Notes: generated by a model from the sequence alone, not told the origin. Counted from the whole stretch's first letter, positions 1-62,232 are shown. The stretch is 62,232 bases of DNA, filler included, from Rhabdomonas costata (GCA_019059605.1; 30 parts of 30 records of this genome joined end to end with filler, not necessarily neighbours in it), one strand, 5' to 3'. A program made the numbers and translations.

Positions 1-265
1 GGGTGGGGCGCTGAGAGCCAAAGTCACTGGGGATCAATGGTCACTTTAATCCTGAACGGTCACCAAAAGTCCCCGCCATCACCACGACATAGGAGAAGGG
101 TGTAAAGATGGGATGAATGGCAATCCCGAATCTGGGGGTACGAATGGAAACAAAAAACATTGAGCGTTGTGTCACCCGTTGCCCACAGTGCCAAAATTCA
201 AAGACAAGTGAGAAAGGAAATCCGCTTGTAGGAATGGGGCGGTGGGCTGGCGGCAAGTCAGGCAC

Positions 266-1854
266 CTTCTCGGGATACTTTACAAAGTCGTCCTTCACGT
301 TGCGCTCCATCCAGTCCTCCCCAAAGTCCGTGCTATCCGGCTGAGGGTACCTGCACCAGCAAGGATGGACTGCTGGAGGGCAGTGATGAGAATCCTCGTT
401 TTTCCTTCAAATTAGGGGTCCACAGGCATTCACCCAGCGATCGCCTGCTTCAATAAAATTTCTGAAAACCTTTTTAACGGATTTTTCGACATCCAGTATT
501 CAGTTTCATCATTTGTTGCCCAACGCAAGCGGAGCACCGAAAGCAAATATTCTATAAAAACTTGAAAAAGAATAAAGATCTTTCAGAAAGTCAGGAATTT
601 CTTCAGAGAAAAGTAAAACCGCGTCTTCGACCGCTGAAATGGGTGTTCAGGCGGGAGTCCCAACATGCAATTTGTTTACGAATTAGCGGGGAATCATGAA
701 CTCCCTCCTCGCACTCCACGTTCTCCCCTTTTTCGGGTCCTTTTTTGTTACGTGTTTTCCGTTTTTTATACCGTCCGTACGAACGCAAAAATTGTGGCTA
801 GGCTGCCTCCAAACAATCAAGGGACGCCACCCAGCTGCTCCCATCCTCGGGTGTTCCAGCAGGGCTCGTACTACACGTAGAAACAGAAAGAGTGACGGTG
901 ACTAGAGCGTATCTGTGGGGTCCACACCAGAACTTCCCCTTCATGTCCTTGTTGCTCATCTTCAGCAGGTCAAACTTCTGCTCTTCCAGGCGCAACCCGT
1001 CCATGCCGTCCTCGCCGTAGACCCACTGGATGACCCGCCCTGTGGCGTCCCGCACCGTCCCATCGTACTCCGCCTTGATGTCCTCCAGGGCCTTGATCAG
1101 CTTGCGCTGGGGGAACAGGCAACATGTACATGACTATCTGCTTCAAAAGTATCTTCACATGCACTTTCAAAAGTAACGTTACGATAGAAATTTGCCGAAA
1201 GGTGCCGATCAAGTTTTTTTTCGTGGCGTTACTTTTTAAAAGATCTGTGAAGTTGCTGGACAGTGTGCACGAGTTGGTGCGAAGGTCTTTCTGCGGTCCA
1301 TGGGTTTTTGGGTTTTTTCTCGCTTGATCACCTTCGGCTGCGGGGCGGAAGTCCTTAAGACCTCCTCGACAGCAAATTACCGCGGTTTGTTGCACCTTAC
1401 ATACATGCTGTGCTCGCCAGCCGCCTCGCACGTGCACTTGAGGAGGAGGTTCTTGTGAGGATAACGCGAAATCATTTTCCACCAAGCAGGCCCAACCTTC
1501 GATGGACTGCGAGCTCAAACGTCTCACTCCAAACTTCCCTCATAACACACATGAGACTGGGAGGTTAGGATAAGAAAAAGGTGTGTGCGTTCCCACGAAG
1601 ATGCATATAGCAATGGATGCCTGGATGTAGCCCGTCTCGGAGGTCTTCACGGCGGTGTCGATGAGCCCCTCGCGGCCCCCCATGGCGTGGAAGAACATCT
1701 CCTGCGGGGTGAGCCCGCGGAGGTAACAATTCTCCACAAACCCGCGGCTCTCCGGGCCGTGGTCATCCTGAGTGAAGTGGGGCAGCGTGCGGCGGCGGAA
1801 CCCAAAGGGGATCCGCTTGCCCTCCACGTTCTGCTGCCCCACGCAGGCCGCAAT
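266..1854 (-). CDS. RPB1: RNA polymerase II largest subunit, internal fragment (3 exons)
   Basis: Exons 1854-1621, 1106-928 and 350-266 splice in frame to [19 protein letters not shown]...[34 protein letters not shown]...YGEDGMDG...[16 protein letters not shown], the conserved F/bridge-helix region. [15 protein letters not shown] is Pol II-type. Intron 1107-1620 is GC-AG; intron 351-927 is GT-AG. Confidence 0.96.
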
Positions 1855-1980
1855 CTGAAAAGCACAGAAAAAAAGAGAGAGGAAAACTACACTTACCTTC
1901 GGAAACATTCGTTTCCCGGTGTCCAAGGAAACAGTAAGGGCCAATATCACGAGCTCTTTTGTCATTTGCACAACCCCACC

Positions 1981-2080
1981 NNNNNNNNNNNNNNNNNNNN
2001 NNNNNNNNNNNNNNNNNNNNNNNNTTAATTAATTAANNNNNNNNNNNNNNNNNNNNNNNNNNNNNNNNNNNNNNNNNNNN
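1981..2080. other. Artificial contig spacer (first of 29)
   Basis: 44 N + TTAATTAATTAA (stops in all six frames) + 44 N. Identical spacers start at 4061, 6140, 8218, 10298, 12376, 14454, 16530, 18608, 20686, 22764, 24842, 26919, 28997, 31074, 33149, 35226, 37303, 39380, 41457, 43535, 45612, 47701, 49778, 51854, 53930, 56006, 58082 and 60157. Confidence 0.99.
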
Positions 2081-2172
2081 TGTTTGCGATTGCGGCAAAC
2101 CCGAACTTCTCGAAGCCTCGATGGGTTGGGGAGGAGCGGGAGGACCCCGGGCACTACCTTCTTCTTGAGGAG

Positions 2173-2673
2173 GTGCTTCCGGGGGTGGACCTGACCGAAG
2201 TTCTTAGGACTGCGCTTGGTGACCTCAATCTTCAGAAAGGTCACATTGCGGGTACCTCGTATGATTATGAGCTAATTGTGCCCGTGAGGAAACTGTCCGT
2301 CTGCTCAGCGGTTGCGGAAGTCGGAAATGGCCCCGTTGAAGGCTCCTGCCCAGTTGGTCGGGGTGAGCTTCTTTTGACGAGCGTGGAGGAAGGGCTTGTA
2401 ATCCGAGCCTTTGCGACGCCCCATTTCTCCACTCACTTTGTGATTGAGAACGCGCAGGCTGCGTACATGGCCCCACTTAGCTACTTCCCTGAGGAGGACG
2501 AGGTTCTGTTCGCTCCGTTGTCCCGATTCCTCGTTCGGGAGGTGGAAAAGAATTTTCCGAATAATCCGGACAAAATCACGCTTGTTAACCTTTCCTCGGA
2601 CTGCTCTTCAGAGCGCCCTCCGACTCCGCCTTGCCATCCGAGTACTGCAGTGCTGCTGCCACCTTCCAGTTGA
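2173..2673 (+). CDS. ADP-ribosyltransferase-like (R-S-E/ARTC clade) C-terminal region, partial
   Basis: FVIENAQAAYMAPLSYFPEEDEVLFAPLSRFLVREV matches the S-x-(F/Y)-P-x-E-x-E-V-L-F active-site strand. The upstream catalytic Arg and a full STS motif are not clearly visible, and the 5' structure is uncertain. Confidence 0.5.
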   Translation: MLPGVDLTEVLRTALGDLNLQKGHIAGTSYDYELIVPVRKLSVCSAVAEVGNGPVEGSCPVGRGELLLTSVEEGLVIRAFATPHFSTHFVIENAQAAYMAPLSYFPEEDEVLFAPLSRFLVREVEKNFPNNPDKITLVNLSSDCSSERPPTPPCHPSTAVLLPPSS

Positions 2674-3255
2674 TTTCATGTTTTTTCAGGATTAAGCGTG
2701 ATTCTTTCGTGTTCTTTATTTCGTTTCTCCTTCGCCTTCTGGATACTTAGCTTTTAACTTCTGTTTACATGCTTTCCCGGAAATTGGATGGTTTAATCTG
2801 ATGTTTTGTTTGTAAATCGATGGTTTCTGTGAAGTTCCTTGTCTGGTGGCACATGCGCCTTTTTCCTTTGGCTCCTTTGCATTCCTTTGTGAAACACTTT
2901 ATCTATACAAGACTGTAGGTGAGAATCACTCTAAAATTACCTGGTTCATGCTTCTGTCTTCCTGTGAGAACGACCCCTGGTTACGTGTGATCGCATTTGG
3001 AGTAGATCGGTTTGGTGGTGTCGTAATCAAACAGGAATTTCGTTAGTGAATGTGATAGTTCCGCATACGCATACGGCAGTGCAACTCCGATCCACCCGCA
3101 CTACTGAAGGGCCACACTCGCTCACACGATAGGTTTTATGACAGGACTGTACTATGTGCTGGCTTTTTAATTGCTATGGTGCAATCTTCTGAAGCAATGT
3201 CACTGTTGACCGCTCTTTGGGGTTTTTTTTTGCTGGAACGAAAGCAATTGCACCA

Positions 3256-3340
3256 ATGATTAGAATAAGCTTGGCCCTTCAGTTCACCCTCCTGGCGATG
3301 CTCTTTGGAGTGGTAGCCGCCTCTCAGGACAACAAGAACG
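3256..3340 (+). CDS. First exon of a secreted or membrane protein (signal peptide)
   Basis: ATG at 3256 gives MIRISLALQFTLLAMLFGVVAASQDNKN (basic n-region, hydrophobic core, VAA-S cleavage-like site), then donor G|GTACGT. Confidence 0.55.
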
Positions 3341-4954
3341 GTACGTTGTGGCTTCTACGGTTTTGTTTCCTCTCGGTTTTTTTTGACACCCGGGAAGGCG
3401 AGTTCCTTGGTATTGGCTTTTCTGCGTTGGTGTGGTTGTTTGCGTAGCCGCAGTATCTCTTTTTTCCTTCGGGCTCTTTCCCCATTTCTTTTTGTTATTT
3501 CTTCATTACTGCACGTCTCTCCCCTGGCCTTTGCGCACGCAGAAATCCAGGGTGGCAATGAAACTGGACGTTGAGAACTTTTTTGCCATGGTTTTACTCA
3601 CCCGTGACCTCAGCTTTTGTTCGCACTTCCCTCAGTGAAGGGGGGTGGATCTTCACGGTCACGGGCATCTTCCCTTTCCCGCTGCCCCAACCGCCCGGAC
3701 ACGGGACAGAGTATCACAGGCTTCACTTTTTTCTTGTCTCTATTAATTTCATACAAGAGCAGAAAACACACCCGCACCTTTCTCGGTTTCTCGACTGTTT
3801 GGCACGTTCCTTCTTTCTTGTGCACAGCGAAGTTCCTTCCTTCTTCGTGCACACAAATGCAACTGATGTTCCTCGCTTCTGGGCCTGGGGTTTTGAGTTG
3901 CTTTGTACTTTCCGAAAGTTGACTTTGGGGATCACTGTTAGAACCTGTGCGGGCATATGTCGAGCCCAATCTTTCGGCTGGTGCTGCTTAGCAGTAGCAT
4001 GTTGACATAGGAGCTGGGGTCTCTGACTGCCATCGGTTCTGGCACGTTTTAACAACACAANNNNNNNNNNNNNNNNNNNNNNNNNNNNNNNNNNNNNNNN
4101 NNNNTTAATTAATTAANNNNNNNNNNNNNNNNNNNNNNNNNNNNNNNNNNNNNNNNNNNNGTTTTGTTTTGTTATGAGGGGTGGGGGCTGCGGAGGTTTT
4201 GCGACGGCGCCCACGGCCGTGCCGCGAGGCCACAGGCTATTCAGGAAATGGAAAGGGCGGGTAGGCGGCAGTCGCTGAGCAGAAGCTTCTGTGAGAAAAC
4301 GCTCTGCGGGGACCTGCAACTCCTGTCCTGATCAATCAACACCCAATACAGCACCTGCACCTCATTCTCACCCCAATACCGCCGACCTTGTGGTGGTTGC
4401 CACTTGTGCTTGGCGCCGTTTATCACTGAGCTGTCGGCACCCCGCTTGTCAACAGACCTGAAGATTTTTTTGGGGTAAAGGCATTGGGGTGAGGGGGAGA
4501 GCGGTGCCGGCGGCGCGATGCGTTTTTGGGGTGGTGGCTTTCCCCGTGAGTCCTGATTTCCAACATCCTATGTCTGAGAAAACATTTTTTGCAGCGTCCT
4601 TAAAAGGAGAGGGTTTGTTTTTATGCTAGAGTGCACAACTAGCCTCCCCCTCCATCCCTCCCTCCCCTAATGTTACTGGTACCGCACCTGAGCAGACATG
4701 CTTGCTGTTTTGATGGTACAACTTGACCATGCTCATTTGTCCACTTGGGCCCGCACCAGCGACACCACAATGCATCGGAATTTGCCAAAGAAATGCCAGC
4801 GTTACAGATAATAAAACCCGATTCCCAGGAATCCCAGGAATGCCAACAGCGGATGTCACCCCAGGTTTCATCAACCCGTACAAAAATGCGTTTGGGTGTG
4901 TGTGCCCTCTTTTTCTGTGGTGGTTGCTTTTTCGTGTGTGCCCTATGGCCTCAG

Positions 4955-5403
4955 ATGAACGACACCTTCGCCCGGATGGCTGCTGTTGTGGACAAGCAGA
5001 ATGCCTCGGATAAGAAGTACAAGCCGATGGCCACGGTTCTGCACGGCAGCCTGGCATACGCGGTTCGTCCCCAACGCCCGCTCCCCTCCCCTCATCTCAA
5101 AAATTACGTTTTTACCTTGAAAGCTATTCTTCGGTTTACTCTGTGTATCTGTCGCTGTCTCTTTCTCACCAACGTCAGGATACTGCCATCGAGTTCGACG
5201 GGGGGGAAGTGGGTAAAATTTTGGGTCCATAGGAACCATCCTCTGTCAAGCGTATTGCTCACACCACTTTTGGGTCGATGTGGTCAGTGTTTGAGGCTGC
5301 CGACACAGGGATTCCCTGCCCGTTTCAGTTATCACACACATCGCCATACATCGTCTTCAGGCCGCCATTGAGATGGTGCACCAGGGCATGAACACGATGA
5401 ACG
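4955..5403 (+). CDS. Two exons of an unidentified protein
   Basis: Exons 4955-5062 and 5361-5403 have CAG acceptors and GT donors, compatible phase and GC3-rich codons: MNDTFARMAAVVDKQNASDKKYKPMATVLHGSLAYA|AAIEMVHQGMNTMN. Confidence 0.5.
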
Positions 5404-6829
5404 GTACTCGCTTGCCTGCTTGTGTGGAGTGCTTGGGGTGATAGGGTTCCCGAGACTAATGGCCCAAAGGCCGCTGGTGCAACTCCCAATCGTGCCCCTG
5501 CTGCGTGTGCACATGGGGGTGCGACTTTCTCAGCCCTTCTTCAAGGTTAAACCCGAGCCAAGGACCTTTTTCTTTACGCAAGACCCCAGGCCTGCTTCGG
5601 CTTAGCCCTGACGTTTTTCTTTGCTCACATAAAATTCTGCCAGACCCTCGTTTTACCCACCTTTGAGCAGACATAACCCACCCTAACCAATGGCAAAATT
5701 CACCGTGAAAACGCTACGTCGGACCTTGTTGCTATCCTCTCTTTGCTTGATGTGCTCACTGACTACTGTTGTGGAACGCCCTTCGCAGTGGCCTATTTGT
5801 TTAGCTAAAAAATGCATCTTGTTGGTTCCATCAACGATACCTCATTCCAACGCTGCGAGTTCTAAAACGACAATTCAGAAAGTGTGACCCAGAAACGTCC
5901 GGCTTTGCGTTCACAGGGTACACGGAGCCTGTTCTCCACCGAGTCCGCCGCGCGGTGAAGGCCCAAGCGAAAAAATGACCCCGGAGGCTGTGCCACCTCT
6001 GAGATATATACACGCCGGCGAGAGTGCCCTCCTGCTTTCAGTCCTTTTGTGGAGGTGGGCAAGAAGCTCACTTGTTGCTGTGCTGCCATATATATTTCGC
6101 CCCCCCAGCGGTTGGCTCGGGGTTGCCCGACCACCCAACNNNNNNNNNNNNNNNNNNNNNNNNNNNNNNNNNNNNNNNNNNNNTTAATTAATTAANNNNN
6201 NNNNNNNNNNNNNNNNNNNNNNNNNNNNNNNNNNNNNNNGTTGTTTTGGGTTTTCCTTCTGCCTTCGTTCTGCTTGGACGTGCGCGTTGGGGAATTGTGT
6301 GTGTGTGTGTGTGTCAAACGCAAATAATAGTCCCTCCTTATTGTATGCCTGCTGTATGCTGCCTGCGTGCGTGGATTTGTTCGTGTGTTTGTGTATGTGT
6401 GTGTGTTACGACAGGACATTGAGTGGGAGGTCAACAACAATCTGTTCCGACACTGTCGCACAGTGTGGGACTCCATGCTGCTCTCCAAGCAGCTCGCGCT
6501 TCTGAAGGTCGGAGTTTTGGGGTGAGAAAGGGAGTGTTGACCGAAGTGGGGCTGAGAGCAAACATTCGGAATTGCTTTGTGGACACGAGGGGCCATGTGT
6601 TGACTACTCGCGTTTCAATATGGACCGAGTTTGCTCTACCGATTCGCAAGTTGGGGCCCCGTGTGATTCTCATAGGAGCATACTTCGTACTTACTGCCAC
6701 GAAAAAAGTGCTTCTCTGGGCTTACTTAAAATAGAATTTAAAAAACGCGACGGCAGATATGAAGAACAGGAATAGCATGAATTGAATGGTTTTTCGCAAA
6801 GACGGCCCATTGTATCCTGTTATCTGCAG

Positions 6830-6958
6830 CAATGCCTGGACATCTACCTCCACATTGAGGTGCACCACGTGGACCGGCCGTGGCTCCGCGCTCACTTTGG
6901 GCGCGCCCGACAGCTCCCCTTCCACTGGAACCCCCAGCTGAAGATGTTCGAGCACTGA
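6830..6958 (+). CDS. Terminal exon of an unidentified protein
   Basis: After CTGCAG acceptor: QCLDIYLHIEVHHVDRPWLRAHFGRARQLPFHWNPQLKMFEH*, with strongly GC3-biased codons. Confidence 0.5.
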   Translation, partial: QCLDIYLHIEVHHVDRPWLRAHFGRARQLPFHWNPQLKMFEH

Positions 6959-7767
6959 GAGAGGCTCCCGTAGCCACTCCATATCACTTCTTGTCTCCCC
7001 ATATGTGGGGCCGTGGGAGAAGCGGCTCGCTGGGCACCACCACCTTTTCCTCACAGACCTCTTTTGCTGGGCAATTGTGAAGTGTTAGGAGCAGACTGGG
7101 ACGATCGGCAGCTGCCGCCCTTCAGAGTGCCACAGTTTTGAGTGGGAAGTGTGCCGTTTTTTGTCGTTTCTGAACGCCATCAGCGGGAACTCAGGTGCCA
7201 TCTCTGCGCACAAAGTTCATCAACCCGTCCCAGCAAGCAACAACCCCCCAACATCTTTTGCGAGATGTTGTCCCAAAGACCCGCAAAAGCAGAGAGCCTT
7301 TCCCCTTTGTCTTCCGAGAAGGATGGCAACAAAAGGCTCCCATCACTCGTCGTCGTCGTCGTCGTGGTGGGCCGATAGGGAGTGTTGGTTGCGGTGACCT
7401 ACACTTGGTGGAAGAGGTGGAGGAAAGTGTTCAAGATCCTAATTAGCATCGCACCGTCAAAAGTGTTGAAGGTGGGTTTCGGTTGTGTTTTCCTTGTAGC
7501 CCGTCACAAGTTTTGCCGCCCGGAGCTGCGATAAGTCTGAATTTGCATCATCCTTTTTCATATTTGAGCGCGGGGGAGTTTCCTTGCCGATAACACTCTC
7601 TAACTCAGCCCCGGTCACGGGGTTGTCATGAACACAGTCGTGGCAACTTGAAAACGATTCACCAAACGTGATTGTTATCAACATCATCATCGCGTCCATT
7701 TTCCATTACCCTGTCTCTTTTGATCAGTGCTCAGTGCTCGTTGGCGTCCCGGGGGTGTTTTTGACGA

Positions 7768-7861
7768 ATGGTGCGTGTGAAGAGGGGAGGCAAAGACAAG
7801 CCGAAGCCGAAGCCGAAGCCGGAACCCAAGGGTCTCCCGAAAGGCAAGCTCCCCGCTAAAG
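7768..7861 (+). CDS. Possible first exon, Lys/Pro-rich
   Basis: MVRVKRGGKDKPKPKPKPEPKGLPKGKLPAK followed by G|GTTTGG. The downstream exon phase was not resolved. Confidence 0.35.
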
Positions 7862-8328
7862 GTTTGGTTGCTCCAACCCGGTGCTTTTCTTTTAATTGCG
7901 CCACCTCCTATGAAAAAGACAACGCTTTCCCCTTCTGGAGGCTCATCTCATTCATGAAGCAGGTACTGAGCCACTTGTACTCGGGAGCACAGCTCGCAGT
8001 TTGTGGCTCTGGCAGCTACTCCTTTTCCTGTAGGTGAGTCAGGTGGGCGAGTACAGGAATCCGCATCTGCTAAACGACAAAAACCGATCCTTTTTTGAGA
8101 TTTTATTTGCCGACCACGGTCACCGGAGAGACCGGAACGTAGTGGAGGGATCTCACGACCAGCAGAATACAGCCCTGTCGTCACTCCCCGGCATAAGCCG
8201 GTACGTTCCCCCCAACANNNNNNNNNNNNNNNNNNNNNNNNNNNNNNNNNNNNNNNNNNNNTTAATTAATTAANNNNNNNNNNNNNNNNNNNNNNNNNNN
8301 NNNNNNNNNNNNNNNNNGTTTTGGTGTA

Positions 8329-8405
8329 AGGAAAAGGAAATGGAAATGGAAATGGAAATGGAAAGGAAAGAAAAGGAAAAGGAAAAGGAAAAGGAAAAGG
8401 AAAGG
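8329..8405. repeat. Purine-rich (GGAAAT/GGAAAA)n simple repeat
   Basis: Tandem GGAAAT then GGAAAA units are directly visible. Confidence 0.9.
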
Positions 8406-8831
8406 GGGAATCAGGAGAAGCAAGAGGTCTGGACATAAACGATGCACCAAGTGGAATCAAACCTCCGACAGGCGCGTAGTAATGCTAAGCAGATGCTGGT
8501 GAAGAATAATTGAGAAAGGAGCTCGAAGCCTGAGGCTGTGGGACGCGCAACAATGCGAGCCCGCGGTTTGCTTTTTTTCCTATCCACTTTTTGCGTTCTG
8601 TTGTGTCTGGAGCTCTCTTCCGTCATCCCACCATCCCACCGATGTAAAAGATGGTGCCGTCCTTAAAACACCGACCGCAAGATCTTACCCCATTCCCGCC
8701 ACCCTTCTCAGGGGCTACAAGTGACCAAAACGAACATCGCTTGGTTTGATCAACTAAAAAATAAAATGAATGAAAACGAAGTGAATTTGCGACTTCGCCA
8801 AAGAAGGACAGGAAGAAAGCCACGGCAATAC

Positions 8832-10087
<1,256 letters not shown>

Positions 10088-11438
10088 TCACCAAGCAATG
10101 CCGACATCAATGTCAAGCTGATGTTCAATGCAATTATATTGAACATTATTTGTATGGTGTTCCTTTTCATCCATCTTTGGGGTCCTCGCTTTCAGCCCTT
10201 CTTCTTTTAGCCCTCTCTGTAGCCCAAATCGTAACACATTACACAGCGAACCAACGAAACCACCTGGGAATAATGTGAATTAGTTTCAACAAAAACCNNN
10301 NNNNNNNNNNNNNNNNNNNNNNNNNNNNNNNNNNNNNNNNNTTAATTAATTAANNNNNNNNNNNNNNNNNNNNNNNNNNNNNNNNNNNNNNNNNNNNCTG
10401 GAAGCCCCACTTCCTCCCGGGGAAGCGGAGGGCTGCTGGGGCGGCTCTGCGGAGACTCCTCCTCGGCGGTAGTGGAGGACCACGAGCTGCCGGGGCTGAT
10501 GCACAGCTTTGTCGAGCGCAGTGGGCTGTACAACAGCATGGGTGTGTGTGGTGCCCTTAGGGGGCCTTAGGGGTTCCACGTCCTCAACTACGCACTCCCG
10601 ACCGATGTTCGCTCATTTTCTAACTGAGAGGTCACTTCCAGCTGCCGTAGTATTGGCGATGGGACTCGGGTGATCGGGTGGGACGCATATTGTTGTACAT
10701 CATTGTGCGGGAGTGGATGCGTCCATCCGCATCCAGTCCCGCACAATGTGGTAATTTTTGTATGTTGACTGAACTGGTGGATGTGACTGAGGGTGGGTGG
10801 GTGGCAGGCTGCGTTTCGCAAAGGCTTCACCATTACCGATTACTAGCTGCTGTCGCACTCACACCTATGTGACTTTTGAAGACCCAGGTCTGTGTTGTCT
10901 TCTTTTACAGTTCACAAAAATGCAAGCCCATAACAACCCTGTGCAGGGCACGAATCTGCTTGCTGTGTTTGCAATGGAATATATTGGACTTCCGAATCTT
11001 CAGCGGCGCAGTTAACGACAACAGCTTTTTATTCCCTTCTTCATCCCTTGATTTGCTTCGGTGTTTCCTATTCATTTTTCCACAGACTCGGTCTCCCAGT
11101 ATCTTTCCCTGGACTGCTGCTGGAGGGGACTCACCGCGCTGTGCTGGAAAACCTTTGGAGTCCGAATCGAGCCGCTGCCCATCGCCCCCTTTGAGCGATG
11201 GCACAAAACCGTTAGGTCTCACCTTGACCACTGCGATTTTATTCTTTTGTTGATTTCCGATTCTGCACCTGTACTGGGCACCATTCTTTATGGTCCGCGT
11301 TGTTAGCGTTAACCTTTTGACCCATGGTGACGGAAATGTTGACGCTGCTTTCGGTTGTTGTTGTTGTGTGGCATCATCGGCATAAAACGATGTGCAGAGG
11401 TGCACGGTTGGAGCTGTTGGTGGGTTCTCCAACCTCAG

Positions 11439-11580
11439 AAAGTTTAGTGTGAGCCATGCCACGGATGGCTTTCTGGGCACCCTGTACATCGACCTGTTTG
11501 CTCGCTCGAACAAGCTGGCCTCTGGGGGCCACCTCACCGTGCAGACGGGCTGCCGACTCCACGACGAAGTCTTGGACCTG
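11439..11580 (+). CDS. MIPEP: Mitochondrial intermediate peptidase (M3A family) internal exon
   Basis: KFSVSHATDGFLGTLYIDLFARSNKLASGGHLTVQTGCRLHDEVLDL fits the M3A/MIP segment LGxxYxDxxxRxxK...HxT...G. CAG acceptor and GTGTGG donor. A probable upstream exon lies at about 10398-10545; its frame is ambiguous. Confidence 0.75.
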
Positions 11581-12501
11581 GTGTGGGCCCAACCTCCACC
11601 CTCACCCCTTCCAAAGCTTTTGCAGCAGTTCCCCTCGAACTCAGAGTTCCCGGAAACAGGACGCCACACATGGAAAAAGACCTGCCTGCCTGCCTCTGAC
11701 TAGTGCCTCTGACAGTTGAATAACAAGTTGGTGAATAGACCTGGGGAGTACATCTGGGCTCAACTCAGAAGTGTGGAGTAAGTCAGGGGTATTTCGACTC
11801 TCGGGTGCATGATAGATTTCAAGTGTTGTTGGGTGCTAGTTCATTTATGGGCCTCCTCCCCCCCATTTATGCTGCCCCCTGCCCTTCAGTAGGGCGGATC
11901 CACCCTATTTGAGCAGTGAAGTACTTTTATGGACCCCTTCCTGAGAGTGCAAGGGGGTGGGAGGCGAAGAAGACACTTTCCGCGAATCACGTGTCCCTTG
12001 GGACTCTTTCCAGGGTGTCTTGAGCCAAACTTGGCCCAAACTCCCAGGAGCTTTCTTTTATTGGACATGCATGTGTGGAGTACAGCAGAGATGGAGGGAC
12101 TTAAATGCACTTACTAGGGGGGGGGCATTAATGCACTTATGCCTTTGCTGCTGTGCTTTGTTGATAATTTGCTTGGCTCGCTCCTGTAACTTCGTTCTAT
12201 TCGGGCGTTCGAGTGAAGCGGGGTGTTAGCTTTTGCACACACGACAGACAAACCACTGTTAGTTGCAGCTGTCTTTGACGGCGCGGTGAAGCCTGTTGGC
12301 GAATGCACTACACATAAATCTTTCTCCACTTCAAAGGTGGACCCCTCCCGGAAGTCCTCAGGCAGACACAACAAANNNNNNNNNNNNNNNNNNNNNNNNN
12401 NNNNNNNNNNNNNNNNNNNTTAATTAATTAANNNNNNNNNNNNNNNNNNNNNNNNNNNNNNNNNNNNNNNNNNNNGGGGTTGTGGAGGTATCAATGTATA
12501 T

Positions 12502-13869
12502 TCATTTTATTTTACTCATATTACATGAACCTGACGGTTGATAATTAAATGGATATAAACAAAATGAATATACATTGATACCTTCACTACAACAATATGG
12601 AAAATGTTGAACTGGTTGAACTAAATTAAAATATCCTGCAGATCTAAAACTTATTCTTTCTTGACCATTTAATAATAATGTTGTACTATTTATTAAATTT
12701 TTACCTGTACATTCGCCATTTTTTATAATGTATGAATCTGTAAAATTAAAATTGTCATTATTAATTGTTTTTGTTAAATATTGTTGTTGTCCTGTCCAAA
12801 CCATAAATTTACATGGTTGATTGAAATCTATTTTTATACTTCTGTTTATTCCTTCTATCGTTTTTTGTGATACATATGTCGTCTGTTCTATTAAATATTC
12901 ATGAGAATTCTGAGAAAATTTTAATCTCTCTTCACTATCTAAGAATATATAATCAACCAATAAATAACAATTTATTAATGATATTATTTGTGTATTATTA
13001 TATGAATAAAAAGATTCTGATGTACTCAATTGTGGATTTGCCGTAAATGAAGATGTTTGACCTGTTATTACATGTTTTGTTGGACTAGTTGATGGCGAAA
13101 TAAATGTTCCATTTATTTTTCGATAATAAAGTTTCTTTGTTACAACATCAAAATATGTAAATTGTCCAACTGAAACAGTATTATCAATATCTTGTACAAG
13201 ATATTCATCACGTATAAAACAAACAATATCTTCTTGTATTAAAATATAATGTGTCGGCGAAATGATATAACATGTATTCAATGATGATAATTCAAGATTT
13301 ATTTTTACATCAGAATATTTTAATGCAACAATAGGAAGTGCAACATTATAATGTCTACAAAACCAAAATTGTAATGGTATATACATCGTATATTGCGGCT
13401 TTCCATTACTATATTCATATAATTCCGGTATATGACCTATCATTTTATCAATTCCTTTATTTTTTGGACCCATTAGTTCATTCCAAATATATAACCATAC
13501 ACCATATTGTTGATCAATCGTCTGACCACCAATTTCAAGTTCAATATTATTAATAATATTGTATCCTAATTTCCTTGTCCATGCAAATAATGTAATTTTG
13601 TCAATATTTCCATAATTATCAACAAATTGTAATATTTGAGGTGTTGTGATTAATACATATATTTTTGTTATAAGATCACCACTTCGTGATAATACACAAG
13701 ATGTCTTTTTTCCAAATGTTGGTGTATATGGAAAATATTGTGGAATACATTCAATCGAAAAATTAGTATGACGTCTATATATAATTTTAAAAAAGGTAAT
13801 TTGTGGCTTATCTGTAATATATAAATCTTCAATTCCTCGACTTACTAATTGTATCATACCACCTGTCAT
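12502..13869 (-). CDS. NCLDV double-jelly-roll major capsid protein family member (Mimiviridae-like paralog), C-terminus truncated by the contig end
   Basis: Intronless 455-aa ORF with MTGGMIQLVSRGIEDLYITDKPQITFFKIIYRRHTNFS, LEIGGQTIDQQYG, YIPLQFWFCRH..ALPIVALKY, VDYIFLDSEER..F....HEYLIEQ and GINVYSFCLYP..QPSGSCNMSKI. The stop codon lies inside a fold-back segment. Confidence 0.96.
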   Translation of the reverse strand: MTGGMIQLVSRGIEDLYITDKPQITFFKIIYRRHTNFSIECIPQYFPYTPTFGKKTSCVLSRSGDLITKIYVLITTPQILQFVDNYGNIDKITLFAWTRKLGYNIINNIELEIGGQTIDQQYGVWLYIWNELMGPKNKGIDKMIGHIPELYEYSNGKPQYTMYIPLQFWFCRHYNVALPIVALKYSDVKINLELSSLNTCYIISPTHYILIQEDIVCFIRDEYLVQDIDNTVSVGQFTYFDVVTKKLYYRKINGTFISPSTSPTKHVITGQTSSFTANPQLSTSESFYSYNNTQIISLINCYLLVDYIFLDSEERLKFSQNSHEYLIEQTTYVSQKTIEGINRSIKIDFNQPCKFMVWTGQQQYLTKTINNDNFNFTDSYIIKNGECTGKNLINSTTLLLNGQERISFRSAGYFNLVQPVQHFPYCCSEGINVYSFCLYPFNYQPSGSCNMSKIK

Positions 13870-13941
13870 TTTATTTAATTTATAAATAAATATTTAAATC
13901 ATGAATAATTTTATTTATAAAATTATTATTAAAAATTAATT

Positions 13942-14405
13942 TTATTCATAAAAAGCCATTCCAGCTAATCCACTCATTATTCTTATAATATTTGTTGATA
14001 ATAAATATATATTTACAACTATAATTTCATTATTACTTTTCATTTGTGTAATTATATCATCTGTTAATGTTACAATTATTTTATTATCATCTAATTTTGA
14101 AAAATTAGCTTGTCCTGATGGTTGTATTATCTCAGGAAATAATGAAAATGAATAAATATTAATCCCTATTGATGGGATTGATGAATGACACATATATGGC
14201 ATTAAATAATTAAAATATTCAATATATGTTGTTTCTTCACGATTACTTCCATTAAATATAATTTTTGCAGTTGTCGCCATATTTTTACTATTATATGTAA
14301 AATCAGTATAATTTTTATTATTTATGTTGGTTGTCGTTTGTAATGTAAAAATCATTTCTTTACATACATTTTGTGTTTTTAATTGTATATCAATCGTCGA
14401 TGATT
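13942..14405 (-). CDS. Second NCLDV capsid-family gene, C-terminal part (5'-truncated)
   Basis: ...TIDIQLKTQNVCKEMIF...IIFNGSNRE..YFNYLMPYMCHS..GINIYSFSLFPEIIQPSGQANFSKL...NIIRIMSGLAGMAFYE* is the canonical MCP C-terminus. The frame is open upstream of the ATG at 14355. Confidence 0.93.
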
Positions 14406-15168
14406 TTATTTTAGAATAATCAACGACGATTGATATACAATTAACAACACAACNNNNNNNNNNNNNNNNNNNNNNNNNNNNNNNNNNNNNNNNNNNNTTA
14501 ATTAATTAANNNNNNNNNNNNNNNNNNNNNNNNNNNNNNNNNNNNNNNNNNNNGTTGTGTTGGGGAGGGGTGGGAGTTGGGGTGACCACGTCAGAAGGGG
14601 AGTCCAACCCACCAAAGCGGGAGTTGGGGCGAAGCCGAAATGAGACCTTTTTTTTTTTTGCGAAAGTTGGGTTCCTTTTTCTCAAAGCGGAATACCAGAG
14701 CAAGTCGTTGGGACAAGTGCAGCACACTGTATACTCAGCGTTACTGTCGAAAACCCTACAGGTAATCTCGCGGCTGGAGAAGGCCCCTGGCAGTTGGAGT
14801 ATGTCACTCACTTCCAAAATGTTACGATTGTTATGATTGTTACGAGACAAACTGACCTCAACGGGGGAGGGGGGAGGGGAGTGCAGTTTCACTTAGTAGT
14901 ACTAATGCATTTCTGCAAGCAAGGAGCACACGGTCGGGTACTTGTTAGAGCACGCCTTGGCAACCTAACATTTGGGGTCAGATAAGCGCGACCAGTTGAA
15001 GTCCCGATAAAATAAGCGTCACACCAAACCCCTCCGTTTTGCGATTAGCCTGGCAGGAAACCTCCCGAATGTCCCTGCAGCACAGCTTTGTTCCTCTGCA
15101 ATAGCTTTCTGAAACTTCGTGCAAAGAAGCCAGAAAAGAAGAGCGTGAGAGGGAGTGATCAAATCGAC

Positions 15169-16315
15169 CTCGAAGGTCATAGAGGAGGCGTCACGCGGCG
15201 CCAGGTTGTATGTGAAGTTGTCTCCCGAGAAGTCCTGCTTGCGCAGCGCCTCGGCCAGCAAGTACGCGTACTGCTCAGGGTCCACGGCTCTCTACCAGAA
15301 AAAACCAGTGGGTCGCCTCTTCCGCAGGTACCGATATCCACTGCACCGCGCACCCCTACACCTCAGAGCAATCGGGGCTGCGTGAGGAGACGATATGTCC
15401 ACTTTGTTCCCCGAAATCATCTCTGGCTGTATTTCTTGATGTTTTGGCGCCTGCCATTGAGGTGTTGACTGTGATAGCTCATTCCTACTGATCATAATAC
15501 CATGTGAAAAATGAAATGACCATGGGCTCTGCAACGATACTGCCTGCCCGCCTCGTTGTCATTCGCAGCAGGCGATCCCGCAGCTCAGTACACGGAAACT
15601 GCCGGAAACTACCACCCATACTTTCAAAAGGCTGGGCATCCTCATGCCACTTGCCCGATGCACACCGAAGTGGAGGGTTCCAAAGTGGTGTGGTTCTCCT
15701 GCTTCACGCTGCATACAGCTTAGCCTGGTTGAAGAGCGAAAATCCACTTTTTACCCCACCCCACCAAACAAATGGCAGCGCACACTCCCGTACCTTAACA
15801 GAAGCCAAAAGGGAGGACAGCAGGGCCTGGGCGTGCCAGACCTGCGAGGCAAGGGGGTCCATCAGGGAAAGCGCCACCCTAAGAGGTGAGAGGCCCAGAA
15901 ACCGTAACTTGAACAAGGAAAGGAATGCAAACCCATCAGCGTCACAAAGTACCCGCAGAACATACACAATGTTCACACGCTCACAGACGTGAGCACGCGC
16001 CTCAAAAGTATCAGCTGACACACTTTTTTTTTTTGCAGAATAGCTCATCCATTCAAACAGAAGAATATTCCTAAACATTCTATCATAGGTGGGGTGGTCT
16101 AACAGACATGTGCGACATGTGTGTCGCTTTTCCGTGGGAATATCGTCCACCACAGGTGTGGGTGCGAAAGTAGGGAAACCAACAGGAGAGCGAAGAAGAG
16201 CGGACCTGCTGGCACCACCCTCGAGCTGAAACCACACAAACCACAGCTTGGGCCCCGCACCCCCACCGGGTGCGCCGGGGAGATGAAACTCACTGAAGAA
16301 GCTCTGCGCAGCCAT
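15169..16315 (-). CDS. XRCC4/XLF/PAXX-superfamily head-domain protein, most like XRCC4 (first 3 exons)
   Basis: Exons 16315-16206, 15878-15794 and 15291-15169 splice in phase: MAAQSFFSEFHLPG...KLWFVWFQLEGGASR|VALSLMDPLASQVWHAQALLSSLLASVK|RAVDPEQYAYLLAEALRKQDFSGDNFTYNL. The pattern (LxDxxxxW, Y...LxxAL...(F/Y)xF) resembles the XRCC4 head. The gene model is solid; the family call is by eye. Confidence 0.55.
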
Positions 16316-19300
16316 TCTCAAAGACAGTACACACAGTGATCACGTGCGCAGGCAAGTAGTGGCAGCACGACACAAAAAACAACACGATGCCTGATGACAA
16401 CAAACATTAAAATTATTGGTGCTCGTATACAATGTGCACCCCCCATACCCACGTATACAACATGCACCCCCTGTTCAGGATTCTTTGAGTTGTCTTTTTG
16501 TTTCTGTGTTTGTTTGATGAGGAATCCGANNNNNNNNNNNNNNNNNNNNNNNNNNNNNNNNNNNNNNNNNNNNTTAATTAATTAANNNNNNNNNNNNNNN
16601 NNNNNNNNNNNNNNNNNNNNNNNNNNNNNGGGGTGGTCTACACGCGTACCAGCAGTGAAGGTGAAGAAAGTCATCTGCGCGACGGGCGCTTATTTTCAGT
16701 TCCCTGGTGAAAACGAGCACGCCCCACCATCGTCTGAACCAGCCTGTTTTCGACAAGGCTCTCAAAATGGCTACCCTGATATAAAACCGGTGGGGAAACG
16801 GCGCATTGAAAACTTGAAAATAAAAAAAGGCCGACAATGCCGACAAGGAGGAGGCGGAAGAGGAGGAGGACGCGGAAGCGGCGACCGCGAGCGGTCGGGC
16901 AAGGGCGCGGAAGGCCGAGCTGCATTTGTGAAGCTGGTGACCCGGCCAACCTGCTAGGGATGACCATGACCTGTGATCCACATCCCAAAGCAAGGAGAGC
17001 CACCGAGGCGGACCCCTTTGGTGTAACAGGCACGAAAAGTTCCTGGTGTGATGGATGGGCCAGTCCGAACATGGCCCGCTGTTTAGCATGCCAGAGGGCA
17101 GAGCCCCCAGGGTATCGGGGCGGAAGGCTCTGGTGGCGAGGTGGGCGCTATATCTGCTGCTTGCAGTTCCGCGACCTTGACATGGAAGGCATGTACTGCC
17201 AGCGAGCACCGCCGCCCCGGCAGGAAGCACCGGACGCGAGGTCGCTGGAGCAGGGCCGACAATCTGCTAGCGGCGGCGCAAGAGTTCGGCAAGACACCTG
17301 GCCGTGGTGGTAGTCCATCATTCCCTCGGCAATTCTCCCTCGTGAATAGCGTTTGCTACTCCGCCGTGAATAGCGTTCGCTTCCCAAAATCTTCGGAAAG
17401 GACCAAACGGCACCTAAATGGGTTCCGTGATCGTGTGAAAGCGGTTTACACCTGGTATTTGGTAAACCCCACAAGTGCACCGCCTCCTAACCACGCTGGA
17501 ATTCCGCAGCAATTCCAGGGGAGCTAGTGTAGCGCTCGGGTGCTTGGCTCAGGCCGCGCTGGCCTTCGCACGGAATTTACCTGAAACGGGGGTTTAGTGA
17601 TCGCATGGAAGCTTGTTACGGCTCTTGTCCCATTGTGTCAAGTCGTTCTCGTTTGAGCTATGTTTCGCTTATGAAAGGCTTCTGTGCGATGAAAGAAGAG
17701 AAAAGAGAGTAAAACGGTTATGGAAAACATTGCGCGTTGTTGAGTAGCGAACGCTGTTCAGTGTAGCATGCTCCTAGTTAAATGTTGAGGTTTGTGTATG
17801 CGTTCCCCAAGACTTCGTCCGTGGACTTGCCTGCGCTGTCGGCTTAACCCTTGCTGGGGCTCAACTCATTGCATATCCGCCTGCCCGGGGCAAGCTGCGC
17901 TTAGCAGTAGGGGCTGTTTGATTTTATGAAATGGTATGCCAAGTGGGGTAGCGAAGAGCTTTTCTTTGTCAAAGCTAGTTGCAGACCGGTGGACTTAGCT
18001 TTGTGTGGTTTGCTGCTGTTACGTTTGTTTTAGTTTGAGAGGTTCACTCCTTATCGGTTTTGCAGTGCGCTCACTTTCTTCTCCGTCCACTTCCCATTTC
18101 TTTAGCTGTGGGTTTCTACTTTACTCCTAACAAGCGACTCTGAAATTCCTTTTGGAGGCAGCGCTACTCCAGTTACCTGTATTGCCGGTGGTTCTGCAAT
18201 CATCTTAAACATTGTGTGTATTTGAGCTTCTCTTTCTGTTGAGTGCTGTCTTTTCGTTCCGTTCAAACTGTGAACACAACTGTGAATTCTAATGCTGCCT
18301 TGTTCCACCGTCTTCGATGCCATAATGAAATAAGAATGTCAGAATTTGTGTTCCCATTGATTGGGGGTTTGCTGAAGCCTATTGCCGCCATTCAGCAGAA
18401 AGAAACATTGTCTGGCGTTTCAGCTTTTTTCATTGGAAACATGTCTGTATGGTTCTGGGCAGAACGCCAGCCTCTGTCACGGCGCTGTCAATGGGATACT
18501 TCCCGCTGCCACCAGGGATATGATCACGGCCGCGCTGTACCGTCTCACTACGGGCCTAAGCTGTGAGATGGCCACTGTGGGCGGGGAACCGCGATGCAGC
18601 TGCTCCGNNNNNNNNNNNNNNNNNNNNNNNNNNNNNNNNNNNNNNNNNNNNTTAATTAATTAANNNNNNNNNNNNNNNNNNNNNNNNNNNNNNNNNNNNN
18701 NNNNNNNCTAGGTGGACGATGCTTTTGTTTGGGAAGTGCACACCGGTCCGGCGCGTTGGTTTTTTGGAACTGAAAAGGCGGAGAACGGAATTGCAGGTTT
18801 CCCCACATCATGGCATGAAGGGTGAAGAACAGCGAGGTGTATTCACCTTTTAGATTCCGCTCTTGGATGAAGCCCTGACAAGACAACTGCTGTCATGTGA
18901 ATGCGAACATCATTAGGAAACTTGGGGAATCGCTCCTTCGTGTCTTGAGGTCCTGCGGTGGCATCAATGACGAAAGAGTAAAACCACGAAATACAAAGCA
19001 CATTGTTCCTGGGGTGCAAAAGACATTCTCTGTCTGACTACCCAGCTCGTGAAGAGAACACCACCTTCCTCTCGTGTGCAAGTATGCAAGCCGCTGTGTT
19101 GGCCGCAATCAACTCTAACACACACCGGGGTCAGCCATAGGACGAAAAATAATAAATAGTGGGCAACCAACGCAAATCTTTTCCTAACCTATCGATCCAC
19201 AGGAAAGGAGAGCTGAGAACATGTAAGGAGTCACGATGAATATATTGAGGAGAGAGAGAGTCAACAAAACCCCATTCTCCCGAAGTACACCAAAAGCCTG

Positions 19301-19728
19301 GGCAGTAAAAGATTCGCCTTTTTCCCGCTCTTTCTTCCTTTTAATCAAAGTAGTGCTTCCATGACAGAGACTTTGGGGATGCCACCGCGGAGGAGAAACC
19401 TTCTGTGCACGCATGACGAACACAGCAGTAAAGGTAAAGCACGGGGGGGGGGCACCGAAAGCGTCAGCTGGCATTGTGTGCCGGTAACATTGTTTCTTAC
19501 CAACCCTCTTTTTCGGGTGAGTCCTGATTTCCCTCTGGCTTTTCTGTGTGTGTATTTAACAATAAACACACCCGCGAAGAAAAGGGTGGACTTGGGTGGA
19601 CGCCCTTCGGCGGGAGCGAGGGGGGGTATTAAATCTGTACAATGCCGTCACACAAAAAAGCCCATAAAACCAAACCAAGGGGGCCCGACCCACCTAGAGC
19701 TTAAAGCTCTCTCCCCGCTCCCCCATAG

Positions 19729-20041
19729 ACCAGACCGTTGAGCAGACTGGACGTCGTGGAGACCAAAAAACCCAGCCACCTCAATGAGGCGAACCCAACC
19801 GATGAACCACTGGATTCGATGGTGTCAATCGTGTCCAAGCTCGATATGTGGGAAAGAACGTTCGATTTCCTACCATCGCTTTTTGCCCGGTCGTTGGGCG
19901 GCAAGAAACAGAAAAACCTGTGGCCCGGGGTTGATGGTAATGCTCAGCCCCTCCCCGACGGCGGGGGGCTCCGAACAGACACCAGGTCGGCAGGCCGTCT
20001 GCATTTCCCTTCTCCAAACGATGACAGCAGCGAATTGTGGG
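19729..20041 (+). CDS. Possible internal exon, unidentified protein
   Basis: Pyrimidine-rich CATAG acceptor, open frame TRPLSRLDVVETKK...DDSSELW, donor G|GTACGT. Confidence 0.35.
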
Positions 20042-23000
20042 GTACGTTAGGGTAAGTGTGTGTATCGGATAATGAGGGGTGGGGTGGGAAATCGTGTAGA
20101 ATCAGAACAATCGATGAGAGACAGAAAGAGAGGTTGAAAGGGTCCAAAAGGGAGAAACAAAAACAAAAAGGCCGCGCTTGAATCCTGAGAAGCAGCCAAG
20201 CCGAGCCAACCAAAGGTTGTGCAGAAACAAAAATAGATGCAGAATTTCATGAATTCTTTCGCAGCTTATCTTCTCACGCCAAATCGCGACCCCGTCTCAT
20301 TACCCTTCTCACATGTACTCAGCAAGCCATCCATTTTGAACCCTACCGAGCGAACATGTCCGCGTTCAGAGCTGGCATCCGCAGGGGCTTATTCGCTATT
20401 TGCTGAAGTACATACAAATGCGCTCTCTCGCACATCGTCAACACACAACACACACATGGGCGATTGAGATCCGTGCGTGCGGTCCTTTGGTGCACGGATC
20501 GACGCTATGTACTCCAATATGGAAGTCATCGAAGCCACAATATGGAAGTCTTCACCCTTTTGGGTCCAGTTCGGTTTGCACCTTCCGTTTCACATGCCAA
20601 AGTGAAACAGTTCCTTCCCGAACGGCGAAGGGGTCATTTCGTCGCGCCACTTGCTCATAAGCCCAGAATATCTCCCCAACCCCACNNNNNNNNNNNNNNN
20701 NNNNNNNNNNNNNNNNNNNNNNNNNNNNNTTAATTAATTAANNNNNNNNNNNNNNNNNNNNNNNNNNNNNNNNNNNNNNNNNNNNTTTGTGTGTTTTGTG
20801 CTGTCTTTTGTTTGTTTCCGCCGCACGAGCCTTGGTGCTGACGTGTACTTTCCATTTTATGCGTGTGTATTCGTACCAATGCTCTGTTTAAATTCTTTTC
20901 CATAAATGGTGACAAAATCCTCACAGCCTGCACATCATACATCATGCATCCTGCTCTGGCTATAATCTCCTCAACGGTATGTACGATGCTCTTGCAGACT
21001 ACTTCAAGCAGCCTGGATACCATGTCATAACATATATAGGCCATTTCCTGGTGATTTTCAGCGTCACGGAGACGTCTTCCTGGCCGTTGCGGCTGATTGC
21101 CTGCCCCACTCTACAGCCATCATTATCATTAGCGGAGGCGACCACTGAAGCACTTGCCGAACGGTAGGAGCATACAAAGTCTGCGTTCAGATGCGAATAT
21201 TAACGGCTGGACGGTTGGAGTTTCACCACGGTCTGGACAGAGACCATGGGGTCTCATGGACTTTCTTCGCTGGCTGCAGTATGTGAGTTAGCCGAGAGCC
21301 AGTCAATGCGCTGCTGTACCTTAGTGACAGAGGCGGATTCAGGAATGTGGTGGCGGCTGACGGTGGAGGTGATGCAATTGTCTGCCGCAATTGTTCTTCT
21401 GGCTTAACCGGACATTTACAACAATTTCTGTGGTTCCACTGATAGGGATGGCTGATATGTGGAGTACAGCATGTGCCAAACTCCAACACACATGTTTTTC
21501 TGTGACGTAGTGTGTGCATTGTTGCGTTGTGTTATACATGTTACAGATGTTGTTGTTGTTATAGATGGTGATGGTGTAGCATGTCAGTTTAATCTACCGC
21601 CAAGTCTCCTGTCCATTAACTTCCACTCTCTTCCACCAATTATGGTCTCCTTCCATTCTGTGCCCGCCACATACCCTCGATGTTGTACGTGCTCTGCAGC
21701 CCATTTGTTTTGGTAATTGACAGTCCTTGCGTCAGTTTACTTCATGCACTCATCATGATGCGTTTCTTTTTTCAATATTCCCTTCCAGGTGGTGTTTTGG
21801 CACACGAGGTTGATGCTGCACAGTCCATTTGTCCAAATGTTGTTTTTACTCAAATCGTTATCATTCGCATTTCTTTATTGTACTGTGTACAATGCCATTT
21901 TGTTCTTCTTCATTACACTCCTCCTCTTTGAACCCTTTCTGCTTCTCCTCTTCCAGTTCCTTCTCTTTCTCTCTCGATCCAGTCTTCCAACACCTTTTTG
22001 AAGCGCAAACGCGCCGTGGCCAAAGGCACCTCCGGTTTGAAAGAGCAATGTGGCGAGAAGCTGCGTTTAATTTTGACCCTGTGTGTAGTTTGTTTTAGTT
22101 TCTGATGTCTCAGCGCTTATTGCCACGTCAATCTCTCTTATCGTGGACGCATGCGTTTCCCTGAAGTTCGATTGCGTACAGGATTCTGGGGCATATGTGA
22201 AATGGATGTGTAGCAATCACCATAATTTTCCTAAGTCATAAGACATGCAAACTCTCCTCGGTAGGTGTAGCCAATTGGAAAAGACTTGGAAAAAAGCACA
22301 AAAGACATAACCACAAACAATTTAAACAGCGTGTGAAAAAACCAAAAACAAACACGTCACAACACAATGAAGCAATGCAACCTTAACTTGTGTAAGTGAA
22401 ATCTGGACGTATACATCCCCATAGCCATCCATGATGGAGAGAACGGAGTCATCTAAATTTAAAACCACAGCTTTCCTCCAGCAGATGCACAGAAGCTCGA
22501 GATGGCCGCCTGGTGATGGAAGTTGATGGGGTCTCGAATTCTGGGTCCCCAAAGGCGTATAGGAGTGGACAGAAAGCACCAGGGCGCTTCGCAGATCACG
22601 GTCCCCAGGCTTCCTGGAGGAGGTGCTTGACAGAAAATGCAAATGTGGTCCAGTTTGAAAACGAAGCGTGCTAAAGGATAGAAGTAGACCCGGAGTATTG
22701 CGCACCCGTGGCGGCTTTCAATAAAGGGAACAACGGCTTATGCAGCATCATCGAACAAAAACCNNNNNNNNNNNNNNNNNNNNNNNNNNNNNNNNNNNNN
22801 NNNNNNNTTAATTAATTAANNNNNNNNNNNNNNNNNNNNNNNNNNNNNNNNNNNNNNNNNNNNGGTTTTGGGGTAGGGGCCGTGCAGTTCCCAGGAACGG
22901 CGGAATAGGGAGACTGGCGAATGTGTGCGACCTCTATCTGCCGTCACTCCGTCTTAGCTACTGAGCCAGTCTCCGGCGAATCTTGTGCACCGGAGGCACC

Positions 23001-23450
23001 TGTTAGTCCCGAAGTTTCACACGGGAATTTCATGATTCTGGCTCTGGTAGAGGGGCCAGGGTTGCCTTCAATATTGCCCCTGTTCCCTGAGTGACTAGCA
23101 CGGTAGACCGTGAATATGGATTCGAGCAAATTTCGTACCCAACTCAGTGTGAGATGGGGCACCTGTTTGGGTAATCTGCAAAGGAACTGCATGACAACTG
23201 TGAGGGAAAATGCAAAAAAAGTAATAAATACCATGTAGTATGTTTATTTGATAGCCCTGGAGCTCAGAAGGGCAGTGCCTCTTGAATTTTAGGAATGGAC
23301 GGCATGAGTTCATCCCACCGCATTGGCCTCGCTGGTAGAATGTTTTTCAGTTTGGCGTGCCAGAATCCCTATCAGTGGGAATGTATGTCCTGCCGTCGGG
23401 GACATGCTTTACTCCGCTCCCCCTCCCCCGGAGATGGGTTCTTTCTGCAG

Positions 23451-24587
23451 TTCCAAGGCAGCGTCGGGGCCCACCTTGAGGCGGAGATGATTCCTGCGCG
23501 GCACAGCCGCATGTTCCCGAGCGGGCAGCAGGTCTACGCCACAGGTGATTCATTCGCCTGCTAGCCATCCTGGGCCTTGTGAAGAAAGCGTGTCGCTGAT
23601 TTCATTTCTTTGTTTGTGTCCTCGTTCTGCTTACCACCAGAGGTAAATACCCACTTGCTCTCTCTCCCTCTGCTGAAAATAGGCGCTGGGATTCATGGGG
23701 ATGCTTAACATTTTTGACATTTGCGGATTTTAATCGCACTATCTCTTAATGCATTGTTAACAAAAAATGGGGTTTGGTGGCCCCTAGTCACTAGTCAGAC
23801 ATAGTTTATGAGGAGAGAGAAATTTGTAACCGTTCAGCCGTGCCAAGGGTTTAGTGCCCTCCCACCACCCTCCGCAAAAGATACATGAGGCCTGATTCGG
23901 GGTAGTGGCCTGACTTGTGCAACTCAGTGGCAGTACAATGGTGCTTCATTAGTGTGCGCTCTCGTCTCGAAGCAAGGTTGGCTCTCGGGCTCATCTTCGC
24001 TCACGGCAACGCTGGAGGTGAAGCGCTGTTGCAAAACCCTATACTCTTTCTTCCCTTATTTGTTGGCTCTTGTTCCCTGTGAAGAGGTTGTCGCCGCGAA
24101 ACCTCCAGAAAGAATTTTAAGGCATCCTGACGGCGCTTGGCCTTGGCATAGAGAGATTTTGTTGATCAAAGGTAAAAAAACGCACCCGCCCAATTTGGGT
24201 TCAGTACGCAAAATATAGGGGTATCGATGGACTTGTGGGGTGGGATTTTGAGTGCGTAGACTGTTGATGTGAATGCTGTTTCTTGCCCTCGCCGCTGCGC
24301 TTGACCAAAAGTTGAGGAGTGCGAGTACTTCTACCGACACTTGGAGACCGTACTTCACCGGCTAAACTACTTTTGGGGGCTTCCCAACGAGGCTGAGAAG
24401 CGAGATGCAGCCGTTGCCGCCAGAATGGCGCACTTTCGGGCCCAGTTCAACCGCCGGACCTGCTCTGCCCCGACTCAGGACGGGCTCACCCCGGAGTGCG
24501 TCTGTCCATGCCCCGGAGGTATGCTTCGATCTGATGTCCGGCGGATGCGTGGACTGCTGAGCTGTGTGGAGAAAGCCTTGGATGGAC
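23451..24587 (+). CDS. Two exons of an unidentified protein
   Basis: Exons 23451-23544 (FQGSVGAHLEAEMIPARHSRMFPSGQQVYAT) and 24312-about 24587 (VEECEYFYRHLETVLHRLNYFWGLPNE...) join in phase 1 across a GT-AG intron. Confidence 0.5.
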
Positions 24588-25077
24588 GTAAGGCGCTTGG
24601 CTGTGGCTGAAGACACACACGAACTGTGCGGTGCATTTCTGTACGCATTTGCCTGCAATTCAGTCTCCGTGGCCTGCAATATTCCTTCGATTCAGAGGTT
24701 CCCTTGTCAGGGCCGTTTGACGGGGTGTTTTTCCGAAGCTACGCATCGTCACTGTCCAAAACGAAGAGTGCGCGACTTTCCTGTGTTGGAATGCGATTCA
24801 ACTCCGCGTTTCGGAATCGTATTCAGAATCGTGGGCATATCNNNNNNNNNNNNNNNNNNNNNNNNNNNNNNNNNNNNNNNNNNNNTTAATTAATTAANNN
24901 NNNNNNNNNNNNNNNNNNNNNNNNNNNNNNNNNNNNNNNNNTGTTTTTTTGGCATTCGTTGCTTTTTTTACATCGCTTTTCCTTCTATCGAAGAGTGACG
25001 TGCTCCCCGTATGTTCACCATTCCCACGAGAGCGCAAGCTAACAAAAGAGCGCGAAAAAATTGAGAGGCATGCTAAC

Positions 25078-26195
25078 CATCGACACGTTCGCAATGGGAA
25101 CGAAGGGGACCACGTCCATAGCTATGGCGAAACCCAAAGGAAGAAGAATAAGACACCGAGTAAAAAAAAGCAACGAATGCCAAAGAAAGCAACGCTCAGT
25201 TCTCAAACAGGAAATGAGAAATCGTGACCGCAATCGTCAACAGCCCGATTGTGATGCGAGGTTGCTGCAGTGCGCGCGGTGGTCACAATGCTGCGCGACA
25301 AGCAGAACTCTATTCCGTATCTCAATCTTAAAACTAATCACCAAAACCAAGCAACCGCACCGATCTGTGTCAAATCGCAATGCAGCCCAGGGGTCCAGGG
25401 TTACAAAACAAACACACCACGGAGAGCACGCGGGATCACTGACCTCCGATTCGGGGATGGCTTCCCTGGTGGGTGCGCATGTCAATCCGATCCTTCACCA
25501 CGCGAGCCGCACAGAGTGCGCCGTGAACCACGGCGTAGGGATCACCAACAAAAGTGTACACCTGAGATGCGAATTACAGGCGAATTGAGCGCAGTGAATA
25601 AAATCTCCCAGTTCACACGGGACCACACGTGGCCGGACTAGTCCCTGTCTGGTGCAGGGGGTGCAGATCAGAAGGCTACGTGTGAAGGCAACCTGAGAAG
25701 GCCAAGTGGATGGAAGAAGGAGATCAAACAACAGCTTGGCACTTGACATCTCCATAACATCTCCATATCTTGGCAAATTCAAAATGTGATTCCTGGGTTG
25801 TCCTAATCTGGCAGACCCCAAAACGCAAAATAAAGAAACACCACCCAAAAAGATGATTGTCAACCGAATGGTGACTTCACACTCCTGTACATGCGGTTCG
25901 AAAGCTTCGCGCACGTCAGACAAAAACATAAGATACGCGCAACCTAAACAACCATTGGAATTGAGTGAGATTTGTGTTGCCGCTCAAATCCAGCAACTAG
26001 TCTTCAAGTATGCACACGCAAACAGCAGACACGGGCGAGGAAGCTACGCACCGTGCGGTTGGTGGTGTTGCAGGAGTCGACGTCGAGCAAAGTGCAGCCA
26101 TGCGTGTCCTGAATGGCCTCTGTCACGGCGGAGATGCAGTCCTGATTGCGCCCCTCGCAGATGTTTATCACACACTGCACTATACGTGAGCTCAT
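25078..26195 (-). CDS. FTCD: Glutamate formiminotransferase(-cyclodeaminase), first 3 exons
   Basis: Exons 26195-26052, 25561-25444 and 25121-25078: [18 protein letters not shown]...[21 protein letters not shown]...[29 protein letters not shown]. The NRTVYTFVG and HxGxHPRxGAxDVxPFxP hallmarks are present. Confidence 0.94.
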
Positions 26196-27380
26196 CCCAG
26201 AGCACTGCTAACACACGCACGCAAGGGTATAGAGAGAAGGAGGGAAAGAAAGGGCGGCCTTCGCGGCCCTTTGGTGGGATACCAGAACACACTCGCCAAG
26301 GAAGTCAGGAGACAACCCAAACCCCGGCGACAAAGATAAGAGCGAAAAACAAGAGGAAAGCACTCTGCAAACACCTAGAATCAAAATGAGACACAGAGCC
26401 GAGCAAAGCCTCTGTGTGAAAATGCGCGTGCAGAACATGTGCGTGTCTGCTATACTCCTGTCAGCGTGCACCTTTCAGAGATGACGATGCACCTTCACTC
26501 AGTTCGATAGAAGTTTTTCACACGCTCAAACGCCCCGGCTCCATCCATCATCCTTTCTTGCGTCCCTGCGCGTGTTACTGTTCGCGCAGGGAGTAAAAAC
26601 CCTTCTTTGAAAAAACCTTCTTATACGTCAGAGGCATCGTTCCTTTCTGATGGATGATTCGGGTTTTGTTCAGCACCGTTCGTTTTCCTTTCTGTCTTTC
26701 TTTCGTAGGAAACACATGAGAAAATGTTCCACACGACTCTGAAGTTTCAAGGTGACATACCTGGTGCAACATTGCGGCAAGAATCATGGTTAACTCAGAC
26801 TGCTCCGACTGCTCTTTCAAGCAGATATTCATAACATGGCTGGTGACCCCACAACGCAGCAACAACACCTCAGAACGCAGCAACGACTTTGGTTGGAAAT
26901 AACTCCTGCTTTACATCTNNNNNNNNNNNNNNNNNNNNNNNNNNNNNNNNNNNNNNNNNNNNTTAATTAATTAANNNNNNNNNNNNNNNNNNNNNNNNNN
27001 NNNNNNNNNNNNNNNNNNGGTGGGGGGGGTTTCTAATGCGGCCGAAGCAGCGCATCTCTCTGACTTCCGGCTCCTGGCTACTGACTCAGTCCTGGTGACA
27101 AAAAAGCAAATGAGAGATTGATTAGGGTGACTGTCAGTCCATGGGACTGGCCTTCACCCTAAACGATTGCTGTTCCAGTCGTCCGCGCGTTCCCAGCAAC
27201 AGGCTAGAACTTAGCCAGCCAGAGTCAATTCTAAACGTGCTAAAAATACTCAACTGGAGATCACTGGCACAGTTTACCTCACCCCTCCTGCTCTAAAAAT
27301 CACATCACTTCGCGGGTTTGTAAGTTCGCCACAGCAAAAGGATTTGATGCCAACCCACCAGATATGGAGAGGCGGTGTAC

Positions 27381-28804
27381 CTTCTCAGGGCTGGAGGTTG
27401 TGGAGGAGGTGCCGAACCAGGACGCCGCCACGGCCCGCCGGAAGGAAGAAAGCGTGGAGGGCCGCGCGGCGGGCGGTGGCTGGGGCGCCAGCACCGCAGT
27501 CTGTGGAAGCAGAAAGGAAAGGAGTGGGGGGAAAACTGAAGACCGCGCGATGCTCATCACATTTTGCTCAATCTCTCTCTTCGATCTGGAAACTGTAACT
27601 TTCGTCTTGAGAGACGTTCTGGCAATGAAACACGGAGGTAGCCCATAGGAAAGCATAAAAAAAACACTGAAAATCGATAAAAGAACAATGGTGTGGCCTT
27701 AATCAAAGCTACAGAAAGTCTGTGAGTCATACGCCCCCTCCACCATCTGCCTCACCAACACGGCATGCCCATTTTTCTCTTAATTGTCCATACAGCACCA
27801 GAGTCCTGTTCTCTTTTGAGGGGTTGAAGAATCATCCAAAATGCGGTGACTTCCCCATGATCGGGTAGACTGCTTGAAAGTAGCAGGAAGGGATGGCGCA
27901 ACTGCATCCCAATGCCAGCCTGATGATTGGCACTGGAAATTCGTACAAATTGAAAATCACCCAGTGTGTCAGTGTGTGGCCCGACGCGAGTTGGTTTTGG
28001 GTTTCTCATGGAGTTAGAGGTCAACACACATCCCAGCAAAAGGCTTCTGCCCCAAGTCATTGCTTCGGTCAGTGGTGTGCGGTGTGTATAGTGTGTACGC
28101 CGCGATGCACACCCGGACAGTGGCGGGGTCCGTATCGGCGCTGAGCCCCATGACAACCACGGGGCTGCGGGGAGAGCCGACTTGAGGGTTGGCCGTCACC
28201 GAGGCCCCTGAGTAGGCCGCGGAGAGGGACTCCCCCGAGGGGGTCAGGGAGAGGGAGAGCGGCAGCGAGCTCAGCGAGGGCGAGAGCATAGGAGACTGTG
28301 CCAGCCGAGCCTACAGGACCGAAAACGTCTGTAAGTGTATGTGTGTGTGTGTTGGATTGTTGCTGACTAACTTTTGGTTTTCGGTCAGCTGAGAGGTGAT
28401 TGGCCTCACGGGTGCTCGCGAGAGCCATACCTTCGGAGCGAACGGCGCGGCGGAGTACCGGCTCACCGTTGGGCATTCCAGATTCGGTGACCTCCCTTCT
28501 GTCCCGCGGGTCCCGCGGGTTTTTACTGGAAAACCGCGCTTTTCCAATTTCTACTTTTGGTGGCTCACAAAGGGCCCCTTCTGAAGCAGCGCTCATCACC
28601 ACGTATTCACCGCGGGCATACAACATGCACACGCATTTGTGCACTTGGCAGGGCAGGGGTGAATTTTTGCAGTACATACGCATACACACACGGCACCCGG
28701 TCTGCGTCCGAGGCGGCAGCGAGCTGGTAGGCAGACGCGAAGACCTTCGCCCAGTGCTGCTTCCAGGCCTCCCGACTCTCTGGGTCTCCAGGCCGGGGCA
28801 GCCG
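27381..28804 (-). CDS. Three phase-0 exons of an unidentified Ser/Pro-rich protein
   Basis: Exons 28804-28697 (108 nt), 28310-28113 (198 nt) and 27500-27381 (120 nt), each bounded by YAG and GT and each a multiple of 3. Confidence 0.6.
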
Positions 28805-29096
28805 CTAAAAGAGCAGAGATGTCAACGCTTATCCCATCCCACGCTGACTTCAATATTACGTTGGGGTCATTGTCATCTTGACGGCACGTGTGTATGAGGT
28901 TGAGGGTTGAAACTAGCTGACATTGAGACCAATGGGAGAGGAATAAAAGGACTGGAAGTTGAAAATGCACCACAAGGGGGAAGTAGCGAAAAAAAANNNN
29001 NNNNNNNNNNNNNNNNNNNNNNNNNNNNNNNNNNNNNNNNTTAATTAATTAANNNNNNNNNNNNNNNNNNNNNNNNNNNNNNNNNNNNNNNNNNNN

Positions 29097-30393
29097 GGGG
29101 GGGCGCGTCGGAGCGATCGGCTGGCGTGTGGGTCTGCGCGGGCTTACGGTGCTGGACAGGAACGGAAGGCGGACCCAAGAGCCTGGGATGGTTCACCGTA
29201 TGGTTCAGAGCAGGCCCCAAGGGGGTGCGCTCTTCCTTGTGCCTTTCCTCCACTGGCACGCTGATCGCTGTAAGCTGACGTGGCAGTAGCTGCGGGGTGA
29301 AGCTCTTGAATCCCTGGCAAAGAAACAAAACAATCAAGTGCAGAATGTTCTCTCACCCCCTCCCCCGTTGGAATTTTGCCGAGGTTTTTGCTTTTTGCTT
29401 TTAACATTAATTACGGTGGCTTCAGTTTTTCCGTTTACTACGCCCTCTCTGGCCCCTGCTGCCGATCTTTCCCCAGCTCCAAAAATATCGAACAAAATGC
29501 GTAAAACTGTCCTAACTAGACGTGTTGCGGATAGCCCGAGAAGGAACAAGTCGGAAAGTCACACACGGTAGATGGAGCTGGAGCGGAGGGAACGGCCGTC
29601 GGGAGGGCGTCCCAGCGTACGTCGTTCGGTATGGTATTCTCCGTGAAGGTGGGGAGCTTCATAGCTCGGCAGACCTCGTTACAGACGTGGTTCTTGAAGA
29701 AATCCTTGATCCCCTTCAGCCCTGTGTCTGTATAGCCGAAACGGCCCTGCTCCACGCTCACCACGGCGGGATCCGTGTACGTCTCTCCCACTCCTTGGAC
29801 GTCGAGAATAATGTACCGGTGGGACGAGTAGACGTACGAAAAATGTGAGAATGCATTGGGAGTGCGTCGATTCGATTCCATCATCCCGAAGATGTTGTTG
29901 TGCTTCTCCCAATGCCCTGGCAGTGAGAAAACAAATACCCTCCGAGAACGGAAACGTTGACGAAGCAAGCACACCAATTGGTCGAAAACACGTAAGTGAA
30001 TGTGCCACAGTGTAAACAAGGAACACACACCCTCCAAGAACTTTTCAATGCTGTAATTGTGCTCTCCCAGAGTCAGGATTTGGTTGGGAACGAGGTATTC
30101 CACTGCCTTCGGAGGCGTCAAAGCATTGAAAGCCTGCGCGCACTCCGAAGCCATGTGAGCACAAACATAATCTTCCAGAAATGCATCAGAGCGAAGGTAG
30201 CGCTTTGCCACCATCTTGGGACCCCACTGGCCATCTTTTTCCTTGAAATAGGCGTAGAAGGCCTCACGGCAACCTCCGTGCGCAAATGGTCGCGACTCAA
30301 CGCGAACTTCATGAACCTCCGTGCGAAGAAGCTTAAAGCTGTCTCTCACCCCCAGGTCGTGCACTTTCAGGGTTCCCACTCCAACAGGCATTG
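29097..30393 (-). CDS. Alpha-kinase (eEF2K/MHCK-like), 3 exons, partial
   Basis: Exons 30393-30031, 29916-29567 and 29313-29097: PFAHGGCREAF, VAKRY, IEKFLEG|HWEKHNN, AFSHFSY, DVQGVG..YTDP, FGYTDTGLKGIKDFFKNHVCNEVC (Gly-rich and zinc-binding motifs). Confidence 0.95.
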
Positions 30394-30801
30394 CTACTGG
30401 CGGGATTCAAAAGATCAAAAGGAGCATTTCTGTGATCATGGCAATTTGCTCACCGTTCATCCGTGATCACCGAAAAGGAAAGAACCCAACGGCAAAACAG
30501 GCATCAGCACGAATTCCGTGTTCGAGTCCACTACAAGTTGGAAAAGCACGCGATAACAAATGGTAATAAATAATCGGCGCAGTCGGGACAGCGACACCGA
30601 CTGTCGTGGAAAACGACCCCCAGCTGGAAACTTGCGTCGACGGCCAAAGCAACAAACCTTGCCCTTCTTCGCATTGAATAGTAAGCTGATTTTCTTTGCT
30701 TCGAGCTGTGGCATCGCCCGTAGTTTCAGTGAACTTCACAGGTAAGGATTTACAAAAACGGGTTTCTAATGGTTCAACTCCGGAATTTGAAGAACAACAA
30801 T

Positions 30802-31073
30802 TGACAAAGCTCGATTTGAAAGTGCACTTTTTTCGGACAATAATTCCCCAGCTGGAGCCCCCTCTCCCCGGTTGGGTCAATGTTGGTTTTTATGGGAGAC
30901 TGGGCGCCCCATTGTGGAACAACATTGACCACTTGGGGAACGGGAGGCGTGCACAAGTTGTTCAGCAGCCCCAAAAGGGTCGAATTTGGCTTTTTCGGGG
31001 CAAAGGGGGCCAAAATCAAGGCAAAAACGTGGTTTTTGGCTTGAAATGGCAAAAAAAAAATTGATGAAAAATG
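30802..31073. repeat. Copy of a dispersed repeat with an internal inverted repeat
   Basis: CAACATTGACCAC (30920-30932) recurs at 43370-43382. TGACAAAGCTCGATTT (30802-30817) matches the reverse complement of 43292-43307 at 15/16. Internal IR 30875-30885 pairs with 30920-30930. Confidence 0.55.
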
Positions 31074-31413
31074 NNNNNNNNNNNNNNNNNNNNNNNNNNN
31101 NNNNNNNNNNNNNNNNNTTAATTAATTAANNNNNNNNNNNNNNNNNNNNNNNNNNNNNNNNNNNNNNNNNNNNCTTCATTGCTTTCTGTCGGCTATGGCG
31201 GGCTTTGGGGATTGATGACTATCCATTGCTGGAATGGCAGCACAAAGTGTTCGGCACGTTTCGCGGGGCAGGACAAGCCCATAGTGGTATGATTAGCTCG
31301 GGGAATTGAGGAACAATAAATGGGTGCTTGTTTCTGTTTTTCTGAGCTTTTCTCACTTTTTTTTATTCGTTTCGGACCTCCGCGGCCTCGACCGCGGCTG
31401 CTTCCTTGTTTAG

Positions 31414-32773
31414 AGCACTGGGACTTGACCACGGTAAAGATGCTGTGCCGGCTCAACGGCCTGCTGCTGAGTGTTGGAGTGGACCCCTCGCTGGGAAAGG
31501 CTGACCCTGCCCTCCGCTATACCGCCTCCCCCGCCAGCTCGGGTAAGGGAATTTTTCGGGATCTACAGGGAAGGAACGGTTGAAGATCGGATTGCAGCTT
31601 CTCTGCTGGTAACTACCACTGTGTTTGCGACTCGAATATAAGATCTGCATGCCGATGATGCCTCTGCTTTCGTTGGCCCGGTTTGAAGTTTTTTGTGTCA
31701 GCACTTGGTTTATTTCGCTGTTGCTGGGTGACAGACCTACTAAACGTGCATAGTCGCGTGTGTGCTGGAAATTTGCCGCAGGGATCCCTATTTTATTGGT
31801 CAGTGAATTAACCCCCTGATTTGGTTTTCCTCCGGTCCTTTATCGAAATCCTTGTGACCGAGGGAGTGGTCGCCATCATACCTTTGGCGCGTTGTATCGA
31901 ACTGTGGCTATTCTAAGCTTAGTAAGGTATCCCACCTGTTCTTTCTCGCTTTTCGCAGCTTACCAACACAAATCAACAAGGTGCTCCCGCCGCTCTTTCC
32001 CATTTTCTGTGATTCGTGTTGTCTGTTCTTTTACAAGCTTTCAGCACGTGTGTGTGTGTGTGTGTATTCATCTTTGGCGATACAGAAGAAAAGGCAAAAC
32101 GAAAGGGTAAAGGTTCGGCTGATGGGCTGAAGTGAGCTCGAAGATAGCAGCCTAACAAACTGTTTCGAACAGCGGAGCGGTTGAGCGTTCAAGTGTATGC
32201 GCACGTGGAAAGGGCTAATGGGCATGGGGGACGATTGTTTCTGTTGTATTCCGCCTGCTGTGCTCAGATCTGCACTCACCCCACCCTTCCGATCGTTCTG
32301 AGTGCCCACGAGAATGGCCTCGTGAAGCTCTGGGACTTGTCCTCCGGTTTGTATTTCTGGTCGTGGGTTCTGGGCATGGGTTCTGGGCACAATTAAAGGG
32401 CGTTCTGGGCTTGGGTTGCGGCGAAATTAGGTAGTGTCCTTATCCTCTATATCATTCATCGTATATACTACCGTTTTTTGTTCGTAAAAAAAGGTCCCCT
32501 TTTATGCCATCACAGCACTTACTTGTTCTCATGCTCCTGCTCCTCTTCATGCTCAGTTTTGGTTGGAGGTCATTGGTAACCCCCACCCTCGAAGTTCACT
32601 CTAAGCGCGCTGTATGCTAGGGTGTCCGTGGGTAAGTATGTGTGTTGATTTTGTAAATGGAGAAACTCTTGGGTTCATTGACACAGGACAGCTGATCGAT
32701 GCGATTCTGTGTCACCCCGAGGGGGCCTCTGACATCGCGGTGCACCCCAACCTGCTTTCTTTCTGCACCTCAG
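31414..32773 (+). CDS. Striatin-like WD40 protein, C-terminal repeats (partial)
   Basis: Exons 32268-32346 and 32687-32773: ICTHPTLPIVLSAHENGLVKLWDLSS|GQLIDAILCHPEGASDIAVHPN, resembling striatin SHPTLP...AHE...G.LI...H. A probable upstream exon starts at 31414 (HWDLTTVKMLCRL), but its join is unresolved. Confidence 0.72.
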
Positions 32774-33665
32774 GTGGATTCGGAGGCCTGCTGTGTTGTT
32801 CGTGAGTGAGAGAGAGAGAGAGAGAGGCCGACCGTGGGAGGCTTCTCCGTCCTTTCCCACGTGTCCAGTGTCATCCTAGCTCGTTGTGTTGAGAAATCCC
32901 CGTTTTTTTTTGCCGGATCCGAAAATTGTCGTCAGTCCTCCCTCTTGCTGCTTGCCGCCATACGTTGTCCACCTTTCTCGGAAGAGGCGTGCGTCGGCCC
33001 AGACATATTTTTAACATCTCTTTCTCTGTGCAGTTTCATACGAAGTGCAGTATGTTTCGTTTTGTGTCTAGTCTTGAATGAGGTGAACAACGTATGGCGG
33101 CAAGCAGCAAGAGGGAGGACTGACGACAATTTTCGGATCCAACAAAACNNNNNNNNNNNNNNNNNNNNNNNNNNNNNNNNNNNNNNNNNNNNTTAATTAA
33201 TTAANNNNNNNNNNNNNNNNNNNNNNNNNNNNNNNNNNNNNNNNNNNNGTTTTGGGGTATATCTCAAATGCAGTTCTGCCCTTCTTCTAGCGACATGGAG
33301 CGACACAAAGTACGAGCAAACTTCTAGAATAGTCCGTGGAACACCACCCCCTTCAGCTGAATAGCAATACAAGTCGTTTCCGGTGCGTCAAAAGAAGGGC
33401 AGAACTGCATTTGAGATATACCCCATCAATACGTTTTCTCTTTTTGCGTGAAGGCAAGTGAAAAATGGACCGGCCAGAGGAGGCAATGACAACGCGTAGA
33501 AAAAATAGAAAATGACCCTTGCCGCTTTTTCAGGAAGAGAGTAAGATCCAGCACAAGGCACAAAGTTTGGAAATGTGAATGTCAGGGCGAGAGGGAGGCA
33601 AAGAACTGGGAGAGGGAGGGGGACGACGGAAGGGCACAAAAAAAATTGAGAAGTCACAAGCAGAC

Positions 33666-33756
33666 CTCCTATCCCGCATTCGCACAGCGGCACCAGAACT
33701 GCAAGAACCACTGCCAAGGCGAAGCCATGCAAAGCTGTGAGTCCCGCCATTGCCAT
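33666..33756 (-). CDS. First exon of a secreted or membrane protein (signal peptide)
   Basis: MAMAGLTALHGFALAVVLAVLVPLCECGIG followed by G|GTCTG. Confidence 0.5.
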
Positions 33757-35417
33757 TTTTTCAAGGAAAAACTATCCCCTGAAAACGAACACGACAGATT
33801 CGAAGTCCAGCTGCATGCATCAGATAACGAAAACCGGAACAATCTGGGGAGGAGCGGAAGCCGCCCCTCAATGATGCTGAGCAAACACAAACCGAAGGAC
33901 TAGCAAAGGTACATTACTAACACAACTAACACCTACTCACGGAAAGGTTCAAAGCAAGGTTTCACACTCTTGAGGGATTTAACTAATTTAACAAACTTTA
34001 ACTCCCCAGTCATCCACCCCTTTCTAAGACATATTTCAAGGTGCACACGAAGCTCAATCGCTAGGGAAGAGGTACACACGCAAGCAAGATATCCACAGAG
34101 AGAAAGCAAAGCAGCCATTTCGAGTTCCGCTCACGGAAACACAAGAAGGAGAAATCCAAACGGCAGAGGAAGAGGAACCTGGAAAAACCTATCTTAGGGT
34201 AGAACTATAGGGCCAAAGCTGAGAGGTTGAAGCACTCGGGTCATCGGGTCTGACAAAGAACAAGTCCAAAGGAACAGGAGGGAATGAGAAAGGGCAAAAG
34301 CGACGCGGTTTTTGGGGTACTCTCAGACAAGTACAGCACTAAGAGAGAGAGAGAGAGAGAGGCGAAGAGGGGGTTGAAGAGGGGGTTGAGCACATAGTTT
34401 GGGGTGGCCACAGGCAGTAAAAGAGAACAGTGAAGCCCTGCTCAGTCGCTCGTGGCGGCTGTTCCCTCGAACGGATCTGCCGAGGGGTTTTCTTTCATCG
34501 GTTGAGGGCTTAGCATAACGAAAGCCACTATTCGGAAATTCCCAGACAATTCCCAGACGGATTCCGCACGATGAGAGTCTCCACAAAGCCCTCGTTACGC
34601 TACAAAATCCAGCCACATCGTGTAACAACGGAGCCCCAAAACACAACGACTAACTTGATCGGGTCGAAAATGCCAGACTTCAAGCAATTCTTGAAACATT
34701 AAATCCGTCAGTAAATGAATTTTTAAGGAAACGCTCTTTCTCCGTGGGGGAGTTGTTGTGGCGCCGAAGCTGAAGTTTGGCCTCGAGGAGTAATCAACAA
34801 GGACAGAGGCACAAAACTCACAGCACGCAGCTTTTGCATCACAACCATCATTATCCAATATCCCATAAAAGCGAAAGGGCTTTCAAACAAATCAAACACA
34901 AATCAAATAAATCCAATTGAAAAAAGAAGGGGATACAGGACAGGGGCGACTTGGTCCGTAAAGTGGTCTGTCCCATCACCTCTGTTGCGAGAAAACAAAA
35001 GTTTCCGAAGGAAATTGTTAATCTTGTGCCGCTTCTTTTTCGCTGCATACTACACGGGGGGTCCTGGTCCGCGACAGGTCTTCCTGGGGGATTGATCTCC
35101 AAGGGGTTGATGTCCCATACCACCTCGGTCACTCCCCTTTGGATTTCTCCCTGTGAGGTTATCTCAAGGGGGTAACATTTGCCAAGCCAGTCCCCTCCAT
35201 CCGCGCACTCCGAACCCACTTCTCANNNNNNNNNNNNNNNNNNNNNNNNNNNNNNNNNNNNNNNNNNNNTTAATTAATTAANNNNNNNNNNNNNNNNNNN
35301 NNNNNNNNNNNNNNNNNNNNNNNNNGGGTTTTGTGAGGAAGGGAAAGCGAAATAGACGCTGAGAATTATGTCTGGTTGGCCAACTTGTGTTGCAGCTGAT
35401 GCCGTGCTTTTCTGCAG

Positions 35418-35657
35418 GTTAAGGCGGCACATCGCACTCGGATCGATGCGGTGATGGAGCTGCTGCGGCTGGAGATGGCCGAGCTGAACGCCCTGGAGTG
35501 TCCTGGATCTAACATTGTGGCCTACGTGAACCGCACCCTGGCGCTGTTTGCCCAACAGCGTGCCAACATGGCGCAGATCCAAGAGCGCCTGGAGCACCTG
35601 AAGAAGTTGGTGATGGAGGAGGAGTCGATAAGCCACCATGTCTGCGAGGCTCGCTAA
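35418..35657 (+). CDS. Kinesin-13 C-terminal coiled-coil, terminal exon
   Basis: VKAAHRTRIDAVMELLRLEMAELNALECPGSNIVAYV...EEESIS matches the kinesin-13 tail pattern AHR..ID..ME....EM..L.....PGS....YV...EEE.lS. CTGCAG acceptor and TAA stop. Confidence 0.8.
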   Translation, partial: VKAAHRTRIDAVMELLRLEMAELNALECPGSNIVAYVNRTLALFAQQRANMAQIQERLEHLKKLVMEEESISHHVCEAR

Positions 35658-36419
35658 AGGGTGAGGCTCCTCGCAGCCATCGCGTTCGCGTGGTGGCCGT
35701 TCTGTAATTTATGCCCCAAAGTTAAAGTGGTGTCTGTGGTGGGGTGCTTTTTCTGTAGCTGTGCTAATCATTTTTTGTGACTGTGAGCATCTATGCGACG
35801 ATAGCGTCCACGCCAGCGAGATAGTGATGCCGTCTCCGTTTTTCCTACCCTGCATACGAATGTTTTGGTTGCCTCCTCAGGGTTTTTACGCCGAGCAGGC
35901 TGTTGATGTGCGCTGTTCCTCCAGTGCGTCGTGTTCTGTGCCTCACCGCAAATTGTTTCGCGTCTGCCTTGCACACTTTGCGGCACTGTCATTAGTGTTT
36001 TTGTCTTTGCCTTGTCAGTTAGCTTTCCACTGGTTCCTCTGTTAGAAGACGTTCATTTCATGCAGCGTGAGCTCTTCACACTGTGTGCGCGCCACTGCTA
36101 ATAGTTTGTGTTCGTGGTTTGCTTGCGCTTTGCTTCGGATGCGTGCGCCCAGTAAGTAAACGAGAAAATGGGGAATGCAATTGAATTACAAAAGGTAAAT
36201 GCGAAACGAAAAATGATCGCGTTGTTTTAACGCGTTCAAAAACACGGACGTCCGTTGCCTTTCCCCGCCTTGCTTTTCTCGGGTGCCTTTTGCTTACCCA
36301 CCTCCCTGCCCGGTTTCCTGCGGAGAACGTCCGTTATTATGCTCTGACAAGAGGGGCAAATAACCAGCAGCGGGCGCTGCAGAGAACCCCCGGCTAAAAA
36401 AACACGGTGTTGGCCCGCC

Positions 36420-37302
36420 AAGACATGAATCGATGAAGTGACCCTTTGATTCGGCAGGGACCCTGCTGTTTGCCGAAGGTCCTGATCCCAACCCCCCGGA
36501 ACTTCGAGCGCACCTACCAGGGGCGTCCCAACCACGTATCCGACTCGGCCCTCAAACGCTGGCCCACTGCCTTTGTCCCTGTCGGATTCAGCCGATCGCA
36601 AAGGCAATGCCAAGCGAGGCGTGGTCAAAATCAACGGTGAAACTGATGCCGCACAAGGGCATGGACACGCCAGACCATCAACGGGCTTCCGCTCAACCCG
36701 GCAGCACGCCGGCAGGTCAGCCCCGGTAAAAAAACGCGGCTGACTGGGCATCAGCGACCCCGGGGTAACGGTGTCCATGGCACGCCAGGCGATGCTAATA
36801 AGCACCGGAGACCACATTCTTCACCAGCGGTGCAACCCAATCACGCTGAAAGCGGAAATTGCGAGAGCCGCGCGTTTCTATGCGCAGCAGTGCGGGAAAA
36901 CAAAGCCGTCTGTGCCACAACCCGCGCCTCACCTCCAGCACGTCTTGACACTTGACTTCCACGGGGCAATCAAAGCACAATTTTTCGCAAGCTCGGGGGA
37001 AAACGCCTAGGAACGCCTGCTGTCTTTTCAGTCCCCGCTACCGCCCAGCTGGCACACTGGATCTAAATCATGGGTATCTATGGAGCCCAGTCAGTTCCGC
37101 GCAGCCCTAGCATGGCTGCTTGAAATGCTGCTGCCACCGCGGAGTGCAGACCGACACCGAAGGGAAGCACCTGACCAAATGCTCGGGATCGGGAACTCCC
37201 GCACGCTGACACAGTGTGCTCAAAGAGACAATGCGTGCCATCTGCAGAGACGGAAACATCCTGGCACTGAAGGAACAGCGCTTCCCGCAGCTTCCTGGAC
37301 TA
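36420..37302 (+). mobile_element. Decayed CRE/SLACS-like non-LTR retrotransposon fragment (post-RT region)
   Basis: Read across frameshifts and stops: LAHCLCPCRI..AKAMP, INGLPLNPAARRQVS, PVKKRG*LGISDP (compare QxxLPxxxGGLGI), ERLLSFQ, MEPSQFRAALAWLL. No introns. Confidence 0.7.
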
Positions 37303-37424
37303 NNNNNNNNNNNNNNNNNNNNNNNNNNNNNNNNNNNNNNNNNNNNTTAATTAATTAANNNNNNNNNNNNNNNNNNNNNNNNNNNNNNNNNNNNNNNNNN
37401 NNTTTATTGGGGGGGGGGGGGCAG

Positions 37425-39042
37425 ATCAAGGAGATCAAGCAGCAGGAGCTTCCTCCAGGCACAGAGTTCACCATCACTGCCGTGGCGCACTCCCTTGGTA
37501 CGCTACCCCGTCCCACTGCTACGCGGCTTTTGCCTCACCCCTGTTTTGTTTTACGCATTGCGCTGTACGTAGTGGGCTATTGTGAAATTCCGTCGGGAAA
37601 GTTTCGATGCATTGCTTTCGAGACTCTTGACGGTGTGCGCTGACCTGGGACTTTTCCAATTTCTTTTGCTTCCAACTTTTCGGCCTCTCTGGAGGCACCA
37701 CGGGACCACTCCAATGAGCATTTCGGCCGTTAGAGGTACAATGCGGCATCATTGCGCCCTGTGCCAAGAAGGCCCGTATGTGATTAGAGGAGGAAGAAAG
37801 TGGAATGAGCAAGGTTTGCGTCTTTGTCTTGTGCTGTTTTTCTAATCTTCTGTGGGGATGATGCGAATGCTCCGTGTTAACCCAACAGGGGCGGCAGCGG
37901 TGCTGGTTTATCTGGTGCGCTGTGGGCTGGAACGTCGCCCCCATCACCTGTGCCGTGCAGTGCTGCTCTCCCCTGCGGGCTGCCACCCCAGTGTCCCGCT
38001 CAGCCTGCTCCTGATGCACTATCCGCTGGCCTTCTGCTCCAATGTGTGTTTTGAGAGTGGGTTTGATGTTAGGAACCATCGTTTGGCGATGTGATCGCCA
38101 GTGCACATTGCACGGGTCACCATGACCCAGTTTCGTTTTCCTGATTTTTTGGGTCCTTTAAAGGTCGTTCTGTGAAGTGCTCCAGTTTACCCCACGTCTC
38201 AGAAATATATTGTTTGTGCTGTATTTTTTACTTTTGCCATCTTTTTTTGAAAAGAAAATCCGAAGGCCCATGAGAAAATTACCCCAAGAGAGGTCAGCGT
38301 AGTCCCTCCTTCTCTTCGGAGCCGGACTGCTTTATTATCTTGGGAGGTTCTATTGGGGTATTGGGGGAGAGAGGGGGCATTTAGCGTTTAAAAAGTGTAA
38401 TAGCTCCGGTAGCCTCCGTGTATCCGCTTCCGTATGTCTCGGGTAGACCATTGAGAATTGATCGTTTACTACGTTCTGCAACTCTGGTTTTCCGTCTTGG
38501 CTCTGTGCTGTTGCAGGTTTTTGGGCTCAACCACATCAAGATCACCCAGGACTGGGTAAAGGCTGTAATTGCGAAGCTGGGGCGGGACCTGCACCGCCAC
38601 CCTGCAACGCGAACCCTGATGTGCTTCCTTGCAGCGCGCTACGTTGTGGTGCGTGCTTCTGTGTGCTTGGCTGCACGCTGCAGCATGTCTAGACGATTTT
38701 AAACTCACCATCTCTCCTGAAAACTAGCCGCCCAGGCTCAAAGGTTGCGGTCCATTGTCAATTTGACGCTGGCCTCAGCCCCACCCCCTCTTGTTGTGGT
38801 TCACCAAGGATAAGGGTCTTCACCTCTTTTTTCTCCTCTGCCTCAGCGCCAGTCTCCCTTCCTGTGCCTTGTGCCTTTGTTTCCCTGTGGTGTCTCGGTT
38901 CAGGGAGGCCGGGCATCGGACCTGCCGCTACACAGCATTCACAACCTGCTGTTCAACATGCTGCATGCCGGGTTCTCGCTGAAGCTGCATCGCCACTTCT
39001 GGCAGTTCTACTGCGCGCAGAAGTTCCAGGCCTATGATTACG
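37425..39042 (+). CDS. Alpha/beta-hydrolase, acid (gastric/lysosomal-type) lipase family, 4 exons
   Basis: Exons 37425-37497, 37889-38043, 38517-38648 and 38904-39042. Nucleophile elbow VAHSL|G, AVLLSPAG, and HFWQFYCAQKFQAYDYG. All introns GT-AG and phase-compatible. Confidence 0.9.
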
Positions 39043-39905
39043 GTTGCGCGCATGTGTGTGGAGGGGGGGGGGGTGCGGCTGTGAAAAGGTCTGTAGGACC
39101 CTCCCTTCACCCACTTTTTGGTGCCGTGGTGCATCACATTTGTTTACAGTTTGTTTCACAGTTTTGAAAGTTCTGTGAGAAAGGAGGGTGTGGTGCCGTG
39201 TTGTGCAAGTGTTCTACACACAGGATAAAAAACTTCTTTACATAAAATACGCCGCAATCCCCGGAATCCTTGGTTTCTTCTCTTGCTATAGATACAACCC
39301 AGAAAAAGCTCCCATCACATGCACTGTTCATGAACCATCTGGCAGCGTTCCGCAAAAGTTTCTCACGTTACCCACAACCNNNNNNNNNNNNNNNNNNNNN
39401 NNNNNNNNNNNNNNNNNNNNNNNTTAATTAATTAANNNNNNNNNNNNNNNNNNNNNNNNNNNNNNNNNNNNNNNNNNNNGGTGTGTGTATCACTCACCAG
39501 GGCACTGGGGCTGAGCTCCCTCTCTCTTCCGAGCAAGGAACGATCTACCTTGATGATGAATGAAACTCAGGTGCAGACTGCTCAGCCATGCAAAATCCCC
39601 AAAATGGCCACCAGAGCCGCGCGCGGCGGGAGTTCGCATCCATCATGTCACGGACGCCAGATTGAAAATTGCACTGGTTAAGTCCTGCCACTGCCCTGGA
39701 AACGTGGAAACGAGGATCCTCAGGAGTGTGTGTAGGGTGCTTTGTGAATTTTCCCTTGACCATAAGCTAATTTTCTTTTGCCCGAAAGTCCTTGTTCCGT
39801 TCACTGCACGTTTCCTGCGTTCCCGCATTGTCAAGTGCTTCGCTGTGGAGTCACATGTGAGGTTTCTTCGTGCTATCGGTCTATCCAAGGAGCTTTTCTT
39901 TCAAT

Positions 39906-40317
39906 ATGGAGCAGCGGCTGCTCAGCCTGCTTTCTGACTTACGCACCGAGGTGAGCTGTTTTTGCTCAAGTCGTTGCGATGCCCCTTCGCTGTTGCATTC
40001 GCCTTTGTGAGCCGGCGGGGATTGCTGTGCTCTCCTGGCATTCTGAGCTTTGTTCATAATTGTTCCAACACCTTGGGCTGTGGTCGATGGTTTTGGGCTC
40101 AGCCTTTCAAAATATTTCATTGGTGATTCTCGCCCAAGTGTGGACAACAAAACTGAGACACCCCCGTTGGGGTTTCCTGTGTCTCCTTTCTCATTCCCGC
40201 AGGTCTTCTGGTCTCAGCTATGTGGGGATCTTGGAGTGAACCGCGAGCAAGCTCAGGAGACTCTAGAACAGTGCGCGCTTGACTCTGCACGCTTCGCAGT
40301 CACATACCTGGTTTCAG
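39906..40317 (+). CDS. DNA polymerase delta subunit 3 (POLD3/Cdc27/Pol32)-like, first 2 exons
   Basis: Exons 39906-39950 and 40203-40317: MEQRLLSLLSDLRTE|VFWSQLCGDLGVNREQAQETLEQCALDSARFAVTYLVSG, matching the N-terminal winged-helix pattern L...LGV....A...L......VTYLVSG. Confidence 0.62.
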
Positions 40318-40634
40318 GTGTGGTGCCTGGCAGTTTTTGCGAGGTGAGGGGAGAGGAGTAAGGGTGGTACTTCAAACGAGGCGTTTCCTCTAACGGTTCT
40401 GTCAAAGGATGCCCAGTTGTGTATTTCTGAAGCCAAGTGTACGAGTGTGAGCAAAACCTTCTACGTTGCGTCGAACGCTGCCGCTTTCCTTCCTTCTCCT
40501 GAATGGGTTGCCTTCCGTTGTGGTGTTGCCTCGACCTCTATTTCTCCTTTCCTAAGGTTCGAAAAATAGGTCCGCAGGGCTTAGTTTGGCCCTGACCACA
40601 GCGAAGGAGAAGGCACAAGGTCTTTCTTTGCCTT

Positions 40635-40675
40635 ATTTCTGATTTCTGAGTGATTTCTGATTTCTGATTTCTGAG
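40635..40675. repeat. (ATTTCTG)n short tandem repeat
   Basis: Five copies of ATTTCTG with one 4-nt interruption. Confidence 0.85.
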
Positions 40676-41556
40676 CGGAACTCGAAGTAGCTTGCAGGCG
40701 AACGTGGACTAATCGATCTATGCAGTGTTCACTGCTCCGCAAAACAGAATTTGGAGGAATGACCCGAGCGGAAATAGGTTGGTTCACGTTTTTTTTTCGC
40801 TGCAAAAGCTGCTTCTTTTGGGTGCGAACACTGGCACTTGCTCAAGAAAATGCACACGTTCACACCCACTTCCCAGGACCACAACAGTCTCACACCGCAG
40901 AAAGTTCTTTTGCACCGCGGCATGCCCTTTGGTGAAGACTTGCTCACAGCGCAACTACGTAAATTGGACTATTATGATTTGTGGGCCCGATGTCAATCCT
41001 CACAGAAGTGGCCAATCGGCTTGGCCATGCGCATATTGAAGTGTACAAGGTGGCCCCGGCACCCGCAGGGGACTCAACAGAGGCCCAGTCGAGCTCAGCT
41101 GAAAGGTTGCCAAGAGGGTGGATGGGAGATTAATGGGAGATCCTCCCTCTGTGCTGCGTACATCACACGGTCGCTTTGTCTCCTTGCCTGAAGCACGGTT
41201 TTAGTTTCGCTTAGCAGAAGAGGGCCCCGAAACTCTGAATTGTCTCAGATTGTGTTGGCGCTCAGTAATTTTTTCCGTCCAAAACGCGAATATTCATCTC
41301 TGCCGACTGACTCATTCCCCTTTGAGTGGCGGGTTTTTCCAGGCAACCCATTCAGGATGCCCTTCCCTTCATCACCTTCATCATCAGGGGCATACAATGT
41401 GGCCGCCTGCCCACTCACCCACCCACCCACACCTCTCTCCACCCTCACCACAAACCNNNNNNNNNNNNNNNNNNNNNNNNNNNNNNNNNNNNNNNNNNNN
41501 TTAATTAATTAANNNNNNNNNNNNNNNNNNNNNNNNNNNNNNNNNNNNNNNNNNNN

Positions 41557-43058
41557 TGTTTTTTTGGACTGTCGCCTGGGAACGATGGGTTCGGAGTTCG
41601 AAATTCTCACGGTGTTGCGCCGCGCGGTTTTCTTTCCGACCCTCCCGGTCATCCTGCTGGGAGTCAATCTTCTGTCTGCTTCCATTCGGGCCGTATTGCT
41701 TGCCTGGCTGAATGACCACAGGGACGAGGCTGAGCTCGGGCCCATCGCTCTTATTTTCACCTCGAGCAACGGCGCCGATGCTTTCAGTGGCTTCAGTCCG
41801 ATGAAGTTAGAGTCGGGCATTGCCGATCAGCCGCAGTGCAGTACCTCCGCTCGTCTTGCAGTGAGGGACCGGCTGAAGACTCGCAGGGTGATGCACCTCG
41901 AGTCCGTCCGAGGAGAGGCTCGTGCCGGGAAGTCCACCTACATCCGCCGAATGATCAGTGAACATCTTGCAGGGAGCCAAGGTGCTGCCCGAGGTGGGCC
42001 GGACTATACCATTGCCATCAACGAGGACTTCAGCCCACGATCCGTCATGGGCTTGCTTGAGTCCTCAGGCAGACACCAGGAGATCGTGATTCACTTCAAC
42101 GTTTCTGCATATTGCAACTTTGTCTCCGCGAATGCCTTTCTGGAAGGCTTCCTGCTGTTCGGCCTCATGGTTGATCATGACAGTGGTTCCTTGGCCTTGC
42201 TGCCAGAAGTGCCTCTGCGGGCCTATGTGGAGGTGGCGCTCGCTCCCACCACGGAGACGGAAGGCAGGGAGCGGTATGCCAGCTTAGACTTCATAATGCG
42301 GTCTCTGCCTGCAGTACGCCTGTGTGCGCAGCTGGTGGACTCTCCTGTGGTCCCGCTGGTTTCCTCAGACAGTCCGGCTGAGCAGCGGGATCTGGGGCTG
42401 TTCTACCGGTGGACCCGGGAGTGGCGGGCCAACGCACTTTTTTCGGGGCTTCGCACGCTGCTTGATGCGGACCCCCTGAGTCCTGCAGAAATTGAGCAGG
42501 AAAGGCGAGAGCTGTTTGCGACGACCTTTCCCGCCTTCGGGTGGCGGAAACCCGAGCTGCCCGCGGACCGCCGAAGCTTTGAGCTTCTTGTCGTGGACCG
42601 CTTTCAGTTCTTACTCTCATACTACCGCTATGGTCGTGAACACGACGTTGAAGCAACCTTGCTTCGCCCAGAAGTTCTTCTGGAAAGGTATATTGGTGAG
42701 GCGGCGAGGCTCTGTGAGAGCCCTCTTGAATCTCGGATCTCCACCCGAGAGCTCAAGCTCTCTGTGCGGGGGCTTCCACCAAAAAACCCCCCTGTCCTTA
42801 GCTTCCTGGACTTCTCGTTAGCTCCTCGGCCAGCCGCACATCTCCAGCTATCCGTGCTTTCCTACCAGAGCGCATGCCAGAGCCCAGCTGAGCTGCGTGC
42901 CAATCTGGGATACTTGCTGGGAATCTCGAACACCGATCTGGTGCTCTACTTGCTCCAAGAGGCGCAGTACATCCTCACCCCGGACGCCCTGGTGAAGAAT
43001 GTGCTTCTGCGAGAGAAGCAGAAGTCCGGGCAAGATGCGGTTCTGGTTGGGGACACAG
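41557..43058 (+). CDS. RNF213/mysterin-like AAA+ protein, large internal exon
   Basis: Walker A GEARAGKSTYI, then IAINEDF..., IHFNVS..., and YILTPDALVKNVLL....SGQDAVLVGDTG, which parallels RNF213 YxLTxDNxxK...IPVIIMGETGCGK. Donor G|GTGTGT splits the next Walker A motif. Confidence 0.82.
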
Positions 43059-43279
43059 GTGTGTTTTCGCGCGAGGGGCAGGTAGCGGGACCTTCTAAAA
43101 AACCTTTACGTTTGTCGTTGCTGCTCTTTGTTGCAAACGCCATCGCTGCTTTTCTTATATAGCAACTTAAAATTACACTGTGACTGATAACTTGCATTGC
43201 TGCCTTGTACTATACAAAAAAACAAACGAAGCTGGTTTTTCATTAGAATGAGAGGTCACCGACCGATGAATCTCCAGTT

Positions 43280-43500
43280 CCACCCCTTTTTAAATCGAGT
43301 TTTGTCATATAAAATGGTCGAAACCAGCAAATACACCGCTGGGACACGCGGTTTTCGTATTTTCCGATCCAACATTGACCACAAGGGGGCAGGGGGGTCG
43401 AGTTTCTAGTAGAAAATCACTTAAAATTGCCCCAAAACGGGCGAAATGGGCATAAATAGGGCAAAATGGGTCAGAAATGGGCCAGACCAGAAATACCTTT
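43280..43500. repeat. Second copy of the dispersed repeat seen at 30802-31073
   Basis: Shares CAACATTGACCAC, an inverted TGACAAAxCTCGATTT, and downstream CCCAAAAxGG...GGGCAAA tracts. It lies in the intron after the RNF213-like exon. Confidence 0.5.
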
Positions 43501-44244
43501 GCCAGCATGTATTGCTGAAGTCGCCACCACAACANNNNNNNNNNNNNNNNNNNNNNNNNNNNNNNNNNNNNNNNNNNNTTAATTAATTAANNNNNNNNNN
43601 NNNNNNNNNNNNNNNNNNNNNNNNNNNNNNNNNNGGGAGAAAGGTGGAGGCGTTGTGCGAGAGAGAGAGAGAGAGAGAGCGGGGGTGGCAGGCAGTGCTG
43701 TAGAGGTGTAGTGAAGGAGTTTGTTTGTTCTTTGAGGACAGTGAGTGCACCGTGAGTACACGGCTGGGGACGCTCTTGTGCTACACAGCTGCAAAGTTGG
43801 CACTCGCGCGTAAAGCGACCGAAAGCACTGCATAGCTTGGATAGTTTTTTTTTGGGGGGGGGGGCAGGAGACAGAAAACAGGCAACGGTGAAAAGATAGC
43901 GTGTGTGTGTGTGTGAAGGGTACAAGTGAGGAACAGTTTCGTAATTTTGGGAGACAGGGCCAGCCCAATATTGCATTGAAAAAAGTGCAAATGATTTCCA
44001 AAATGCGTGAGAGTGCCACACAGACAAATTTCGCTGTCAATTTACATGCATCTTATAATTTTTCCACAAGGGCGAAGGCATGCAAATACAGGACCTCACC
44101 ATTAATCCAACAATCCCGGACCACGTGCTTCCGCATTGAACGCATTTTGAAAGGGAAACTGGTGAACTTGGCATTTTTTAGGTGAAAACGCACAAAAACA
44201 CAAAACACAAACACAAGGCAAAAAAAAAAAACCAGCGCAAATAC

Positions 44245-44414
44245 CTTCCCAGGCCAAGAGCCGATTTATGCGGATTGAAGTGAAACGCCGACCAGGGGGT
44301 CAATTCATAACACAGAGAATCTAGTTTCGATCCTGTGAAAACTTTTGACTGCAACAAGTTGTTCAGGGCGTGACACCCACACTGCTGCAGTCTCTGCCTT
44401 TCGTGGTAAACCAT
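44245..44414 (-). CDS. Josephin-domain deubiquitinase (JOSD-like), first exon
   Basis: MVYHERQRLQQCGCHALNNLLQSKVFT...NPHKSALGLG carries the YHE.Q...C..HALNNL catalytic Cys motif. Donor AG|GTATTT. Confidence 0.93.
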
Positions 44415-44899
44415 AAAAAAAAAGGAGGGAAAAGCACGCTCTCAACCCCAGGTTTCCAACAGAATAAGGCTGAAGAAGCCAGAGAAACAACGCAAGTGAC
44501 AAAGAGTGGACGTAGTTAGCTCGATTACAGTTAGGTGCAACGTTCACATTGGGATGCGACTGGCAAGCTCGGAAACCCCGTCTCGTCCTTCGCAGCAACC
44601 CACGAGAAATTTTCATCGTTTGAGTTGCACAGTGCCAGAACAACAACATTGCAAGTAGCAAAATCCAGCTCAGCAACAGACGTCGCTGCGCGCTTTTACG
44701 ATGGAGTGAACCTGAAGATGAGTTCATGCAAGCCCCACCGGTGACGGTTACCCGGCGACGTACGTGCTCCGACCCAAAAATTTGATGCAAAAAAAAATGC
44801 GAAAAAAAACTGCAAATGTAAACCGGGTAACACGATCTTGAGGGCGAAGCTGAAGCAGGCCCGTGGTCTGTGTGTTGGTATGGAAATAAAAACTGCAAA

Positions 44900-45611
44900 A
44901 AAATATATGCACTTTCAGCCAAAATTTCGCCTCGGGTCGATTCTGTCGCTTTGGTCTGCAGCTCGAGAGCTCTGCAATCAAATCCAGTCTCAATGGAATG
45001 CTCAACTCTCTCTTCCGAAATCGTACCGAGTCATCAAAGACCAGCTCCTCTCGCAGAAGTTAGATGCACTCCAAGTTGCGAAAAGGATCCTGGAGTCAGT
45101 GCCACTTCGAGACAAAGTGCGTATCACAATCCAAGCTCAGCAGCACACCAGTGCCTGGCTGGACGCTCCACCCTTTTCGAACCTTGGCTTTCACTTTGGT
45201 AACCCATTTTCAACTGGGGTCTTCCTCTTCTACCAGCAGCAGCGGGAACCCTGTGACCAGTGTGAGAAGCCTTAGGACGCATTGGGTGAACATCTTGTCT
45301 CTGTTTTTATTTCCGCTCACAACAGCACCTTCGCCGATAAGAACGCCCAAGGGATGGGCACAGGAAGGGACACATGACGAGGGGAGCTTTGCACAGAGGA
45401 GCCTGATGCAGGCTGGGCAGCGTCAGCGGCCTCACCGAGGTCCCAGGCTATCTGGGGCTTCACTGTGGACGTCCATCATCTGCGATTTCAGGTCAAGCCC
45501 CACCTTGCTCGTTTCATTCCAGGTACTTTAACCAAGCTCGCAGCGATTAAGGGCCGAGTGCGACGACGTGCAGAGCAAAAGCGGAACCATTAGAGGCATC
45601 ACCCAACACCC
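44900..45611 (+). mobile_element. Decayed CRE/SLACS-like non-LTR retrotransposon fragment (zinc-knuckle/RLE-proximal region)
   Basis: DKVRI...QQHTSAWLDAPPFSNLG...PCDQCEKP*DALGEHLV matches the CRE-type AWLxAxP..LG and CxxC...DxxGxH motifs, with an in-frame TAG at 45273-45275. Confidence 0.72.
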
Positions 45612-46513
45612 NNNNNNNNNNNNNNNNNNNNNNNNNNNNNNNNNNNNNNNNNNNNTTAATTAATTAANNNNNNNNNNNNNNNNNNNNNNNNNNNNNNNNN
45701 NNNNNNNNNNNGGGTGGTGTGGTTTGGGTTTGGTATTGTTTGTTGGGCGTATTGCGCGCTGGCTGTTGCTTGGTTGCCTGGTTGGCTGGTTGCTCGGTTG
45801 TTGGCGATCACCGTGGACTGACGGGCGCACGCGTTGTTGGCCACGGGTGCTCGCGGGAGGTGCCGAGGGGAACCGCAACCGGCTCACCGCCGAACGTTCC
45901 ACATATGGTAACCTCCATCCCTTCAGCCCCATGGGTCCCTCTTTTCCAGCGGCTAGCTGCATTGCTCCATTGCTGCTCAGGTCTCTGAGACTCTGCACTC
46001 CTTCCTTGGGGGACTGGGGCCCTTTCTCGCGTTTGGGTTTGGCATTGCGTATGTGCGTGTCCATTAAGGCACGCGTTGCGAGATGAATTTATATAGTACG
46101 TTACACCGTAAACTCAGAACAGCCACTTCCACTTTATAATGACATAACAACGACAATCAAAAACTCCCTTTTGCTTTTGCGTAGCCCCATGCACGGCACA
46201 TGTAGCCTTTTGAACAGCTTTTTGACTGCACGTTCCAAAAATCACCAGGCCAAAAGTAACCAGGCTTCTCTTTGAATAAAAGTTGACAAAGGGCAGGTAC
46301 CACCACCTGACCATACAATCGCAAAACAAATACGTCACATACGTTCTTCTGAGTTTTGGGGTGTAGCTATCCTTATCTAAAAAGGGACGCGGGGGGTGGT
46401 GGTGTGAGAGGGTCTAAAAGGGCCATTCAAAGGGTATCTCAAATTTCAAAGGGACCGGCTAGGTGGGGCAAAAAATTCTCAAAAGAATCCCAAGTGACCC
46501 TTACAAAAGGCCT

Positions 46514-47133
46514 CTAGGGTGGGGCATTCCTGAAATTGGGGTAGAAGTTCAGGAACAGCGCGTGGAAAAGGAAGTGGGGCAGCAGTGAGGCGGTGACGGA
46601 GAGCAGCAGGGAGAGCCAGAACACAGCCAGGGGCAGCACGTTCTCCAGGGTGTAGGTCCACGACACCTTGGGGTCCAGGTCGATCAGCCAGGTGCAGAAG
46701 AAGGGGAGGGTGACGCTCAAGAAGATCGTCAGCAGTAGGAACCAGGTCACGAAGCGGCTGTCCAGCAGGAGGTGCAGGTTAGCCACCATCACGCAGGCCT
46801 CCAGCTGCAGGAAGCCCACCTCGTACAAGCTGGCGTTCGGCCAGGCCCAGTAGGAGACGTAGTACAGCACAAACCCCTGAGACACCCACACATCAAACCA
46901 CATTGTGACATGTGATCGCAGAATCCAAAAGTAACCGCAGGACGAGGGAGGGGACCTTCGCTGCCAAGGAGAAAACGACAAAAGTCGCAACATTCACTTA
47001 AGGCCTTAAGGGTGCCCACTTCAATCTTCAATCAGAATCGTGCAGACAATCGGCAAAAAACCAATACCTCTCTACCGTTATCTTTGACAGACATGTCTTG
47101 GGAGTGTCCTCCCGGTCCCATTAAGGGTTGAAA

Positions 47134-47168
<35 letters not shown>

Positions 47169-47512
47169 AAACTCGAAAACAACCACCATGCTAGAAACAT
47201 TGACAGCATATCTTTCTTTTCTTTCACCATACATCGTTGGAAGGGGTAGGTCGTGGGGCAGAAGCTCAGCGGACGACTTCCCTATTCTGCCTTAACCGCA
47301 CAACAATACTCCCGTTGGGCGAAAAAGGCACCTGCCACAGGATCTCCACGATGTACAAGAAGAACTTCCAAAGAGTGAACAGGCGGTCGCTGCGGCCGTA
47401 GGCGTACAGCCTGGGGAAGGTCATCAGCATCTCTCGACTGACGTCCTGCTCGAAGATCCCCACGATCAGGCAAGGCACCACCGTGTAGATCACACTGTAG
47501 AACACCAGGTTC
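46514..47512 (-). CDS. P4-type ATPase (phospholipid flippase), C-terminal TM region, 2 exons
   Basis: Exons 47512-47332 (FYSVIYTVVPCLIVGIFEQDVSREMLMTFPRLY) and 46876-about 46514 (TM7-10, FWLSLLL...LLP...FYP). GIFEQDV...PxLY is a P4-ATPase hallmark. The 3' end is uncertain. Confidence 0.9.
47137..47166. repeat. (GT)15 microsatellite in an intron
   Basis: Directly visible. Confidence 0.95.
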
Positions 47513-47921
47513 CTGAGCGCCCATCCACAGAAAAAGAGAAAACACAAAGAACATCAAGGAAGATGATCATATAATTCATCTTAGCGCCAAGTGCCACACA
47601 CACGAACGGGGATAGAAACTGAGAGAACTCTCTCCTTCTACTTCTTCTTTCGATCAACACCGCCGGGCTTCAAACGCCGGCGTCAGGGCAACACCAACCC
47701 NNNNNNNNNNNNNNNNNNNNNNNNNNNNNNNNNNNNNNNNNNNNTTAATTAATTAANNNNNNNNNNNNNNNNNNNNNNNNNNNNNNNNNNNNNNNNNNNN
47801 CTCGGCATTCGCTTCCACAGGCAACGAACCGGGAGGACACCGAGCAGAGCAGGCGCAGCCGCAGCAACCACAGCGGCGGGCTGTCCCTCGGCAGCCACCA
47901 CCAACCATTCTCGGGGCGCCT

Positions 47922-48087
47922 TCAGGCCCCCAACTTCAGGAGCTGAACGAGAAAAACAGCCACAACGAATCCAGCCAGCACCCATCCACGACGCCATCCA
48001 CAACCATGGGGTGGGTCACGGTACTCGTGCTCGTGCCGGTGCGCTTCGTCGTGCTCCTCCAGGGCGTCAAGCCCCATGCGTTCGCAC
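47922..48087 (-). CDS. Possible terminal exon with a C-terminal transmembrane helix
   Basis: After AACAG: CERMGLDALEEHDEAHRHEHEYRD...WVLAGFVVAVFLVQLLKLGA*. The upstream frame is ambiguous. Confidence 0.4.
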
Positions 48088-48968
48088 CTGTTCAGACATA
48101 GGTGTGTATCTGCTGTACCCGCCCTCCCCGTGCTGCGCGACAGGGTGGTAACGGTGAGGGGTGGGTCCATGAGCATCACCATCGCCACCACGAACGGCAT
48201 CAGGAAGAAACACAAGGAAAACGCAAAGAATTACATGCATTCGGAACGCCCATGCCAACCTGCAATGAGGTAAGTGAAGAATTCCACCTAGTGATGAAAA
48301 AGGGAAAGGGGAACTCTCCCACATCAACAACTATGAATAAGCTCTTGGTCCAAGATTCGCGAAACAGGCAAGTCTCAGAGAAGAGAAAACACAAAAGCCT
48401 GCCTGGGGGCAGGGCCAATCTTTCAATGCATGAGCAAGCGAGTGAGTGTGGTGCATTTTTGACGGAATTTCTGTGAGGCAGTTGAGCTGGTCGGGCTCAC
48501 CTCCTCGCAATACCAAGAACTTCTCCCTCGCCCATTGACCTGGGGCGACAAAAACATTTCCTGGGGAAGGCACAACGCTAACTGGGTAAGGGACAAAGCT
48601 AACTAAAGGTGTAGATCGAAAAATGAGATTATAAGGGGATGAAAAAAGTGTCTTTCCTTCTTTGATTTACGGCGCAATCGCGTTACCGGGGTATACGATC
48701 CAATGAAGTGGCTCCGAGCCAAGCTCAGTCGCGTTTATAGCACACACGGGAAAATGGGTCAGCAGTCTCCCAGCTACGAATATTTCTTGAGCAAACCGCC
48801 TTGCAGTCCCCCATTATTCTTTACATAGAGTGACTGTAGTGGCTGTTTTGCTTATTTATTGCCTTCCCTTCGTCCATACTGAAGAGTGCTGTGAATCAAG
48901 CTTGTCTGCACACGAGAAAAGATGAGAACTTGACCTATTAAGAGGAGATCGGCCTTAAACACACATAC

Positions 48969-49104
48969 CAAAGCCACTTCACATCCTCCACAGTATCACC
49001 TCGTCCGACGCCGACGAGCACACAGATTCCCTTCTCAATGCGCGACACCAACGCCTTAGTTGCAGTGAGGGAAACCGAAGCTGAGGAAACCCTCTGCAAC
49101 ACCG
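48969..49104 (-). CDS. DTD1: D-aminoacyl-tRNA deacylase (DTD) exon
   Basis: Not in the ORF track. After a TTTCAG acceptor: AVLQRVSSASVSLTATKALVSRIEKGICVLVGVGRGDTVEDVKWL, the DTD N-terminal QRV..ASV...I..GICVLVG....DT pattern. Donor GTATGT. Confidence 0.88.
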
Positions 49105-51351
49105 CTGAAAGAAAAAAAATAAGAAAGGCTTTATTTGATTCATAAAGCAGGCCAGTTGTTCCGCAACGAACGCGGTTGTTCTAAGTTCCAGTCTAGTCTA
49201 GTCTGCAAGAGGGAAAGAAAAGGCGATGACATGCACTGTCCCAGTCACCACACCGAAAGATGATGGTGTGTGGGACGGGTATGAACGTGGGGGTTGTGCT
49301 GTACAACAGGACTTTCAGATTATACCCTTCCGGCGGCTGCTGTTGCACTTTATAACCTTCAATCTGAAGTGTGTTTTCCCATACGAGAAGCTCTTGAACT
49401 TGAGAGGGCGAAGCCGAAGCAGGCCTGGGGTCTGTAGTATATACAGCAGGCCCCCCCGCAACGCTGCGTCCTTGGGGTCCGGAGATTCCCGACCTTTAAC
49501 CCTCGGCCGGTTATAGTGCCCTTGGCGGCTCTTTCCTTACTCTTTTGCGCCGCTACTTGCCCCACGCAGCGGGGTTTACAACGGCATCCACAACGTACAT
49601 TACGAGGACGGGCGCGCGCGCGGGCGCGATTGGTTTGGGTTTTCACTCACGCAAGCGTGCGCGAAGACAAGGAAACTAAGGGGGATTTCGTCAGCGAAAC
49701 AAACCTGCACCTGACAGAAGCAGCACAAACGCATTGTCGTGGGCACGAGGGTTTCTGTCCCTGGTCCACACAACCACNNNNNNNNNNNNNNNNNNNNNNN
49801 NNNNNNNNNNNNNNNNNNNNNTTAATTAATTAANNNNNNNNNNNNNNNNNNNNNNNNNNNNNNNNNNNNNNNNNNNNGTGGTGTTGGTCACAGCAGTCCT
49901 ACCCACTGTTGGTTGCACTACCACTGATGTTGGAATCGCACCACAGCTGGCGTGGATGCACTCGATCACGTTACCATGGTTCGCTCCCCGACATAGGTCG
50001 GTACGCTCACAGGGTCACACTCGTCACATTCAACGTTCATGTTCCTCCTGTTCCTCCGTTTGGGAGGAGCATGAGCGAGGAATGGCTTCCCCCTGTTGCG
50101 TGCCGGTACACAAGTGGTTCTCTTCAAATCGGACGTGCGCTTTTCCCGTGTGCCCACGCGCACTCACGCTCGATCGCTACCCTTTCTCGTGTGTGCAGTG
50201 GACTTCCGTGGCTTTTGCCCCAGAAGTGCGAATTACATTGCAATGGGTTTATGGGTCCCCTTGCTGACGGTAAAGTGATAGCAAGTCTTTTTGACTCACT
50301 GTCACCAGGGAGGAGGGGGGGGGGCAGACCAAGCCCGCAACAACCTGCGATGCAAATTATTTCGCTATCGGTATATCGCTGTTGACACGCGATATTGTGG
50401 GTTTCTCCATCTAATCCTCGCCATGCCCCTTCCCCACACAGCGTGATCTGTGGCTTCCTTTTTTCTGAGGGTTTTGTGTGTCAACGTGTGTCCGTTTCGT
50501 GTTTTGCGTCGGACACTGCACCAAGATTGTGTCGGTTTTTGCGAGCAAAACGGAAGCTTCTTTGGAGTGATCCTTTCCCACTCTTCTCCCTCCCGTGTGC
50601 CCACCACGTGTTCGCTTGTAACGAGCATCCGTGTTCTGAAAAACCATCTTTGTGGCTTGCGAAGCCGGCCACATGGGTGGGTGCTGTGGCCGTGGCTGCA
50701 GCCCCCCAGTGCTTTCCTCGGAGTCACCGAGTGTGCCTGCCGTGGCGCTGCAGGGACGCCACCAACACCTCCCCAGCAGCAGCAGCATGCTGGGCGCCCC
50801 GGCTCGGCGAGCGTTGTGCTTCGATCACGCTCACGGCCAATCTACTGAAGTGTGTGCACATGGGGAGAAGGACACGACTGCATTTCCACGCCATGATGGA
50901 GGATCATGCGCCTAAATGAACCACGCCTGCTTGTAAGTCTGTATTTCACCCTTGTCGTCGAACCTTTAGCGCATCTATCTTTGTTTTTGGCACAGTACGC
51001 CAGAGCAAGAAATCGCTTAGCTGTTATTCGAGGGAGTGCCGGATAGACGAAGAGGAGAAAATAATACAAAAAATATAATAATAAAATAATCTGCATAATC
51101 TGCGGAACGCCCCTCCCGTCTTTGTAACTTAGTCGCTTTAACTCGCTTACACCCCCCTCCCTCCCTCTTGTCATCTTTGTTTTCGCTCCTCATGTTTATT
51201 GGTGCCATTGTGTATCGCCAGCAATGTGCCTTGAGTTAACAACCGAACGCTGTGATCATTTCTCATATTTGCCGGTTTTTTGAAAACGCCCAAGGACACA
51301 AAAATTAAAAAGATGCTTCTCCGGAAACAGTGAAACGACCTCTCGTTTCAG

Positions 51352-51681
51352 GTCTTGGGTTCACCTGCGCTGGGACCTGCTCGCCGTGCGTGGAACCCAG
51401 ACGGCTGGCCGACCCCTTCCAACCCAATCTCAGCAACCTTTCGGGCCCTCTCTAGGCTCTTCGCGGGCTCCCCACAGCCCGCCAGGGAGCAAACCGACAG
51501 TCCTCAGCTGGCAGGCATCATGCCCTCCCCCAAGGGAGGCAACACGTGGACCGACTACCCCTCTGCGACCACTCTGGAGGTGTTCAGTGCTGACCAGCAG
51601 CTTGTGGGGGAAGAGCAGACGGTGCAGCTACGGCCGTTTCTGCCTTCTTGGGTGATAACCCAGGCGCTGGGTCTTCAGAAG
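51352..51681 (+). CDS. Probable 330-nt phase-0 exon, unidentified protein
   Basis: TTTCAG acceptor, 110 open codons (VLGSPALGP...ALGLQK), donor AAG|GTGCGC. Confidence 0.5.
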
Positions 51682-52545
51682 GTGCGCGATCGCACCTTTG
51701 GGCGGAGTTCTTTCTTTGTGGCTGTCTCAGCTTCCCCCACTCCAACCCCGGGTGAAAAACTCGGGCAATGGAACATTCACTTTTCTTTGCGAGATTTACA
51801 AGATCATCCTCTGCCTCACAGAATTCTGTGTGAGGTGGGTGTGACAACAACCCNNNNNNNNNNNNNNNNNNNNNNNNNNNNNNNNNNNNNNNNNNNNTTA
51901 ATTAATTAANNNNNNNNNNNNNNNNNNNNNNNNNNNNNNNNNNNNNNNNNNNNGGGTGGTGGTGGGTGATGCACCTAGATATAAACGCAGAATCTTCATT
52001 GCAGTGCACTCAAAATCAGATTTTCTGCTTTCGCAAAGCTCATTCACAAAAATGGTGTACCCAAAATTCCGTTAGCCGTTTCTTCATTACGAGAGAAATA
52101 GTTTCGGCCAAGGGATATTTGGAAACATTATTATATAAAGGCCCATGACCAGTACATCCCACAGATGGTGGGTCGAGGACCATGTTTCGGCTTGTGTGCT
52201 TTACTCCTCTGCAGCAAGAGTTGCAAAACAAACTCTCCACTGAAAACCATAGCACACAAGGAAAAACGTTGTAGTCAGCCGTGGAACAGTTCTCCTGTAT
52301 CAGAAGCGCTGGTTCCGGGCTAAGCAGAGAGTTTCTGAAAGAAAGAGCGGGTCCAGGCGAAAATCTGTTGCAGGACCAATATGGGAATGGGGCCACGGTG
52401 AGAGAGGGACATATTCTTTTGATGCTAGCTTTCTCATGAAAAAAGAAAGCGCAGTGATTGCCGAGATGGCTGCACTTGGAACATATATCATGCAGCCGTT
52501 GTCTTTGACGAGAGAGTGAGAAATGGGGTGAAAAGACAGCAGCGG

Positions 52546-53916
52546 TTACTTCTTCGGCTTAGTGGCCTTCGCAGGAGCTGGGGTCGAGGGTGCGGGCTCG
52601 GTCGTCAGGTCGATGACCTTCGCCTTTGCAAAGATCAGGAAATGGCCGGCAGAAGGGATTTTTTCTTCTGCGCTGACGCGTGCGTCATTGCAACACCACC
52701 AAGCCATGCCGTTTCTTATCCACGCCACCCAGTGGCCGGGGCGAGCTTCCACTGTTGCCACGACGGTCATCGGACTCCTTCCCAGCACGAAGTCTTTGAT
52801 GTCCACCTTTGTCTCGGGAGTCGGCGCCCAGAGCTCTACAACGACATACTGCCCCTGAACGAGCCAGTCAACTTTGGCAGTGGCTTGCATGCCCCCAGGT
52901 TCACAGGGGCAGTCCACGGAGGACAGGGTGAGCTCCTCTCGGGCGCTCTTCTCCACGACCTCCGCCAGGTCAGTCGACTCGCCAGCCGGAACCATCACTG
53001 TGAACTGGTTCACCGGCTGACGGCGAATGGGTTTCTGGCACTTTGGGCAAGTCACCAGCAATCTTTTGGTAACTGCGCACGCTGGAGGAGCTGCGATGCT
53101 CAGCAAAAGGTGCCAGATCGACCTGGCATCTTCGGAGCTCATCGGGTTGTTGTGGAGCGCAACTCTGCGCTTGATCAGTGCAAACGCTGCTTGAAGATCC
53201 AGGCTGGCTGGGGTGTTGCCTGCGCCAACGAAGGCGATCAGCTTCCCAATGGTGGTGAGCAACTCTCCCCTTTCTGCTTGTGTTCCTGGGCAGGTGAACG
53301 CCACGGAGAGCTCGCGACAGCTGGCCACACACTGCAGCACGGCGTTCATCCCGCAGCGGATGAGCGGCTCGTTAGGAAGAGCAGGTGGCTTGTAGCTCAC
53401 CACGACCTCTGCGTCTGCATACTGCTCCGAAAAAGAGCGAATGAGGCCTGATTCCGTCGCTGGGTCAGGGAGAGGAACAGGCCAGCGCTTTTCGCCAGAA
53501 GGGCGAAAAAGCACCACGTGAATGACAGGCTTCCCCATCCACGGGATTCCTTCAAGCTCTTTGAATCTTGCCCAGCCCAAAATGTCAAGTTTCGCTCCTT
53601 CCGCAAAGAGCTGCTTGATCGCGGCATTGAGCAGCGCGCGGAAACTGGGCAGTTCTGCTCCAGGAAGCGCCCACCATTCTGACAAGAACTTCAGAACGCG
53701 CCGTACGCGGAAGACGAACTCGAACTGCTGGCCTCCCAGTGTTGTGAGGCAGAGCTGAAACTCTGCAAACCTTTGCGTTGGCCGTCTGCCCCTGGACAAA
53801 CAAACACCAGGAATTTCCATCCTCATTCGGTTCCTCGCACTTGGAAGAAGCAGCGCAACCCCCGCATTATACAAATTGGTGCGCACCCTGACACCCCCCC
53901 TACTTGATATGTTCAC
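52546..53916 (-). CDS. Divergent ubiquitin-specific protease (USP/C19-like) with an uncharacterised N-terminal region
   Basis: Cys box PNEPLIRCGMNAVLQCV, SEDA, zinc-finger CPKC...CPC, His box PGHWVAWIRNGMAWWCCNDARVS. Uninterrupted frame of 456 codons. The true start may be a splice acceptor at 53791 (TTGTCCAG) or the ATGs near 53820. Confidence 0.78.
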   Translation of the reverse strand: MNISSRGGVRVRTNLYNAGVALLLPSARNRMRMEIPGVCLSRGRRPTQRFAEFQLCLTTLGGQQFEFVFRVRRVLKFLSEWWALPGAELPSFRALLNAAIKQLFAEGAKLDILGWARFKELEGIPWMGKPVIHVVLFRPSGEKRWPVPLPDPATESGLIRSFSEQYADAEVVVSYKPPALPNEPLIRCGMNAVLQCVASCRELSVAFTCPGTQAERGELLTTIGKLIAFVGAGNTPASLDLQAAFALIKRRVALHNNPMSSEDARSIWHLLLSIAAPPACAVTKRLLVTCPKCQKPIRRQPVNQFTVMVPAGESTDLAEVVEKSAREELTLSSVDCPCEPGGMQATAKVDWLVQGQYVVVELWAPTPETKVDIKDFVLGRSPMTVVATVEARPGHWVAWIRNGMAWWCCNDARVSAEEKIPSAGHFLIFAKAKVIDLTTEPAPSTPAPAKATKPKK

Positions 53917-54029
53917 TTACACCCACACCNNNNNNNNNNNNNNNNNNNNNNNNNNNNNNNNNNNNNNNNNNNNTTAATTAATTAANNNNNNNNNNNNNNN
54001 NNNNNNNNNNNNNNNNNNNNNNNNNNNNN

Positions 54030-55014
54030 TGGGGGTGGTGGCAACCAGAGGCTTGTTGGTTGTGTTCATCGCCCCGAAGCCACTGAGCAGGGCCACCCCA
54101 ACTGTGGCACACTTCAGCGCCCCCACGTCGTTCGCCCCGTCTCCGCACATCAGCGTGGCCCGCCCCGTGCGGTTAATCGCCCGAATTACCTGAGAAATGA
54201 GAGGGAATCGATGGGGGGCTTTCCTTCCTTCCTTCCTTTCACGCTCCCCCCACCTGCGCCCTTGTACACAGACAATTTTTTTGGGCATTCTGGACACGTG
54301 TTGATCCTTTTCTTTTCTGGGCATTCTGGACACGTGTTGATCCTTTTCCCGTTTGCTTGTCATTGTAACATCCCGAAACTGAGAATTCAGTATGTTACGA
54401 GTTTAACGCCCCGCCCCAATGCAACAGCCCCTCCCAAATCAGTGCACGGACAGGAAAGCACAGACAAAATGCAGGCACGAAATGGAAAATGAAGTCACAC
54501 AAAGAGATGCGACACACATGCACCCACACATCAGGCTCCGTGGTTGGTGTTAGGACACAACAACATACGGCAGCCTCAATTGACACAAGACAAGAAACCA
54601 CTGTTAGCGGTTACCCAAGACCCACGCCCCTCTTCCCTCTCGGCGCACAGTCCCACTTTCATTCTCGTGCTTTGTGGCGCACCACACTCCGCATCTGTGC
54701 TCTTACTGCACTTACATATATGTTTTTGGCATCCTACCGAACGGTTAGCACTGCTGCCCAAGAGTCGGAAGTGTCGTTCCTGACAACGTTTCCTTGGGTA
54801 TGGAGCTAACTGGGTTTTCGTGAGAAACCATGACTTCCCGTTACACCTACAATATGGAGTATCGTCTTCCCACGCATAGTAACATTTAATTGGCATTTCC
54901 TCGGAAGCCTACCTGCTCCTTGTCATCCGGGGCCATTCGGGAGAAGATCGTGATGCTCTCCAAGTGATCCAGGAAACCTGGCACACGCTCCGCGGCGGCC
55001 TTGAAGGCGGAGCC
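54030..55014 (-). CDS. P5A-type ATPase (ATP13A1/Spf1-like), 2 exons
   Basis: Exons 55014-54913 and 54189-54030: [51 protein letters not shown]. TLMCGDGxNDVGALK...GVALL is P5A-like. Confidence 0.9.
54282..54348. repeat. Intronic tandem duplication (31-nt identical unit, 36-nt period)
   Basis: TGGGCATTCTGGACACGTGTTGATCCTTTTC at 54282 and 54318. Confidence 0.9.
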
Positions 55015-56458
55015 CTGTGACCGGAGAGTCAAAAAATCTGTGCTTTTTTTGTCTCTTTTCTTTTTGCGCACGTGACCGACGGGGCGGCAGAAAAGAACTT
55101 CCACGACTAGACTGCTCCAGAGCTTCACGGGTCTTGCACAAGTCAGGATGTTCCAAGTAGTGCCCTTGGAAAAGTGACGGAACTTGGAAAAGTGATTTGC
55201 ACCAGGACGGGGCGGAAATCGAGGTTACATGATGAGCTAAGTTGTGCCTCACAGGGCAGACGGCATTGGAAACTCAGGTTACTGCTTCACGTAACGCACG
55301 GCGCGCACGCTCTGCAAGCGTGCGTAGAGAGTAGAGAAGCAATAATGTACATAACCGTGTGTGCCCGTTGCAGCGGCAGGGTATACACCTGGCCCGGTAG
55401 AGCCATGCGTACACCACTAGCACACCACCCGTTTGTTTCGGATAAATTTGAGGAATTCAGGAGCCCTCGTTTCCCCACCTAAGCCACATGCTTTGCTTCG
55501 CAAACGTTTAGTGCAGGGGGGACCACTCCCAACCCGCGCCCCGCACCCACTCAGGAAGAAGAAGTGAAAGGTGCGTGAAGCGAAAGGTGTGATTATGGAG
55601 AGGAGATCGCAAACCGAAACTAGGAGAGTGTGGCTCGCGGAGAGGTCGTGCAAGGTAGAGGGCTTCAGTGGGCTGTGCTCGGCTCCGGTGTCCACATCCT
55701 CCTGAAGGCGCAGGGGAGAATGCTATCATCACAACTGCGTGCAAACAAGCACACAATCACTTACTACAATTAAATAAAACGAGTACATTGCAGGCACCTC
55801 GAAAACAGGAGTTGATGAAAAGGTCAAGGGGACGAAACTCGCCCCACAAAGGGGCTTGAAGAAAAGGAAAAGGAAACATCCCAGATACAAATCGCGAATC
55901 GTACCCACGCAAAGCCGTCGTCCTTGGCACGAAGGGACAGTGAGGTCGGCTTCGAAGAATTGGAGGAAGGCTTTGCGTTGATTATGCCAACCTGAACCAC
56001 ACAACNNNNNNNNNNNNNNNNNNNNNNNNNNNNNNNNNNNNNNNNNNNNTTAATTAATTAANNNNNNNNNNNNNNNNNNNNNNNNNNNNNNNNNNNNNNN
56101 NNNNNTGTTGTTGTGTTACCTTCAAAATAATTGCAACTTATTGCAAACTGTAATACTAAACTGTGGCAATGGACCCCACGTCAGTTTTTTTCGATTGGGT
56201 GGGGTTTACAAGAATACGGCTGCGAAAGGAGTGCCGGTTGCTGAGCTTTTTCAACAAGTGGACAGCATTAGTTTAGTGGCGGAGAAGGCCCACGGCGCGT
56301 GCGGAGCGGGTGGGAATGTGTGGCCTTGGACCTTTCATAAGGCTTCTGGAAAAAAAACGTTGGAAACTTCACGTTCAGAATTACGCTGAGACTCTGAGTG
56401 TCCTCCACAGACTCAATTACTCGTGATTTTTCGGTGGTGGTGGTGGGAAGTGTCATAC

Positions 56459-57739
56459 TTTCTCTCAACTTTTCTCTGCTCGTTGGCTTCTGCGATGAGC
56501 TTCTCCAGCTCAGTCTGCACCTGCTTCAGATCGGTCATGTTAGGATACAGCATCTGCAGCAGCTTCTTAGCTCCCTCCTGTGCCCCCAAGATCCCCATGT
56601 AAAGCAAGCAAGCACAGCGGCTTCAATGGTTCCACAAATGACCGACCAGGATGATTCGGCTTGCCCGGGGCACGCCTAATCAGTCTTCTTGTTGAGTTTG
56701 GCACGTTTCGAAGGAAATGTGAGGTTTCCAAATTTTCGGAGGTCGGAGAGAAAATTCCCCCCTCTAGCTTGAAACAAGACACTGAAGTGGAGCTACCTAC
56801 CCCAACCCAGAGGACAGTATGAAAGTTAAGTTTGCTCCCGTTCGAACAATCATCAATGGCGTTGAGTCGGCAACTTTGCAACGCTCTCCTCAGCCACAGA
56901 GCCTGACGGCAAGCCAATCAAATTACAAAGCCCGACCGAGAACGCCACTGCATCTGGAAGAAAGCAAAACGCCTATGAACAGCACACATGGCACACCAAA
57001 AAACAGAAAAAGAGCTGACGTGAGCACACCGTCCTCATGGACTTCTTCGAGCCTCCAGCCACAAAGGCCGTCAGTGATGACCCGTCGGGGAGAGTGAGAG
57101 AAACCTCACCTGTTGGGCAGCCCACATCCACCCACCCACATCCCCACTCGAATCCACAGCGGTCTGAAAGCCAGGCTCAATTCCCATTTGCGCATTGCCA
57201 GAAGAACAGGAACCTCAGTACAATGCTCTCTGCACATTGGGTGATACGATTTCCTCAGCGGAACAGCTGAAGGCTCACTCACTGACTGTCTTCCTGAGGC
57301 CGTTCTGAGATTTTCGCGGGCATGCTGAAGCCGAAGAGATCATTGTGCGGAGTAGTGGTGCGGAGTAGAGAGAGCAACCCACGGAAAGGGTGGGGGAGTT
57401 GCTGGTGGGCAGGCAGACCTGGTTGCATTGGGTCCGGCCACTTCACCGTGGGGAAGGGCATCTTCTTTTGCTGGCACACCATGTTCAGCAGGGAGACCAC
57501 ATCACTGGGAATGCGGGACTCCCCTGTCCCGGTAGCCACACCCCCAGCGCCAGCAATCCCAGCGGAAAGCTCCGCAGCCTTGCCCGGGGTCAGGGGCACG
57601 AACCCAGGCCCACGGGCCGCTGCGCTGACCTGGCCGAGGCTCGAGCTTGAAGTGGCCGTGGGAAGGGTTTTAGAGAGGGAAGAGGAGGGCAGTGCCGAGG
57701 AGGAAGACGAGGATGCTGTGCTGGGGATGGCGGTGGGTG
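56459..57739 (-). CDS. Double-stranded RNA-binding domain (dsRBD) protein, 3 exons
   Basis: Exons 57739-57383, 57109-57030 and 56577-56459 splice to DVVSLLNMVCQQKKMPFP...PF|REVSLTLPDGSSLTAFVAGGSKKSMRT|EGAKKLLQMLYP, giving dsRBD helix 1, F..xV and the GxSKK helix-2 motif. Confidence 0.72.
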
Positions 57740-58870
57740 CTGAGAAAAAGAAAGAAGAGCAACCTTTACAAGTGCCTTGAATGTCGAGAAAAACACTGCA
57801 CCCGCTTCAACTGAACGAGCTCTCGCGCTTAAGGGCACGATTTACCGCGGCACCCCACCATCACATTGGCACACACACCGATGGAACGCATTCCACTTGA
57901 GAGAAGGGGACGCCAAAGTCTCTTTGAATTTGAGAATATGGATGGTTCGAATTTTAAGCCCCACGTTTAAGTCCAATTTTCACAGGTCCACGTTCGCGGA
58001 GCACGAGTACAACCACTAGCCCCCACCAAACCTCGTTCCAAACGAACGAAAAATTCCAAAACAACCCAAACACCCAACACANNNNNNNNNNNNNNNNNNN
58101 NNNNNNNNNNNNNNNNNNNNNNNNNTTAATTAATTAANNNNNNNNNNNNNNNNNNNNNNNNNNNNNNNNNNNNNNNNNNNNGGGTTGTTGTGTACTTCAG
58201 AAACTGTGAATGTGATTGCAACTGTCCCGAAATCCAAACACAGGAAACAAGAAAGAGAAAGTCACCTTCGCCCACGCCCGACTCTCCCCCATTAAGCTAC
58301 CCTCCATCTCCCATGAAGGTCCACAGTTTCTGAAGTCCACATCAATCCCATAAAAGCGTAGACGGACGAAAAGTAAGTGCAAGCTAACAACAGAAGACGC
58401 GACACATAATAGAGAAGGGAGTGTAACTATGAGGCGGGCAACGCAAAAAGAAAAACACGGAGGACTACATCACCTTCGCGCACACGTAGAAGCACACACA
58501 CACACGTCCTAACCGTCGCTCACGGTTTCCCAGGGCGCATTCCCAGATGATTAGCGAGAGAGTGTAGCCGCCTCTTCGCTTCACATTTGGGGTTGCTGCC
58601 CACCATTGTCCACTGTCCGAGTAACGCAGCCACGAGTGAGCGAGTGAATGAGGGAGTGAAAGAACAGATGAAAGCTATTCCATACATACAGAGTGAGGAA
58701 AAATGATGGGCGTATATAGAGGCCAATTTTCTTGGAAGAGTAGAACGGTAACGAGGAGCCGCGAGACAATGATCGAAGAGAACGCAGGGGAGCTGGGGTT
58801 CGTATGGGGCGTGGTGCAACTGCTTCGCGGGTTTTCTTCCTTAGATTGGGGATATGAAATGTGTGGGATC

Positions 58871-59898
58871 TCACTCCTCCTCGCAAAGATTCATCTGACA
58901 TCGGGAAAGGTTTCCTAGGGGTTTGGGAACGCGCCGGTCCTTGCGATGGAAGGAGGTGGCCTTCCCCACTGCCGGGCCTTCATGGGGAAGGTACAAGCGA
59001 AAGCTCTCCATGCTGCCTGAAGGCCATAACAAAGAGGGCAACCGCCGCACAGCCGAAAACGCTGTAATCGCACGGCGAAGACAAGGATGAAAAAAAAAAA
59101 AGACGCAGAAGAAGAAACATGCAGGTACTATCTGTCGCGGACAAGCGGACGACATTTCACGCGTGCTTCCCAGCCTGGTACAATTTTTCCAGTGGACTCA
59201 AGGTTGACTTCAAGCTCTCAGGTTTTTCCGGCCAAGGGAGACCCACGAAACCTCAGGTACATATCCCTCACGTTACAGACATGACGCCTGATGTGCTGAA
59301 GATGAATGAGCATTTATTTCGGTGTGCGTGTGTGTCTGCGCGTGTGTGTGGGTGTCAGGGTATTCTTGACCAAAGAGGTAACTGTTATTATAAAATCCAG
59401 CTGGGCAAAATTTTTTTCGGGCGGAGGGGGGAGAGTCGGGAAATATTTTGATGATAACCAGAACCGAAAATAATCAGGCCGCGGGGACAACACCCAGACA
59501 AGGTTACTTGGGATCGAGCATTCATTCTTTTGGGATAATCACCTCTTCAATTTCCTTACCTTTCAGGATAGGAAAGAACGCACACCCCACAGGGGACTTT
59601 CCATCCCGGAGAGCAGGTCCTCGGAAGATGGGCCCTCACTGTCCGCATCCTCCGTACCCACCACGGTCCCCTCCATACTGGACAACAGAGAGGATCCCGT
59701 GAACGCCATGGAGCCGGAGTGGACCTCTGGAATCTCCGGAGAGGAAGGGGTGGAGGTGGGGATGGGGCCCGGGCATGGGCCGCCGCGGACGCGAGTAGGG
59801 CTGCCGGGCTTCAAGACAAGGAAGACCTGCTCCTCCCCCTTGGCGGGCCCACCACATCGCGAGGCCGGGACACACAGTGAAGGAAGCCTCAGGGTGTC
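58871..59898 (-). CDS. Last two exons of an unidentified low-complexity protein
   Basis: Exons 59898-59586 and 59016-58871 join in phase 1 (ESPLW|GSMESF...CEEE*) across a GT-AG intron. Confidence 0.5.
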
Positions 59899-60462
59899 CT
59901 AGCAGCAAGAAGCCATCCATGGAAAAAAGACCCCAAAACCAGCTGAAAACGCGAATACATCCGTTATTTTCATCGAGGTTCAGCAGGAGCAGAAAAAGAA
60001 AGGGGAGGCAACAGAAAAAATTAGTAGAAGACAATGACCAACACATTACGCACAGAGAAAGGCAAAAAGATTTTCGATTCGAGAATAAAAAACAAATTAC
60101 AAATAACGAGCAAAAAAGGCAAACCCAACAAGGAAAGCTATTCCACCACAACCCAANNNNNNNNNNNNNNNNNNNNNNNNNNNNNNNNNNNNNNNNNNNN
60201 TTAATTAATTAANNNNNNNNNNNNNNNNNNNNNNNNNNNNNNNNNNNNNNNNNNNNGTGGTTGGGGTGGGGGGGGGGAAGCTGTAAAGCGTCGCCGCTTC
60301 TGGCACAACACAATGACAGAGCTGAGGAAGCAAATGCCAGTCGGAAAACTCCTTGTGAGGTGCCTGCTTCCCCGGTAAAAAGGGAAAGCACTCCTGTACT
60401 ATGCGCCAGGCCATGGCGCTGCCTCCGCTACGGGGCTCCATCCTCGGAGAGAAGTAGCTCAC

Positions 60463-61087
60463 CCAGAGTGGCCTGAATCAGAGCCTCGAACTGAGCATGA
60501 GAGATCTCGTACCCTGGCTGCCGCCCACTGAAGCGCTCCCATTGCCCTTGAAACGCTGCGCAGAAGCAACCAGCCATGCGCCAACACCAGACAGTACAAC
60601 AGGACTGGAGGATTGAATCTTTATTTTGAAATTACGGCAGCCATGCAGGGTATGAGTGCGGATAAGGTCGCAGAGCTGGTGTGACGCAGGAGCGCCAATA
60701 AAGATGGGGGAGGGAGTAAGGCAAATGAGAAAATAAGAAAAAGTGACCGCTTTGCTTTGTTTCTATACCCAACAGCTATGATCATGCACACATCCGAGAA
60801 CAAAAGATGTATGAGTCCTCCCAACGTCTGAAATTGAGTAAAAAAGCAAACTGCACATGACACGCAAAGCTGCGAAAAAAAACTCGCTTTTTCCCAAATG
60901 ACCGACGATTGCTGCCGCCTAGCAATCAGAAACATACAAGCGCGCAAATGAACACAAATCCCTCCCATCGATCCTCCCACCCGTCCCCTCTCCCCCAAAG
61001 ATACTCGCGGTCATCGCAGGGGCCGTGGCGACCATAGTCTGCAGGGCTGTCGCCGCTTCCTTAGAAGACAGCATTCCCGAGGAGGAC
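60463..61087 (-). CDS. Possible exons of an EF-hand-like protein
   Basis: SSSGMLSSKEAATALQTMV... and TFQGQWERFSGRQPGYEISHAQFEALIQATL are bounded by CAG and GT. Degenerate EF-hand resemblance only; boundaries are approximate. Confidence 0.35.
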
Positions 61088-62232
61088 CTGATGAAGCAGA
61101 AGAAGCACGCATGCTGACGGTTGGCACACAACCCGAAGCAGGAGAACACAACTCTACGAAAGAGGGCGGATGTGAAGCTCAAAGCTATCGCTGCGTCCAC
61201 TTGTTCCTCCGCTTGATGTCATACAGCAACCGCGGCAAAGCAGTAGCCGACCTCACTACAACTACTTGTGGACAGGTCCTGCTGCTACGAATCCTAGCCA
61301 AGCCAAACTGGAGAGCATGTGATCGCTGGGAATTGGGAGACGAGAACGGGCGGCGGCGGGGGGGGGGGATGGCAAACGCACCGGTCCTCAAAGTCCCATG
61401 CGTTTCTCAAAGCCACCTCCAGCGCCCGCTCAGATGAGAAGCCCAGCTTCTCGTGGGGCATCGTGCCGAAGGCTTAGTCCACACGCGCACACAAAACGAT
61501 GAGCGATCAAGAGTCGCACGCACAATTGGCACAAAGCAACATTCGACACGCCAGAGGCCGCGCAGACAACGTCGCAAAGCGGCAAAAAGGCATGAAGATA
61601 GGTGAAAGGACCACCTAACGATGTGTGCGTGCAACACAAGACTCGGAGCGCAGGGGTCGCGCAATCAAACAATACCGGAACTCTTGCCAGCTTTCCCTCT
61701 TCACAAACCAACAATGCCAGTGTGAGGAAGCACACCAGGAGCAAAACTTTTCAATGGCCCTGTCTGCACAAAACAGCGTGGGCAGACTCCCACTTCGTTT
61801 CAGCCGGCACATAGGGCTTGCCATTGCCATTGCACTTGTCACTTTTTCTCAAGTGATTGTTTTATTCACCAGCCATGAAAGTCGAGAAAATTTGACCCCA
61901 CGAGGTTGAAAACGTCACACAATTTAGAGTTCGGTAGGGGGATGCTCTTCCCAATACCAGAGATCAGAGAAACACTGAGGACGGCAAAAAGGGAGGATAT
62001 GACGAAGTGGAGGGAGGCGGGGTGGGGGGGACAGAAGATAGCAGTGCCGAGAAGAACACGGAATGTTCGCAAGGGGTGGCATCACCTGGGGGAGTTCTGA
62101 AAGGCGAGTCTAACTTGTCGGCAAACCTCTGCATCCTATGAGCGAGCACAAGGCAACGGGTACAGCGAAAAGAACCAGAAGGCACTCACCCCACCAAGCT
62201 TACGCTCCTGCGCGGGAATGGGAAAAAACAAC

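Follow-up and report, generated by a model that had tools for sequence, protein, structure and literature searches.

The capsid-gene contig and its ends

The window, that is, the whole stretch of 62,232 nucleotides that was analysed, is made up of 30 contigs of 1975-1989 bp each, joined by the linker N44+TTAATTAATTAA+N44. One of these contigs (12476..14453, 1978 bp) has a GC content of 24.3%, whereas the other 29 range from 46.3 to 55.5%, which agrees with the original prediction of one AT-rich contig against about half GC elsewhere. The low GC content extends along the entire contig, with all 200-nt bins between 14.5 and 28%, and open frame covers about 95% of it. Also as predicted from the sequence, Pfam matches and coordinates place two capsid-family genes on the minus strand of this contig with 72 nt between them. 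The upstream gene, gene 1 (13942..14417, minus strand), consists of the last ~157 codons and the TAA of a capsid-family paralog that is cut at its 5' end. The downstream gene, gene 2 (12508..13869, minus strand), holds codons 1-454 of a double jelly-roll capsid paralog of about 510 aa, an assignment drawn from Pfam, alignment and a predicted model. An open frame of 455 codons would occur by chance with a probability of about 2e-20 at the base composition of the contig.

The gene 1 stop lies at 13944-13942 and the gene 2 ATG at 13869, so the intergenic spacer (13870..13941, minus strand) is 72 nt long; the GC content of its 200-nt bin is 14.5%. An early promoter, AAAATTGA, and hairpin-type 3' ends are features of Mimivirus, and capsid genes are late genes. 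The early promoter has no match in the viral contig and three in the window, where 4.35 are expected. A terminator-like hairpin at the 3' end of gene 1 (MFE -13 kcal/mol, z -1.26, equalled by 27 of 200 shuffles) is not significant for this single 72-nt region. A Rfam scan of the whole window returned no matches, rRNA and spliced-leader RNA included. An alpha-kinase ORF in the window points to a eukaryote; its matches in the Atlas are generic eukaryote clusters, most commonly from Ascomycota.

Both ends of the contig are imperfect inverted repeats that extend to the last bases. The outer arm of the left fold-back (12479..12512) is the reverse complement of 12557-12590, with 91% agreement over 34 nt, an exact core of 23 nt (12486-12508) and a loop of 44 nt. 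On the right, the outer arm (14418..14452) is the reverse complement of 14371-14405 (35 nt, 94%; exact core 21 nt, loop 12 nt); here 33 of 36 positions pair, up to the final base, and the arm has no homology to the capsid family. Among the other 29 contigs, with 58 ends in all, 4 ends fold back as well, and because of this the fold-backs are probably artefacts. The joints at both ends would then have arisen in library preparation or assembly. The left outer arm contributes codon 455 of gene 2 and the TGA at 12502-12504, and with such an origin of the ends this apparent stop would not be biological. It has to be considered that the fold-backs may be a real rearrangement, as the arms are imperfect (91-94%) and mismatches are not expected from a pure k-mer artefact. 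The original prediction spoke of intact frames, but both capsid genes are incomplete, gene 1 being cut at the 5' end and gene 2 at the 3' end. The truncation is a property of the contig, in which both genes are cut at the fold-back ends, and not necessarily of the genes. For the annotation of the assembly, terminal fold-backs make a false stop codon, and stops at contig ends should not be counted as real.

Two capsid paralogs and their relatives

The profile search proposed with the original prediction placed both genes above the Capsid_NCLDV cut-off and gene 2 above that of Capsid_N as well. In the frame of gene 2 (13869..12505), Pfam Capsid_N is matched with E 4.5e-45 and 154.2 bits (cut-off 24), and Capsid_NCLDV at positions 1-143 of 196 with E 4.2e-32 and 111.9 bits (cut-off 34.8). 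An alignment with 13 homologs shows that the C-terminus of gene 2 falls about 54 residues short of their end. The predicted model of gene 2 (pLDDT 87.9, pTM 0.84) is similar to the EhV-201 MCP (Z 32.9, rmsd 3.4, 329 aligned), a faustovirus capsid protein (Z 32.6) and a PBCV-1 capsid protein (Z 32.2, rmsd 2.6, 329 aligned), and the protein is thus predicted to adopt a double jelly-roll fold like that of solved NCLDV capsid proteins.

PBCV-1 belongs to the order Algavirales. Its capsid protein is the best sequence match of gene 2 among solved structures (E 1e-53 with a single sequence, 1e-101 with a profile), a set that includes no Imitervirales capsid protein as searched by sequence. Vp54 and the minor variants of PBCV-1 share the gene 2 fold with Z 29.6-32.2 and rmsd 2.5-3.1 Å over 306-329 residues, but identity over the aligned core is 30-34%. 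Since 306-329 of the 455 model residues align, some 125-150 residues are not part of this core.

Between the two Pfam matches of gene 2 lies a beta-rich middle segment (residues 205-252; 13114..13257, minus strand), which had been regarded as a central insert of the downstream gene. This does not hold, because the segment is present and conserved in 13 of 13 aligned homologs. Across 74 sequences P205 never varies, and conservation at I209, E222, Q226 and D241 is 90% or more; with this family-wide conservation a private insert was ruled out. The model gives the segment five predicted strands with a pLDDT of 92-96 (blocks 201-260). The middle segment is thus part of the architecture of the whole subfamily to which gene 2 belongs. 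Just past it, gene 2 is 17-25 residues shorter than its relatives.

The fragment of gene 1 (14451..13945) matches Capsid_NCLDV at positions 26-196 of 196 with E 2.3e-27 and 96.4 bits (cut-off 34.8); the match begins only at residue 13 of the frame, and the Capsid_N region of this gene lies beyond the contig end. The best database matches of gene 1 are 1358-1753 aa long. In a tree of the C-terminal domain, built from 80 rows and 166 columns with metagenomic rows only and no named capsid references, gene 1 groups with seven paralogs of 1106-1753 aa (UFBoot 99, SH-aLRT 94); its placement depends on 155 aligned residues, its branch is long (1.13), and its best single match, P0280, was lost from the alignment used for the tree. 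Pfam was run on six long paralogs, and in each of them a split Capsid_N precedes a C-terminal Capsid_NCLDV. As the N-terminal region of gene 1 is off the contig, its long status is inferred from the position in the tree; judged in this way, gene 1 is probably the C-terminal jelly-roll of a long capsid paralog of more than 1000 aa. Gene 2 belongs to a clade of 13 members in the same tree, the other twelve of which are about 500-546 aa long, with a support of 100/99. A recent tandem duplication was rejected as the source of the pair, as genes 1 and 2 are 36% identical over 111 residues and fall into separate, well-supported clades.

The locus would therefore read, in the direction of transcription, as the final jelly-roll domain of a long paralog, presumably of more than 1000 aa, then the 72-nt spacer and then most of a double jelly-roll paralog of about 510 aa. 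As suggested by fold and family, both products would be structural proteins of the virion that form trimeric, pseudo-hexagonal capsomers. For the enlarged capsid paralog of Bodo saltans virus (BsV), a part in the fibrous halo of the particle has been proposed by the BsV authors in the available text of their paper (PMC5871332). The available portion of a study of the mimivirus interactome (EMBO J 2026, PMC13186993) does not address what the capsid paralogs do, and that of a methylation study (MBE 2025, PMC12344493) has no bearing on the contig.

The nearest named relatives of both genes are klosneuviruses, which bears out the predicted Imitervirales origin and narrows it. In BFVD, the top named match of gene 2 is A0A3G4ZLR0, annotated as "NCLDV major capsid protein", of Terrestrivirus sp. 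(521 aa, 49% identity, E 2.3e-57, TMq 0.89), a virus whose genome comes from a soil metagenome and which is placed in the Klosneuvirinae (unclassified) by NCBI taxonomy. This protein shares the architecture of about 510-520 aa and the conserved middle segment with gene 2, but about half of the residues differ and metagenomic proteins are nearer; as BFVD is a library of cluster representatives, other klosneuviruses may lie just as near. For gene 1, the Mimiviridae fill BFVD ranks 1-13; taxonomy look-up put 11 of these in the Klosneuvirinae, and the remaining two are Faunusvirus (unclassified Mimiviridae) and Klosneuvirus KNV1. Its long matches come from Fadolivirus (1442 aa, 37%), Catovirus (1433 aa), Hyperionvirus (1451 aa) and Yasminevirus (1453 aa). 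The enlarged paralogs of the Klosneuvirinae, including the 4194-aa protein of BsV and those of Fadolivirus, Catovirus, Hyperionvirus and Yasminevirus, match the C-terminal jelly-roll of gene 1, but with an identity of just 20-37% and for a gene known from its C-terminus alone.

Of the four capsid genes of BsV (Theiavirus salishense), one is enlarged to 4194 aa, and the GC content of the virus is 25.3%, according to the sections of its description that were available (PMC5871332). By nearest neighbours it belongs to the same subfamily as the virus of the contig, and its 25.3% GC compares with 24.3% in the contig; the BsV host has about 50% GC. However, BsV is not the virus of the contig, as its capsid protein piece ranks 8 for gene 1 (33% identity) and 43 for gene 2 (17%). 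The Megamimivirinae are more distant from gene 1, with APMV F8V5X8 at rank 40 (E 1.2e-5) and "capsid protein 3" of Moumouvirus and Megavirus at ranks 37-39. In Mimivirus several capsid paralogs lie close together, in the R439-R441 cluster, and the same is seen in the contig and in the metagenomic loci L002, L008, L013 and L021.

That neighbouring capsid paralogs are a recurrent arrangement was confirmed among related IMG/VR loci. In nine of the 22 closest, the ORF immediately upstream is on the same strand and of the capsid family, in five cases with a spacer of 31-76 nt. The clades of the long paralog and the ~510-aa paralog adjoin on the same strand, long then short, in L004 and L008 and are convergent in L016 and L021; the upstream neighbours in L006, L009, L010, L012, L015 and L018 fall into another, weakly supported group of the tree. 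VLTF3 adjoins the capsid cluster in L002. The record of L021 (357 kb; 52% identity to gene 2) contains MutS_V, asparagine synthase (Asn_synthase) and two class-I aminoacyl-tRNA synthetases (tRNA-synt_1). Like the contig, these loci (L001-L023) are AT-rich, with 20-37% GC. The closest relatives of gene 2 are unnamed metagenomic proteins with up to 57% identity; ten clusters looked up for the closest proteins are all annotated as "hypothetical protein", with Nucleocytoviricota as the Atlas phylum. The highest identity of any public protein is 57-60%, in a search of 5.8 billion proteins that included assemblies of public runs.

The contig very probably derives from an undescribed virus of the Mimiviridae (Imitervirales) nearest to the Klosneuvirinae, and is a piece of its capsid cluster with fold-back joints as ends. 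The subfamily assignment is suggested by BFVD match ranks among cluster representatives and by NCBI taxonomy labels, and the evidence base is 2 kb that carries capsid genes and none of PolB, A32 and VLTF3.

Origin of the viral DNA

Low-GC viral DNA with capsid genes has been described before in a euglenid. In the available text of Jivaji et al. 2025 (PMC12455990), Euglena gracilis carries eight integrated elements with 25-35% GC and full-length duplicated capsid genes in a genome of about 51% GC; an outlier element, CP87_12, has 25.4% GC and is termed a potentially distinct lineage. The likeness to the contig in base composition and duplicated capsid genes would be explained if the contig belonged to the same Asfuvirales lineage, but this is very improbable. 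The subfamily profile of gene 2 reaches 1e-101 to 5e-93 with PBCV-1, compared with 1.7e-8 for faustovirus and 6e-7 to 1e-6 for ASFV p72, and in each of the two BFVD searches klosneuviruses lead, while ASFV B646L comes at rank 42, with an identity of 12-13%. Profile E-values and BFVD ranks thus contradict an affinity with Asfuvirales capsids (pacmanvirus, faustovirus, ASFV p72). The contig therefore differs from the E. gracilis elements (PMC12455990, as far as available) in being klosneuvirus-like, and also in that it has no host junction.

The same elements bear on whether the klosneuvirus-like DNA comes from a virus particle or from a genome. The original prediction took the absence of GC drift as a sign of an active or recent virus, which is a weak argument, since the E. 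gracilis elements keep 25-35% GC and full-length markers in the available text (PMC12455990); GC contrast and full-length genes can persist after integration, and the contrast cannot separate an active virus from an integrated copy. There is not far short of an even chance that the contig is an endogenous giant-virus element in the nuclear genome of the sequenced organism, recovered as a separate small contig because AT-rich DNA is poorly covered. The E. gracilis elements are a precedent if the assembly is a euglenid (PMC12455990, in the text available), and the contig is of the same small size as the host contigs around it, which points to coverage like that of the host or lower and not to a high-copy replicating virus. 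Against an endogenous element, host-like DNA is absent at both ends, although no viral-host junction on a contig as short as 12476-14453 does not argue against integration. Signs of erosion are likewise missing: the 605 native codons contain no internal stop, there is no frameshift or mobile-element scar, only one of 63 conserved columns is changed, and the open frames allow at most about 2.6% neutral substitution (P=0.05). That nothing is more than 60% identical in 5.8 billion proteins would be surprising if the insertion were fixed in a species sequenced many times, unless no genes had been called in its assemblies. The published Euglena elements are also Asfuvirales, and gene 2 is far from p72 and faustovirus (1e-6 to 1.7e-8, against 1e-101 for PBCV-1).

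The same conservation of coding fits a free virus that infected or persisted in the sequenced organism when the DNA was prepared. Of 63 columns with a conservation of at least 90%, gene 2 deviates at 1, compared with a median of 3 for the other 73 sequences, so its conservation equals that of bona fide viral homologs, and its terminal branch (0.33 against a median of 0.44) is not lengthened. The Klosneuvirinae also contain BsV, the sole isolated giant virus of a euglenozoan in the available text of PMC5871332 and PMC8061765. A free virus of this organism is nevertheless unlikely, as active infection usually means high viral coverage and long contigs, whereas here there are 2 kb that end in fold-backs, and low GC is found in just one of the 30 contigs of the window. 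It is possible, if on balance doubtful, that the virus comes from something else in the sample, for instance an amoeba or flagellate in the same culture, prey or material carried over from the environment, or is a trace contaminant, and is without a biological tie to the sequenced organism. Apart from BsV, the known isolates of the Klosneuvirinae infect amoebae, with Fadolivirus and Yasminevirus on Vermamoeba. Most members of the subfamily are known solely from soil, wastewater and marine metagenomes (for soil, the available text of PMC6243002), and the nearest relatives of the contig's proteins are all unnamed metagenomic ones. A single short fragment, probably with low coverage, also speaks for such an origin. 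Near-identity to a known laboratory virus, named in the original prediction as the result that would speak for contamination, is absent; with a best public identity of 57-60% the contig is not such a virus. The other 29 contigs, at a uniform 46-56% GC, reveal no second organism, a weak argument since they cover 60 kb only.

Implications for giant viruses of Euglenozoa

Taken alone, the fragment amounts to 2 kb of capsid genes in a metagenomic clade that already has many members, and fragments of giant viruses are common in eukaryote assemblies (PMC5294986, available portion). For these reasons its value lies in follow-up rather than in the fragment. If the virus belongs to the sequenced organism, the capsid pair, being without a close public relative, would serve as a specific marker for PCR, read mining and microscopy.

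The known viruses of Euglenozoa are very few. In the available text of a 2021 review (PMC8061765), BsV is the sole documented DNA virus of Euglenozoa, to which the eroded Asfuvirales insertions in E. gracilis were added in 2025 (PMC12455990, as far as available). A virus that belonged to the sequenced organism would mean that its host group has a second giant-virus lineage, different from the first. It is somewhat unlikely that a mimivirid of the klosneuvirus type, with no relation to the Asfuvirales elements of E. gracilis, infects or has recently integrated in a euglenozoan other than Bodo saltans. If the euglenozoan association is true, this would be the second pair of a klosneuvirus and a euglenozoan, and would hint at a long-standing link between Klosneuvirinae and Euglenozoa.

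The AT-rich contig and its capsid genes

The 30 contigs of the window are 1975-1989 bp long and are separated by spacers of N44 + TTAATTAATTAA + N44, so neighbouring contigs in the window are not physically linked. One contig of 1978 bp, at 12476-14453, differs in composition, with a GC content of 24.3% compared with 46.3% to 55.5% for the remaining 29. Its GC lies between 14.5 and 28% in all 200-nt bins across the whole contig, so host-like DNA is absent from both ends. Two frames are found on its minus strand with a spacer of 72 nt between them. Gene 1 enters from the contig end and runs from 14451 to 13945 (169 codons, TAA at 13944-13942), and gene 2 runs from an ATG at 13869 to a TGA at 12504-12502 (455 codons). 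Gene 1 matches the Pfam model Capsid_NCLDV over positions 26-196 of 196 (E 2.3e-27), and gene 2 matches Capsid_N (E 4.5e-45) followed by positions 1-143 of 196 of Capsid_NCLDV (E 4.2e-32). These matches assign both genes to capsid families of large eukaryotic DNA viruses. The probability of a 455-codon open frame arising by chance at the base composition of the contig is ~2e-20. The Pfam matches and the improbability of the frame demonstrate that the core of the original prediction, an AT-rich contig with two same-strand capsid-family genes 72 nt apart, is real. A hairpin in the 72-nt spacer is not significant (z -1.26), and the motif AAAATTGA is absent from the contig.

The AlphaFold model of gene 2 (pLDDT 87.9, pTM 0.84) resembles the solved capsid proteins of EhV-201 (Z 32.9, rmsd 3.4 Å, 329 residues aligned) and faustovirus (Z 32.6), one PBCV-1 capsid protein (Z 32.2), SGIV (Z 31.6) and ASFV p72 (Z 28.4), and the product is a double jelly-roll capsid protein. 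In sequence, the solved structures closest to it are PBCV-1 capsid proteins (E 1e-53 with a single sequence, 1e-101 with a profile), whereas faustovirus (profile E 1.7e-8) and ASFV p72 (~1e-6) are remote. A central insert in gene 2 had been proposed. Residues 205-252 (PTHYILIQ...LYYRKI), however, align without gaps with 13 of 13 homologs in the alignment A1, where P205, I209, E222, Y223, Q226, F237 and D241 are invariant. P205 is also invariant in a larger alignment of 74 sequences (A2), in which conservation is 90% or more at I209, E222, Q226 and D241. Five strands are predicted for the segment, with a block pLDDT of 92-96. It is a conserved part of the capsid subfamily, located between the two Pfam models, rather than an insertion specific to gene 2. 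Directly after it, gene 2 is shorter than its relatives by 17-25 residues (A1 columns 293-317).

Of 63 columns with a conservation of 90% or more, gene 2 departs from consensus in one, with F376 in place of Y. Across these columns the other 73 sequences show 0-14 differences with a median of 3, and 69 of them have as many as gene 2 or more. The terminal branch of gene 2 is 0.33, under the tree median of 0.44. Among the 605 native codons, 347 different single substitutions would introduce a stop, and it is estimated, from substitutions only and at uniform rates, that without selection the open frames would survive at P=0.05 no further than ~2.6% divergence. The low departure from consensus, the short branch and the open frames indicate that the genes are functional or were so very recently.

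Truncated frames and terminal fold-backs

The original prediction described the frames as intact; in fact both are cut at fold-backs. The lengths of gene 2 homologs range from 484 to 554 aa, and those in A1 (13 sequences) extend ~54 residues past the motif NMSKI, leaving gene 2 short by that length. Gene 2 diverges from its homologs at codon 455, which is the exact start of a terminal inverted repeat. At this left end, 12479-12512 forms an inverted repeat with 12557-12590 over 34 nt (91%, with an exact core of 23 nt at 12486-12508), and the TGA of gene 2 sits within the outer arm. The right end has a similar structure: 14418-14452 folds back on 14371-14405, with matches at 33 of 36 positions up to the last base and an exact core of 21 nt, and the family homology of gene 1 in Pfam begins at residue 13, just past the outer arm.

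All 60 contig ends of the window were scanned for such structures, an end counting as positive from 25 matches in 30 upward. This contig is positive at both ends (28/30 each). The other 29 contigs add four positives among their 58 ends, with scores of 13-18/30 for the remaining 54. The four lie on host-type contigs at 24942 (left end, 26 of 30), 33148 (right, 28), 33249 (left, 30) and 58182 (left, 25), each end finding its match within 300 nt. Because the same structures occur at these ends, we interpret the fold-backs as artefacts of the library or of assembly in this data set, a reading that leaves the imperfect arms unaccounted for. The distribution suggests a data-set-wide class of chimeras, as from amplification or assembly artefacts.

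Long and short capsid paralogs

Gene 1 and gene 2 share 36% identity over 111 residues and are old paralogs. A maximum-likelihood tree of the C-terminal domain was calculated from 80 rows and 166 columns, after 5 of 85 selected rows with fewer than 70 residues in the region were removed, including P0280, the best database match of gene 1. Gene 1 clusters with seven long paralogs (1106-1753 aa; UFBoot 99 / SH-aLRT 94), and gene 2 groups with twelve proteins of ~500-546 aa in a 13-member clade (support 100/99); a quick tree agrees. The best of the 27 database matches of gene 1 are likewise long (1358, 1612, 1753 and 1273 aa), and 6 of 6 long paralogs tested carry a split Capsid_N and, at the C-terminus, Capsid_NCLDV. 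The likeliest identity of gene 1 is the final part of a long paralog. The published account of Bodo saltans virus (PMC5871332) describes four capsid genes, one of them enlarged to 4194 aa, and its authors suggest that the enlarged protein forms the halo of the particle.

Members of the two clades also adjoin in related IMG/VR loci, on the same strand and in the order long then short in L004 and L008, and convergently in L016 and L021. A further capsid-family ORF lies within the fetched flanks of 16 of the 22 closest loci (none in 6), and in 9 of the 22 such an ORF comes immediately upstream in the same orientation, matching the arrangement in the window, with a spacer of 31-76 nt in five. The tree places several of the upstream genes in a different group, which has weak support. 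These neighbouring clade members and upstream ORFs show that the tandem capsid arrangement is a known and recurrent trait of this viral group. The contig carries a conserved capsid pair, a probable long paralog and then a ~510-aa paralog, with both ends truncated by fold-backs that are probably artefacts.

Other capsid arrangements were observed in these viruses. In L002 (3272-13342 of a 102-kb record) three capsid paralogs lie beside a VLTF3 gene, two on the same strand (526 and 620 aa) and one on the opposite strand (613 aa). Capsid-family ORFs of at least 1974 and at least 1981 aa run off the start of L010 (3-5924) and L012 (2-5944), 76 and 56 nt upstream of a gene 2-type paralog; they rank with the longest capsid paralogs encountered in the analysis. 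More distant IMG/VR viruses (L022, L026, L027, L030, L032, L036, L049/L050, L064 and L075) have head-to-tail arrays of three to five paralogs (~400-515 aa, ~60-nt spacers). An insertion in the 1753-aa protein P0283 (residues 897-1050) has a weak RCC1-like/WD40_RLD match (26.6 bits against a cut-off of 150), which may be at most a hint about the make-up of the giant insertions.

Affiliation of the virus and its relation to the host

In a collection of 5.8 billion proteins, 7527 of 8000 scored candidates match gene 2 (E <=0.001), the best with 57% identity. The 120 matches listed all have both capsid domains, and none is named beyond 'hypothetical protein'. The best match among shorter proteins has 60% identity over 38% of the query, and the best among 1.84 billion cluster representatives has 50%. 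With a ceiling of 57-60% identity across the protein collections searched, no near-identical known or laboratory virus was found, and the contig does not come from one. In BFVD, a library of virus structures (cluster representatives), the top match of gene 2 is a capsid protein of Terrestrivirus sp. at 49% identity (E 2.3e-57, TMq 0.89), the second match being weaker by thirty orders of magnitude. The first 13 matches of gene 1 (model pLDDT 82.7) are from Hyperionvirus (twice), Fadolivirus, Faunusvirus, Harvfovirus, Terrestrivirus (twice), Indivirus, Bodo saltans virus, Mimivirus LCMiAC01, Yasminevirus, Catovirus and Klosneuvirus. NCBI taxonomy was obtained for 12 of the 13, all but Klosneuvirus KNV1, and places 11 in Klosneuvirinae and Faunusvirus in unclassified Mimiviridae. 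ASFV B646L is at rank 42 in the searches of both genes. Contigs with close homologs of gene 2 measure 0.4-1.5 Mb in some cases, and the GC of the 23 closest loci is 20-37%. L021, 52% identical to gene 2, lies in a 357-kb record with genes for MutS_V, asparagine synthase and two aminoacyl-tRNA synthetases of class I, a gene set typical of Mimiviridae.

The proposed assignment to Imitervirales, close to klosneuviruses, is supported by the BFVD ranking and the taxonomy of the named matches, not by a named-reference tree. From these ranked matches and taxonomy labels, the contig is a fragment of an undescribed klosneuvirus-like mimivirid. Given the remote faustovirus and p72 profile E-values and the rank of ASFV B646L, it is outside the Asfuvirales lineage published for Euglena gracilis.

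An alpha-kinase ORF on the minus strand at 29519-30406 (296 codons, full domain, Pfam PF02816, E 4.4e-33) is the most clear-cut piece of a host-type eukaryotic gene in the window. Its protein-cluster matches are generically eukaryotic, most often Ascomycota, and give no informative taxon. On contigs of ~55% GC, the frame at 41558-43159 (plus strand, 534 codons) matches no Pfam family above the cut-off, and that at 52549-53916 (minus strand, 456 codons) is below it, with a weak UCH match (E 0.0018). No RNA genes were found in the window.

Low GC and open frames had been taken to favour an active or recent virus. A report on E. gracilis (PMC12455990) describes eight endogenous giant-virus elements with 25-35% GC in a genome of ~51%, a coding density of >90% and full-length duplicated markers; one, CP87_12 on chromosome 34, is an outlier at 25.4% GC, and all are assigned to Asfuvirales, unlike the klosneuvirus-like contig. 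A 2017 paper (PMC5294986) had already listed NCLDV core genes from the assembly of E. gracilis. Since integrated elements retain low GC and full-length genes, such traits do not separate an active from an integrated virus. An integrated copy in the sequenced organism is a plausible reading, although still short of probable, and the lack of a near-identical public protein, which would be odd for a fixed insertion in a much-sequenced species, argues weakly against it. That the DNA comes from a bystander virus or contaminant is entertained more tentatively. A virus infecting the sequenced organism seems rather unlikely, and the contig, which is short and host-like in size, may speak against a high-copy infection. 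The point of interest, if true, would be a virus-host pair with a euglenid.
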